Shown: one piece after another, positions 1 through 10,143 of the stretch
How positions within the stretch are numbered: the stretch's first letter is position 1
Layout: the number at the start of each line of letters is the position of its first letter
Source: a virus
DNA: 10,143 nt
Direction: 5' to 3' (one strand)
UHGV virus genome: UHGV-2042139
Translations under genes and position numbers: made by a program
The notes under the pieces: generated by a model
What the model was told of the DNA's origin: nothing
What the model saw: the letters and a program-made list of their open reading frames with translations, nothing else
Database searches by the model: none

Positions 1-711
1 ATGAAAATTAGAAAAGTTGTTTTAACAAAAGCAGAGAAGTATTCTGATGAAATGGGTAATGAGATCCAGTACGAAGGTAGTTGTGACGTCAAACTAATTC
101 AGTTTAGAGGATCTAATAATAAACTTATCATTCATAAAGATGCATCATTAAAATATTTTGAGATATATTTTGACTGCAACAATGGGTATTTTGAAATTGG
201 CCCATGCCATATCGCAAACAAAGGTATACAAGCCCATATAAGAGTGGGTGAGAATTCCTCCATAAAAATAGGCTCTGATTTCACTTGCACTGGTAAAGGT
301 ATGATTTCTGCTGTAGAAAACTCAAGCATAATTATTGGCGATGACTGCATGTTTTCAAGTGGAAATGAAGTTAAAACTGATGACTCCCACCCTATTTTTA
401 GTGTAGTAACAGGTGAACGTATAAATATGCCAAAATCTATTTATATTGGAAGTCATGTCTGGGTTGGCCGCCGAGCGGCAATACTTGGTGGTGCAGAAAT
501 CGAAAGTGGTAGTGTTATTGGCTATGCAGCTGTTGTTAAAGGACACGTCCCAAATAACTCTATTGCAGCAGGAGTTCCAGCAAGAGTAATAAAAAAAGAC
601 ATTGCCTGGGAAAGACCTCATCTCTCCATACATAAACCTTATGTAAAGCCTAATAAGGACTCCATAAAAACCACAAGTGAATATTGGAACCTAACAAAAG
701 AAAAACAATAA
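1..711 (+). CDS. Hexapeptide-repeat (left-handed beta-helix) O-acetyltransferase, maltose/galactoside-acetyltransferase / NeuO-like; likely modifies a surface polysaccharide
   Basis: 236-aa ORF, ATG at 1, TAA at 709-711. Translation carries imperfect hexapeptide repeats and the typical C-terminal block (IYIGSHVWVGRRAAILGGAEIESGSVIGYAAVVKGHVPNNSIAAGVPARVIKK). The start coincides with the window edge, so the RBS and any upstream repeats cannot be seen. Confidence 0.8.
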   Translation: MKIRKVVLTKAEKYSDEMGNEIQYEGSCDVKLIQFRGSNNKLIIHKDASLKYFEIYFDCNNGYFEIGPCHIANKGIQAHIRVGENSSIKIGSDFTCTGKGMISAVENSSIIIGDDCMFSSGNEVKTDDSHPIFSVVTGERINMPKSIYIGSHVWVGRRAAILGGAEIESGSVIGYAAVVKGHVPNNSIAAGVPARVIKKDIAWERPHLSIHKPYVKPNKDSIKTTSEYWNLTKEKQ

Positions 712-745
712 AAACACACCATATATTGAACGACAAGTAAATCAC

Positions 746-790
746 ATGTCACTCCTAGAATGCGATATCTTTAAGGAGTGACATTTATCT
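746..790. terminator. Candidate bidirectional hairpin between the convergent acetyltransferase and tailspike genes
   Basis: Perfect 11-bp inverted repeat ATGTCACTCCT (746-756) / AGGAGTGACAT (774-784) with a 17-nt loop, followed by TTATCT on the + strand and a T-rich stretch on the - strand. The loop is long for a classic intrinsic terminator. Confidence 0.35.
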
Positions 791-866
791 ATAACAAATT
801 ACTAAAACACCCAAAAAACATAGACTTCAATTGGTAATATTGAGACTTAAGGTGTCAGTAAAATAG

Positions 867-3599
867 TTAATTTGCAAGCTTATTTTCCAGTTCTTCAATC
901 CTCTTTATAATATTTTTCTGACGTATACCTAATGCAGCAATCATTAGATACTGTAATTCATCATTTCTGAATGCATAGCGTTCTCCTGCTTCATGCGTAA
1001 TAGTTATAGCCTCACGAACAAGGTTACCTTCATCATCATAAACAGCTGGATCTGTATCTGTATATGCATCCCATCTGTCATAGCAGATCGCTCCGTATTT
1101 AAATGGATCAAGTCCATTCTCTCTGAATATTTCCATTGCCCGTTGCACCGTAAGTCCGGCATGAAGTCTGGCATCAGCTCCCTTATTTTTTACACTATCA
1201 AGCCATTGATAAAAACCAATTTCATCAACAAGAGCTAACCCAACCGCCTGCTCTTTATCGGAAAGAGTTCTGACTTCCGTTTTCTCTGTTGCATCAGATG
1301 TATTTATAGTTGCAGTCCCTGCGTAGACCTGAGAAAAGCGGTTAACGGACCTTCCAAGTGATACCTGGTTATCAGTTGTTGGCCTTAATGTCGTCGTCGC
1401 CCATGTCGATGTAGTATCTTTAGTCGCAGAAAATACTGTTACATTCCCCTGCTTAAGTCTGACGACACCTCCATCTGTAGAGGCAAGTATCAACTCACCA
1501 GCCGCAGATGGACAATCAGCAGCATGGATATCAATATAAGCACCACCCGCAGTATTCCCATCTTTAGAACGGAACTGCATACCTCGAAAGTTTGAGTCGA
1601 ATACTGCTTTCGTACTTACCCATGAATTATTGTCATGTCCGTAATCTGTATCAAACAGGTTAAGGTTATTTCCATAATTCAACTCGAGGGATTTGGTATA
1701 CTCTCCAATGGCTTCGTCAAATATCGCAATAGTAAATGAACCGTGCTCACGGTTAAAGGCGATATCAGTTCCAGCATAATATTGATGCGCGGTTCCGGTA
1801 TACGGATCGGATTCTGCACCATGCACTGGATGGTTGCCAAGAATATCAGACAGGTTTGCTATTCCAAACAGATGCTTATTTCTGCGAGTATAATCACCTG
1901 ATTTATATGTTGCGCCTGAATCCCATTCACCACTTGTCGCTGCAAGCGATGTTTTTAACCAATAAGACCTGTTTGTCGGAAGATTTCCCTTGTTATCACC
2001 AGTAACAATACTTACCCAATTTTTACCACGATGGCTTACAACATCCCCTGCGCTTTTCCATACATCCATAGCACCACAGACAAGTTCATCACCTCTTATT
2101 GCCAGCCCTTCAGGCTCAAAGCTAACCGGAACTCCGATTTTAGAGTCAGAACCATTTAACTGAGTCTCTGTATAAAGTGATGCGGCAAGTGATACAGGAA
2201 ATGAACGTATTAGCGTACCACCCATATCATAAATCTGTACTGTCCTTACGCATCTTGCAGGAACGCCACCCCAAATTGTGTAAATATATCTGCTATCTGA
2301 TGTAATACCCTGAAGTGTTGCACCATACTGACCTTTACCACGGACAAGTGGAACAGGACCATTAATCGGTCTAACTTTCATTGGGTTAGAAGAAGATTCC
2401 ACTTCTTTGCGATCATATACGTATAAAAAGCGGCCAGTCCCAGCGTTTGATGTCGCAATTAATATGACATATCGCCCATCATTAGATACACAAATACTTG
2501 CCCGCTGCGCAAGGTTAATCAGATTATTATCACCCGGCTCACCAAATACTCGGTAATGAGTTATATCTTCAGCAGATGTTGATGCCCCTTTCCATTTTGT
2601 CTTTGAATACCCCTTCCCTCCTAGAGAGGAACCAGTCTCAGCAATTGTTGTTGTAAACAGATATAGTTCACCGTTCTCTATTGTGGCAGAAAGATCTGAA
2701 CCGTGACCAAGAGGCAATGGCTCTGTAAATGTCACAACATAAAGAGTTGAACCATCGCTTGTATAGTGCCACTCACTGATCCTTGTGAGGGTGTCCGTTC
2801 CCCAGTTAGAACCTCCAACCTGTTGAGTGATAAAAACCTTCTCAATACCTTCATGCCTTACACAAGCTATTCCCTGCAATGCATTTTGTGCATTCGCATA
2901 TATAGTTGGCGCATTGATATCATCACCAAAATTCAGGGTCGCAAGTTTTCTTTGTCCAATGGAGAAACTTTGCATCGGCGGATTAACAGAAATGCGAACA
3001 CCATTACTGATTAGAACACCATCACCGGAGAAGCGTGAAATATCTATTTTCGATGCATCAACTATAAACTCACCAGAAGGCACATGAACCAAACCACTAT
3101 TTCCTGCGCTAGATGCGGCGTCAAGAAAAGCCTGTGTTGAATCTCTATTCCCAGAGTCATCCGCCCCCCACCCGCGAACGTCTTTATCATCCCGCCATCG
3201 TGCAATCTGTAATTCAGGGTATTTTTTAGCACCATCAGGATCTTCTAATTGCTGCCGTAACTGATCCGGGTCATACTTCAGCACATTCGGAAAATAGAAC
3301 TGCTGCGTACCATAAGCATCGTACACAGCCATAGAGTGTCCTTTCACAGTAACGAATTTGGCAATCTGTCCGTTATATACAGGATATCCAGCAGCATTGA
3401 TAACGATTGGTTGCGAAACAGGAACGTGAGAACCATCTTCATTCTCTACATAAACCTGAATCTGGTTTTCAGGATTTACAGGGTCAGTGTCAATTTTACC
3501 GATATAAATTTTTCCATTAGCTACGGCTTTAAAAGAACGAGCCATAGTGAAGAGTTGAGAAGGCATCCCAATTACAACATTTGGAGTTATATCAGGCAT
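867..3599 (-). CDS. Phage tailspike protein: P22 gp9-like N-terminal head-binding domain, divergent central receptor-binding/depolymerase body, C-terminal intramolecular-chaperone-like (peptidase S74-like) domain with terminal coiled coil
   Basis: N-terminus [59 protein letters not shown]...VLKYDPDQ matches the P22 tailspike head-binding domain ([43 protein letters not shown]...). C-terminal stretch [34 protein letters not shown]...[11 protein letters not shown]...IEELENKL resembles the autocleaving chaperone domain of endosialidase-type tailspikes, as recalled from memory. Start chosen at the ATG at 3599 (AGGA 8 nt upstream); an alternative ATG lies at 3608, and the ORF-track start at 3752 is an upstream extension with no homology. 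Confidence 0.85.
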
Positions 3600-3916
3600 A
3601 TTAGTCATCCTGTTTGAAAATTTAGATATTGAAGAAAACGGAATGACTGCAGACAAAGATGCAATTGTTTTGAAAAATAATCTTCTATTCACTTTAAAAC
3701 TATGCAACATGAACAAAACAATTATTTTACAACAAGCAAGAATCTTGATCAACAGACATATGCTTTATGCGTTTAATGCGTCACTTAAAAATAACAAGTA
3801 CTACTTTTATTCCTATCGTCCATGATTTTCATTTTCAAATATTATTAAATAACAATTCCTATTTATAATATCTGTCATTTAATCTGCTCCAGATAAAAGG
3901 AATCGCTGCAGCATTG

Positions 3917-3961
3917 CCACAGTGATGCATTATTAATCAAACAAAGAGACCACAGTGGTCT
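3917..3961. promoter_or_regulatory. Candidate operator region: 15-bp perfect palindrome plus an upstream CACAGTG core copy, in the tailspike-mnt intergenic region
   Basis: AGACCACAGTGGTCT at 3947-3961 is a perfect 7+1+7 palindrome about 70 bp upstream of the mnt ATG. A second copy of CCACAGTG lies at 3917-3924, with centres 33 bp apart. Promoter hexamers could not be assigned confidently by eye. Confidence 0.35.
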
Positions 3962-4024
3962 TATTGAGGATGCAACCAGCAGATAATAAGATGCCGATCC
4001 ACTCACAAAAGCGAGGCATCAAGA

Positions 4025-4276
4025 ATGGGAAGAGATGACCCGCAATTTAATCTGCGGCTACCTTACGAATTAAAGGAAAAACTAAAACAGCGAGCCAAAT
4101 CCAATTGCCGCTCTCTTAATTCAGAATTAGTTCAGATAGTGACTGATGCTGTATCAAAGCCATCCAAAATTTCAGGCTATCGAGACGATGCGGAACGAAT
4201 CGCTGATGAGCAGTCCGAACTTGTTAAGAAGATGGTGTTTGATACGCTGAAAGATTTGTACAAAAAACCCACCTGA
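4025..4276 (+). CDS. mnt: Mnt-type ribbon-helix-helix repressor (Arc/MetJ superfamily) with C-terminal tetramerisation coiled coil
   Basis: 83-aa ORF with GAGG 8 nt upstream of the ATG. MGRDDPQFNLRLPYELKEKLKQRAKSNCRSLNSELVQIV...YRDDAERIADEQSELVKKMVFDTLKDLYKKPT aligns along its full length with P22 Mnt as recalled (ARDDPHFNFRMPMEVREKLKFRAEANGRSMNSELLQIV...AERLADEQSELVKKMVFDTLKDLYKKTT). The N-terminal strand reads PQFNLR, as in P22 Arc. Confidence 0.85.
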   Translation: MGRDDPQFNLRLPYELKEKLKQRAKSNCRSLNSELVQIVTDAVSKPSKISGYRDDAERIADEQSELVKKMVFDTLKDLYKKPT

Positions 4277-4291
4277 TGGTGGGTTCCATTT
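4261..4291. terminator. Bidirectional intrinsic terminator shared by the convergent mnt and lipoprotein genes
   Basis: Perfect 8-bp stem AACCCACC (4266-4273) / GGTGGGTT (4278-4285) with loop TGAT. It is flanked by an A-run on the left, giving a U-tract for the minus-strand transcript, and by CCATTTATT on the right. The mnt stop codon TGA sits in the loop. Confidence 0.6.
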
Positions 4292-4292
4292 A

Positions 4293-4712
4293 TTAGTCTT
4301 GCTTTGTGGACGGTATAAGTGATGCATTTGCCTCTTTTGGCTTCAAGGTATACATTCCACCATTAAATGGATCTACAGCAAGCCAACCAATTAACCCACC
4401 AAACACAAGGTTCCCACCAATATACCAACCATTAGCATTGGCTTTGATTGGCAGGGTAACTGGTTCATACCCATCCTTCTCCATAGTGATCTGGTAGCTC
4501 TTTTTGCCAAAATAGCTACCATCTGACTTGGCGAGCGTTACACCTTGTGGGGTCTTACCTTGCGCAACAATCACACCTGACTCATCTTTTACCTTAAAGC
4601 TCGCGCCAGAAGGATTGCTGTTCACTTGCACAAGTTGCGTTTCATCACCAACAATAGTTGCGCACCCAGATAACATGATAACGCCAGCAACGACGCTAAT
4701 AATCCTCTTCAT
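4293..4712 (-). CDS. Lipoprotein with PEGA-like beta domain and C-terminal glycine-zipper segment; function unknown (candidate superinfection-exclusion or envelope protein)
   Basis: Signal peptide with lipobox (MKRIISVVAGVIMLSGC), then a PEGA-like pattern (VQVNSNPSGASFKVKDESGVIVAQGKTPQGVTL...GYEPVTLPIKA) and GGNLVFGGLIGWL. Start taken at the internal ATG at 4712 (lipoprotein signal begins there); the ORF-track start at 4745 would add an acidic 11-residue extension. Ends 7 nt before the terminator hairpin. Confidence 0.7.
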   Translation of the reverse strand: MKRIISVVAGVIMLSGCATIVGDETQLVQVNSNPSGASFKVKDESGVIVAQGKTPQGVTLAKSDGSYFGKKSYQITMEKDGYEPVTLPIKANANGWYIGGNLVFGGLIGWLAVDPFNGGMYTLKPKEANASLIPSTKQD

Positions 4713-4830
4713 ATCAATTTCCATATTTAAAAAAAACGGAAACATCCTAATGACAAATCATTCAAATGTGAAGTAGGCAAAAGATGTTTACTTTTTTCAT
4801 GGTATCCTGCTCAAAACTAAGGAGGTTGGT

Positions 4831-5154
4831 GTGTATACAACAGTTATCGTGATAGCTATCGCACTCATTGTGGTTCAGTACCAACTGGCATCTTTAAAAC
4901 AAAAGATATCTGACCTCAAGACTGAGAACGAAGCACTTAAAAACTCAATAAAAGATGAGAAGAACAAACTATCATTCACTATATCTGATATTGAGCAATC
5001 CATTGAAATTATTGAGAATAATATTAACAGACTAAAAAAAGAAGATATTCATGAAATCAATGACAATATCAAGGATTTGAAATCTTGGCTTAGGAATGTA
5101 GGGCAAATCGCCACATCAACACGAGATAAGCTCAATCCATCCATGGATGATTAA
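4831..5154 (+). CDS. Small membrane-anchored coiled-coil protein (N-terminal transmembrane helix, then heptad-rich domain); function unknown
   Basis: GTG start preceded by a strong SD, AAGGAGGT, at 4819-4826. N-terminal hydrophobic helix TTVIVIAIALIVVQY followed by a Lys/Glu-rich coiled-coil-like sequence. Markedly more AT-rich than its neighbours. Its TAA stop (5152-5154) directly abuts the stop of the convergent ORF (5155-5157). Confidence 0.6.
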   Translation: MYTTVIVIAIALIVVQYQLASLKQKISDLKTENEALKNSIKDEKNKLSFTISDIEQSIEIIENNINRLKKEDIHEINDNIKDLKSWLRNVGQIATSTRDKLNPSMDD

Positions 5155-5910
5155 TTACTCCTGTGCTATTCCGCTTAGCGACGCTACAATGCCAGCCCTC
5201 GCTAAGCGATTGAACTCTTCGTTTCCAACTGCATCACGTATTGCTTTTACGGCGGCTTTATTTGCCATAAATCTGCGTTCCGCCGCCGCTAATGCTTCTT
5301 TACTTCCGCCAGCTCTTACTGCTTTCGTGGCTTCCTGAACTGCTTTCTCTATCGCATATCGACCGCTACGCGTGGTGGCAATTTTAGATACAGCGCCTTT
5401 TAACCCGGCGCCAACTAAAGCACCTGCGGCAGCGCCTGCAATGCCCCCTCCTGCTCCACCAACAATGGCACCTGATGTTGAGTTGGCAATTGCATTTAAC
5501 ACTGTTGATGTGACGTTGGATAAACCGGCATCCAGATCGCGTAGTACATTGGCAGTTCTCCCTGTTCTTTCAATATACTGCTGAGGTTTCACTGCTGCTC
5601 TTGCAAGAGTGCCATATGCATCAGCAATTCTTCCAAGTTCTGAGGAATATCGGCTAATGGCTTTTACATTTTGTGGAGTGAGTATCTCTGCGATATGGTT
5701 AATTCCTGCTGCATCAGCTTTGCCACCACGTACACCATGCGAGATAGCATCTTGCAACATTGATGATATAGCAGGAACACGCTCTGATTCTGGCAGCGCG
5801 CGGATCATAGAATGGAACCCAGCAGGACCATTAAGACCTTTAATAGGATTCGACCCTAAGCGAGATATGCCATTCAAAGGAACTCGCCACAACGCGCTTG
5901 ATGATGCCAT
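5155..5910 (-). CDS. GC-rich Gly/Ala-rich hypothetical protein with glycine-zipper segment; possibly a 3' remnant of a larger virion (ejection-protein-like) gene or an intact membrane-active protein
   Basis: Uninterrupted 251-codon ORF containing GAIVGGAGGGIAGAAAGALVGAGLKGA. No convincing SD before the ATG at 5910. The opposite strand is broken into three same-frame ORFs with low-complexity Pro/Ala translations, consistent with the minus strand being the coding one. GC-rich sequence inflates ORF length, so confidence is moderate. Confidence 0.45.
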   Translation of the reverse strand: MASSSALWRVPLNGISRLGSNPIKGLNGPAGFHSMIRALPESERVPAISSMLQDAISHGVRGGKADAAGINHIAEILTPQNVKAISRYSSELGRIADAYGTLARAAVKPQQYIERTGRTANVLRDLDAGLSNVTSTVLNAIANSTSGAIVGGAGGGIAGAAAGALVGAGLKGAVSKIATTRSGRYAIEKAVQEATKAVRAGGSKEALAAAERRFMANKAAVKAIRDAVGNEEFNRLARAGIVASLSGIAQE

Positions 5911-5959
5911 TCACCAAGCCAAATACGTTTCAGCGATCTGGAAAAAGTTAGCTAAATAA
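5873..5959 (+). pseudogene. Possible 3'-terminal remnant of a DnaQ-like (DEDDh) 3'-5' exonuclease gene
   Basis: Plus-strand translation ends ...FKGTRHNALDDAIHQAKYVSAIWKKLAK, stopping at 5957-5959, 16 nt before the SD/ATG of the next operon gene. HNALDDA resembles the Exo III motif (H-x-A-x-x-D) of DEDDh exonucleases. No motifs I or II upstream. Partly antisense to the first codons of the 5155..5910 ORF. Confidence 0.2.
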
Positions 5960-5975
5960 TCAACAGGAGAAAACC

Positions 5976-6269
5976 ATGCCAGCGCCTCTGTATGGTGCGG
6001 ACGACGCGCGCCGCTGTTCCGGCAATTCCGTATCGGAGGTGCTGGATAAATTCAGAAAAAACTACGACCGGATAATGTCGCTACCGCAGGAAACGAAAGA
6101 GGAAAAGGAATTTCGCCACTGTATATGGCTTGCAGAGAAAGAAGAACGCGAGCGAATTTACCAGACATCAATCCAACCATTCCGCAAAGCCACATATACC
6201 CACTTCCCTGAAATTGACCCGCGCCTGCGTAATTACCGCTCACGTTATGGCGCTATCAGTAATGACTGA
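5976..6269 (+). CDS. Hypothetical protein, first gene of an early-region-type small-gene operon
   Basis: 97-aa ORF, ATG at 5976 with SD AGGAGA 5 nt upstream. No family recognised from the translation. Confidence 0.6.
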
Positions 6270-6279
6270 GGAATTTACC

Positions 6280-6444
6280 ATGAGAGGACTTGCATACAAT
6301 CCCGGCATTCTTCCGGCAGAAATGATTATTCGCCAACGCGTAAAGCCAATGCCATCGAGAGAGGAATTGCTTAAGAGAAATTCTTTTCCATCAGTAAATC
6401 AAAACAAATATCTGAATGCGATGTGGCGGAGTGGGAAGAAATGA
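6280..6444 (+). CDS. Small hypothetical protein (54 aa)
   Basis: ATG at 6280 with SD GAGGA 7 nt upstream, immediately after the stop of the preceding gene. The longer ORF-track version from 6130 overlaps the upstream gene out of frame and is rejected. Confidence 0.5.
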
Positions 6445-6962
6445 AACAAATGTCACTAATTGAGATGGATGGATTTCTGAAAGGTAAATGCATCCCACGA
6501 GATTTAAAGGTTAACGAAACAAACGCTGAATATCTTGTCCGTAAGTTCGGTGAACTTGAATCAAAACTCAACGAGCAGCGTGAGTATTACGAGGGCGTTA
6601 TCTCGGATGGGAGTAAGCGTATTGCTGAACTGGAGAAAAGCGAAGAGCAACTCATCAACGAGCTTGACCATGCTGAGTATGCTTTAGCTGATATGTACTT
6701 TGCAGCAACCGGGGATAGGTCTGAGTGGAGTAACTGTTTCAGTTTTTCAGATGCTGTCGATGCCGTGGTTGACAGAATTGCTGATTTAGAAGCTAAACAG
6801 CCATCGCCAGTAGTGCCGGAAGGACTGGTTAAAGCAGTGCGCTTCTATGAGCAGGTAAAACGTGAGAATCCGCCAGCCGAAACCGGAGCATGGAAAGACG
6901 CTGTTTACTGGGTGCTCAAAGAGGCTTGTCAGGTTGTAAACACTGGCATCAAAGGAGACTGA
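6441..6962 (+). CDS. Hypothetical protein with central coiled-coil region (173 aa)
   Basis: ATG at 6441 overlaps the upstream stop (ATGA at 6441-6444), indicating translational coupling. The ORF-track start at 6423 is a GTG. No family recognised. Confidence 0.6.
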
Positions 6963-6963
6963 T

Positions 6964-7173
6964 ATGGCTATTGCCGCAAGTTACACCATGCATCTCTATT
7001 GTGACTGCCGTCAGTGCACGGAAGGTGTATATCCAGTGCCAGACTTCGGTGAGTATATCGGTACGTCATGGGCTGGCTGTGCAAAAGAGGCGCGCAAGGA
7101 TGGCTGGCGAATAAGCAAAGACAAAACGCGTGCTTTTGCGCCCGGGCATAAAGTTTTGAGGATTAACAAATGA
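6964..7173 (+). CDS. Small Cys-containing hypothetical protein (69 aa), possible metal-binding
   Basis: ATG at 6964, one nucleotide after the upstream stop, with SD GGAG 6 nt upstream. Contains CDCRQC plus a further Cys. Confidence 0.55.
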   Translation: MAIAASYTMHLYCDCRQCTEGVYPVPDFGEYIGTSWAGCAKEARKDGWRISKDKTRAFAPGHKVLRINK

Positions 7174-7904
7174 CCACTATAACCAAAGAGCGACTGCTGA
7201 CAATCAAGCAGTGGCGCGAAACATACGGACCGGGTAGCAACGTTGTACTGCCAGCAGAAGAAGCGGAAGAACTGGCACGGATTGCTCTGGCATCGCTGGA
7301 AGCAAAACCAATAGGTGCATTCCACATTGCAGAACAGCAAGTTGACGGCACAAGTGACTACCTCAAGGATGGAGAATGGCCTATTGATAATGGAATTATT
7401 GAGGTCTACGCCGCTCCCCCCGTTCCAGTAGTACCGGAAGAAAAACCAATGCCTAACGCTCTAAGCATGCTTGAAAGAGAGATCACACAACTGATTGGTG
7501 ATGCGCAGGAAGCCACTGTTACTGGCTATGAGTTAATCGCTGAAGCTTGGCGTTTGATGGATGGACAAGACCCTAAAACCAGCGATTGGCATAGCAAGGC
7601 TTCGAAGTATTTAAATTCCAATATTGTAGAAAAAGTTGATGATGACCGTATTGATGCAATTAAGGCTGTTTTGCGTAGACTGGCTGGCAACTCTCCGGTA
7701 ACTCCGGATGGTTGGATAAGCTGTAGTGAGCGAATGCCAGATGATGGTCAGCACGTAATTATTTTATGTGATGGCGCATTCGTTCTTTATGCGCAATATC
7801 GAGACGGTGAGTTTTTTGATGTTGTCCGCAATGGTGAGGAGTTCTTCGAAACGCAGAGCCGCAATGTAACCCACTGGATGCCGCTACCAGAACCGCCGCT
7901 CTGA
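7170..7904 (+). CDS. Prophage early-region protein with DUF551-like C-terminal domain
   Basis: ATG at 7170 overlaps the upstream stop (ATGA), with SD GAGGA 8 nt upstream. The C-terminus DGWISCSERMPDDGQHVIILCDG...VTHWMPLPEPP matches the DUF551 signature as I recall it. Confidence 0.7.
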   Translation: MTTITKERLLTIKQWRETYGPGSNVVLPAEEAEELARIALASLEAKPIGAFHIAEQQVDGTSDYLKDGEWPIDNGIIEVYAAPPVPVVPEEKPMPNALSMLEREITQLIGDAQEATVTGYELIAEAWRLMDGQDPKTSDWHSKASKYLNSNIVEKVDDDRIDAIKAVLRRLAGNSPVTPDGWISCSERMPDDGQHVIILCDGAFVLYAQYRDGEFFDVVRNGEEFFETQSRNVTHWMPLPEPPL

Positions 7905-7933
7905 TAGCGAATCTTATACATATCTTTTACATC

Positions 7934-7947
7934 AACAATATATTGTT
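7934..7947. promoter_or_regulatory. 14-bp perfect AT-rich palindrome, candidate operator upstream of the zinc-ribbon gene
   Basis: AACAATATATTGTT at 7934-7947, in the 96-bp gap between the DUF551 gene and the zinc-ribbon gene, 53 bp upstream of the ATG at 8001. Confidence 0.3.
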
Positions 7948-8000
7948 AATTTCCAATCAATGTTACGTTGTCATCTCACTCATGCTTTGGAGGTAGTGAT

Positions 8001-8180
8001 ATGTCTTGTCCAAAATGCGGTTCTGGAAATATTGCAAAAGAAAAAACAAGGCGTGGATGGTCTGGAGATTATGTGTGCAGTGATTGCGGATACAACAACT
8101 CTAAAGACGCATTTGGAATGCGCGGTAAAAACGAGTTTAGTAAAAATAATAAAGAACGCGGAAGCAACGAAAAAAGCTAA
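8001..8180 (+). CDS. Small zinc-ribbon protein (CxxC-x19-CxxC), 59 aa
   Basis: ATG at 8001 with SD GGAGG 7 nt upstream. MSCPKCGSGNIAKEKTRRGWSGDYVCSDCGYNN, then a basic tail. The ORF-track start at 7968 is a TTG. Confidence 0.55.
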   Translation: MSCPKCGSGNIAKEKTRRGWSGDYVCSDCGYNNSKDAFGMRGKNEFSKNNKERGSNEKS

Positions 8181-8243
8181 ATTATTTATTCATATATGAA
8201 AACAATGTAACCAATATTCGAATTGAAGAACTGAAAGAACACT

Positions 8244-8268
8244 AAGCCGCCTGATGGCGGTTTTTTAT
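8244..8268 (+). terminator. Rho-independent terminator ending the small-gene operon
   Basis: GC-rich stem AAGCCGCC (8244-8251) / GGCGGTTT (8256-8263) with one G-U pair, loop TGAT, then a run of T residues. Confidence 0.6.
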
Positions 8269-8280
8269 TGGAGACAAGAA

Positions 8281-8625
8281 ATGTCAGATTTGGCTATGAA
8301 GATTTTGAAATGGCAAACGACTGGCGATGTCGGCATCAGTAGCGCAACTCTTGCCTCAATCGCATGTGGACTGAAAAAGAATATCTATGGTCATCACTTC
8401 GGCGCTCCACATGACGCAGCCGATTTCCGACGATGCGTTGCACTTGTTGAGCAGATTCCAGAAATCAGAGATTCATTCGACAAGGTTGCAAAGCGCGTTC
8501 CGGCATTCAAAGGCATCCTCAACGAATGGGATTCTCTCGTTGCTCTGTTGAAGTCTGAAATGAAGATACACGGAAACAAAGCACCAGAGACTTACAGAAG
8601 AATCAGAGAACTACGCAAGGACTAA
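8281..8625 (+). CDS. Hypothetical protein (114 aa)
   Basis: ATG at 8281 with SD GGAGA 6 nt upstream, just downstream of the terminator. The ORF-track start at 8254 lies inside the hairpin and is rejected. No family recognised. Confidence 0.55.
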   Translation: MSDLAMKILKWQTTGDVGISSATLASIACGLKKNIYGHHFGAPHDAADFRRCVALVEQIPEIRDSFDKVAKRVPAFKGILNEWDSLVALLKSEMKIHGNKAPETYRRIRELRKD

Positions 8626-8746
8626 CTATGGAATCATACAGCCTCACACTCGATGAGGCCTGACAGTTTCTCAAGATCGCCAGATCTACCGCAACCGACA
8701 ATAACCGCCACTGAACGGTTTATTTCTTTATGGAGAAACCATACAA

Positions 8747-8977
8747 ATGACAATCAATATTCAGCCGATTCTAATAAACCGCGAGCGTGTTCAGGAGATG
8801 CTTGGTGGTATCTCCAGAACTACTTTTTACCGGAAGCGTAAACAGTGGGAGCAATCAGGGACACCATTCCCTCGGGAAGTGGAAGAAATCCACCCACCGA
8901 AAGGCGGCGCCCTCTTTCGCTACAAGGAAGTTATTCAGTTTTGCAAAGATAAAGGATTGATTTCCGAACACTCTTGA
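8747..8977 (+). CDS. AlpA/excisionase-family helix-turn-helix regulator (prophage regulatory protein)
   Basis: 76-aa translation ...INRERVQEMLGGISRTTFYRKRKQ...GTPFPREV...FRYKEVIQFCKDKGL fits the AlpA/Xis-type pattern (compare E. coli AlpA ...LRLPAVIQKTGMARATIYDWL...FPKK...W...EIDEWL). Its 3' end overlaps the integrase 3' end by 43 nt in convergent orientation. Confidence 0.7.
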   Translation: MTINIQPILINRERVQEMLGGISRTTFYRKRKQWEQSGTPFPREVEEIHPPKGGALFRYKEVIQFCKDKGLISEHS

Positions 8978-10143
8978 ATTTTCTTAGCCCATAATTCTGC
9001 TGCGTCCTGCTGCTCGGGGATGTAGTCATACTGGTCATAAACAGCCAGCATCCCCGTGAGCTTATGCCCGAGAATTTTCTCCGAAACATGAGGTGCTACT
9101 CCAAGTTCAGCCATTTTTGTTTTGCACGTTCTGCGCAGATCGTGCAATGACCAGTGCTCGCCCCCCATAACATCTTCTACCTGTTCTGCAATAGAAATTA
9201 GGGTGCTGGCAGACATTGGGCGATTTTCCTGTAACTTAGCCGGAGGAAATACGATTGACAGATCAGGGTATAGATCAAATACCTGCTGCAAATAATCTGC
9301 TGCGAGTTTTGAAATACCGCGAACAAATCGCTTACGCGTTTTTGAGTTCTCTTTCGGTATAGTCCATTCTCTAGACTTCAGATCAAAATCAGTCTTCTTA
9401 GCCAACCGCAATTCAACACCACGACAACCAGTTAACGCAACAATTCGAATAAACATTTTGTTTTGCCACGACATTTTCGTTTTGTCGATGGCATTCCAGA
9501 ATGCGCCTATCTCAACATCGTTAAGAAAACGTTCGCCATTATTAGGTCTACTGCCGATATCATTAATCTCAAGAAGCATCAGTGCATTTGATGTTATGCG
9601 TTTTCTGCGTAACGCATAGCGGATCACTTGCTTCATCTTCACCAGTACATTTCCCGCCTGTACGGGTGACCCACCTTTTGTTATGCGAATGAATATTTGC
9701 TCCCACTCTACAGGACTCATTTCATCTGCAATCAGCTTACCGTAATTGTCGGTGATGTGAAGTTTCAGCATCCGCTTCCAGTATTCGTACTTCACCATCT
9801 CTTTTACTGAAGGAGTATCAAACCACTCGTCAACTAGGGTACTGATGCTTGGGGAACTTGATGCAATATCTTTGGCTTTCTTCCTTTGCATGGCTGGGTC
9901 TTTACCCTTCTCCAACCACCCTTTACACTCTTCCAATGCATCGCGAGCTTCCTTAAGCGACATCTTCCCGTACGTTCCGAGCTTTAACCTGGCGGGTTTT
10001 CCATTGAAACGATAGCGGTATTGAAAGGTGATAAGTCCCTTCGGGCTGATCCTGACAGAAAGTCCGCCTCCGTCAGCTATCTCCTCAGGTCCCTCATATG
10101 CTTTTCCGGATATACGTCGCAGCTTTGTATCGTTGAGTGCCAT
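8935..10143 (-). CDS. int: Tyrosine site-specific integrase, P4-like family, with N-terminal arm-binding (DUF4102-type) domain
   Basis: 402-aa ORF. N-terminus LNDTKLRRISGKAYEGPEEIADGGGLSVRISPKGLITFQYRYRFNGKPARLKLGTY...SLKEARDA is typical of P4-type integrases. C-terminal catalytic region contains HDLRRT...LGH...AVYDQY. The start codon is the final triplet of the window, so the upstream att site and any tRNA are outside it. Confidence 0.9.
   Translation of the reverse strand: MALNDTKLRRISGKAYEGPEEIADGGGLSVRISPKGLITFQYRYRFNGKPARLKLGTYGKMSLKEARDALEECKGWLEKGKDPAMQRKKAKDIASSSPSISTLVDEWFDTPSVKEMVKYEYWKRMLKLHITDNYGKLIADEMSPVEWEQIFIRITKGGSPVQAGNVLVKMKQVIRYALRRKRITSNALMLLEINDIGSRPNNGERFLNDVEIGAFWNAIDKTKMSWQNKMFIRIVALTGCRGVELRLAKKTDFDLKSREWTIPKENSKTRKRFVRGISKLAADYLQQVFDLYPDLSIVFPPAKLQENRPMSASTLISIAEQVEDVMGGEHWSLHDLRRTCKTKMAELGVAPHVSEKILGHKLTGMLAVYDQYDYIPEQQDAAELWAKKIQECSEINPLSLQN

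What the first reader, a model, noticed from the sequence alone, without database searches (positions are those of the whole stretch)
1..866. Soluble hexapeptide-type acetyltransferase at the lysogenic-conversion position next to the tailspike
Temperate podoviruses usually place receptor-modifying genes beside and convergent to the tailspike gene (gtr operon, membrane Oac, NeuO). This one is a soluble left-handed beta-helix acetyltransferase, the class used by NeuO-type capsule O-acetylation. Paired with a tailspike of unassigned specificity, it may be a receptor-modification / receptor-recognition pair for an uncharacterised polysaccharide. No 5' heptanucleotide repeat tract (NeuO-style phase variation) is visible, but the gene begins at the window edge, so repeats upstream cannot be excluded.
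Basis: partly seen in the sequence, partly recalled or inferred. Interest (0 to 1): 0.45.

Follow-up and report, generated by a model that had tools for sequence, protein, structure and literature searches.

The report
Prophage capsule acetyltransferase beside tailspike
This is a complete, soluble NeuO-type acetyltransferase gene at the end of a decayed P22-like prophage in E. coli; it most likely acetylates one rare teichoic-acid-like capsule that the neighbouring tailspike recognises, making it a second, different example of the K1/CUS-3 capsule-editing arrangement.

Summary
Bases 1-711 (+) encode a complete 236-aa soluble hexapeptide-repeat acetyltransferase, convergent with a tailspike gene (867-3599, -). 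Its best solved relatives are the capsule O-acetyltransferases NeuO and OatWY, and all six of their shared active-site residues are conserved. Parent genomes show an in-frame stop 36 nt upstream and no NeuO-style repeats.

The gene is the outermost gene of a P22-like prophage inserted in the thrS leader. This window is a 10-kb deletion remnant of it.

New here: the gene occurs in 5 of 5426 complete E. coli genomes. These are exactly the five that carry one rare group-2 capsule locus (TagD-like, TagF-like, TPR/Capsule_synth, GT8). They have four different O types and at least three chromosomal backgrounds.

Orthologues (43-61% identity) lie inside TagF-type capsule loci of other Proteobacteria, or in other prophages next to a homologous tailspike.

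Most likely function, inferred rather than shown: cytoplasmic O-acetylation of that capsule, changing the antigen and the phage receptor.

Verdict: a new variant of a known kind, of moderate interest.

The parts
1..711 (+). Complete CDS of a 236-aa soluble left-handed beta-helix O-acetyltransferase (identical to WP_001313877.1). Predicted catalytic His130 and Trp154. The other conserved NeuO/OatWY active-site residues are Met117, Arg157, Trp203 and Arg205.
   Evidence: NeuO residues M134, H147, W171, R174, W220, R222; invariant or nearly invariant in 39 homologues; AlphaFold2 pLDDT 93.9; best PDB folds are NeuO and OatWY; no membrane segment; GC 36% against 44% for the rest of the window.
746..784 (.). 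Hairpin in the 155-nt spacer between the two convergent genes. It is a plausible bidirectional transcription stop.
   Evidence: ViennaRNA fold: -17.2 kcal/mol on the + strand and -20.0 on the - strand. The simple terminator scan did not call it because there is no clean T run. Its function is not shown.
867..3599 (-). Tailspike gene (910 aa). It has three regions: P22-type head-binding domain (3261-3599); receptor-binding centre predicted to be a beta-propeller (about 1440-3260); endosialidase-type stalk end and Peptidase_S74 autochaperone (1113-1412).
   Evidence: (annotated start corresponds to window position 3599). It is always adjacent to the acetyltransferase in the 9 loci read. It is homologous (30-32% identity over 600-780 aa) to the tailspikes that sit next to acetyltransferase homologues in two other prophages.
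4025..4276 (+). Mnt-type (Arc/ribbon-helix-helix) repressor of the P22 immI region. Context only. The arc and ant genes that lie between it and the tailspike in fuller prophages are missing here.
5155..5910 (-). C-terminal fragment of the gp16-type DNA transfer protein. It marks the deletion that removed the virion, lysis, replication and immunity genes; the junction lies at about 5842-5976. Context only.
   Evidence: PHROG 770, profile positions 468-666 of 668.
8935..10143 (-). Tyrosine integrase with an Arm-DNA-bind_3 N-terminus, at the other end of the prophage. Context only.
   Evidence: The att core ACACGAAAGATCACATACAAAGA was found on both sides of the prophage in L001.

Best explanation
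The gene encodes a cytoplasmic, trimeric, acetyl-CoA-dependent O-acetyltransferase of the NeuO/OatWY type. It is carried as a lysogenic-conversion gene at the attL end of a P22-like prophage inserted in the thrS leader.

Proposed mechanism, in four steps:
1. The gene is expressed from the prophage, or from its remnant.
2. His130 acts as the base, working with Trp154 of the neighbouring subunit, to transfer acetyl groups onto the nascent group-2 capsule polymer.
3. The host makes that polymer with a rare teichoic-acid-like kps region 2: a TagD-like CDP-glycerol synthase, a TagF-like glycerophosphotransferase, a TPR/Capsule_synth protein and a GT8 glycosyltransferase. Acetylation happens before export through KpsMT. 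The host locus has no acetyltransferase of its own.
4. The acetylated capsule is predicted to differ antigenically. It is also predicted to be a poorer receptor or substrate for the phage's own beta-propeller tailspike and for related phages, as NeuO does for K1.

Shown here: the gene is complete; its fold, family and catalytic residues; its position in the prophage; its strict co-occurrence with one capsule locus across different O types and chromosomal backgrounds; and the presence of orthologues inside TagF-type capsule loci.

Inferred: the substrate, the acetylated position, expression, and the effect on the tailspike.
For: **Family**
- NeuO E 2.7e-32 and OatWY E 5e-25 are the best solved relatives.
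- All six NeuO/OatWY active-site residues are conserved.
- The AlphaFold2 model has pLDDT 93.9, and its best PDB fold matches are NeuO and OatWY.

**Position**
- It is the last gene before the att core, convergent to the tailspike, in all 9 loci read.
- Strain E4 carries a full 40-kb prophage of this type.

**Target: co-occurrence in E. coli**
- The gene is present in 5 of 5426 complete E. coli genomes.
- The full kps region 2 of strain TUM10008 is present in exactly the same five genomes and no others.
- Those five have O types O11, O4, O7, O7 and O23.
- The thrS flank falls into at least three backgrounds 1.3-1.5% apart, while the acetyltransferase gene differs by 0-3 nt.

**Target: orthologue contexts**
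- 55-61% identical proteins sit inside capsule loci with the same TagD/TagF/Capsule_synth set in Acidovorax, an Alcaligenaceae bacterium and Pusillimonas.
- The E. coli locus proteins are 34-72% identical to the proteins of those loci.
- Across species representatives, a TagF-like domain lies within 10 kb in 23 of the 30 best-scoring homologue loci. It does so in 1 of the 50 weaker ones (Fisher p = 6e-13).
- In Ewingella and Pantoea the homologue sits in kps region 2 beside a GT2-TagF-TPR polymerase.

**Module**
- Homologues in two other prophages also sit next to a homologous tailspike.
- One Alcaligenaceae genome has both the capsule-locus copy and the prophage copy.

**Retention**
- The ORF is intact in four different decay states of the prophage. 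One of these is a 4.7-kb stump in GMF065.

**Precedent**
- NeuO-mediated acetylation increases survival of K1 strains exposed to lytic K1 phage (PMC13001214).
Against: - There is no biochemical or expression evidence.
- No sigma-70 consensus promoter and no Shine-Dalgarno sequence are visible upstream.
- The capsule type is unnamed and its chemical structure is unknown.
- The small TagF-like enzyme could be a CpsA-like transition transferase that only builds a glycerol-phosphate linker (PMC11666461). If so, the acetylated residue need not be part of a glycerol-phosphate repeat.
- The five-genome co-occurrence rests on few genomes and at most 3-4 independent lineages.
- In the wider collection the capsule-locus GT8 protein is listed in 1138 blocks and the acetyltransferase in 717. 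Many carriers of the locus therefore lack the gene, and co-occurrence in draft genomes was not tested directly.
- The tailspike fold match to wall-teichoic-acid-binding proteins has low TM-scores, about 0.35.
Confidence: 0.65

Rival explanations
1. It is a true functional equivalent of NeuO and O-acetylates polysialic acid (K1 or K92).
For: NeuO is the best solved relative, and the six active-site residues are conserved, including Trp203. The equivalent NeuO residue (Trp220) was proposed to hold the sialic acid N-acetyl group.
Against: - Identity to NeuO is only 38.5%, over residues 33-206.
- The carriers' kps region 2 has no annotated neu genes.
- The tailspike has no endosialidase catalytic domain.
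- There is no poly-psi repeat tract.
- Closer relatives lie in TagF-type capsule loci.
Confidence: 0.03
2. It acetylates the O antigen or another LPS or envelope sugar from the cytoplasmic side, like WbbJ-type enzymes, and the tailspike is O-antigen specific as in P22, Sf6 and HK620.
For: P22-like phages usually target O antigen. WbbJ, LacA and MAT models give weak matches. The tailspike N-terminus resembles those of Sf6 and HK620.
Against: - The five carriers have four different O-antigen loci while the module is 99.3-100% identical.
- The O11 locus occurs in 66 complete genomes. TUM10008 is the only carrier among the 60 listed (6 were not listed; the other four carriers type as O4, O7 and O23), and the gene itself is in only five genomes.
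- NCBIfam scores are far below the cut-offs.
- The tailspike similarity to Sf6 and HK620 is limited to the head-binding domain.
Confidence: 0.08
3. It is a general small-molecule or xenobiotic acetyltransferase (maltose/galactoside, Vat or CatB type) carried as a phage moron unrelated to surface glycans.
For: Weak matches to these families.
Against: These matches are about 20 orders of magnitude weaker than the NeuO match. The gene contexts of homologues are overwhelmingly capsule loci or positions next to tailspikes.
Confidence: 0.05
4. It is an unexpressed relic of a dead prophage with no present function in this strain.
For: The window is a deletion remnant. No promoter or ribosome-binding site was recognised.
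Against: - The ORF is intact and nearly invariant in every decay state read.
- Its catalytic residues are kept.
- It survives even where the tailspike is cut by an IS element and the rest of the prophage is gone.
Confidence: 0.12

Closest known systems
NeuO, the polysialic acid O-acetyltransferase of E. coli K1 prophage CUS-3 (PDB 3JQY)
   Same: Both are soluble left-handed beta-helix enzymes. NeuO is the best sequence and fold match. All six active-site residues are conserved. Both are encoded by a P22-like prophage next to the tailspike gene at the prophage end. Both hosts make a group-2 (kps) capsule.
   Different: - Identity is 38.5% over 174 residues.
- There is no AAGACTC repeat tract and so no NeuO-type phase variation.
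- The gene is convergent to the tailspike rather than co-directional.
- The integrase is at the opposite end of the prophage.
- The insertion site is the thrS leader.
- The partner tailspike is not an endosialidase.
- The host capsule locus is TagD/TagF-type, not neu.
OatWY of Neisseria meningitidis serogroups W and Y (PDB 2WLC-2WLG)
   Same: Second-best solved relative (E 5e-25), with the same fold and active-site residues. It also modifies a capsule in the cytoplasm.
   Different: It is a chromosomal capsule-locus gene, not phage-borne, and acts on sialic-acid-containing polymers.
Uncharacterised acetyltransferases inside TagF-type group-2 capsule loci (Pusillimonas, Acidovorax, Alcaligenaceae, Ewingella, Rahnella, Pantoea, Neisseria, Actinobacillus and others)
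   Same: They form the same clade (39-61% identity, full length). Their host loci contain TagF-like, and often TagD-like and Capsule_synth, proteins homologous to those of the E. coli carriers.
   Different: They are resident genes of the capsule locus. In E. coli the locus lacks such a gene and the phage brings it. None of them has been characterised, as far as my searches showed.
Maltose, galactoside and WbbJ-type acetyltransferases (MAT, LacA, WbbJ)
   Same: Same hexapeptide-repeat superfamily, with the same catalytic His/Trp arrangement.
   Different: NCBIfam scores are 50-56 bits against cut-offs of 243-347, and PDB E-values are about 1e-13. This protein is not a member of those families.
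Oac of phage Sf6 and GtrABC of P22 (classical lysogenic conversion next to the tailspike)
   Same: Same genomic niche and the same logic: the phage modifies the glycan that it uses as its receptor.
   Different: Those are integral membrane proteins that act on O antigen. This one is soluble and is inferred to act on a capsule.

Membership tests
Hexapeptide-repeat (left-handed beta-helix) acyltransferase superfamily | Imperfect hexapeptide repeats detected by the family model | tested here: met
   Pfam PF00132, 29.4 bits against a cut-off of 27, residues 147-181.
Hexapeptide-repeat (left-handed beta-helix) acyltransferase superfamily | Left-handed beta-helix fold | tested here: met
   AlphaFold2 model with pLDDT 93.9 and pTM 0.90, made of short beta strands throughout. 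All top PDB fold matches are left-handed beta-helix enzymes.
Hexapeptide-repeat (left-handed beta-helix) acyltransferase superfamily | Catalytic histidine on a loop, and the tryptophan typical of acetyl-CoA users | tested here: met
   His130 and Trp154 align with NeuO His147 and Trp171 and are invariant in 39 homologues.
NeuO/OatWY-type capsule O-acetyltransferases | Six shared active-site residues (Met, His, Trp, Arg, Trp, Arg) | tested here: met
   M117, H130, W154, R157, W203 and R205 correspond to NeuO M134, H147, W171, R174, W220 and R222.
NeuO/OatWY-type capsule O-acetyltransferases | Closer to NeuO/OatWY than to any other solved acetyltransferase | tested here: met
   E 2.7e-32 and 5e-25 against 6e-14 for the next family. 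Foldseek ranks 1-8 are NeuO and OatWY.
NeuO/OatWY-type capsule O-acetyltransferases | Acceptor is a sialic-acid-containing capsule polymer | tested here: not met
   This was tested indirectly. The carriers' kps region 2 has no annotated sialic acid genes, and the nearest homologues lie in TagF-type loci. Enzyme specificity itself cannot be tested with these tools.
NeuO specifically | 5' heptanucleotide (AAGACTC) repeat tract giving phase variation and an RLKTQDS N-terminal extension | tested here: not met
   Tandem Repeats Finder gives 0 rows in the gene and 400 nt upstream. The N-terminus is non-repetitive. CUS-3 has 19 copies of the repeat.
NeuO specifically | Encoded by a P22-like prophage beside the tailspike gene | tested here: met
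Maltose/galactoside/WbbJ acetyltransferases | Score above the curated NCBIfam cut-off | tested here: not met
   56.4 against 314, 54.2 against 243, and 50.7 against 347 bits.
Prophage lysogenic-conversion (receptor-modifying) genes | Located inside the prophage, at its end, next to the receptor-binding protein gene | tested here: met
   The att core lies about 345 nt upstream of the ATG and the tailspike stop lies 155 nt downstream.
Prophage lysogenic-conversion (receptor-modifying) genes | Modifies the glycan used as receptor and reduces superinfection | not testable with these tools
   Only inferred, from co-occurrence with one capsule locus and from the NeuO precedent.

The most novel reading that the evidence does not exclude
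The acetyltransferase and beta-propeller tailspike form a mobile capsule-editing module for teichoic-acid-like Gram-negative capsules, shared by unrelated phages (P22-like in E. coli, others in Alcaligenaceae and an unidentified host). Three further points would make it novel. First, its receptor-binding domain would share ancestry with the wall-teichoic-acid-binding proteins of Bacillus and Staphylococcus phages. Second, in E. coli it would have been domesticated: the acetyltransferase ORF survives in every prophage remnant read, and the full tailspike ORF in the larger ones. Third, its expression would be switched by the two length-variable poly-C tracts upstream. That would give an unrecognised form variation of an untyped K antigen, analogous in outcome to neuO but by a different mechanism.
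Probability: 0.15. Interest if true: 0.7.

Novelty: new variant of a known kind. Interest (0 to 1): 0.5.

Why it matters
CUS-3/NeuO is the one well-studied case in E. coli of a temperate phage that both recognises a capsule and chemically edits it. That editing affects phage resistance and interactions with the immune system (PMC13001214).

This locus looks like a second, independent case, aimed at a different and chemically uncharacterised capsule. It makes four things testable:

- **Capsule type.** It points to a specific rare K locus as the receptor of a P22-like phage.
- **Enzyme family.** It assigns a likely function to a whole clade of unannotated acetyltransferases found in TagF-type capsule loci of Neisseria, Actinobacillus, Pantoea and others. 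[quoted passage not shown]
- **Capsule typing.** It predicts that in-silico K typing from the kps locus alone will miss an acetylation variant encoded elsewhere on the chromosome.
- **Phage tools.** It offers a candidate binding or depolymerising protein for teichoic-acid-like capsules.

Tried and rejected
1. **K2 capsule hypothesis.** I first suspected E. coli K2, because it contains glycerol phosphate and has K2a/K2ab acetyl variants. The CFT073 K2 locus has a different region 2, and only the TagD-like gene is shared (79% amino-acid identity). Rejected.
2. **Tailspike as a phi29 gp12-type beta-helix teichoic acid hydrolase.** This came from the 29% match to Bacillus phage GA1 gp12. The model is instead a beta-propeller whose best fold matches are staphylococcal phage receptor-binding proteins. 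The teichoic-acid theme survives, but enzymatic activity is not supported.
3. **O-antigen specificity.** Rejected, because the carriers have four O types.
4. **A single clone as the explanation for the co-occurrence.** Rejected. The flanks are 1.3-1.5% apart while the module differs by 0-0.65%.
5. **NeuO-style repeats.** None found.
6. **Promoter, terminator and RNA scans.** No sigma-70 promoter stands out and no canonical terminator is called. Rfam gives no match in the window.
7. **Naming the K locus.** The supplements of the EC-K-typing paper list glycerophosphotransferase gene clusters, but I could not map them to this locus.
8. **Locus search with the 39-sequence alignment.** It failed because no stretch was conserved enough. 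I repeated it with 10 close sequences.
9. **Counting capsule-locus carriers.** The representative GT8 protein P0110 turned out to be a rare variant. The exact protein P0151 was used instead.
10. **Checking another tailspike homologue for an adjacent acetyltransferase.** The P0094 contig ends 115 nt after the gene. Uninformative.
11. **Megablast of the gene against the phage collection.** No match.
Full report
**1. The observation**

The window opens with an ATG-initiated ORF, 1-711 on the + strand, encoding 236 aa.

- It matches Pfam Hexapep just above the curated cut-off (29.4 against 27 bits).
- It has no hydrophobic segment long enough to span a membrane.
- A 155-nt AT-rich spacer follows, containing a stable hairpin at 746-784.
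- Next comes the stop codon of a convergent gene. Its product has the P22 head-binding domain at the N-terminus (E 2e-65) and an endosialidase-type Peptidase_S74 chaperone domain at the C-terminus. It is a podovirus tailspike.
- The ORF list extends this gene to a TTG at 3752. The annotated start, which also matches the Sf6 and P22 N-termini, is the ATG at 3599.

I found the identical sequence in five complete E. coli chromosomes and read upstream in one of them, L001.

- An in-frame TGA lies 36 nt upstream of the ATG.
- There is no other ATG in between.
- Tandem Repeats Finder reports nothing in the gene or in the 400 nt before it.
- Homologues align from the first few residues onward.

The gene is therefore complete and has no NeuO-type repeat tract.

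**2. What the protein is**

Against all solved structures, the best sequence matches are two capsule O-acetyltransferases:

- NeuO of the E. coli K1 prophage CUS-3 (E 2.7e-32).
- OatWY of meningococcus serogroups W and Y (E 5e-25).

The maltose and galactoside acetyltransferases come next, at about 1e-13. NCBIfam models for MAT, WbbJ and LacA score 50-56 bits against cut-offs of 243-347, so the protein belongs to none of those families.

The NeuO structure paper names six active-site residues shared by NeuO and OatWY: Met134, His147, Trp171, Arg174, Trp220 and Arg222 (PMC3046976). In the HMMER alignment these correspond to Met117, His130, Trp154, Arg157, Trp203 and Arg205 here. Across 39 homologues, Met117, His130 and Trp154 are invariant, Trp203 and Arg205 are nearly invariant, and Arg157 is nearly invariant among the ten closest.

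An AlphaFold2 model built on that alignment is confident (pLDDT 93.9), and its eight best PDB fold matches are NeuO and OatWY chains. Identity to NeuO is modest, 38.5% over residues 33-206. PHROGs places the protein in a family of unknown function.

**3. Where it sits**

In all nine genomic places read, the gene lies 372-373 nt from the start of thrS, divergent from it, and is followed by the same tailspike.

The attachment core, ACACGAAAGATCACATACAAAGA, occurs about 30 nt upstream of the thrS start codon and again beyond the integrase. The acetyltransferase is therefore the outermost gene of the prophage.

The prophage occurs in several states of decay:

| Strain or locus | State |
|---|---|
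| E4 | Apparently complete 40-kb P22-like prophage: integrase, repressor, replication, lysis, terminase, portal, coat, ejection proteins, mnt/arc/ant, tailspike, acetyltransferase |
| This window (same layout as L003) | 10-kb remnant; everything between a C-terminal fragment of the gp16 DNA transfer protein and abc2 is deleted, and arc and ant are also gone |
| L004 | Another deletion form; the gp16-type DNA transfer gene is complete (719 aa) but little else remains before the integrase |
| TUM10008 | A different deletion form with an IS1 insertion |
| GMF065 | 4.7-kb stump: acetyltransferase with one substitution (S151N), a tailspike truncated by ISEc31, and an integrase fragment |

The acetyltransferase ORF is intact in every state.

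CUS-3 has a related but not identical layout: ant, endosialidase tailspike, neuO (co-directional, with 19 AAGACTC repeats), integrase, attL.

**4. What it most likely acts on**

Four lines of evidence converge.

*First, co-occurrence in E. coli.* The gene is in 5 of 5426 complete E. coli genomes.

- The group-2 capsule locus of one carrier, TUM10008, has a region 2 with four genes: a GT8 glycosyltransferase, a 693-aa TPR/Capsule_synth protein, a 369-aa TagF-like CDP-glycerol glycerophosphotransferase and a 131-aa TagD-like cytidylyltransferase. It has no acetyltransferase.
- A megablast search with that region 2 finds it full-length in exactly five genomes, the same five.
- Two further genomes, SE15 and SCU-102, share a variant without GT8. 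Both lack the acetyltransferase.
- The locus is not the K2 locus of CFT073.

*Second, this is not a single clone and not an O-antigen effect.*

- From the annotated wzx and wzy genes, the carriers are O11, O4, O7, O7 and O23.
- The chromosomal flank on the thrS side falls into at least three backgrounds 1.3-1.5% apart.
- The acetyltransferase gene differs by 0-3 nucleotides, and the acetyltransferase-tailspike module by 0.1-0.65% among the loci that keep a full tailspike.
- The module has therefore spread horizontally into different lineages that share this capsule locus.

*Third, the orthologues.*

- The closest non-E. coli relatives (55-61% identity) lie inside capsule loci of Acidovorax, an Alcaligenaceae bacterium and Pusillimonas. 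There they sit directly beside TagD-like and TagF-like genes and, in the first two, a 750-770-aa Capsule_synth protein.
- The E. coli proteins are 34-50% (TagF-like), 46-72% (TagD-like) and 35-39% (Capsule_synth) identical to these.
- I scanned one genome per species for relatives (80 loci) and searched the flanks with a TagF-domain profile that I built. A TagF-like domain lies within 10 kb in 23 of the 30 best-scoring loci. These include Ewingella, Rahnella, Pantoea, Gilliamella, Neisseria, Actinobacillus, Moraxella and Avibacterium.
- Only 1 of the 50 weaker loci has one (Fisher p = 6e-13).
- In Ewingella and Pantoea the gene sits in kps region 2 next to a Stealth protein and a GT2-TagF-TPR polymerase of the family described by Litschko et al. 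(PMC5974469).
- More distant members in Pseudomonas and Arthrobacter are also flanked by TagF-like genes.

*Fourth, the module recurs in other phages.*

- The 64% identical homologue (L011/L012) and a 59% identical one (L014) are in other prophages.
- Each lies next to a Peptidase_S74 tailspike whose receptor-binding part is 30-32% identical to this one over 600-780 residues.
- The Alcaligenaceae genome carries both a capsule-locus copy and a prophage copy.
- A further homologue sits between the repressor and the integrase of a P2-like Aeromonas prophage.

**5. The tailspike partner**

- Its centre has few relatives. The closest are uncharacterised tailspikes (44-51% identity), the coliphages 683R2 and Gally (45%), and the neck appendage protein gp12 of Bacillus phage GA1 (29% over 81% of the query).
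- The AlphaFold2 model of the centre (pLDDT 78) is built of repeated antiparallel sheets, which I read as a beta-propeller from the strand pattern and the fold matches.
- Its best PDB fold matches are the receptor-binding proteins of the Staphylococcus aureus phages phi11, 80alpha and P68 and of bacteriophage NF5 (E 1e-9 to 1e-11). From my own knowledge, the phi11 and P68 proteins bind wall teichoic acid.
- TM-scores are only about 0.35, and propellers are a common fold, so this is a lead and not proof.
- It fits a teichoic-acid-like receptor. It gives no evidence that the protein is an enzyme.

**6. Mechanism and its limits**

By analogy with NeuO and OatWY, the enzyme should work as a trimer in the cytoplasm. 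It would use acetyl-CoA to acetylate the growing polymer before KpsMT exports it.

For K1, NeuO-mediated acetylation raises survival against lytic K1 phage, and neuO is present in 43.5% of K1 genomes (PMC13001214). The numbers here look similar: the acetyltransferase is indexed in 717 blocks of the assembly collection and the GT8 protein of the capsule locus in 1138.

What is not known:

- Whether and how the gene is expressed. No consensus promoter or ribosome-binding site was found.
- The chemical structure of the capsule.
- Which residue is acetylated. The small TagF-like enzyme could be a CpsA-type transition transferase that only makes a glycerol-phosphate linker (PMC11666461). The Capsule_synth domain belongs to the family of the KpsS and KpsC Kdo transferases. 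The repeat unit may therefore contain Kdo or another sugar.

**7. Comparison, novelty and verdict**

The kind is known: a prophage-borne, soluble, NeuO-type capsule O-acetyltransferase placed beside the tailspike. This example differs in five respects:

- It belongs to a different clade.
- It has no repeat-based phase switch.
- Its partner is a non-sialidase tailspike.
- It uses a new insertion site.
- Its inferred target is a rare teichoic-acid-like capsule that lacks its own acetyltransferase.

My literature searches found no description of this gene or of this clade's function. That does not prove there is none.

I rate it a new variant of a known kind, with interest 0.5.

Noticed in passing
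Outside the window: L001 19874-19880 and 19918-19924 (121-127 nt and 77-83 nt upstream of window position 1): Two poly-C tracts upstream of the acetyltransferase vary in length between strains, while the rest of the 372-nt spacer is almost invariant. They are C7/C7 in eight loci; C7/C8 in E4 and in an independent assembly of the same lineage; and C6/C6 in GMF065. This could be a slipped-strand expression switch, ordinary homopolymer polymorphism, or assembly error.
   Followed up: partly
L001 19657-19760 and 32927-33035 (prophage ends): The att core lies about 30 nt upstream of the thrS start codon. From my own knowledge, this is inside the thrS leader/operator, which mimics tRNA-Thr. The phage brings a look-alike of roughly 105 nt, similar by eye, for the rest of the leader, so thrS keeps an upstream region after insertion. 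A P4-type integrase targeting a tRNA-like mRNA operator would be worth a closer look.
   Followed up: partly
window 3600-4024 and 5155-5976: The window is a deletion derivative. The arc and ant genes are missing between the tailspike and mnt. A 251-aa ORF is the C-terminal third of the gp16 DNA transfer protein, joined near abc2. The whole virion, lysis, replication and immunity region is absent.
   Followed up: yes
window 4293-4745 (-) and 4831-5154 (+): A conserved pair lies between mnt and gp16: a 139-150-aa probable lipoprotein with a weak PEGA-domain match (PHROG 6823) and a 107-aa protein with an N-terminal hydrophobic segment and a coiled coil (PHROG 5962). Both are of unknown function. 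They are possibly further prophage-expressed exclusion genes.
   Followed up: no
window 1440-3260 (-): The tailspike centre is predicted to be a beta-propeller. Its best fold matches are receptor-binding proteins of S. aureus phages (phi11, 80alpha, P68) and of bacteriophage NF5, and it shares 29% identity with Bacillus phage GA1 gp12. This is an unusual relationship for an E. coli P22-like tailspike.
   Followed up: partly
L016 36900-41900; genomes SE15 (NC_013654.1) and SCU-102 (NZ_CP051753.1): A sister capsule locus shares the Capsule_synth, TagF-like and TagD-like genes (94-96% nucleotide identity) but lacks GT8. It occurs in two complete genomes, and neither has the acetyltransferase-tailspike module. 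GT8 may add the residue that the phage recognises or that the enzyme acetylates.
   Followed up: no
L027 4999-5988 and L051 10811-11809: A 330-aa NosD/right-handed beta-helix protein lies in the Acidovorax capsule locus and directly next to the acetyltransferase in the Ewingella kps region 2. It is possibly a capsule-modifying or capsule-trimming enzyme.
   Followed up: no
L014 and L028 (both from assembly GCA_013416395.1, Alcaligenaceae bacterium): One genome holds two paralogues of the acetyltransferase: one in its TagD/TagF/Capsule_synth capsule locus and one in a prophage next to a homologous tailspike. This is an independent replicate of the phage-capsule pairing.
   Followed up: partly
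L034 10001-10690 (Aeromonas veronii): A 47% identical homologue sits between the CI-like repressor and the integrase of a P2-like prophage, with no tailspike beside it.
   Followed up: no
window 3600-3752: The mechanical ORF list extends the tailspike to a TTG at 3752 (961 aa). The real start is the ATG at 3599 (910 aa), judged from the annotation and from alignment to the Sf6 and P22 tailspike N-termini.
   Followed up: yes

Follow-up and report, generated by a model that had tools for sequence, protein, structure and literature searches.

The window analysed here, a stretch of 10,143 nucleotides from UHGV virus genome UHGV-2042139, is very probably the leftover of an approximately 40-kb P22-like Escherichia coli prophage that has lost about 29 kb internally, in other words an ordinary defective (cryptic) prophage; it does not represent a purpose-built mobile island. 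As the first-pass annotation had proposed, the two ends of the prophage are joined directly. A late end comprising a NeuO-type acetyltransferase, a tailspike, Mnt, and two small genes abuts, at 5842/5843, an early end comprising abc2, ea genes, an xis-like gene, and a P4-type integrase, and all of the genes named were confirmed with Pfam, PHROG, and PDB. A gp16-type fragment, Mnt, and Abc2 are all present in the window, in the order seen in complete relatives and in P22 (phrog_770, PF26808, and Pfam).

ORF reading, Pfam, and PHROG identified no replication, immC, lysis, packaging, head, or tail genes in the window, and the genes that normally lie between the two ends are missing outside it as well, where the flanks of a closely matching scaffold are host genes. 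The remnant is incapable of replication, cell lysis, and particle production, and is probably inherited vertically. Its origin by deletion is strongly supported by two cut genes and a microhomology at the join, by complete ≈40-kb relatives at the same chromosomal site, and by sister remnants at that site with other break points.

The chromosomal site in the thrS leader

The record of the window stops at its own edges, which coincide with the start codons of the two terminal genes, and its host flanks were deduced from near-identical contigs. In a 207-kb scaffold (L010), 10,142 of the 10,143 bases of the window are identical, with one mismatch, and the element is bordered directly by host genes, with thrS/infC on one side and espL1 fragments, yniD, ydiY, and pfkB on the other. 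Virion genes immediately beyond the window edges, which the first-pass annotation had named as the mark of an intact prophage, are not found in this scaffold.

The att repeats sought beyond the edges were recovered on both sides as a 23-bp core, ACACGAAAGATCACATACAAAGA, which occurs as a single copy in the empty K-12 site. The two cores lie 10,667 bp apart in L010 and in a second contig (L014), which gives the length of the element from core to core. As the window edges fall on the terminal start codons, the repeats are situated 318–344 bp and 181–207 bp outside the window. On the chromosome, thrS and espL1/arpB-yniD border the element, which has inserted into the thrS 5′ leader; the att core belongs to the mRNA leader and precedes the thrS start codon by 29 nt. 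A thrS-leader repeat of ≈110 bp flanks the element, and the conversion gene lies nearest thrS.

Integrases of the P4 type usually integrate into the 3′ end of a tRNA or tmRNA gene, although this habit is not strictly defining, and the window integrase departs from it in having its att core in the thrS 5′ leader. A tRNA att site was considered and rejected, with no tRNA in the window. Rfam matched neither the window nor the att region on the thrS side, and it has no curated family for the thrS operator or for a P22 sar-type RNA there. A full-text literature search for E. coli prophages at thrS found none, the only relevant paper being one on Salmonella wzy. The integration module described here targets the thrS translational operator and restores that operator with a phage-borne copy.

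Genes retained at the two ends

The first gene on the thrS side (1–711, plus strand) encodes a hexapeptide-repeat (left-handed β-helix) O-acyltransferase of the NeuO family (Pfam Hexapep), whose best solved relative is NeuO (PDB 3JQY, E = 2.7e-32), with a further match to OatWY (PDB 2WLC, E = 5e-25). It occupies the position of a lysogenic-conversion gene, adjoining the thrS-side att site, and the enzyme may still modify a surface polysaccharide and so bring about lysogenic conversion. No AAGACTC heptanucleotide tandem repeats, which confer phase variation, occur in the window.

Next to it is an intact tailspike gene (867–3599, minus strand) of 910 aa, the length also annotated in the related genomes EC24, TUM10008, and MS 16-3. 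The protein combines a P22-type head-binding domain, a central putative receptor-binding part, and a C-terminal intramolecular chaperone (Peptidase_S74). Its N-terminal domain is of the P22 gp9 type expected of a P22-like tailspike, covering the whole 113-position Head_binding profile of Pfam (E = 1.8e-65), and the first ≈117 residues match the N termini of the P22 and Sf6 tailspikes in PDB. In the central part, which is not of the endosialidase type, identity to the tailspike of phage Gally is 45%.

The immI region follows with the Mnt repressor (4025–4276, plus strand; Pfam Arc, 4.4e-21, and Repressor_Mnt, 2.2e-18). As in phage epsilon34, arc and ant are absent after mnt, and positions 4178–5842 are 98.4% identical to that phage. 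The P22 Omnt sequence is absent from the window even when three mismatches are allowed. A perfect 15-bp palindrome, AGACCACAGTGGTCT, at 3947–3961, 64 bp upstream of mnt, was read directly, and its stem was also found by a scan; it is a candidate Mnt operator, to which the repressor may still bind. The two small genes encode a predicted lipoprotein of 139 aa (4293–4712, minus strand; phrog_6823 over its full length, 1.9e-86; lipobox LSGC; weak PEGA match), in the position of sieA in P22, and a 107-aa protein with a coiled coil and, at its N terminus, a hydrophobic helix (4831–5154, plus strand; phrog_5962, 1.4e-58), for which Pfam returned coiled-coil noise only. NCBIfam added nothing for the lipoprotein, the tailspike, or the xis-like protein.

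Across the junction, early-left genes span 5976–8625 on the plus strand, their normal driver, the PL promoter, having been lost from the element. They begin with the Abc2 anti-RecBCD protein (5976–6269; Pfam Anti-RecBCD_p2 at full length, 2.5e-62), a DUF2737 gene (6280–6444; Pfam DUF2737, 3.3e-30; also a gene call in contig L011), and an Ead/Ea22-like gene of 173 aa (6441–6962; weak Ead_Ea22 match, several PHROGs, and a gene call in L010). These are followed by a 69-aa gene (6964–7173; phrog_926, 7.8e-37), a DUF551 gene of 244 aa (7170–7904; Pfam DUF551, 1.6e-21), a 59-aa zinc-ribbon protein that is weakly Lar-like (8001–8180; weak zinc-ribbon and Lar matches, phrog_2945, and the length annotated in relatives), and a 114-aa gene (8281–8625; phrog_1229, 9.2e-52). 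Promoter and terminator scans gave sites no commoner than in shuffled sequence and were not used.

In the xis position, a gene at 8747–8977 (plus strand) encodes a 76-aa helix-turn-helix protein with weak matches to HTH_23 (0.0045) and to phrog_4745, “DNA binding protein” (1.8e-6). These matches and the position suggest that it is a putative excisionase. It is linked with int homologues in other genera, and in the window the two convergent genes share 43 bp at their 3′ ends. The integrase gene itself (8935–10143, minus strand), transcribed towards the early genes, is intact and encodes a 402-aa P4-type tyrosine recombinase with matches to Arm-DNA-bind_3 (PF13356, residues 3–90, 1.9e-20) and Phage_integrase (PF00589, residues 206–371, 1.1e-17). 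The catalytic R…HxxR…Y residues can be read from the translation, in the motifs TGCRGVE, HDLRRT, LGH, and AVY. An integrase of the phage Oslo type is 75% identical, and 75 complete E. coli genomes are int-positive. With int, the xis-like gene, and both att cores intact, we infer that the element could still be excised, despite the loss of the PL promoter. The earlier statement that the element had kept only conversion and exclusion functions was overstated: besides the conversion gene, ≈3 kb of ea genes and abc2, Mnt, the integrase, and the xis-like gene have also been kept, and the exclusion function is putative.

The deletion junction and related elements at the same site

Two phage genes are cut at the junction. 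On the late side, the gene for a gp16-type DNA-transfer (ejection) protein is reduced to a 3′ fragment (5155–5842, minus strand) holding the last 228 of 719 codons, the N-terminal two thirds having been deleted, and the fragment aligns to positions 468–666 of the 668-position phrog_770 “DNA transfer protein” profile. On the early side, a 3′ fragment of the 3′-5′ exonuclease gene of the early-left operon (5843–5959, plus strand) holds the last 38 of 182 codons and the stop, corresponding to positions 145–177 of the 177-position Pfam Rv2179c-like profile; MS 16-3 and three related contigs (L011, L012, and L013) have this gene in its full length of 182 aa. Both truncated fragments had been invisible to the first-pass annotation.

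Alignment to P22-like relatives, as had been recommended there, mapped the break points to the join at 5842/5843. A three-way alignment of the window with EC24 and TUM10008, together with BLAST break points, shows that the “TA” at 5841–5842 is common to both parental sequences and forms a 2-bp microhomology; the missing stretch runs from the N-terminal part of gp16 through the N-terminal part of the exonuclease. The join is the scar of illegitimate recombination. We conclude that a RecA-independent, microhomology-mediated deletion removed ≈29 kb from a prophage of ≈40 kb. Lost with it were the other early-left genes, immC, the replication, nin, and Q genes, those for lysis, packaging, head, and tail, and most ejection genes. 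Close relatives suggest that this may have occurred in two steps, in which a large deletion would first have brought gp16 up against the spacer that precedes the exonuclease gene and an additional loss of 500 bp would then have produced the junction of the window. Such a history requires the second deletion to start exactly at the first junction, an unexplained coincidence, and a search for a hairpin or longer direct repeat that would account for the 500-bp loss yielded nothing convincing.

Contigs bearing the junction were located through the exact fused ORF and the DUF551 protein. The exact 5842/5843 junction occurs in three contigs only (L006, L010, and L014), possibly all assemblies of one human-gut sample, and an exact scan of a one-genome-per-species collection with the 43-nt junction sequence gave no match.

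Complete P22-like prophages of ≈40 kb occupy the same site in E. coli MS 16-3 (NZ_CP146667.1), E4 (NZ_CP104516.1), and A26 (NZ_CP028749.1). That of MS 16-3 measures 39,991 bp from core to core and has the order Rad52-ssb-exo-abc2-DUF2737…xis-int. The early-left gene order of the complete prophages is that of the window, the acyltransferase-tailspike end of MS 16-3 and E4 is 99.2 to 99.7% identical to it over 1–3925, and the xis-like gene and integrase of the complete prophages are 99.7 to 99.9% identical, with 99.9% DNA identity over 8747–10143 in MS 16-3 and A26. What the window is missing, ≈29 kb of early, immunity, replication, lysis, and virion genes, is still present in the complete prophages. 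These carry other mosaic alleles in the mnt-gp16 segment and in part of the ea region, and MS 16-3 and E4 have arc and ant, which are absent from the window. In MS 16-3 and A26, the integrase is opposed to the early genes just as it is in the window. The opposed P4-type integrase noted in the first-pass annotation is real but no peculiarity of the remnant, since this is the native arrangement in complete prophages too.

Remnants with other break points are found at the same site in EC24, TUM10008, GMF065, and the contigs L011, L012, and L013. EC24 is 100% identical to the window over 1–5842, at which point it continues into the full 2160-bp gp16 gene, and 99.97% identical over 7235–10143; in addition to gp16, portions of gp20, of a tail gene, of Rad52, and of ssb survive in it. 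TUM10008 retains coat, scaffold, and terminase fragments and has an IS1 in int, whereas at the junction L011, L012, and L013 are 500 bp longer than the window. L011, L012, and L015 no longer have the xis-like gene or the 3′ part of int, and ISEc31 has shrunk the element of GMF065 to 4.7 kb. L010, EC24, TUM10008, and L011 to L013 share identical or almost identical host flanks; GMF065 has the same element ends, but its host flanks differ from those of the other remnants.

Together, the remnants form a decay series, mostly within one host lineage. Defective prophages are common, and the window adds no new principle. What it belongs to is a natural series leading from a 40-kb complete prophage through elements of 13.6, 12.7, 10.7, and ≈9.8 kb to a 4.7-kb stub, in which the dismantling of a prophage by illegitimate deletions and IS insertions, proceeding outwards from its middle, can be followed at single-base level, with the conversion gene beside att lasting longest.

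Alternative readings and known systems

The alternative that best survives these data, although we consider it unlikely, is a domesticated, still-excisable conversion island under selection for the acetyltransferase and perhaps for the tailspike, Mnt, or lipoprotein, in which Int and the xis-like protein would flip the segment at the thrS leader in the manner of Salmonella wzy. The window-type element does have int, the xis-like gene, and both 23-bp cores intact. Every remnant at the site has also kept the acyltransferase, and all but GMF065 an intact tailspike, and a precedent exists in the S. Typhimurium wzy segment, for which excision and re-entry upstream of thrS are on record (PMC12074656). 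However, any single internal deletion spares the ends, so that geometry explains their retention, and int and the xis-like gene are being lost in the sisters (L011, L012, and L015, as well as TUM10008 by IS1 and GMF065 by ISEc31). Since none of the retained ORFs is disrupted, some of them could be under selection; the 0 to 2 substitutions among copies are too few for measuring selection or for showing that it is purifying, and homology of the Salmonella repeats to this att site is hypothetical. More doubtful still is the idea that the remnant might be an intermediate in which a prophage conversion module is becoming a fixed, excisable surface-polysaccharide locus that toggles O-acetylation of the tailspike's own receptor. 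If this were true, Salmonella wzy (rfc) upstream of thrS, the excision mechanism of which is currently unexplained, would represent the final stage reached by this process at that att site, and the thrS-operator integration module would offer a testable origin for that locus.

The compact island with tailspike cargo that the first-pass annotation had entertained is unsupported, and in the form of a P4- or PICI-like satellite, carrying the tailspike and a receptor-modifying enzyme for mobilisation by a helper P22-like phage, it is highly improbable. Its small size and a P4-type integrase opposed to its neighbors would fit such an element, as would a tailspike head-binding domain suited to any P22-like virion. 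Against this, Pfam, PHROG, and NCBIfam revealed no primase, replication, capsid-remodelling, or packaging gene or signal in any ORF, two truncated phage genes make up the center of the element, the same integrase, oriented in the same way, serves complete 40-kb prophages, and the relatives differ by random deletions and IS insertions. We give almost no credence to the idea that the window is part of an intact prophage or that faulty assembly fused the two prophage ends: although the window edges coincide with gene starts and hide the flanks, and although repeats of the ea genes across lambdoid prophages cause short-read assemblies to break (as at the end of L006), three assemblies from different pipelines share the junction, a 2-bp overlap cannot give rise to a false de Bruijn join, L010 runs uninterrupted from infC through the element to beyond hxpB, and the closed genomes EC24 and TUM10008 hold comparable remnants at the same site.

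Read as a defective prophage, the window can be set beside three known systems. Phage CUS-3, which is K1-specific, P22-like, and neuO-bearing, likewise has a hexapeptide O-acetyltransferase beside a tailspike with a C-terminal chaperone; the window acyltransferase is 39% identical to CUS-3 neuO over 174 aa, and the regions from Mnt to gp16 are related. CUS-3 is a complete phage, however, and the window a remnant. The CUS-3 neuO gene contains 19 AAGACTC copies and is phase-variable, whereas the window gene has none, and the CUS-3 tailspike is an endosialidase to which the central part of the window tailspike is unrelated. The int gene of CUS-3 adjoins neuO at the same prophage end, whereas that of the window lies at the opposite end from the acyltransferase.

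In S. Typhimurium, wzy (rfc) lies upstream of thrS between ≈110-bp (113-bp) direct repeats that include the thrS promoter region, and the segment reversibly excises as a circle and re-enters (PMC12074656). By position, this arrangement may be likened to that of the window, with a surface-polysaccharide-type gene by thrS between repeats of ≈110 bp. The Salmonella segment is 2.6 kb long, has identical repeats, and contains no phage gene or integrase, whereas the window element has both int and phage genes.

The cryptic prophages of E. coli K-12 (such as DLP12, Rac, Qin, and CPS-53) are integrated lambdoid genomes and typify prophage decay by deletion; they have lost their lytic modules through deletion and IS insertion and have kept int and a few accessory genes. 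Compared with these, the window remnant is much younger, being near-identical to complete relatives, intact in its retained ORFs, and present in few genomes.

Gene content of the window and its complete relatives

To define what the window encodes, we combined an ORF table with family searches, and the resulting map agrees with the gene content described in the first-pass annotation. At one end, a hexapeptide acyltransferase (1-711, + strand), for which the nearest relative of solved structure is NeuO, the K1 polysialic-acid O-acetyltransferase (3JQY, E 2.7e-32), precedes a 910-residue tailspike (867-3599, - strand) with a P22 head-binding domain (E 1.8e-65) and a C-terminal endosialidase-type chaperone. 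These are followed by Mnt (4025-4276, +; Arc and Repressor_Mnt domains), a predicted lipoprotein (4293-4712, -; phrog_6823), and a 107-residue membrane/coiled-coil protein (4831-5154, +; phrog_5962). The last third of a gp16-type DNA-transfer protein (5155-5842, -; phrog_770 profile positions 468-666 of 668) then abuts the last 38 codons of a 3'-5' exonuclease gene (5843-5959, +; Pfam Rv2179c-like profile positions 145-177 of 177). Beyond it lie genes for Abc2, DUF2737, an Ead/Ea22-like protein, a 69-residue protein, DUF551, a zinc-ribbon protein, and a 114-residue protein (5976-8625, +), a 76-residue HTH protein with weak matches only in the xis position (8747-8977, +), and a 402-residue integrase (8935-10143, -) whose Arm-DNA-bind_3 and Phage_integrase domains make it P4-type and whose transcription converges with that of the early genes. 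The retained ORFs are intact; functions for replication, lysis, and particle formation are all missing. Searches of the window for tRNA genes and Rfam families returned none.

In E. coli MS 16-3, exactly the same thrS site is occupied by a complete P22-like prophage measuring 39,991 bp from core to core, and strains E4 and A26 also hold complete prophages there. One end of the MS 16-3 prophage runs from the acyltransferase through tailspike, ant, arc, mnt, ejection proteins, tail, head, portal, and terminase, continuing with lysis, Q, nin, replication, and immC, and the other comprises kil, Rad52, ssb, exonuclease, abc2, DUF2737, DUF551, small genes, an xis-like gene, and an opposed integrase. 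It is 99.7% identical to the window over 1-3925 and 99.9% over 7680-10143, and the net loss from a complete prophage is ≈29 kb. The P4-type integrase opposed to the early genes, which the first-pass annotation had singled out, is thus real but belongs to the integration module generally and is not peculiar to the remnant.

The deletion junction and sister remnants

Window positions 1-5842 are 100% identical to E. coli EC24, which then runs into a complete 2160-bp gp16 gene, and from 5841 on the window aligns with TUM10008, in the 3' portion of its exonuclease gene. A three-way alignment places the join after ...GACCTTTA, with the bases TA alone common to both parents. Interrupting both genes mid-frame, this junction bears the mark of an illegitimate (microhomology) deletion and is not the edge of an evolved module.

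Other remnants at thrS have been shortened differently. EC24 (13.6 kb) keeps the whole of gp16 and joins pieces of gp20 and of a tail gene to Rad52-ssb; a second deletion removed the stretch between the start of its exonuclease gene and window position 7235. TUM10008 (12.7 kb) retains coat, scaffold, and terminase fragments, and its int has been independently inactivated by an IS1A insertion (26119-26927 of its locus, L002) flanked by a 9-bp duplication of window 9324-9332. In GMF065, with 4.7 kb left, ISEc31 joins a truncated tailspike to an int stub. Three further contigs, L011, L012, and L013, show no substitution relative to the window over the shared stretches (up to 8.7 kb, in L011) but carry 500 extra bp exactly at window 5842/5843 (L013 8172-8671), so that their exonuclease gene is complete. 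The L013-type junction shares its gp16 end point with the window to the base, whereas its right-hand partner differs (EC24 coordinate 25509). Two histories could give this pattern: a further deletion of 500 bp that started precisely at the earlier junction, or a pair of events with one end in common. We found no hairpin or longer repeat to account for the shared end point. L011, L012, and the contig L015 have also lost window 8702-9569, which holds the xis-like gene and the 3' part of int. The host flanks of EC24, TUM10008, L011-L013, and the 207-kb scaffold L010 that holds the window are identical or one base apart over up to 10.6 kb, and in the 2.8 kb of thrS-side flank compared, a single indel separates E4 from L010. 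This pattern is one of decay in place, inside one lineage.

The fused junction ORF has an exact match in a Logan contig from run ERR589844, in which the acyltransferase is followed by thrS, infC, rpmI, rplT, and pheS. L010, reached via the DUF551 protein, covers all 10,143 bases with one mismatch in the order infC-thrS-[element]-espL1 fragments-yniD-ydiY-pfkB-ghoS-yniA-yniB-hxpB, and contig L014 aligns over the full window, with two mismatches. The three assemblies may all originate from one gut sample, in which case the exact junction has a single known source so far. In these near-identical contigs, host genes lie just outside the window, and not the virion, replication, and lysis genes that the first-pass annotation named as the mark of a slice of an intact prophage.

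Together with the gene fragments at the junction, the complete relatives and the sister remnants at the same site support the earlier suggestion of a deletion derivative: the element is a cryptic prophage of an ordinary kind, belongs to the P22-like prophages as a defective representative, and would be passed on vertically. The integrase and xis-like protein could in principle still excise it, though the PL promoter is deleted; a selected, still-excisable conversion island nevertheless seems unlikely and is weakened by the sister copies losing int and xis. Far less probable is a satellite or the compact cargo island also proposed at first, given the gene fragments, an element in which no replication or packaging function was found, and an int that likewise serves complete phages. 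An assembly artefact or a slice of an intact prophage is the least credible reading, as the assemblies agree and closed genomes hold comparable remnants.

The attachment site in the thrS leader

An imperfect direct repeat of ≈110 bp lies on both sides of the element in EC24 (L001 14657-14766 and 28759-28867, i.e., 235-344 bp left of base 1 and 181-289 bp right of base 10143), and we aligned both copies with the K-12 empty site (L005 4600-4710). Bacterial sequence extends from thrS as far as a 23-bp stretch, ACACGAAAGATCACATACAAAGA, which all three share without a difference. Past this core, on the thrS side, the ≈85 bp of thrS upstream region that come next are represented by a version brought in by the phage (86% identical); their true bacterial continuation is found beyond the integrase. 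The cores, 318-344 bp left of base 1 and 181-207 bp right of base 10143 in EC24, are intact on both sides in the near-identical contigs and stand 10,667 bp apart in L010 and L014. The core starts 29 nt before the thrS start codon, within the mRNA leader; the att site is this leader, which is the translational operator for threonyl-tRNA synthetase. The core overlaps GUGAUCUUUCGUGUGGGUCAC, which we take to be the domain-2 hairpin of the published thrS operator.

As the phage brings its own upstream leader copy, thrS in a lysogen has a hybrid operator, and its promoter is presumably phage-borne. When folded, the hybrid (L001 14626-14773, - strand) and native (L005 4569-4715, - strand) leaders form the same long upstream hairpin, which the phage copy preserves by replacing one A-U pair with U-A, a compensatory change, and two pairs with G-U. 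This comparison of two sequences suggests that the phage-borne operator copy is under selection.

The int-xis segment occurs in 75 of 5426 complete E. coli genomes, once per genome, and the nearest deposited-phage relative of int is that of Salmonella phage Oslo (75% protein identity). A 20-nt att core adjoining thrS is conserved across Enterobacterales (34 loci), and a second copy adjoins an int homologue (46-89% identical) in three other species, Citrobacter sp. NCU1 (L036/L045), Escherichia sp. E1V33 (L039/L042), and Superficieibacter sp. 1612_C1 (L024/L028), indicating that the thrS-leader integration module is used in several genera. In Citrobacter, a P22-type head-binding domain is encoded ≈3.5 kb from thrS. 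The literature searched did not describe prophages at thrS in E. coli.

Retained genes and known systems

The acyltransferase is a cytoplasmic NeuO-family acetyltransferase, not a membrane enzyme of the Oac/GtrABC type; from its classical conversion-gene position, it may still acetylate the capsule or O-antigen recognised by the tailspike. The central part of the tailspike is closest to those of phages Gally and vB_EcoP-683R2 (45%), with a distant match to the Bacillus phage GA1 neck appendage (29%). The stretch separating mnt from the tailspike gene contains a perfect 15-bp palindrome, AGACCACAGTGGTCT (3947-3961), which is a likely variant of the Mnt operator; Mnt might bind it and repress transcription towards the tailspike. 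With neither arc nor ant in the window, Mnt may exert direct control over transcription that enters the tailspike gene, as in epsilon34-type immI regions. Promoter scans of the window gave no more sites than shuffled sequence.

The closest described analogue of the conversion end is phage CUS-3, in which neuO (39% identical to the acyltransferase) likewise adjoins the tailspike, although its phase-variable repeats are absent here and the central part of its tailspike differs. Unlike the element, CUS-3 has its integrase at the neuO/tailspike end (attL-int-neuO-tailspike, L016 1-5471), so its attP is placed differently, relative to int, from that of P22 and of this element. In S. Typhimurium, the O-antigen polymerase gene wzy (rfc) lies upstream of thrS between 113-bp direct repeats; the segment excises reversibly as a circle, by a mechanism not known to the authors, and losing the thrS-side repeat impairs growth (PMC12074656). 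This geometry is how the end state of the E. coli decay series would be expected to look, and by analogy the wzy locus may be the last remnant of a prophage once integrated at the thrS-leader att site.

Follow-up and report, generated by a model that had tools for sequence, protein, structure and literature searches.

A Q-class Mnt repressor gene and its predicted operator beside the tailspike gene of a defective P22-like prophage

What does a Mnt repressor regulate where arc and ant are absent and its divergent neighbour is the tailspike gene? The window, that is, the whole stretch of 10,143 nucleotides of viral DNA analysed here, raises this question with an mnt gene on the plus strand that adjoins a tailspike gene on the minus strand, separated by an intergenic gap of 425 bp (3600-4024; tailspike ATG at 3599-3597). 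The answer we favour, with a probability of roughly 0.7, is a cognate Mnt-family repressor-operator pair of a class that we name the Q-class (the common PQFNLR specificity class of Mnt), for which autoregulation of mnt in cis would be the most likely action. The genes and the hairpin at the end of mnt are:

4025-4276, plus strand: mnt gene, Q-class, 83 aa (ORF translation MGRDDPQFNLRLPYELKEKLKQRAKSNCRSLNSELVQIVTDAVSKPSKISGYRDDAERIADEQSELVKKMVFDTLKDLYKKPT; Pfam domains, alignments)
867-3599, minus strand: tailspike gene with a P22-type head-binding domain, a different receptor-binding part and a C-terminal S74 chaperone domain (domain search)
4266-4285, unstranded: G+C-rich hairpin overlapping the mnt stop, with an A-run before and a T-rich stretch after it (terminator scan)

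The hairpin is likely a terminator in both directions; at the same place the phage L record has terminators annotated on both strands.

The family assignment was based on the Pfam models PF03869 (Arc domain) and PF11423 (Repressor_Mnt). The protein possesses an N-terminal ribbon-helix-helix DNA-binding domain (Arc match, residues 3-50, E 4.4e-21) and a C-terminal tetramerisation helix (Repressor_Mnt match, residues 53-80, E 2.2e-18). Together with 75% identity to P22 Mnt over all 83 residues, these matches confirm the first-pass annotation, which had described a full-length Mnt including the tetramerisation helix. The protein also matches the PDB entries 1MNT (E 4.3e-33) and 1QEY (tetramerisation helix, 28/31 residues identical). 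Alignment to P22 Mnt (PHFNFR) and Arc (PQFNLR) likewise bore out the reading of the N-terminal strand as PQFNLR and not PHFNFR; its context is RDDPQFNLR. Among the base-contacting residues of P22 Mnt, R2, N8 and R10 are kept, while His6 is replaced by Gln and Phe9 by Leu. An Arc-type operator does not follow from this "Arc-type strand": the site described below keeps the Mnt core CCAC-N-GTGG. PQFNLR is the majority strand of the Mnt family itself (92/120 homologs).

For Q-class mnt, dN/dS amounts to 0.08-0.13; in four genera whose synonymous sites are saturated, residues 1-35 hardly vary. The window gene is mosaic, with a Q-class N-domain joined to a C-domain like that of P22. Its codon 28 (4106-4108, TGC) encodes Cys, by which the turn between the two helices reads N-C-R-S against the conserved N-G-R-S. 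This Cys is private to the window copy among 67 Q-class copies, and Gly occupies the position in 112/120 homologs. With the exchange of Gly for Cys, the window copy may be impaired or inactive. Two of the 67 copies are truncated to 52 aa.

Neither arc nor ant was detected across the whole 10-kb window by tblastn with P22 Arc and P22 Ant as queries, and none of the gap ORFs of at least 20 aa is Arc-like or Ant-like. Coordinates, tblastn and ORF list thus agree with the earlier description of a 425-bp gap without an arc or ant ORF. An Rfam E-value scan of 3300-4800 did not find the sar RNA and gave two sub-threshold, unrelated matches only. Flanked by the gene 16 homolog and the tailspike gene, the locus is placed like a complete P22-type immI region, of which arc, ant, sar and a strong Pant are missing. 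The prophage to which the window belongs is a defective remnant, with a truncated gp16 gene and without head, lysis, replication or c2 genes.

Comparison loci were taken from viral contigs and from E. coli genomes, and others were looked up by exact protein; a scan of genome contigs with the Mnt protein had confirmed none. The mnt-operator-tailspike layout is kept in Escherichia, Salmonella, Klebsiella and Serratia, and its arc/ant-less form is found in the viable phages L, ST64T, ST160, SE1 and Gally. The window locus is this common arc/ant-less P22-Mnt form beside a tailspike gene and largely ordinary. Judged by sequence comparison, the arc/ant-less state is old, is kept by selection in many intact P22-like phages and is no local collapse, because the layout is conserved in four genera, dN/dS is ~0.1 and the arrangement has been described in phages L, ST64T and ST104. 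The same observations, with the operator retained throughout the four genera, speak, for the lineage, against the initial proposal of a leftover from a collapsed immI region.

Three features on the mnt side of the gap carry the argument for an operator:

3947-3961, unstranded: predicted Mnt operator, homolog of P22 Omnt, AGACCAC-A-GTGGTCT (palindrome, position, conservation)
3964-3992, plus strand: predicted mnt promoter, -35 TTGAGG (3964-3969), 17-bp spacer, -10 TAAGAT (3987-3992) (P22 alignment, conservation)
3969-3997, minus strand: equivalent of P22 Pant (TTGACA-17-TATATT in P22), here TCGGCA-17-TGCATC, decayed (alignment, variants)

Re-reading of 3947-3961 verified the perfect 15-bp palindrome reported at first, AGACCACAGTGGTCT, with a 7+1+7 geometry. 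GACCACNGTGGTC occurs a single time in the window even when two mismatches are allowed (shuffle mean 0.18), and a simple arithmetic estimate gives ~0.03 expected palindromes of this kind in 425 bp. The palindrome is centred at 3954. From this centre, the mnt ATG is 71 bp and the predicted start of mnt transcription ~45 bp downstream; the palindrome ends 2 bp from the predicted mnt -35, which places a two-fold symmetric site beside the gene's own promoter. In the alignment its position matches the P22 operator AGGTCCACCGTGGACCT, with a shared flank TATTGAG and shared promoter hexamers. The P22-type operator GGTCCAC-N-GTGGACC itself has no match anywhere in the window with up to three mismatches, and the gap contains no Arc-operator-like sequence or TAGA-box.

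The palindrome turned out to be conserved across genera when homologous loci were compared. The arms are kept, the outer flank has diverged and the centre base is free (T24/C21/A14/G8), resulting in the footprint of a two-armed site. Phage L has it intact, and so do Klebsiella and Serratia with their saturated synonymous sites; ST160 and Gally each have one copy per genome. The palindrome is almost certainly Mnt's own, slightly altered operator, as far as position and conservation allow prediction.

The predicted mnt promoter corresponds to TTGAGA-17-TATCAT of P22. Both hexamers are conserved across 38 distinct sequences in four genera; the match to consensus (8/12 positions) is below the threshold of the promoter scan. 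The assignment may be incomplete, since an invariant inverted repeat GATGCC...GGCATC (3990-3995, 4013-4018) overlaps the predicted -10. The Pant equivalent matches the consensus at 6/12 positions in the window and at best 8/12 in relatives. Its -10 ends in C in every Q-class variant (TGCATC, TGTATC, TATATC, TATAAC) and never in T.

In 86 related loci the class of the DNA-reading strand and the class of the site covary. All 67 loci of the PQFNLR class are without arc and ant and have the site GACCAC-N-GTGGTC, perfect in 61 and with one mismatch in the other six. Loci of the PHFNFR class number 19; arc and ant are present in every one, and the homologous position is occupied by GGTCCAC-N-GTGGACC in 15. 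This covariation supports an altered operator specificity of Q-class Mnt, and thereby the first-pass prediction that the protein would read a different operator from P22 Mnt. An exact-pattern operator scan of viral contigs returned mostly chance matches (Mnt, Arc, Ant or the tailspike head-binding domain had a relative at 29 of 119 loci) and uncovered L099, L125 and L128, which pair this strand type with the Q-class site independently. L099 has a full mnt-arc-ant region, with the start of Pant (TTGACA-17-CATTAT) covered by AGACCACGGTGGTCT, a Q-class site. In L125 and L128, an EDPQFKLR protein is preceded by three tandem copies of the Q-class site. A third class, AQFHLR, is accompanied by a different palindrome at the same place. 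In E. coli, the nearest approach to a full immunity region of the Q-class, the FREC5 type (NDPQFNVR), proved to belong to yet another specificity class. It has Gln yet a different site, so Gln6 alone is insufficient to fix the operator.

For P22 Mnt, the best half-site is GTGGACC (PMC2726951). The change of one Mnt residue shifts the preference at two adjacent operator positions (PMC1184061), and operator positions 16 and 17 are those mutated systematically (PMC1131891). Given the homology, position, conservation and covariation described above, a Mnt tetramer would bind the palindrome GACCAC-N-GTGGTC. The main difference between the Q-class site and the P22 half-site is the fifth base counted from the centre (A to T), and this change is accompanied by that of His6 to Gln in the DNA-reading strand. 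Because the site directly adjoins the -35 of the weak mnt promoter, an arrangement shared with P22, autoregulation of mnt is the most likely action in cis. The P22 precedent would point to stimulation, and repression seems equally possible. For the function of Mnt we infer autoregulation, possibly together with immunity in trans; any role beyond mnt itself is likewise inferred.

The tailspike side of the gap has a separate history, recorded in the following features:

3906-3922, minus strand: conserved RNA hairpin, sense CUGUGGC-AAU-GCUGCAG, of the ancestral tailspike leader (covariation)
3868-3878, minus strand: fossil start of the ancestral tailspike gene, ATGACAGATAT, reading MTDI... (homology to the gene 9 start)
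3601-3867, minus strand: AT-rich non-coding insert, 26.6% G+C, 267 bp, from the fossil start to the real tailspike ATG (alignment, variants)

A second CCACAGTG core had been noticed in the gap. Its presence (3917-3924) and its spacing of 33 bp from the copy at 3950-3957 were confirmed; its implied role was not, as this copy is not conserved and is one arm of the RNA hairpin at 3906-3922, which contains most of it. The core was therefore rejected as a second operator or half-site. In the hairpin, 96.4% of cells are paired, four of the seven pairs have changed on both sides, and 0/500 shuffles reach its score. Its G-U pairs fit the minus strand only, and it was lost in 4/32 variants via an 11-nt deletion. 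The fossil start and the sequence upstream of it are homologous to the start of gene 9 and its upstream region in P22 and ST160; today it opens an ORF of 21 codons only. The insert accompanies this tailspike allele, including the arc/ant-bearing locus L006 and phage JEP4. It holds promoter-like hexamers directed at the tailspike gene (TTGATC-17-TAAAAT, 3752-3724), which 11 variants with differing spacers share unchanged. A 60-codon ORF (3643-3825, plus strand) and a 21-codon minus-strand ORF in the insert were rejected as genes, as indels in variants break their frames.

Expression data are available for the near-identical prophage Gally. RNA-seq revealed that mnt and the tailspike gene rise together while late genes are at background (PMC9928086). 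Specifically, tailspike RNA increases ~20-fold in macrophages together with mnt, whereas the late gene 12 upstream does not rise above background (PMC9928086 S1 Table), which suggests that some late-independent transcription enters the tailspike gene. Regulation of mnt itself is 40-fold, its level in LB culture is at background, and its deletion had no effect on macrophage survival, the only assay performed (PMC9928086). The pattern of the two genes is co-induction, not repression.

This pattern bears directly on the proposal that the operator controls a leftward tailspike promoter, by which Mnt would set late-independent expression of the tailspike in lysogens. We consider such control unlikely, even though the site is located where P22 Omnt covers the Pant start, is only ~60-70 bp from the tailspike ATG in most Q-class loci, and has kept its place between the two genes in four genera, and even though the tailspike of Gally is induced over a gene 12 at background. 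The hexamers equivalent to Pant have decayed, and their spacing is shifted in Serratia. Promoter scans of the window and of Gally revealed no tailspike-directed promoter at or beside the operator. The only candidate in the window (3752-3724) is ~200 bp beyond the operator, within an insert that is also present in arc/ant loci. Moreover, a joint rise of mnt and tailspike is the opposite of repression, and read-through from the highly expressed, co-directional gene 14 could explain it. The first-pass idea that Mnt controls a promoter reading into the tailspike gene was accordingly not upheld: no conserved sigma-70 promoter overlaps the operator, and the 267-bp insert separates the operator from the tailspike start. 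Action in trans is somewhat less improbable, though still doubtful as the main role. Mnt of a P22 prophage represses ant of a superinfecting P22, and a Q-class prophage might similarly silence the antirepressor promoter of incoming relatives of the same operator class and be protected against induction. In favour of this, L099 is a complete mnt-arc-ant region in which a Q-class site covers the Pant start. Furthermore, CUS-3-type loci keep a P22-class Mnt that makes sense only for action in trans, because no P22-class operator exists within 2.5 kb on either side. However, L099 is the one full Q-class region among ~200 loci examined, mnt is at background in LB-grown Gally lysogens, and a role in trans leaves the strong conservation of the cis operator unexplained.

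Decay of gene and palindrome as a functionless leftover of a collapsed immunity region is improbable for the lineage, although the window copy invites this interpretation with its truncated gp16 gene, its defective prophage and its private Gly to Cys exchange. The two truncated copies, the six operators with a mismatch and the inconspicuous mnt deletion in Gally point in the same direction. These are outweighed by the low dN/dS, the almost invariant residues 1-35 at saturated synonymous sites, operator arms that are kept amid diverged flanks, the occurrence of the arrangement in viable phages and the 40-fold regulation of mnt in Gally. Least credible of all is a role of the palindrome in RNA, as hairpin or terminator of the tailspike-sense strand, in place of one as a protein site. 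The terminator scan does list it as terminator-like on the minus strand, followed by CTTTGTTTGA, and likewise in Gally. Yet the ST160, L, Klebsiella and Serratia types have no T-rich tail, the 1-nt centre means that the stem must open to make a loop, and none of the six single mismatches is compensated on the other arm. In addition, the homologous P22 site is a biochemically defined Mnt operator, and the class of the site follows the DNA-reading strand of the protein. The preferred reading thus remains the repressor-operator pair with autoregulation of mnt. The 20- to 40-fold joint induction in macrophages in Gally suggests a wider and distinctly speculative role, in which Q-class Mnt, operator and tailspike might form a conserved, late-operon-independent lysogen unit; from its place between the two genes, bound Mnt would co-ordinate itself, the tailspike and neighbouring accessory genes according to host conditions. 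Equally speculative is a stand-alone immunity factor against antirepressor-carrying relatives.

For annotation, the gene becomes readable as a Mnt-family repressor with a defined predicted operator. Prophages of E. coli, Salmonella, Klebsiella and Serratia carry it in their hundreds, frequently under the wrong label of "partition protein ATPase" or "HicB antitoxin". The three strand classes, each with a matched palindrome at the same promoter position, provide a natural specificity series for the classic model of DNA recognition by a beta-sheet; in the His6 to Gln class, the operator is altered at one of the positions on which residue 6 has a known influence. For phage L, the question what role Mnt plays without an antirepressor had already been raised, and the Gally mnt deletion strain and RNA-seq make it directly testable.

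Compared with Mnt and Omnt of P22 immI (PDB 1MNT, 1QEY), the window protein has the same length (83 aa), 75% identity, the same ribbon-helix-helix N-domain and a near-identical tetramerisation helix (28/31 residues), and the site has the same core CCAC-N-GTGG at equal distance from mnt, directly upstream of its -35. It differs in Gln for His6 and Leu for Phe9, in the half-site (GTGGTCT in the window, GTGGACC in P22), in the absence of arc, ant, sar and a usable Pant, and in the divergent neighbour of mnt, which is the tailspike gene in the window and arc in P22. P22 Arc is of the same fold family (42% identity over 45 residues) and has an identical strand, PQFNLR. In contrast to the window protein with its 83 aa and Mnt C-domain, Arc has 53 aa and no tetramerisation helix; its N-terminal arm is MKGMSKM, whereas that of the window protein is the Mnt-like GRDD, and its operator contains TAGA boxes, which have no counterpart in the window gap.

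By its arrangement, the window locus is the "mnt-only ant moron" described for the Salmonella phages L, ST64T and ST104 (Villafane 2008, PMC2629481; Zaworski 2020, PMC8022706), a gene that according to this literature "could have acquired another function or be a remnant". The window differs by its extra 267-bp AT-rich insert (gap of 425 bp versus ~135-147 bp), by a P22-type C-terminal helix where phage L has another type, and by its defective prophage and the Gly to Cys exchange in Mnt. With these phages, as well as with SE1, ST160 and the E. coli phage Gally, it shares the Q-class N-domain (MGRDDPQFNLRLPYELKEK...), the position with gene 16 on one side and gene 9 on the other, the divergence of mnt from the tailspike gene, the lack of arc and ant, a site 71 bp before the mnt ATG and, as compared with phage L, the operator itself (AAGACCACGGTGGTCTT in phage L).

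Along its whole length the mnt product (83 aa; Pfam Arc, E 4.4e-21; Repressor_Mnt, E 2.2e-18) shows 75% identity to P22 Mnt; it also matches the structure of the Mnt N-domain (1MNT) and shares 28 of 31 residues with the tetramerisation helix 1QEY. These matches bear out the first-pass annotation, which had called the protein Mnt-like throughout, C-terminal helix included. Its N-terminal strand was re-read as PQFNLR, as in P22 Arc and unlike the PHFNFR of P22 Mnt, yet identity to Arc is only 42% over 45 residues. Compared with P22, the N-domain has diverged (pN 0.24) whereas the C-domain hardly differs (pN 0.04), which makes the window mnt gene a mosaic in its own right. Many Mnt genes go under the name "partition protein ATPase" in RefSeq phage records, or under "HicB family antitoxin" in protein sources; each label misannotates a ribbon-helix-helix repressor.

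With the tailspike start at 3599 on the minus strand, the gap to mnt measures 425 bp. P22 Arc and Ant were not found in the window by tblastn, no gap ORF resembled either, and an Rfam scan returned no sar RNA, in agreement with the earlier description of a gap devoid of arc and ant. The gap is a mosaic, with these features in and beside it:

3601-3867: AT-rich insert (267 bp, 26.6% G+C) between the fossil start and the real tailspike ATG
3752-3724, minus strand: promoter-like hexamers TTGATC-17-TAAAAT within the insert, ~200 bp beyond the operator
3868-3925: gene 9 homology, covering 11 nt at the start of P22 gene 9 and its upstream leader
3878-3868, minus strand: fossil tailspike start ATGACAGATAT, now opening a 21-codon ORF only
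3906-3922, minus strand (tailspike-sense): RNA hairpin of 7 bp, lying ~25 nt ahead of the ancestral tailspike start
3917-3924: second operator-like core, CCACAGTG
3926-4024: mnt control region, common to phages ST160, SE1, vB_EcoP-720R6, and Gally
3947-3961: palindrome AGACCACAGTGGTCT
4025-4276, plus strand: mnt ORF

The reported 15-bp palindrome proved perfect (7+1+7), and a search of the window allowing two mismatches gave no second occurrence of its pattern. The P22 layout is AGGTCCACCGTGGACCT-ATTGAGA-17 bp-TATCAT, with the centre 66 bp ahead of the mnt ATG, and that of the window is AGACCACAGTGGTCT-TATTGAGG-17 bp-TAAGAT, with the centre 71 bp ahead. This match places the palindrome at the position of the P22 Mnt operator, Omnt, 2 bp from the -35 equivalent to that of the mnt promoter, Pmnt; it is the predicted homolog of that operator. 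Omnt covers the start of the ant promoter, Pant, and Mnt represses Pant and stimulates Pmnt. Arc represses both promoters in P22 (PMC2724298). Across 38 distinct upstream sequences, the arms of the site were conserved, the centre was free, and the outer flank was poorly conserved. No Arc-type or P22-type operator was found in the window gap; the palindromic operator was found once each in the ST160 and Gally genomes. An inverted repeat, GATGCC...GGCATC (3990-3995 and 4013-4018), is invariant in all loci of the PQFNLR strand class (Q class), including Serratia. It spans the end of the predicted -10 to the mnt ribosome-binding site, and the mnt promoter assignment may thus be incomplete.

Covariation of strand and site was explored in 86 loci, 80 of them IMG/VR contigs and the rest the window and reference phages. 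None of the 67 GRDDPQFNLR copies has arc or ant, and all of them face the tailspike gene. GACCAC-N-GTGGTC is perfect in 61 of these loci and carries one mismatch in the other six, its centre lying 71 bp ahead of the ATG in every case (centre base T24/C21/A14/G8). Arc and ant are present with 19/19 ARDDPHFNFR copies (P22 class), and GGTCCAC-N-GTGGACC stands at the homologous position in 15 of them. The remaining four are of the type of phage CUS-3, with Mnt as second gene of a two-gene operon and no P22-class operator within 2.5 kb on either side. In L072-L074, L082, and L219 (CUS-3), a P22-class Mnt comes second after a different ribbon-helix-helix gene. The best half-site of P22 Mnt is GTGGACC (PMC2726951), whereas that of the Q class is GTGGTCT; the two differ consistently at the fifth base from the centre, position 16 of a 21-bp site centred at 11. 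PMC1131891 gives positions 16 and 17 as those varied by Stormo's group, and according to PMC1184061 one residue change in Mnt moves the preference at two adjacent operator positions; both papers refer here to the 'master residue' studies.

Further strand types were found with their own sites. Locus L099 holds, in order, a Q-strand Mnt-like gene, TTGACA-17-CATTAT, AGACCACGGTGGTCT at the promoter start, and arc-like and ant genes; it is a complete Q-class immunity region. In the high-G+C viral contigs L125 (7680-7745) and L128 (8160-8240), the gene for a 146-aa ribbon-helix-helix protein (MSREDPQFKLRMP...) is preceded by GACCACNGTGGTC-like sites in three tandem copies, which extends the strand-site pairing beyond P22-like phages. 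A third Mnt class (YDEAQFHLR, i.e. AQFHLR) in phages JEP4 (L004 4440-4470) and Sf101 (L220 2400-2440) likewise neighbours the tailspike gene, arc and ant being absent, and has TACCG-AAN-CGGTA at the Omnt position. FREC5, with strand NDPQFNVR, has yet another site, and residue 6 is therefore not the sole determinant.

The second core, 33 bp from the palindrome, is present as reported, but its proposed operator role was rejected: the position varies across loci (CCACAGTG, CCGCAGTG, CTACGGCA, CTGCAGTG, and further variants) and is explained by a covarying hairpin of the ancestral tailspike leader. In this hairpin 96.4% of cells were paired, both sides had changed in 4/7 pairs, and the score was reached by no shuffle. 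Its G-U pairs become A-C mismatches on the opposite strand, and compensatory changes extend across Escherichia, Salmonella, Klebsiella, and Serratia. No Rfam entry was found for it. P22 (L003 ~1436-1456) has the hairpin too, with the 3' half twice (TGGCTACGGTGAATTTT at ~1449 and ~1560).

The best-supported reading is a predicted pair of Mnt and cognate operator belonging to the common Q class, in which Mnt on the adjacent operator would autoregulate mnt. Control of the tailspike gene by Mnt, as proposed earlier, carries lower weight. The Pant-equivalent positions have decayed to TCGGCA-17-TGCATC in the window; in other loci the -10 is TGTATC, TATATC, or TATAAC and never ends in T, and spacing differs in Serratia. 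Promoter scans gave none at these positions in the window or in Gally, whose Mnt is 98.8% identical and whose operator is the same. In overnight LB cultures Gally mnt does not exceed background. In macrophages it rises 40-fold, along with three neighbouring genes and the tailspike gene (log2 fold change 4.4), while late gene 12, which lies upstream, remains at background; mnt deletion leaves bacterial survival there unchanged (PMC9928086). Some late-independent transcription thus reaches the Gally tailspike gene, which favours such control, but this transcription goes up with Mnt instead of dropping, and its source may be read-through from gene 14, which is strongly expressed and co-directional. 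GALLYPH_14 is among the top-expressed prophage genes, with additional induction in macrophages (PMC9928086 S1 Table); its window counterpart is a lipoprotein gene (4293-4712, minus) just past the mnt terminator, homologous to epsilon34 gene 15 with a weak PEGA-domain match. The only tailspike-directed candidate in the gap is the hexamer pair of the insert. Indels among 11 insert variants mark it as non-coding, and the invariant hexamers with variable spacer suggest a private promoter of this tailspike allele. The insert accompanies the allele, and is found in JEP4 too and in E. coli MS 16-3, the latter with arc and ant.

Immunity in trans, likewise of lower weight, draws on the CUS-3-type Mnt, which looks kept for such action because no P22-class operator lies nearby. 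Plain decay, also less favoured, is suggested by the window copy itself. Codon 28 (4106-4108) is TGC, so that Cys stands where the ribbon-helix-helix turn (N-G-R-S) has its conserved Gly, the sole case among 67 Q-class copies (Gly in 112/120 homologs). This change could impair the protein, consistent with its placement in a defective prophage; the window copy is possibly non-functional. For most of its length the window matches, at 100% identity, a prophage adjoining thrS in E. coli EC24, save 5843-7234, where EC24 holds a different, larger remnant. The element is a prophage remnant with acyltransferase, tailspike, mnt, lipoprotein gene, small ORF, and a gene 16 homolog (5155-5976) reduced to a 251-codon fragment, directly followed by abc2, Ea-type genes, and integrase. 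Head, lysis, replication, and c2 genes have been lost, and ~28 kb of P22-like genome is missing. The tailspike (867-3599) joins a P22 head-binding domain to an S74 chaperone domain of endosialidase type at the C-terminus, and a hexapeptide acyltransferase gene (1-711) comes next; the same pair adjoins thrS in MS 16-3.

The suggestion of a leftover of a collapsed immI region fits poorly with the wider lineage, and the arc/ant-less arrangement is best regarded as old and selected. Klebsiella and Serratia prophages share the layout, mnt being divergent from the tailspike gene across 146-148 bp, with operator, -35, -10, and ribosome-binding blocks intact and the remainder diverged. QFNLR strands predominate among 120 homologs (92, against 13 HFNFR). 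The Q-class N-domain is near-invariant in Escherichia, Salmonella, Klebsiella, Serratia, and Symbiopectobacterium, and is fused to several different C-terminal helices. The dN/dS ratio of the gene is 0.08-0.13, with synonymous sites close to saturation between genera. Phages L, ST64T, and ST104 carry the same Q-class gene and operator as the window. The arrangement is already on record, and the finding, real and correctly observed, is a further example of a described kind. The literature passages on mnt-only phages, as excerpted, make no mention of the operator class or its covariation with the recognition strand, and these two points are the modest new content.

Follow-up and report, generated by a model that had tools for sequence, protein, structure and literature searches.

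A coiled-coil membrane protein gene and a lipoprotein gene at the sieA position of a decayed P22-like prophage: independent morons and candidate modifiers of phage entry

What are two divergent genes for envelope-targeted proteins doing at the position where phage P22 carries its superinfection exclusion gene sieA? The question is raised by a stretch of 10,143 nt (the window), which we identified as a decayed P22-like (Lederbergvirus) prophage of E. coli, 10.1 kb in length. An earlier note, made from the sequence alone, had proposed that a lipoprotein and a small membrane coiled-coil protein encoded there are exclusion or defence cargo. Both open reading frames were found where that note had placed them, on opposite strands, between the remnant of gene 16 and mnt, that is, in the variable gene 16–gene 9 region in which P22 has sieA. 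Both products are also envelope-targeted, as had been claimed, with a lipobox in the lipoprotein and an N-terminal membrane helix in the coiled-coil protein, which is HkcB.

The leftmost feature of the window is an acyltransferase gene (1-711, plus strand), followed by a tailspike gene with a P22 head-binding domain (867-3599, minus strand) and by mnt (4025-4276, plus strand), which codes for an Arc/Mnt ribbon-helix-helix repressor and forms the other border of the cargo region; mnt is orphaned here, being accompanied by neither arc nor ant. The lipoprotein gene (4293..4712, minus strand) and hkcB (4831..5154, plus strand) come next, and then a 3' remnant of the ejection-protein gene 16 (5155..5842, minus strand; 229 codons), which was truncated at 5842 by a deletion and is fused there to the tail of an Rv2179c-like exonuclease gene. 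Between this remnant and a P4-type integrase gene at the right end of the window (8935-10143, minus strand) lie the early-left genes abc2, Ea22-like and DUF551. Rfam and tRNA scans of the window gave no matches. Positions 1-5842 and 7235-10143 are identical to a prophage remnant adjacent to thrS in E. coli EC24, whose internal deletion differs from that of the window.

Over positions 4179-5300 the window is 98.7% identical in nucleotide sequence to genes 16, 15, 14 and 13 of Salmonella phage epsilon34, the lipoprotein being 100% identical to gp15 and HkcB 99% identical to gp14. Gene 14 of epsilon34 is a homologue of hkcB in HK620 and CUS-3 (the window HkcB is 56% identical to that of HK620), and both proteins matched, over their full length, PHROG profiles annotated as of unknown function (HkcB, phrog_5962, E=1.4e-58; lipoprotein, phrog_6823, E=2.6e-86). 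In contrast to epsilon34 and HK620, the window holds these genes in a deleted remnant without arc, ant and most of gene 16. The epsilon34 genome paper named the gene 16–gene 9 interval the 'ant moron', described ten types of it across sixteen genomes, noted that gene 15 matches many bacterial genes and assigned no function to genes 14 and 15 (PMC2629481). Our literature searches (hkcB, 'ant moron', PEGA with prophage, lipoprotein morons) found no functional study of either gene. Neither gene is new, both being catalogued 'ant moron' cargo and as such an ordinary kind of object; what is new is the start cassette shared with sieA, which makes hkcB and its slot-mates concrete candidates for exclusion proteins. 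Both genes are morons in the sense of Juhala and Hendrix, present in some and absent from others of otherwise syntenic phage genomes. Each is also associated with putative signals of its own, in the form of matches to consensus promoters and terminators: the promoter block of the lipoprotein gene is conserved across contexts, and the sieA cassette stands before hkcB. In both genes dN lies well below dS (hkcB, dN 0.28-0.41 against dS of at least 0.9; lipoprotein gene, dN 0.15-0.49 with dS saturated), and because they are under purifying selection we take both to be real genes.

The cassette occupies positions 4784..4834 on the plus strand, where 49 of 51 nt are identical to the sequence preceding P22 sieA, including the Shine-Dalgarno (SD) sequence and the GTG start codon. 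It contains an extended -10-like element, TGGTATCCT, at 4800-4808, and a core of 19 nt, AACTAAGGAGGTTGGTGTG (= AACTAAGGRGGTTGGYGTG), at 4815-4833, which is invariant before several unrelated slot genes. Upstream of hkcB in HK620 the correspondence with P22 runs over about 95 nt and covers the annotated PsieA promoter, broken only by two mismatched bases shortly upstream of the SD; the window has not kept the -35 part of this annotated promoter. The SD of hkcB in the window is AAGGAGG (4819-4825), 5 nt before the GTG start (4831-4833). At the other end, the stop codon of hkcB abuts that of gene 16 (TAA followed directly by TTA) in the window, epsilon34, HK620, CUS-3, SEN22, Leclercia and Salmonella, as well as in all 44 assessable IMG/VR contigs, so that hkcB adjoins gene 16 without a gap, whereas P22 sieA, which is likewise convergent to gene 16 and has the annotated promoter PsieA, is separated from it by 22 nt.

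Among the loci that we fetched, the 19-nt cassette precedes seven families of open reading frames, six of which encode envelope proteins: SieA, HkcB, a 109-aa protein with a transmembrane (TM) segment and a coiled coil, a 129-aa protein with a signal peptide, and two-TM proteins of 62 aa and 75 aa. The seventh product is soluble-looking and apparently cytoplasmic. A profile comparison links the 109-aa protein weakly to HkcB (hhalign probability 66%). Because the same 19 nt precede unrelated reading frames, the coding sequence appears to have been swapped exactly at the start codon. Moreover, the type of the slot gene tracks the type of gp16, which could reflect either tight linkage or functional matching. 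Other genes of the same region are toxin-antitoxin-like or soluble. [quoted passage not shown] A shared promoter slot amounts to common regulation, not to common function.

The near-consensus SD, the length of 107 aa and the single membrane segment that had been read from the coiled-coil gene were all borne out. HkcB has a hydrophobic N-terminal segment (residues 3-22), and its AF2 model is one helix spanning residues 2-101. Heptad periodicity is significant at residues 19-50 (13 of 2,000 shuffles) and weaker and phase-shifted beyond, and the C-terminus ends in a conserved motif, W(L/V)xNVGxIAxSTRDK(L/I)NPS. In no allele does a positive charge precede the TM segment, some alleles having Glu there, while Lys or Arg follows it directly in all of them (K23/K25 in the window; E3 before and R/KK after the segment in the HK620 allele). 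Because the charges follow the segment rather than precede it, the coiled coil is predicted to be cytoplasmic, the positive-inside rule favouring an N-out/C-in topology. [quoted passage not shown]

The family is tiny: clustering at 90% identity leaves 21 groups, about 5-7 HkcB-like clusters at 50% identity came up when 1.84 billion representative proteins were searched with a profile, and a contig scan of species-representative genomes found no hkcB. In Pfam/NCBIfam the protein matched dozens of coiled-coil families, DivIC/FtsL included, all below cut-off; in PADLOC it gave coiled-coil noise and nothing specific. Sequence-profile searches of the PDB returned no specific relatives.

The gene is indeed AT-rich, as had been pointed out, with a GC content of 0.336 against 0.445-0.488 in its flanks. 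The conclusion drawn from this, that it was recently acquired, did not hold, since gene 16 (0.319) and the tailspike gene (0.302) have similar GC contents at third codon positions (GC3; 0.352 in hkcB); the value for mnt is 0.393. The deficit lies at codon position 2 (0.241) and is accounted for by the Lys/Asn/Ile/Glu/Asp-rich composition of the coiled coil. AT-richness, being an artefact of amino-acid composition, was accordingly rejected as a sign of recent acquisition. The lipoprotein gene, with a GC3 of 0.414, does not show the deviating composition of foreign cargo either, the neighbours of the two genes ranging from 0.30 to 0.39.

The lipoprotein reading frame on the minus strand is also real, with a later start than had been given to it. 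Position 4745 is merely the first in-frame ATG of the mechanical reading frame 4293-4745 and makes the protein 11 codons too long; the ATG at 4712 (MKRIIS..., 139 aa) is preferred, as it is the start used in epsilon34, in RefSeq and in the PHROG profile. The product has a signal peptide and a lipobox (MLSG followed by C17) with an invariant Ala at position +2, which predicts sorting to the outer membrane. Residues 25-98 form a PEGA-like beta-sandwich with a prealbumin-like fold. The description of the protein as PEGA-like stands for the fold and fails for the family, the match to PF08308 (17.3 bits, E=0.0045) being below the gathering cut-off of 20.8 bits. An invariant Gly-rich hydrophobic motif, NGWYIGGN..GGLIGW..VDPFNGGMYTL.P, follows at residues 94-125, a region modelled at low confidence, and GxxxG motifs occupy residues 95-99 and 105-109. 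In Pfam/NCBIfam the only matches were the sub-threshold one to PEGA and a fragment of a Leptospira family; PADLOC gave no match, and a BFVD fold search found one unnamed viral relative and otherwise generic beta-sandwiches.

A candidate sigma-70-like promoter (TTCACA-17-TAGGAT) lies upstream of the lipoprotein gene at 4744..4772 on the minus strand, and the block TAGGATGTTTCCG.TTTTTT after this promoter-like sequence accompanies the gene in a siphovirus prophage as well. Between the stop codons of mnt and of the lipoprotein gene there is a GC-rich hairpin (4266..4285), followed on the minus strand by TTTTTT, which would terminate the lipoprotein gene; the equivalent site in epsilon34 is annotated as a Rho-independent terminator.

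The lipoprotein family is large, comprising 715 clusters. Homologues of 69-71% identity are located between the tail chaperone and tape-measure genes of HK97-headed siphovirus prophages of E. coli and of siphovirus prophages of Proteus, one in Pseudescherichia lies between gpI and gpJ, and one in Actinobacillus is prophage-borne in a regulatory region, while stand-alone chromosomal homologues occur in Fukatsuia, Xenorhabdus and another gammaproteobacterium. Judging from these contexts, the lipoprotein gene appears to be an autonomous moron, mobile across phage types. A role as a mask for a single receptor is unlikely, because the carriers use diverse receptors.

The earlier note had also suggested that the two genes might belong together, and asked whether they co-occur across genomes. 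They assort independently. In a set of 5,426 complete E. coli genomes, this allele of the lipoprotein gene is present in 123 and hkcB in 155 (72 of these with the close allele), and the two are adjacent in only 10, on which ground an obligate two-gene system was rejected. On viral contigs that bear hkcB, the lipoprotein gene is next door in 11 of 48 cases, its place being taken elsewhere by HkcC, HicAB-like or other genes. When we tallied the slot gene on the 74 P22-like viral contigs that bear the lipoprotein, it encoded the 129-aa protein in about 20, an unrelated, Gally gp13-like lipoprotein in 17, HkcB in 11, the 109-aa protein in about 11 and 2-TM peptides in 6, and 9 contigs had nothing there. 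In HK620 it is hkcC that is divergent to hkcB; codons 1-6 of hkcC (MKKVNI) survive in the window at 4783..4800 on the minus strand, so that the lipoprotein module must have replaced hkcC. The divergent arrangement of the lipoprotein gene and hkcB is a mosaic accident.

Our preferred explanation, to which we give about an even chance, is that two lysogenic-conversion ('moron') genes, each independent of the other, make up this locus of a P22-like prophage remnant, with HkcB as a replacement for SieA and the lipoprotein as an envelope modifier. According to this model hkcB would be read from the promoter-proximal sequence, SD and GTG that drive P22 sieA and, because it is antisense to late transcription, would be expected to be made mainly in the lysogen. 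HkcB would be a bitopic inner-membrane protein whose N-terminus, two residues long, is periplasmic and whose long coiled coil, probably an oligomer, is cytoplasmic, and it would block the DNA delivery of superinfecting P22-like phages at the inner membrane, at the gp16/gp20 conduit. That HkcB is such a lysogen-expressed functional replacement of SieA seems to us a little short of an even bet. The lipoprotein may derive from a family of outer-membrane lipoproteins encoded on Enterobacterales chromosomes and have been taken up as a self-contained moron with its own putative promoter and terminator. It would sit in the outer membrane, anchored to the inner leaflet, and alter the lysogen's envelope, for example by either hindering steps of phage entry at the outer membrane or in the periplasm or conferring a Bor-like benefit on the host. 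Interference with phage entry is the likeliest single role for it, though one that we hold to be doubtful, a Bor-like or general envelope role being its main rival. Both proteins are plausible candidates for exclusion, a role that is well motivated for HkcB and less so for the lipoprotein.

The most serious alternative is that neither gene acts against phages: the lipoprotein would be a Bor/Lom-like fitness or virulence factor or serve envelope maintenance, and HkcB would modulate host division or membrane stress, unless it is the transcription of hkcB that adjusts how much transcription continues from gene 16 into the tailspike gene. Virulence and fitness factors are a frequent cargo of morons (PMC3594210), and an effect of the 'ant moron' on tailspike expression, by way of late read-through, is noted in the epsilon34 paper (PMC2629481). 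Stand-alone chromosomal relatives of the lipoprotein gene lie near rpoE-rseA-rseC and other housekeeping genes, and both genes are intact in the decayed prophage beside thrS. Since the lipoprotein has chromosomal relatives outside phages, it may serve the envelope in some general way that has nothing to do with phages, and the positions beside gp16 or tape-measure genes may be merely permissive insertion sites. Against this, the lipoprotein recurs specifically in the tail and ejection gene clusters of three phage architectures, hkcB has its slot in common with a gene of proven exclusion function, and the alternatives found in that slot are, with few exceptions, small envelope proteins. The matches of HkcB to DivIC/FtsL, which would suit a role in division, are weak and score far below the cut-offs, and a purely transcriptional role is hard to reconcile with strong purifying selection at the protein level. 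As a whole we consider this alternative unlikely, though worth keeping in mind.

HkcB could also be an abortive-infection or toxin-like small membrane protein that depolarises the membrane upon infection rather than blocking injection. It is small, single-pass and prophage-encoded, as such a protein might be, and in SEN22 and CUS-3 the same region holds toxin-antitoxin-like genes. However, the PADLOC models for abortive infection and toxins match it no further than coiled-coil noise, no antitoxin partner is found consistently near hkcB, and its long soluble coiled coil and conserved C-terminal motif are unlike those of pore-forming toxins, all of which makes this alternative very improbable.

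Finally, a spanin-like pair, with HkcB as the Rz-like and the lipoprotein as the Rz1-like partner bridging the periplasm for lysis or envelope fusion, is suggested by a superficially similar architecture (a membrane-anchored coiled coil plus a lipoprotein), by matches of HkcB to the PHROG Rz-like profiles phrog_739, 214 and 89 (E 1.4e-3 to 2.1e-3) and by a different lipoprotein gene next to a 53%-identical hkcB in Leclercia, yet it is scarcely credible and largely refuted by location, strand, gene independence, lipoprotein type and predicted topology: those matches are within the noise of generic coiled-coil matches; neither gene is in a lysis cassette in any context examined, hkcB lying in the gene 16–gene 9 region, antisense to the late operon and with no embedded lipoprotein reading frame; only about 6-14% of carriers have the two genes side by side, and HkcC, HicAB-like proteins and other soluble products are encoded next to hkcB; at 139 aa and with a beta-sandwich, the lipoprotein does not resemble Rz1, which is short and Pro-rich; no positive charges are present at the N-terminus of HkcB, which speaks against an N-in topology like that of Rz, the predicted topology being the opposite; and epsilon34-type phages have their own Rz/Rz1 (PMC2629481).

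A bolder reading can be put forward, which we regard as rather improbable. The sieA start cassette of 19-51 nt would be a swap-in site for exclusion genes, serving at least six unrelated small envelope proteins, each an injection-blocking specificity matched to the C-terminal type of the linked gp16; HkcB would then represent an exclusion family that is new, not homologous to SieA and active from the cytoplasmic side, and the lipoprotein a factor of podoviruses and siphoviruses directed against the formation of the trans-envelope conduit. If the cassette genes do exclude, one locus would supply several mutually unrelated inhibitors of the gp7/gp20/gp16 conduit for DNA delivery, and with them tools to dissect how podoviruses cross the envelope and to predict prophage-mediated resistance in E. 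coli and Salmonella. The lipoprotein, encoded beside conduit-forming genes in podoviruses and siphoviruses alike, is a cheap candidate for screening. Should neither gene have a phenotype, the locus would be ordinary moron cargo.

Known exclusion systems offer three points of comparison. Cor and T5 Llp are outer-membrane lipoproteins that inactivate FhuA and, like them, the lipoprotein of the window is phage- or prophage-encoded in or near tail gene clusters. The resemblance to Cor is confined to the signal peptide (phrog_1119, residues 12-31; NF047972, E=0.07, below cut-off), whereas the mature domain is different and larger, and assignment to the Cor exclusion lipoproteins (NF047972 / phrog_1119) was rejected, as no profile matched over the mature protein. 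The second is HK97 gene 15, an exclusion moron between the tail chaperone and tape-measure genes whose product is an inner-membrane protein (PMC3594210). Homologues of our lipoprotein occupy exactly that slot, and both proteins have chromosomal relatives (YebO in the case of gp15); the likeness is one of slot, since gp15 is a small inner-membrane protein and ours an outer-membrane-type lipoprotein with a beta-sandwich. The third and closest is SieA of P22. HkcB shows no homology to it, a BLASTP comparison giving only a chance match of 18 residues (E=0.047); the SieA family is marked by the motif FxRYPxEAxxFNK (PMC10883804), and HkcB, which is not polytopic, was rejected by sequence as a member of its types A-C. 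A hydropathy scan gives P22 SieA (164 aa) about four TM segments, in contrast to the one TM segment and coiled coil of the 107-aa HkcB. In its position, on the other hand, hkcB is placed as the SieA family is: it lies in the gene 16–gene 9 interval, runs towards gene 16 in convergent orientation and has a cassette with a putative promoter upstream. Both HkcB and SieA are small membrane proteins, and the idea that HkcB excludes phages is strengthened because its gene has the same promoter-proximal sequence, SD, GTG start and convergent position as P22 sieA.

An invariant 19-nt cassette comprising a Shine-Dalgarno sequence and a GTG start, AACTAAGGRGGTTGGYGTG, lies upstream of at least seven unrelated ORF families in P22-like phages and prophages. 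It occupies window positions 4815-4833, at the start of hkcB, and recurs among the comparison loci at L023 3522-3540, on the minus strand at L032 3829-3847, and around position 4883 of L046, L033 and L047, again on the minus strand. SieA and HkcB are two of the families that follow it; the others are a TM-coiled-coil protein of 109 aa, a protein of 129 aa with a signal peptide, two smaller proteins of 62 and 75 aa with two TM segments each, and one soluble-looking 140-aa ORF. As arranged, the locus looks like a cassette-exchange site.

Among the IMG/VR loci (L033-L106), the type of gene filling this slot correlates with the sequence type of the ejection protein gp16. HkcB accompanies the epsilon34/CUS-3/HK620-type gp16 C-terminus, P22-type gp16 is found with SieA and the 129-, 109- and 62-aa genes, and Gally-type gp16 goes with the Gally13 lipoprotein, with a few exceptions. 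This correlation could reflect either linkage or functional matching.

Only the last 229 codons of gene 16 remain in the window. At a deletion junction (5842-5959) they are fused to the end of an Rv2179c-like 3'-5' exonuclease gene, of which ~39 codons are left, and abc2 comes next. The same prophage remnant adjoins thrS in E. coli EC24, where the internal deletion differs; window positions 1-5842 and 7235-10143 are identical to it. Within 3600-4276, mnt is orphaned: between it and the tailspike gene we found only a spacer of 27-34% GC and no arc, ant or sar, so that its repressor has no antirepressor gene to control in the remnant. The tailspike (867-3599) combines a P22 head-binding domain with a C-terminal endosialidase-chaperone (Peptidase_S74) domain, and also gave a weak end-tail-spike match. 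The next gene, on the opposite strand, encodes a hexapeptide acyltransferase (1-711), and the two probably form an O-antigen or capsule modification (seroconversion) module.

In E. coli siphovirus prophages (L004-L008, about 12261-13424), a homologue of the window lipoprotein precedes the tape-measure gene. The lipoprotein-bearing prophages also carry a porin gene (Porin_1/Porin_4) between gpM and gpL, and the tail cluster includes a block of ClpP-like protease, Arc and antirepressor, so that this tail operon holds several morons.

Two further, unrelated lipoproteins are encoded between gene 16 and mnt in other P22-like phages, namely gp13 of phage Gally (L013 2881-3396, minus strand; lipobox LLAGC) and a Leclercia protein (L016 5514-5918, minus strand; lipobox TTGGC). 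Envelope lipoproteins are therefore a recurrent type of cargo at this locus.

Follow-up and report, generated by a model that had tools for sequence, protein, structure and literature searches.

In the middle of the 10,143-nucleotide DNA stretch recorded as UHGV virus genome UHGV-2042139 (the whole of which is called the window below), the minus strand contains an open reading frame (ORF) of 251 codons (positions 5155-5910) with a conspicuous Gly-rich segment, and the plus strand across its first codons reads as the end of an exonuclease. Is this a new membrane-active gene, or the scar of a deletion that brought the remains of two phage genes together? The initial annotation raised both possibilities and considered the second to be the more parsimonious. 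Our comparisons point to a deletion scar in a defective P22-like (Lederbergvirus-type) prophage of E. coli, located between thrS and espL1/yniD, and we put the probability of this reading, which is based on sequence comparison, at about 0.95. The features of the region are listed in table 1.

Table 1. Annotated features of the window and the basis of their assignment.
Feature	Positions	Strand	Basis or remark
Retained right arm adjoining thrS	1-4745	.	100% identity to EC24
Hexapeptide acyltransferase	1-711	+	right arm
Tailspike	867-3599	-	right arm
mnt	4025-4276	+	right arm
Lipoprotein	4293-4712	-	right arm
hkcB-like coiled-coil gene	4831-5154	+	phrog_5962, E=1.4e-58; native convergent neighbour of gene 16, stops abutting
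gp16 3' remnant (688 nt, codons 492-719 and stop, Gly/Ala-rich hydrophobic segment included)	5155-5842	-	homology to P22-gp16/CUS-3-type DNA transfer (ejection) protein gene
Deletion junction, dinucleotide TA common to both parents	5841-5842	.	three-way alignments (window, gp16 parent, exonuclease parent)
Exonuclease 3' remnant, last 38 codons and stop	5841-5959	+	182-aa Rv2179c-like DEDDh 3'-5' exonuclease gene, early-left operon
Accidental N-terminal extension, first 23 codons of the 251-codon ORF	5843-5910	-	antisense to exonuclease remnant, in frame
Native exonuclease-abc2 spacer with abc2 Shine-Dalgarno (AGGAG)	5960-5975	+	identical in mEp235; inside 100% stretch to MS 16-3/E4
abc2 (anti-RecBCD protein 2)	5976-6269	+	Pfam PF11043, E=2.5e-62, full length; phrog_656
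Retained left arm	6280-10143	.	99.97% to EC24 from 7235; 99.9% to MS 16-3 from 7680
DUF2737 gene	6280-6444		left arm
Excisionase-like gene	8747-8977	+	left arm
P4-type integrase	8935-10143	-	left arm

The minus-strand ORF: C-terminal third of a gp16-type ejection protein

Residues 24-251 of the ORF are 100% identical to residues 492-719 of a 719-aa protein of the gp16 family from E. coli EC24, and the corresponding DNA is 98.9% identical to gene 13 of phage epsilon34, with the similarity ending at position 5842. In a profile search, the ORF matches positions 468-666 of the 668 in phrog_770 ('DNA transfer protein', E=8.6e-49), the full-length EC24 protein covering positions 2-666 of the same profile; PF26808 (Phage_P22_gp16) is recorded for the product of the remnant. 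The match of the ORF is confined to the C-terminal third, including the Gly-rich segment, and does not extend over the full family profile as that of a 600-720-aa protein does. All homologues found in an intact context are genes for proteins of 703-722 aa. Searches of NCBIfam and of solved structures for gp16 gave nothing useful.

Members of the P22 gp16 family (CUS-3 gp16 with 719 aa, epsilon34 gp13 with 708 aa, and HK620 gp16) are alike with the window in their C-terminal 228 residues, the DNA identity to epsilon34 and CUS-3 being 98-99%, and they share the same downstream neighbour, an hkcB-like gene placed stop to stop. The fragment in the window differs from them in the lack of the N-terminal 491 residues, of gp20 and gp7 upstream and of the late promoter, and in the addition of 23 foreign residues at its N-terminus. 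The gp7-gp20-gp16 synteny is broken, the window having neither gp20 nor gp7 nor any other part of the late operon; what lies upstream of the remnant is a piece of an exonuclease gene and abc2, both on the opposite strand. The gp16 piece of the window is a gene fragment and not a family member capable of incorporation into a virion.

The abutment of the ORF with a coiled-coil gene, noticed earlier, turns out to be the native gene order of phage epsilon34 and of E. coli prophages, the same arrangement being found in epsilon34 (where the neighbour is gp14), EC24, F374 and UTI89. In the collection, 1979 blocks contain the exact hkcB-like protein, and a full-length gp16 gene adjoins it in 8/10 among the places listed. 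The suggestion that the ORF sits where gene 16 would stand, upstream of sieA and mnt, needs one correction: beside gene 16 the hkcB-like and lipoprotein genes take the place of sieA.

The Gly-rich segment itself is real: the ORF has seven GxxxG motifs, and residues 151-185 include 11 Gly and 9 Ala. GxxxG/AxxxG repeats in a hydrophobic stretch are a feature common to glycine-zipper membrane proteins or pore-forming toxins and to this ORF, but there is no profile similarity between those families and the ORF, whose motif belongs to a phage ejection protein. A Pfam search of the 251-aa translation returned no glycine-zipper or toxin match at E<=0.1, its sole match being a sub-threshold one to P22_gp7, and the ORF has neither the profile, nor the stand-alone gene, nor the expression signals of its own that would mark a member of such a family. 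Judged by these comparisons, the Gly/Ala-rich hydrophobic segment is a native gp16 feature and not a new effector. The GC-rich character ascribed to the block holds relative to its left neighbour only: the gp16 remnant has 48.7% GC against 33.6% in the hkcB-like gene, but abc2 on its right reaches 50.3%.

An exonuclease tail on the plus strand

The plus-strand frame opposite the start of the ORF ends ...IGFDPKRDMPFKGTRHNALDDAIHQAKYVSAIWKKLAK*, with the stop codon at 5957-5959, 16 nt before the ATG of abc2 (5976), and its residues 79-111 match positions 145-177 of the 177 in Pfam PF16473 (E=1.7e-9), so that the earlier recognition of a DEDDh exonuclease C-terminus in front of the first operon gene was accurate. 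Over the last 38 residues there is full identity with the end (residues 145-182) of a 182-aa exonuclease from E. coli MS 16-3, the full gene of which begins MNHLMVDLET and matches PF16473 over positions 1-177 (E=6.4e-73). E. coli E4 and MS 16-3, in which the gene is annotated as a 3'-5' exonuclease, show 100% identity to the window over positions 5841-6300. In related genomes the exonuclease similarity goes on upstream of the motif, in keeping with the deletion reading, whereas in the window it stops at 5841.

Rv2179c-like DEDDh 3'-5' exonucleases from the early-left operons of lambdoid and P22-like phages (e.g. mEp235 gp30 and E. coli WP_001016192.1) have the same last 38 residues with the same Exo III motif, followed by the same spacer and abc2; the spacer follows an intact exonuclease gene in mEp235, MS 16-3 and E4. 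Compared with these intact genes, the window lacks residues 1-144, that is, Exo I (DLET) and the rest of the domain before Exo III, and therefore no catalytic domain is left. Instead of a complete DEDDh domain, running from Exo I (DxE) through Exo III (H-x4-D), the remnant retains a single motif, Exo III (HNALDD). The first intact gene of the surviving early-left operon is abc2. Between ssb and the exonuclease gene, EC24 and E4 have an ORF of the endonuclease-like family phrog_2340 ('endonuclease', E=2.4e-47 in PHROGs); an HNH assignment made by eye for this ORF found no Pfam match.

The junction and the DNA lost at it

The two remnants meet head to head at 5841/5842, with BLAST boundaries at 5842 on the gp16 side and at 5841 on the exonuclease side. 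At this point the homology switches from gene 16 of epsilon34/CUS-3 (98-99%) to the exonuclease-abc2 region of mEp235 (97.6%); when the mEp235 allele is taken as the exonuclease parent, A alone is shared at the joint. The breakpoint could thus be mapped against related prophages, as had been proposed, and it bears out the view that the phage core was removed by an internal deletion, which left the 3' part of gene 16 fused to the 3' end of an exonuclease gene from the early operon. The homologies, the breakpoint, the chromosomal site and the intact comparators are direct observations. The ORF and the motif described here are not products of chance, as annotated phage genes match each of the two strands almost exactly.

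The event would have been an illegitimate recombination between sites with only TA in common, joining gp16 codon 492 to exonuclease codon 144/145; the two genes, belonging to the late and the early-left operon respectively, are transcribed divergently, away from the joint. The DNA lost between the parents comprises the remainder of the exonuclease gene, ssb, erf, kil, the immunity region, the replication genes, nin and Q, and likewise the genes for lysis, terminase, portal, scaffold, coat, gp4/gp10/needle, gp7 and gp20 together with gp16 codons 1-491. About 28.5 kb is missing relative to the intact relatives MS 16-3 and E4. The loss may have occurred in a single step or via an EC24-like intermediate, the last step then amounting to ~5.2 kb; the number of steps is a matter of inference.

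The 251-codon ORF is an orphaned reading frame of the C-terminal third of gp16 that happens to run on without a stop into the antisense strand of the exonuclease remnant, for a further 23 codons, its ATG being the first after a stop there. No gp16 homologue has anything corresponding to residues 1-23 (at the breakpoint the native protein reads ...VKSLQSSSA-KGLNG), which are specific to the 5841/5842 junction. The plus-strand motif is what is left, likewise orphaned, of the exonuclease gene. The two remnants are most likely non-functional pseudogene fragments, and we infer that neither is expressed.

One of several decay states at the thrS site

Outside the junction the window is readily placed. 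Positions 1-5842 are 100.000% identical to EC24, where the similarity continues as the intact 719-aa gp16 gene, and positions 7235-10143 are 99.97% identical to the same genome. In MS 16-3 and E4, the same thrS/espL1 site is occupied by intact prophages of ~40 kb in which both the exonuclease gene and the late operon are complete; they align with the window at 98.8-99.0% over positions 5841-6822 (MS 16-3) and 5841-7192 (E4). The left arm also contains ead/Ea22-like and DUF551 genes, and no replication, lysis or head genes were found in the window (by gene list, Pfam and PHROGs). The structural marks of a defective prophage are present: int/xis at one end, tailspike and acyltransferase at the other beside thrS, and breakpoints that lie inside genes.

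Other decay states occur at the thrS site in EC24, TUM10008 and GMF065, so that internal deletion is how this prophage commonly ends. These remnants occupy the same chromosomal site and have the same arms as the window (100% and 99.97% identity in the case of EC24), and their junctions are of a similar kind, with 0-4 nt of microhomology, int being kept on one side and the tailspike and acyltransferase genes on the opposite side. The window junction itself, between gp16 codon 492 and exonuclease codon 144/145, occurs in none of 5,426 complete genomes. The states known in E. coli range from the intact ~40 kb through remnants of 13.6, 12.7 and 10.1 kb down to 4.7 kb. What we describe is an ordinary scar in a decaying prophage, with no new gene.

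Apparent breakpoint re-use

An oddity of this prophage family is that two breakpoints, at gp16 codon 491/492 and at exonuclease nt 89-91, seem to recur in junctions of other kinds. The gp16 breakpoint has apparently been used also by a different junction, represented by protein P0015 (MTREGESYWLLVWVDKGLNG...) of Logan contigs, which keeps exactly the same 228 gp16 residues as the window ORF; P0014 is a further gp16 fusion, and EC24 has a fusion of the exonuclease gene to DUF551. Such re-use is not predicted by purely random illegitimate deletion. A query reconstructed from the P0015 junction found no complete E. coli genome carrying it, and among the matches listed for complete genomes no gene was cut short at either point (the gp16 breakpoint, exonuclease nt ~90).

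Several candidate explanations were considered and rejected. The gp16 breakpoint is not a mosaic (allele) boundary, the divergence being uniform at ~2% across gene nt 1-1980 in 12 loci, nor does it fall at a hairpin or palindrome, as there is no inverted repeat and the fold z-score is -0.46. Restriction sites, Chi, the gyrase consensus, CRISPR PAMs and IS target duplications offered no convincing fit as a cause and amount to speculation.

Could the fragment be expressed?

The same 228 residues invite the question of whether a truncated gp16 might have been put to a new use, as a toxin or as a membrane-associated decoy that disturbs the ejection-protein channel of incoming P22-like phages and so brings about superinfection exclusion. 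Mutations in P22 gp16 that escape SieA map to the C-terminal region (PMC10461980), so the retained fragment is a part of gp16 involved in the inner-membrane step, and gp16 works in trans, reaching the cytoplasmic membrane by diffusion (bioRxiv 10.64898/2026.09.03.749273). Compared with EC24, the open frame has zero substitutions, a second junction (P0015) preserves the same residues, and int lies upstream on the same strand. Expression could come from minus-strand read-through from int or from a weak unrecognised promoter.

The expression signals speak against such a use. The 30 nt 5' of the ORF read CAGATCGCTGAAACGTATTTGGCTTGGTGA-ATG and contain no usable Shine-Dalgarno, because their sole purine-rich run, GGTGA, directly abuts the ATG with zero spacing, in agreement with the initial annotation. 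A scan of positions 4700-6500 revealed no sigma-70-like site upstream of the ORF on the minus strand, the one site observed in this interval (4772-4744) comparing with 3.6 expected from shuffled sequences, and a terminator-like hairpin (6081-6064, minus strand) lies upstream of the ORF. The zero divergence from EC24 is what a very recent deletion would leave, rather than a trace of purifying selection. Native gp16 arrives from the virion, but the cytoplasm would be the place of synthesis of the fragment, and without gp20, gp16 neither opens a channel nor kills cells (bioRxiv 10.64898/2026.09.03.749273). The arrangement is also rare, being present in 0/5,426 complete genomes. We therefore regard expression and exaptation of the fragment as very improbable, and give equally little credence to the more specific idea that it acts as an expressed decoy blocking inner-membrane DNA delivery by P22-like phages, with P0015 marking a preferred or selected truncation point.

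Occurrence of the junction in sequence collections

The evidence for the junction rests on two assemblies, possibly not from independent samples: a 42-kb JGI/IMG contig and a 23.5-kb Logan contig (ERR589844). The Logan contig differs from the window by 1 mismatch in 6588 nt, runs on into thrS-infC-rpmI-rplT-pheS and ends at about window position 6588. None of 5,426 complete E. coli genomes has the junction, and scanning collections of genome, metagenome and viral contigs for its exact sequence gave no true match; one 20-mer match in an archaeal MAG is at about chance level for 596 Gb.

An assembly artefact, i.e. a chimeric contig of two prophage regions from one genome or metagenome, would account for the failure to find the junction either among complete genomes or in the three large collections of contigs. 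E. coli genomes contain several lambdoid prophages each, and shared abc2/ead modules break assemblies; the Logan contig stops at about position 6588. Nevertheless, the same junction appears in two assemblies one base apart, both flanks belong to one prophage at one chromosomal site, and finished genomes contain similar remnants whose junctions are different. Moreover, the parents share just 2 nt at the joint, and therefore a misjoin in a k-mer graph cannot explain the junction. A chimera thus seems even less probable than exaptation of the fragment.

Finally, the idea of a gene that is intact and stands alone, coding for a new glycine-zipper protein with membrane-active or pore-forming properties, which the long open frame and the GxxxG motifs might suggest, can practically be dismissed, being refuted by the EC24 comparison, in which residues 24-251 coincide with the C-terminal third of a virion protein, and disfavoured further by the length (703-722 aa) of every homologue in intact context, the antisense origin of the 23 junction-specific N-terminal residues, the Pfam result and the failure to find translation and transcription signals.

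Implications

With a deletion scar as the preferred reading, the annotation of the locus changes: the 251-aa ORF becomes a gp16 pseudogene fragment rather than a hypothetical membrane protein, and the exonuclease motif becomes the tail of a pseudogene. The locus adds one state to the well-resolved decay series of one prophage family, and this series can be used to study how a prophage is whittled down with its tailspike/acyltransferase end kept. The apparent re-use of two breakpoints by independent junctions, if confirmed, would indicate site-preferred breakage during prophage decay, and it is the sole point of wider interest.

Gene content and chromosomal site

The window (10,143 nt) is a defective P22-like prophage. 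A Logan contig with the same sequence runs past the acyltransferase gene into thrS-infC-rpmI-rplT-pheS, which places the element at the E. coli thrS/espL1-yniD site, the location also found in finished genomes carrying related elements. The excisionase-like and integrase genes are convergent, with their 3' ends overlapping by 43 nt, and the integrase start codon is the exact end of the window. The tailspike frame (867-3752) combines the P22 head-binding N-terminus with a weak Peptidase_S74 (intramolecular chaperone) C-terminus; its start is placed at a TTG at 3752 (961 aa) in the ORF listing and at 3599 (910 aa) in RefSeq. The mnt-tailspike interval (3600-4024) lacks arc and ant, as it does in strains EC24 and TUM10008; both genes are present in MS 16-3, E4 and epsilon34, and MS 16-3 has nothing matching 3926-4177. 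Either the immI region varies naturally here, or a small stretch has been deleted or replaced in a second event.

Features of the defective prophage (window coordinates)
Feature	Position	Strand
Hexapeptide acyltransferase	1-711	+
Tailspike with P22 head-binding domain	867-3599	-
mnt	4025-4276	+
Lipoprotein	4293-4712	-
hkcB-like coiled-coil gene	4831-5154	+
Junction region	5155-5975	both
abc2 (anti-RecBCD)	5976-6269	+
DUF2737 gene, then ead/Ea22-like and DUF551 genes	6280-6444 (DUF2737)	+
Excisionase-like gene	8747-8977	+
P4-type integrase	8935-10143	-

Two gene remnants meet at a single junction

The junction region is nothing unusual: it is a pseudogene junction in a prophage, a type of feature that is already understood. 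When 4700-6400 was compared with phage genomes by megablast, the matches split exactly at 5842. Left of it, epsilon34 (98.9%), CUS-3 (98.3%) and SEN22 match the 'DNA transfer/ejection protein' gene and the genes around it; right of it, 'exonuclease' and 'Abc2' are matched by mEp235, mEpX2 and others (~97.6%). A three-way alignment sets the switch between CCTTTA and ATAGG, with the TA at 5841-5842 common to both parents when the closest exonuclease alleles (E4, MS 16-3) are used. The 251-codon minus-strand ORF is indeed present (5155-5910); against phrog_770 'DNA transfer protein' it aligns only with profile positions 468-666 of 668, and the plus-strand tail aligns only with positions 145-177 of 177 in the Pfam Rv2179c-like 3'-5' exoribonuclease profile. 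In relatives of full length the match spans each profile from end to end. Residues 24-251 of the ORF are identical to residues 492-719 of the 719-aa gp16-family protein of EC24, and residues 1-23 are the exonuclease remnant translated antisense.

E. coli EC24 (NZ_CP182191) matches window 1-5842 at 100.000% identity, then continues into an intact 2160-nt gp16-family gene, and is 99.97% identical over 7235-10143. Only single-base differences from the closest relatives occur (6245 T/C in abc2 relative to the Logan contig; 9229 C/A in int relative to EC24), so the remnants diverged very recently. Elsewhere, a full gp16 gene (703-719 aa) follows the hkcB-like gene in eight of the 10 contexts listed, the other two showing an IS-associated gp16 truncation 110 nt further in and a frameshift.

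What appear to be intact prophages of ~40 kb occupy the same thrS/espL1 site in two further E. coli strains, MS 16-3 (NZ_CP146667) and E4 (NZ_CP104516), with genes in the order int, xis, ..., abc2, a 549-nt 3'-5' exonuclease gene, ssb, erf, immunity, replication, nin, Q, lysis, terminase, portal, scaffold, coat, gp4, gp10, needle, gp14, gp7, gp20, gp16, ..., mnt, arc, ant, tailspike, acyltransferase, thrS. Window 5841-6822 is 98.8% identical to MS 16-3 and 5841-7192 is 99.0% identical to E4; both alignments begin within the exonuclease gene, 118-119 nt before its stop, and the last 38 exonuclease residues are identical. Coordinates on these two prophages give an estimated missing interval of ~28.4-28.6 kb, the gp16 endpoint being set by distance to the stop codon, as the gp16 alleles there differ from that of the window. 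Between ssb and the exonuclease gene, EC24 (25801-26270) and E4 (8734-9230) have an unannotated 156-codon ORF, absent in MS 16-3, which has a match in phrog_2340 'endonuclease' (E=2.4e-47) but none in Pfam, and which has the look of a mobile endonuclease cassette.

The deletion scar favoured in the initial annotation is thus supported, the junction being mapped to the base by alignment with relatives. We take it to be real but rare. Among 5,426 complete E. coli genomes none carries it, no place reaching at least 80% coverage of a 901-nt junction-spanning query, and three contig collections lack it too. JGI/IMG (on a 42-kb contig) and Logan both have records of the exact 251-aa product; in Logan contig ERR589844_1347 the junction is identical, and 6588 nt show a single mismatch. 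A misassembly in the assembly graph requires tens of shared bases, whereas the parents share two at this joint.

Function of the fragments

The alternative that the ORF encodes an intact novel membrane protein is rejected. Its Gly/Ala-rich stretch is genuine (seven GxxxG motifs), and this glycine zipper belongs to an ejection protein. Native gp16 is packaged in the virion and ejected, completing with gp20 the DNA channel across the cytoplasmic membrane (PMC10461980; bioRxiv 10.64898/2026.09.03.749273), and the 719-aa CUS-3 gp16 falls in a group with putative C-terminal transmembrane helices (PMC8954989). Without its partner gp16 neither opens a channel nor kills cells (bioRxiv 10.64898/2026.09.03.749273); the zipper is therefore an ejection-protein feature and not evidence for a new pore-forming effector.

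The ORF also lacks a usable Shine-Dalgarno sequence, as had been noted, because in the sequence leading to its ATG (...TTTGGCTTGGTGA) the sole purine-rich stretch touches that codon. A promoter scan of the minus strand found no sigma-70-like site upstream, and a terminator-like hairpin lies upstream on the same strand. For these reasons, and with the N-terminal two-thirds gone, the fragment is most likely silent. That it has been exapted as a decoy is very improbable; nothing supports such a role. The plus-strand frame terminates as described (...RHNALDDAIHQAKYVSAIWKKLAK, then stop), with abc2 16 nt further on; judged from its sequence, the tail cannot be catalytic, since residues 1-144, including the Exo I motif, are gone. 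The supposed GC-rich block holds against the left neighbour (gp16 remnant 48.7%, hkcB-like gene 33.6%) but not the right (abc2, 50.3%).

Origin of the deletion and decay at the site

Because both fragments point away from the joint, the gp16 remnant has lost the late promoter and the exonuclease remnant PL, each along with its 5' part. The 2-nt overlap fits illegitimate recombination; all other junctions in sister remnants share 0-4 nt. EC24 keeps full gp16, gp20 and needle fragments, erf, ssb, the endonuclease-like ORF and 91 nt at the 5' end of the exonuclease gene, and the window keeps abc2 and ead sequences missing from EC24, so neither is ancestral to the other. The joint could have arisen by one ~28.5-kb deletion from an intact prophage or by a ~5.2-kb deletion from an EC24-like intermediate, routes with equal total numbers of events. 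One P22-like prophage family occurs at this one site in five states, which form a graded decay series.

States of the prophage family at thrS/espL1
Element	Size	Junctions
MS 16-3, E4	~40 kb	intact
EC24	13.6 kb	gp20'/needle', needle'/erf, exonuclease nt 91/DUF551
TUM10008	12.7 kb	gp16'/coat, portal/terL, terL/exonuclease nt 89; IS1 in int
Window	10.1 kb	gp16 codon 492/exonuclease codon 144/145
GMF065	4.7 kb	tailspike'/ISEc31/int'

The acyltransferase gene and most of the tailspike gene, adjoining thrS, remain in all five, suggesting that selection or position preserves these end genes.

Apparent re-use of breakpoints

A 243-aa Logan protein, P0015, begins with 15 residues (MTREGESYWLLVWVD) that read antisense through the 3' end of the EC24/E4 endonuclease-like ORF (EC24 locus L005, 26262-26218), located upstream of the exonuclease gene. 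It joins gp16 at the same residue as the window, K492, the K of KGLNGPAGF (L005 21550); the protein sequence thus points to a gp16 endpoint within 1-3 nt of that in the window, with a different partner. In complete E. coli genomes the P0015 junction was not found. The exonuclease gene, in turn, is broken at nt 89-91 in both EC24 (L005 26378-26379) and TUM10008 (locus L008, 10881-10883), independent remnants of different prophage variants that keep opposite sides, nt 1-91 with the DUF551 gene and nt 89-549 with a terL fragment, respectively.

The gp16 breakpoint was tested as a mosaic boundary and this was ruled out; no hairpin was found there, and truncations at the gp16 or exonuclease breakpoint are not common in the complete genomes sampled. 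Were breakage uniform, two such coincidences among the roughly 16-18 endpoints of a 40-kb element would, by a rough estimate, be unlikely. The two coincidences hint at possible site-preferred breakage, for which the adjacent phrog_2340 endonuclease-like protein or excision of a mobile element would be candidate causes. It is this apparent re-use of breakpoints that gives interest to a region otherwise of little.

Follow-up and report, generated by a model that had tools for sequence, protein, structure and literature searches.

The closest described relatives of the genes analysed here lie in the early regions of P22-like and lambdoid phages, between the recombination module and xis-int, a position also met in the prophage of Escherichia coli E4 and in the phages PhiR57_1 and Min27. 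In P22, abc2 is followed by orf56, eaE, eaF, eaD, eaI and eaA, a 96-bp gap, and then eaG, eaC, xis and int. In HK620, the genes hkaJ to hkaD precede xis and int. The corresponding region of lambda and the Stx phages, the exo-xis region (orf60a, orf63, orf61, orf73, ea22, ea8.5 and orf55), has been treated in PMC7093339 and PMC10834534. Its Ea22 proteins contain a long central coiled coil that makes up more than half of the protein, are tetrameric, and display a pro-lysogenic phenotype (PMC10834534, PMC7093339). Abc2 of P22 is a RecBCD modulator that has been characterised both biochemically and structurally (cryo-EM structure 8B1T). Once bound to RecC, it causes RecBCD to assist phage recombination instead of acting as a phage-degrading nuclease, and in the structure solved on RecBCD its Pro68 occupies the active site of PpiB (PMC9836394).

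We analysed a 10,143-nt stretch of viral DNA, UHGV-2042139 (hereafter the window), in which six co-directional genes on the plus strand occupy positions 5976 to 8180. These genes very probably represent the distal PL accessory segment ('ea' or 'exo-xis') of a P22-like prophage, a Lederbergvirus/lambdoid mosaic, that has been stranded without a promoter in a 10-kb remnant.

Gene layout and coding status

The coordinates of the six genes and of their surroundings are collected in Table 1. The original prediction had described six small genes joined by two ATGA overlaps, spacers of 10 nt and 1 nt and a 96-bp gap, and every one of these coordinates was confirmed on the sequence. The protein features that it had named are equally real, namely a DUF551 domain in gene 5, a Cys cluster in gene 4 and a zinc ribbon in gene 6 (CPKC...CSDC). 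All six genes are preceded by a purine-rich Shine-Dalgarno sequence located 6–9 nt 5' of the start codon. HK620, P22, E. coli E4 and PhiR57_1 show the same 4-nt overlaps, 10-nt spacer and 96-bp gap.

The six ORFs are genes and did not arise as chance ORFs. Homologues are plentiful for each of the products, and identical or near-identical copies of all six are already found in public databases. The pN/pS values relative to phage homologues range from 0.05 to 0.29 for genes 1 to 4 (given as 0–0.27 for gene 2 alone) and are looser for gene 6 (0.57–0.83). The whole window was also scanned for Rfam families and tRNA genes, with no match.

Table 1. Features of the six-gene block and its flanks in the window; gene products are predictions.
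Feature	Coordinates	Strand	Description
Gp16 gene, 3' part	5155..5842	-	truncated P22-gp16-family DNA-transfer (ejection) gene; left side of junction
Exonuclease gene remnant	5843..5959	+	3'-5' exonuclease, last 39 codons and stop; right side of junction
Shine-Dalgarno, gene 1	5965-5969	+	AGGAG
Gene 1	5976..6269	+	ATG 5976, TGA 6267-6269; abc2, 97 aa
Shine-Dalgarno, gene 2	6268-6273	+	GAGGAA
Gene 2	6280..6444	+	10-nt spacer, ATG 6280, TGA 6442-6444; DUF2737 protein, 54 aa
Shine-Dalgarno, gene 3	6428-6431	+	GGAG
Gene 3	6441..6962	+	ATGA overlap with gene 2 at 6441-6444, TGA 6960-6962; Ea22-type, 173 aa
Shine-Dalgarno, gene 4	6952-6957	+	AAGGAG
Gene 4	6964..7173	+	1-nt spacer, ATG 6964; CxCxxC...H protein, 69 aa
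Shine-Dalgarno, gene 5	7158-7162	+	GAGGA
Gene 5	7170..7904	+	ATGA overlap with gene 4 at 7170-7173; EaA-type, DUF551, 244 aa
Spacer	7905..8000	+	96 bp, holds the gene 6 ribosome-binding site; same length and ~95% identical in P22, HK620 and E4
Shine-Dalgarno, gene 6	7989-7993	+	GGAGG
Gene 6	8001..8180	+	96-bp gap (7905-8000), ATG 8001; EaG zinc ribbon, 59 aa
Lambda orf55 3' remnant	8207..8270	+	96.9% identical to lambda 29103-29166; TNIRIEELKEH and stop, the Orf55 C-terminus
Hairpin terminator	8244-8263	+	terminator-like site; stem-loop of 8 pairs (5 G-C), then T-run

Predicted products of the six genes

Gene 1 is predicted to encode Abc2, the anti-RecBCD protein of P22 type. Its residues 1–97 cover positions 1–97 of the 97 in the profile PF11043 (Anti-RecBCD protein 2) with 207.5 bits (cut-off 25, E 2.5e-62), and the protein is assigned to phrog_656 (E 2.5e-54). 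It aligns from residue 1 to 97 with residues 1–97 of chain A of 8B1T (E 1e-56), and Pro68 is kept (QP68F). The identity amounts to 95% with HkaJ of HK620 and 92% with P22 Abc2, and from the latter value RecC binding and an altered response of RecBCD to Chi are anticipated for the gene 1 product. Gene 2 matches PF10930 (DUF2737) over its full length (107.7 bits, cut-off 25, E 2.6e-31), and is the counterpart of HK620 HkaI (100% identity) and P22 Orf56 (75%). The abc2 and DUF2737 genes are contiguous in 209 of the 238 matching phage records, and the pairing is kept in about 93% of the abc2-bearing phage genomes. The Salmonella phage P22 and E. coli phages alike keep the 10-nt spacer between them. 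This conserved spacing and contiguity suggest that the DUF2737 protein could be an unrecognised partner in the hijacking of RecBCD by Abc2.

The product of gene 3 appears to be a short mosaic protein of Ea22 type. Residues 1–43 are 98% identical to the N-terminus of HK620 HkaH, residues 41–68 are 89% identical (28 aa) to residues 77–104 of lambda Ea22, and residues 38–173 are 86% identical (136 aa) to Ea22-annotated proteins of PhiR57_1 and ev017. The match to Ead_Ea22 (PF13935) stays under the Pfam threshold (22.2 versus 27 bits) and is confined to residues 33–65, which align with the last part of the profile. The protein retains no more than a short stretch of the coiled-coil segment, far below the length seen in characterised Ea22 proteins. 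In E4, an ORF identical to gene 3 has been split by PGAP into two partial pseudogenes.

Gene 4 belongs to the unnamed family phrog_926, in which the Cys cluster C13-x-C15-x-x-C18 and H62 are invariant among relatives. Family members occur in temperate lambdoid and Stx phages, in virulent Ackermannviridae and in Klebsiella phages. In PhiR57_1 and Min27, homologues sit in the exo-xis region, and they are missing from P22, HK620 and lambda. With a profile search over 1.84 billion representatives the family grew to 397 clusters, none of them linked to a named family. A 45-member alignment matched 0 Pfam families and, among PDB sequences, gave only a marginal ZF-HD match (E 0.037); a fold search returned no match. 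As judged from its sequence, the gene is under strong purifying selection. The lack of a Pfam or fold match, set against this selection and the broad spread among phages, is what would be expected if gene 4 encoded a small zinc-binding inhibitor acting on a target conserved in enterobacteria. Several candidate relatives were rejected: a 697-aa metalloproteinase is a spurious large match with Cys/Trp repeats, YdaE of Rac (a 'zinc-binding protein') bears no resemblance, and HkaF of HK620 is unrelated in sequence.

Gene 5 is predicted to encode an EaA-type protein with a C-terminal DUF551 domain. Residues 181–243 match PF04448 with 77.4 bits (cut-off 22), and the N- and C-termini are 39% and 48% identical, respectively, to P22 EaA. 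NCBI contains an identical protein (P0048) and at least 8000 relatives; the equivalent in E4 is labelled a partial pseudogene by PGAP. The structure model is confident only for the five-strand barrel of DUF551. A Foldseek search against the PDB found no match at E <= 0.001, with Tudor-like matches at probabilities below 0.5, and the matches in a viral fold library were other DUF551 proteins only.

Gene 6 is predicted to encode the four-Cys zinc-ribbon protein EaG (Eag). It is identical to the NCBI 'Eag protein' carried on 201 contigs and shares 83% identity with P22 EaG and 85% with HkaD of HK620. Family searches gave zinc-ribbon and Lar matches, all of them sub-threshold. RalR/Lar of Rac is a restriction alleviation protein that has also been described as a type I toxin and, like Eag, is a small Cys-rich zinc ribbon whose gene lies close to xis in the most distal part of the early-left operon. 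Membership of gene 6 in the Lar family was rejected. It scores 21.1 bits against the Lar profile PF14354 (cut-off 28.6) and 17.1 against TIGR03655 (cut-off 39.6). Eleven of 13 Eag family members reach E < 0.01 with PF14354, the best value (2.9e-5) being the same as that of the unrelated zinc finger HVO_2753. The hhalign comparison of the Eag family with Rac RalR/Lar yields a probability of 18% (E 0.0013, 28% identity over 53 columns), RalR and EaG fall into separate PHROGs (phrog_599 and phrog_2945), and Eag lacks the C-terminal W-N-K/R motif of Lar. An internal promoter/operator in the spacer before gene 6 was likewise discarded: a weak promoter-like site (7915–7944) and a 14-bp palindrome (7934–7947) are not kept in P22 and HK620.

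An NCBIfam search gave no match for genes 1 to 5, and no component of the PADLOC defence models was matched, the only returns being weak coiled-coil and zinc-ribbon noise (E >= 2e-4). Structure and profile searches yielded no function for genes 2 to 6, and searches of the literature on DUF2737, DUF551, ea genes and accessory-gene screens turned up no assigned function for genes 2, 4, 5 and 6. The original prediction had assigned the block to the early-region accessory genes of a P22-like or lambdoid phage, and the named ea homologues (Orf56, EaA and EaG) bear this out. It was mistaken in stating that no gene had an assigned function, as gene 1 matches Abc2 and gene 3 falls in the Ea22 group, for which a pro-lysogenic phenotype has been published (PMC7093339). 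The suggested enrichment for anti-defence functions is still inference for genes 2, 4, 5 and 6, for which the profile, fold and defence-library searches gave no function.

Deletion junction and fate of the block

Over its full 10 kb, the window consists of a defective prophage located between thrS and yniD. A deletion junction at 5842/5843 joins a truncated gp16-type gene to the tail of an exonuclease gene. On its left side, positions 1–5842 are 100% identical to E. coli EC24, whose gp16-type gene is complete; the gene fragment carries PF26808 (Phage_P22_gp16) on contig L012, which is 99.99% identical to the window. On its right side, residues 79–111 of an ORF at 5609–5959 match the tail of PF16473, and positions 5841–7189 are 99.0% identical to 6999–8347 of the E4 locus (L005), starting inside a 182-aa exonuclease CDS. 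None of 5,426 complete E. coli genomes contains the junction, and the same 10.1-kb remnant was found in two gut-metagenome contigs. In sister remnants (L013, L014 and L016) the junction region is 500 bp longer and contains the exonuclease gene in full. The source of GCA_043785375.1 is an example of a strain with the remnant studied here, and that of GCA_900499695.1 an example for the sister form. Despite deletions in the flanking modules, several independent samples have a 100% identical block, an agreement that could mean retention, though EC24 has lost abc2 to gene 4.

An intact relative resides at the same chromosomal site in E4, with the order cI-N-ral-Rad52-ssb-exonuclease-abc2-DUF2737-gene 3-gene 4-...-Eag-HTH (xis-like)-int. 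Over these genes it is 99.0–99.7% identical to the window, except for positions 7190–7679 in the central part of gene 5. The prediction that the block has no obvious promoter of its own, and that its original upstream region has been lost, agrees with these data. No sigma-70-like site was found on the plus strand between 4704 and 7915, and the promoter-like sites in the region total 5 against 8.1 expected; in E4, the same genes are preceded by cI, N, ral, Rad52, ssb and the exonuclease gene.

In an intact phage, the PL transcript, rendered terminator-resistant via N, would cross ral, the recombination genes, abc2 and the small genes and continue into xis, and the close packing and ATGA overlaps would allow ribosomes to pass from gene to gene. 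By analogy with the phenotype of the lambda and Stx-phage proteins, the Ea22-type product of gene 3 may bias the choice between lysis and lysogeny. The Orf56/DUF2737, CxCxxC, EaA/DUF551 and EaG products would be small host-factor-binding proteins that are dispensable in the laboratory. Internal deletions have stripped the prophage of cI, PL, N and the recombination genes, and of the exonuclease gene directly upstream of the block no more than 39 codons are left. The six genes are still intact, probably because the loss is recent. With no recognisable promoter, the block is most likely silent or expressed by read-through only. Its expression could nevertheless be driven by a promoter that departs from the consensus, or by read-through from the upstream co-directional gene at 4831–5154.

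It is improbable that the host keeps the six genes as a domesticated cassette, read from a new or cryptic promoter, for a benefit such as RecBCD modulation or interference with incoming phages. The intact ORFs, 100% identical across remnants whose deletions differ on both sides, would fit such a role, as would a window in which no repressor gene is left and where read-through is possible, since no terminator-like hairpin stands right after the stop of gene 4831–5154 (a weak 5-pair match occurs at 5365–5379). However, the remnants are 99.98–100% identical to each other, and in such a near-clonal set the intactness of ORFs is uninformative on selection. Moreover, EC24 carries the same remnant without abc2 and genes 2, 3 and 4, no promoter-like site was found upstream, and the defence-system models gave no matches.

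The tight coupling of the genes, the terminator right after gene 6 and the frequent pairing of abc2 with DUF2737 might also point to an autonomous six-gene operon with its own start and stop, forming an undiscovered multi-component anti-defence system. Such an operon is very improbable: beyond the abc2-DUF2737 pair the gene set is freely reshuffled among phages, and a collinear piece covering at least 80% of the block was found neither in phage records nor in complete E. coli genomes, except in E4, at about 80%. In addition, genes 3 and 5 are themselves mosaics, and all intact relatives embed the genes in the part of the PL operon that separates the recombination genes from xis. The predicted operon stands as regards its tight coupling and falls as a separate unit, since intact relatives have it as a segment of the long PL transcript to xis/int. 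Scarcely any credence is left for decaying DNA whose ORFs are no longer genes. The prophage is defective, PL is gone, and PGAP labels the E4 equivalents of genes 3 and 5 as partial pseudogenes; these ORFs are continuous, however, so the labels reflect mosaic composition. Against decay, the block has zero frameshifts or stops, all six products reach the full length of their phage homologues, and genes 1 to 4 and 6 are 99–100% identical to the intact prophage.

Read as a stranded PL accessory segment, the finding is real but ordinary: the block is already known as the ea/exo-xis accessory region, and its description is routine prophage annotation. What is gained are corrections, in that gene 1 is identified with Abc2 and the absence of a promoter is explained by a mapped deletion. 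It is possible but rather unlikely that the four uncharacterised products include one or more undiscovered factors of host takeover or anti-defence, genes 2 and 4 being the best candidates. For screens of such functions, the pairing of abc2 with DUF2737 and the orphan CxCxxC family provide cheap and well-defined candidates. The locus further offers a clean natural series of successive decay stages of one prophage, comprising an intact form, two nested deletions and alternative deletions, on which the formation of remnants can usefully be studied. Abc2-type RecBCD modulators may also trigger abortive systems that guard RecBCD. OLD is reportedly triggered by Gam, and the trigger identified in a 2026 preprint on OLD is said not to be Abc2, so the stranded abc2 copy would matter only if it is expressed.

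Comparison with P22, HK620 and lambda

The window shares with the ea region of P22, in the same order, abc2, the Orf56 homologue behind its 10-nt spacer, an EaA-type DUF551 protein, the 96-bp spacer and EaG. By contrast, eaE, eaF, eaD and eaI of P22 are replaced by genes 3 and 4. The upstream partners of P22, erf, arf and abc1, are likewise missing, and E4 has Rad52, ssb and a 3'-5' exonuclease instead. The integrase gene is convergent in the window, whereas it is co-directional in P22. With hkaJ-hkaD of HK620 the window has in common the overlaps and spacers as well as close homologues of HkaJ, HkaI, the N-terminal 43 residues of HkaH, and HkaD. HK620 differs in having HkaG, a full Ea22-like protein, HkaF in the absence of a gene 4 homologue, and a shorter DUF551 protein.

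[quoted passage not shown] Homologues of lambda orf60a, orf63, orf61 and ea8.5 are absent from the block, whereas the Ea22 segment in gene 3 and the orf55 3' remnant with its terminator after gene 6 are of lambda type. In the role of RecBCD modulator, the block carries Abc2 in place of the Gam protein of lambda.

Decay of a P22-like prophage

The window is a segment of the E. coli chromosome. Positions 1-5842 and 7235-10143 are 100% and 99.97% identical, respectively, to strain EC24, where they lie between thrS and espL1/yniD, and all 10,143 bases occur at 99.98-99.99% identity, with the same flanks, in two gut-metagenome contigs. The gene order comprises an acyltransferase, a P22-type tailspike, an Arc/Mnt repressor, two small membrane/lipoprotein genes and a truncated gp16-family DNA-transfer gene, followed by the six genes under study (g1-g6), two more small genes and a convergent tyrosine integrase. 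The window is a 10-kb defective P22-like prophage lacking repressor, replication, lysis and head genes.

At the same chromosomal site, strain E4 of E. coli has a prophage that looks intact and is 99.0% identical to positions 5841-7189 and 99.7% to 7680-10143. Identity to EC24 stops at 5842 and identity to E4 starts at 5841. At this junction (5842/5843), the truncated minus-strand DNA-transfer gene abuts the last 39 exonuclease codons (PF16473 tail). Three sister remnants (L013, L014 and L016) are identical to the window on both sides but 500 bases longer at this point (L013 6172-6671), and they possess the whole exonuclease gene. The junction is therefore a second-step deletion of 500 bp, with 2-bp microhomology, that followed the large deletion by which the early-left promoter (PL), N, cI and the morphogenetic genes were lost. 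The window junction was found in none of 5,426 complete E. coli genomes.

The thrS-yniD/espL1 locus thus presents one P22-like prophage at several decay stages (the window, L013, L001, L005): intact in E4 (L005), with the full exonuclease gene in L013, L014 and L016, and with the further 500-bp deletion in the window. EC24 has kept Rad52-ssb and misses the exonuclease gene through g4. L013, L014 and L017 are without an 868-bp stretch (window 8702-9569) owing to a further, independent deletion within this lineage. The xis-like HTH gene is lost with it, and the integrase gene, missing its 3' portion, is cut down to a 222-aa Arm-binding fragment.

At the prophage end by thrS, an acyltransferase (hexapeptide repeat) adjoins the tailspike gene (1-711 and 867-3752), and is likely an O-antigen-modifying conversion gene kept in the remnant. 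Two small genes, 4293-4745 (-) and 4831-5154 (+), occupy the immI/sieA position; the first encodes a predicted lipoprotein whose signal peptide ends in LSGC, the second a protein with an N-terminal transmembrane helix and a coiled coil. They could be superinfection-exclusion-type morons.

The six genes and their products

The six co-directional genes of the original prediction, with their overlaps, spacers and gap, were borne out by the ORF list and sequence. ATGA stop-start overlaps are located at 6441-6444 (g2/g3) and 7170-7173 (g4/g5), and spacers of 10 nt (g1-g2), 1 nt (g3-g4) and 96 bp (7905-8000, ahead of g6) separate the others. A Shine-Dalgarno-like motif lies 6-9 nt 5' of every start, homologues were found for all six ORFs, and pN/pS against phage homologues is 0.19-0.29 (g1), 0-0.27 (g2), 0.27 (g3), 0.05-0.29 (g4) and 0.57-0.83 (g6). 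All six ORFs are genes.

Positions of the six genes in the window
Gene	Coordinates	Strand	Basis
g1	5976-6269	+	ORF list and sequence
g2	6280-6444	+	ORF list and sequence
g3	6441-6962	+	ORF list and sequence
g4	6964-7173	+	ORF list and sequence
g5	7170-7904	+	ORF list and sequence
g6	8001-8180	+	ORF list and sequence

The earlier statement that no product has an assigned function does not hold, as g1 belongs to the well-characterised Abc2 family. A profile search matched PF11043 over its full length (E 2.5e-62), and g1, 92% identical to P22 Abc2, matches the chain of that protein in cryo-EM entry 8B1T from first residue to last (E 1e-56) and retains Pro68. [quoted passage not shown] The g2 product is a DUF2737 protein, 100% identical to HK620 HkaI and 75% to P22 Orf56.

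The g3 product is an Ea22-type mosaic of three pieces: residues 1-43 match HK620 HkaH (98%), residues 41-68 match lambda Ea22 residues 77-104 (89%), and residues 38-173 match Ea22-annotated proteins of phages PhiR57_1 and ev017 (86%). Its score against Pfam Ead_Ea22 fell under threshold. The identical E4 ORF is continuous, yet was split by PGAP into two 'partial' pseudogenes. Ea22 proteins are expressed very early, favour lysogeny and have variable C-terminal domains, DUF551 among them (PMC7093339, PMC10834534).

The predicted Cys-cluster, DUF551 and zinc-ribbon proteins correspond to g4, g5 and g6. The g4 family is unnamed and occurs in 427 phage records; its CxCxxC cluster and His62 are invariant among relatives, which include PhiR57_1 (97%), Stx phages (Min27 p08, 90%) and, at 38-48%, virulent Ackermannviridae and Klebsiella phages. 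No counterpart was found in P22, HK620 or lambda. Because 11 of the 13 mismatches between window 5841-7189 (1,349 bp) and E4 fall inside the 210-bp g4 (9 synonymous, 2 non-synonymous), the comparison suggests that the allele of this single gene was replaced by recombination.

The g5 product is of the EaA type, with a C-terminal DUF551 (PF04448, 77 bits); it is 39% identical to P22 EaA at the N-terminus and 48% in DUF551, and an identical protein is already in NCBI. Its structure model is confident for the DUF551 barrel only, which matches other DUF551 proteins alone. The g6 product is EaG, a four-Cys zinc ribbon 83% identical to P22 EaG and identical to an 'Eag protein' on 201 contigs. An assignment of g6 as Lar was rejected (sub-threshold matches, hhalign probability 18%, a PHROG different from that of RalR). 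A PADLOC search gave no match. The products other than Abc2 and the Ea22-type protein would be small, dispensable, host-interacting proteins.

The block within the early-left operon

In the PL direction, P22 carries erf, abc1, abc2, orf56, eaE, orf45, eaF, eaD, eaI, eaA, a 96-bp gap, eaG, eaC, xis and int, and the HK620 order is equivalent. E4 has cI, N, ral, Rad52, ssb, a 182-aa 3'-5' exonuclease, abc2, DUF2737, g3 and g4, and continues with a g5 variant, Eag, a hypothetical gene, HTH and a convergent int. In lambda-like PhiR57_1 and in the Stx phage Min27, the g4 homologue sits in the exo-xis region. From these gene contexts, g1-g6 are a segment of the PL operon, and not the separate operon originally proposed. 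The abc2 gene is present in 225 phage records, and abc2 and DUF2737 are adjacent in 209 of 238 matching records, with a 10-nt spacer of identical length in P22, HK620 and the window; the other genes of the block are reshuffled from phage to phage. The 96-bp spacer before eaG is equal in length and ~95% identical in P22, HK620, E4 and the window, unlike EaG itself, whose sequence is loosely constrained (pN/pS 0.6-0.8). The spacer also contains a perfect 14-bp palindrome (7934-7947) that is specific to the window allele.

The proposed lack of a promoter through loss of the upstream region agrees with the deletion mapped at 5842/5843 and with a consensus scan, which found no promoter-like site on the plus strand from 4704 to 7915. 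Read-through from the co-directional gene 4831-5154 is possible; no terminator-like hairpin directly follows its stop, and just a weak 5-pair match was found at 5365-5379. The same scan placed a good hairpin terminator at 8244-8263. Positions 8207-8270, 96.9% identical to lambda 29103-29166, hold an orf55 3' remnant (TNIRIEELKEH, then stop) and this terminator, and some database Eag homologues are read-through fusions onto the remnant. Directly after the terminator, 8281-8625 encodes a 114-aa protein (phrog_1229, no Pfam) that is conserved in phage Huey, with a pN/pS of 0.11 indicating purifying selection. The integrase gene (8935-10143, minus strand) overlaps a 76-aa HTH (xis/AlpA-like) gene (8747-8977, plus strand) by 43 nt and is convergent with the early genes, whereas xis and int are co-directional in P22, HK620 and lambda.

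The original observation is confirmed and its interpretation partly supported, the remaining novelty being restricted to what Orf56/DUF2737 and the CxCxxC family may do. Both the type of region and its protein families are already known, one family in detail, and the prophage remnant that carries them was truncated recently.
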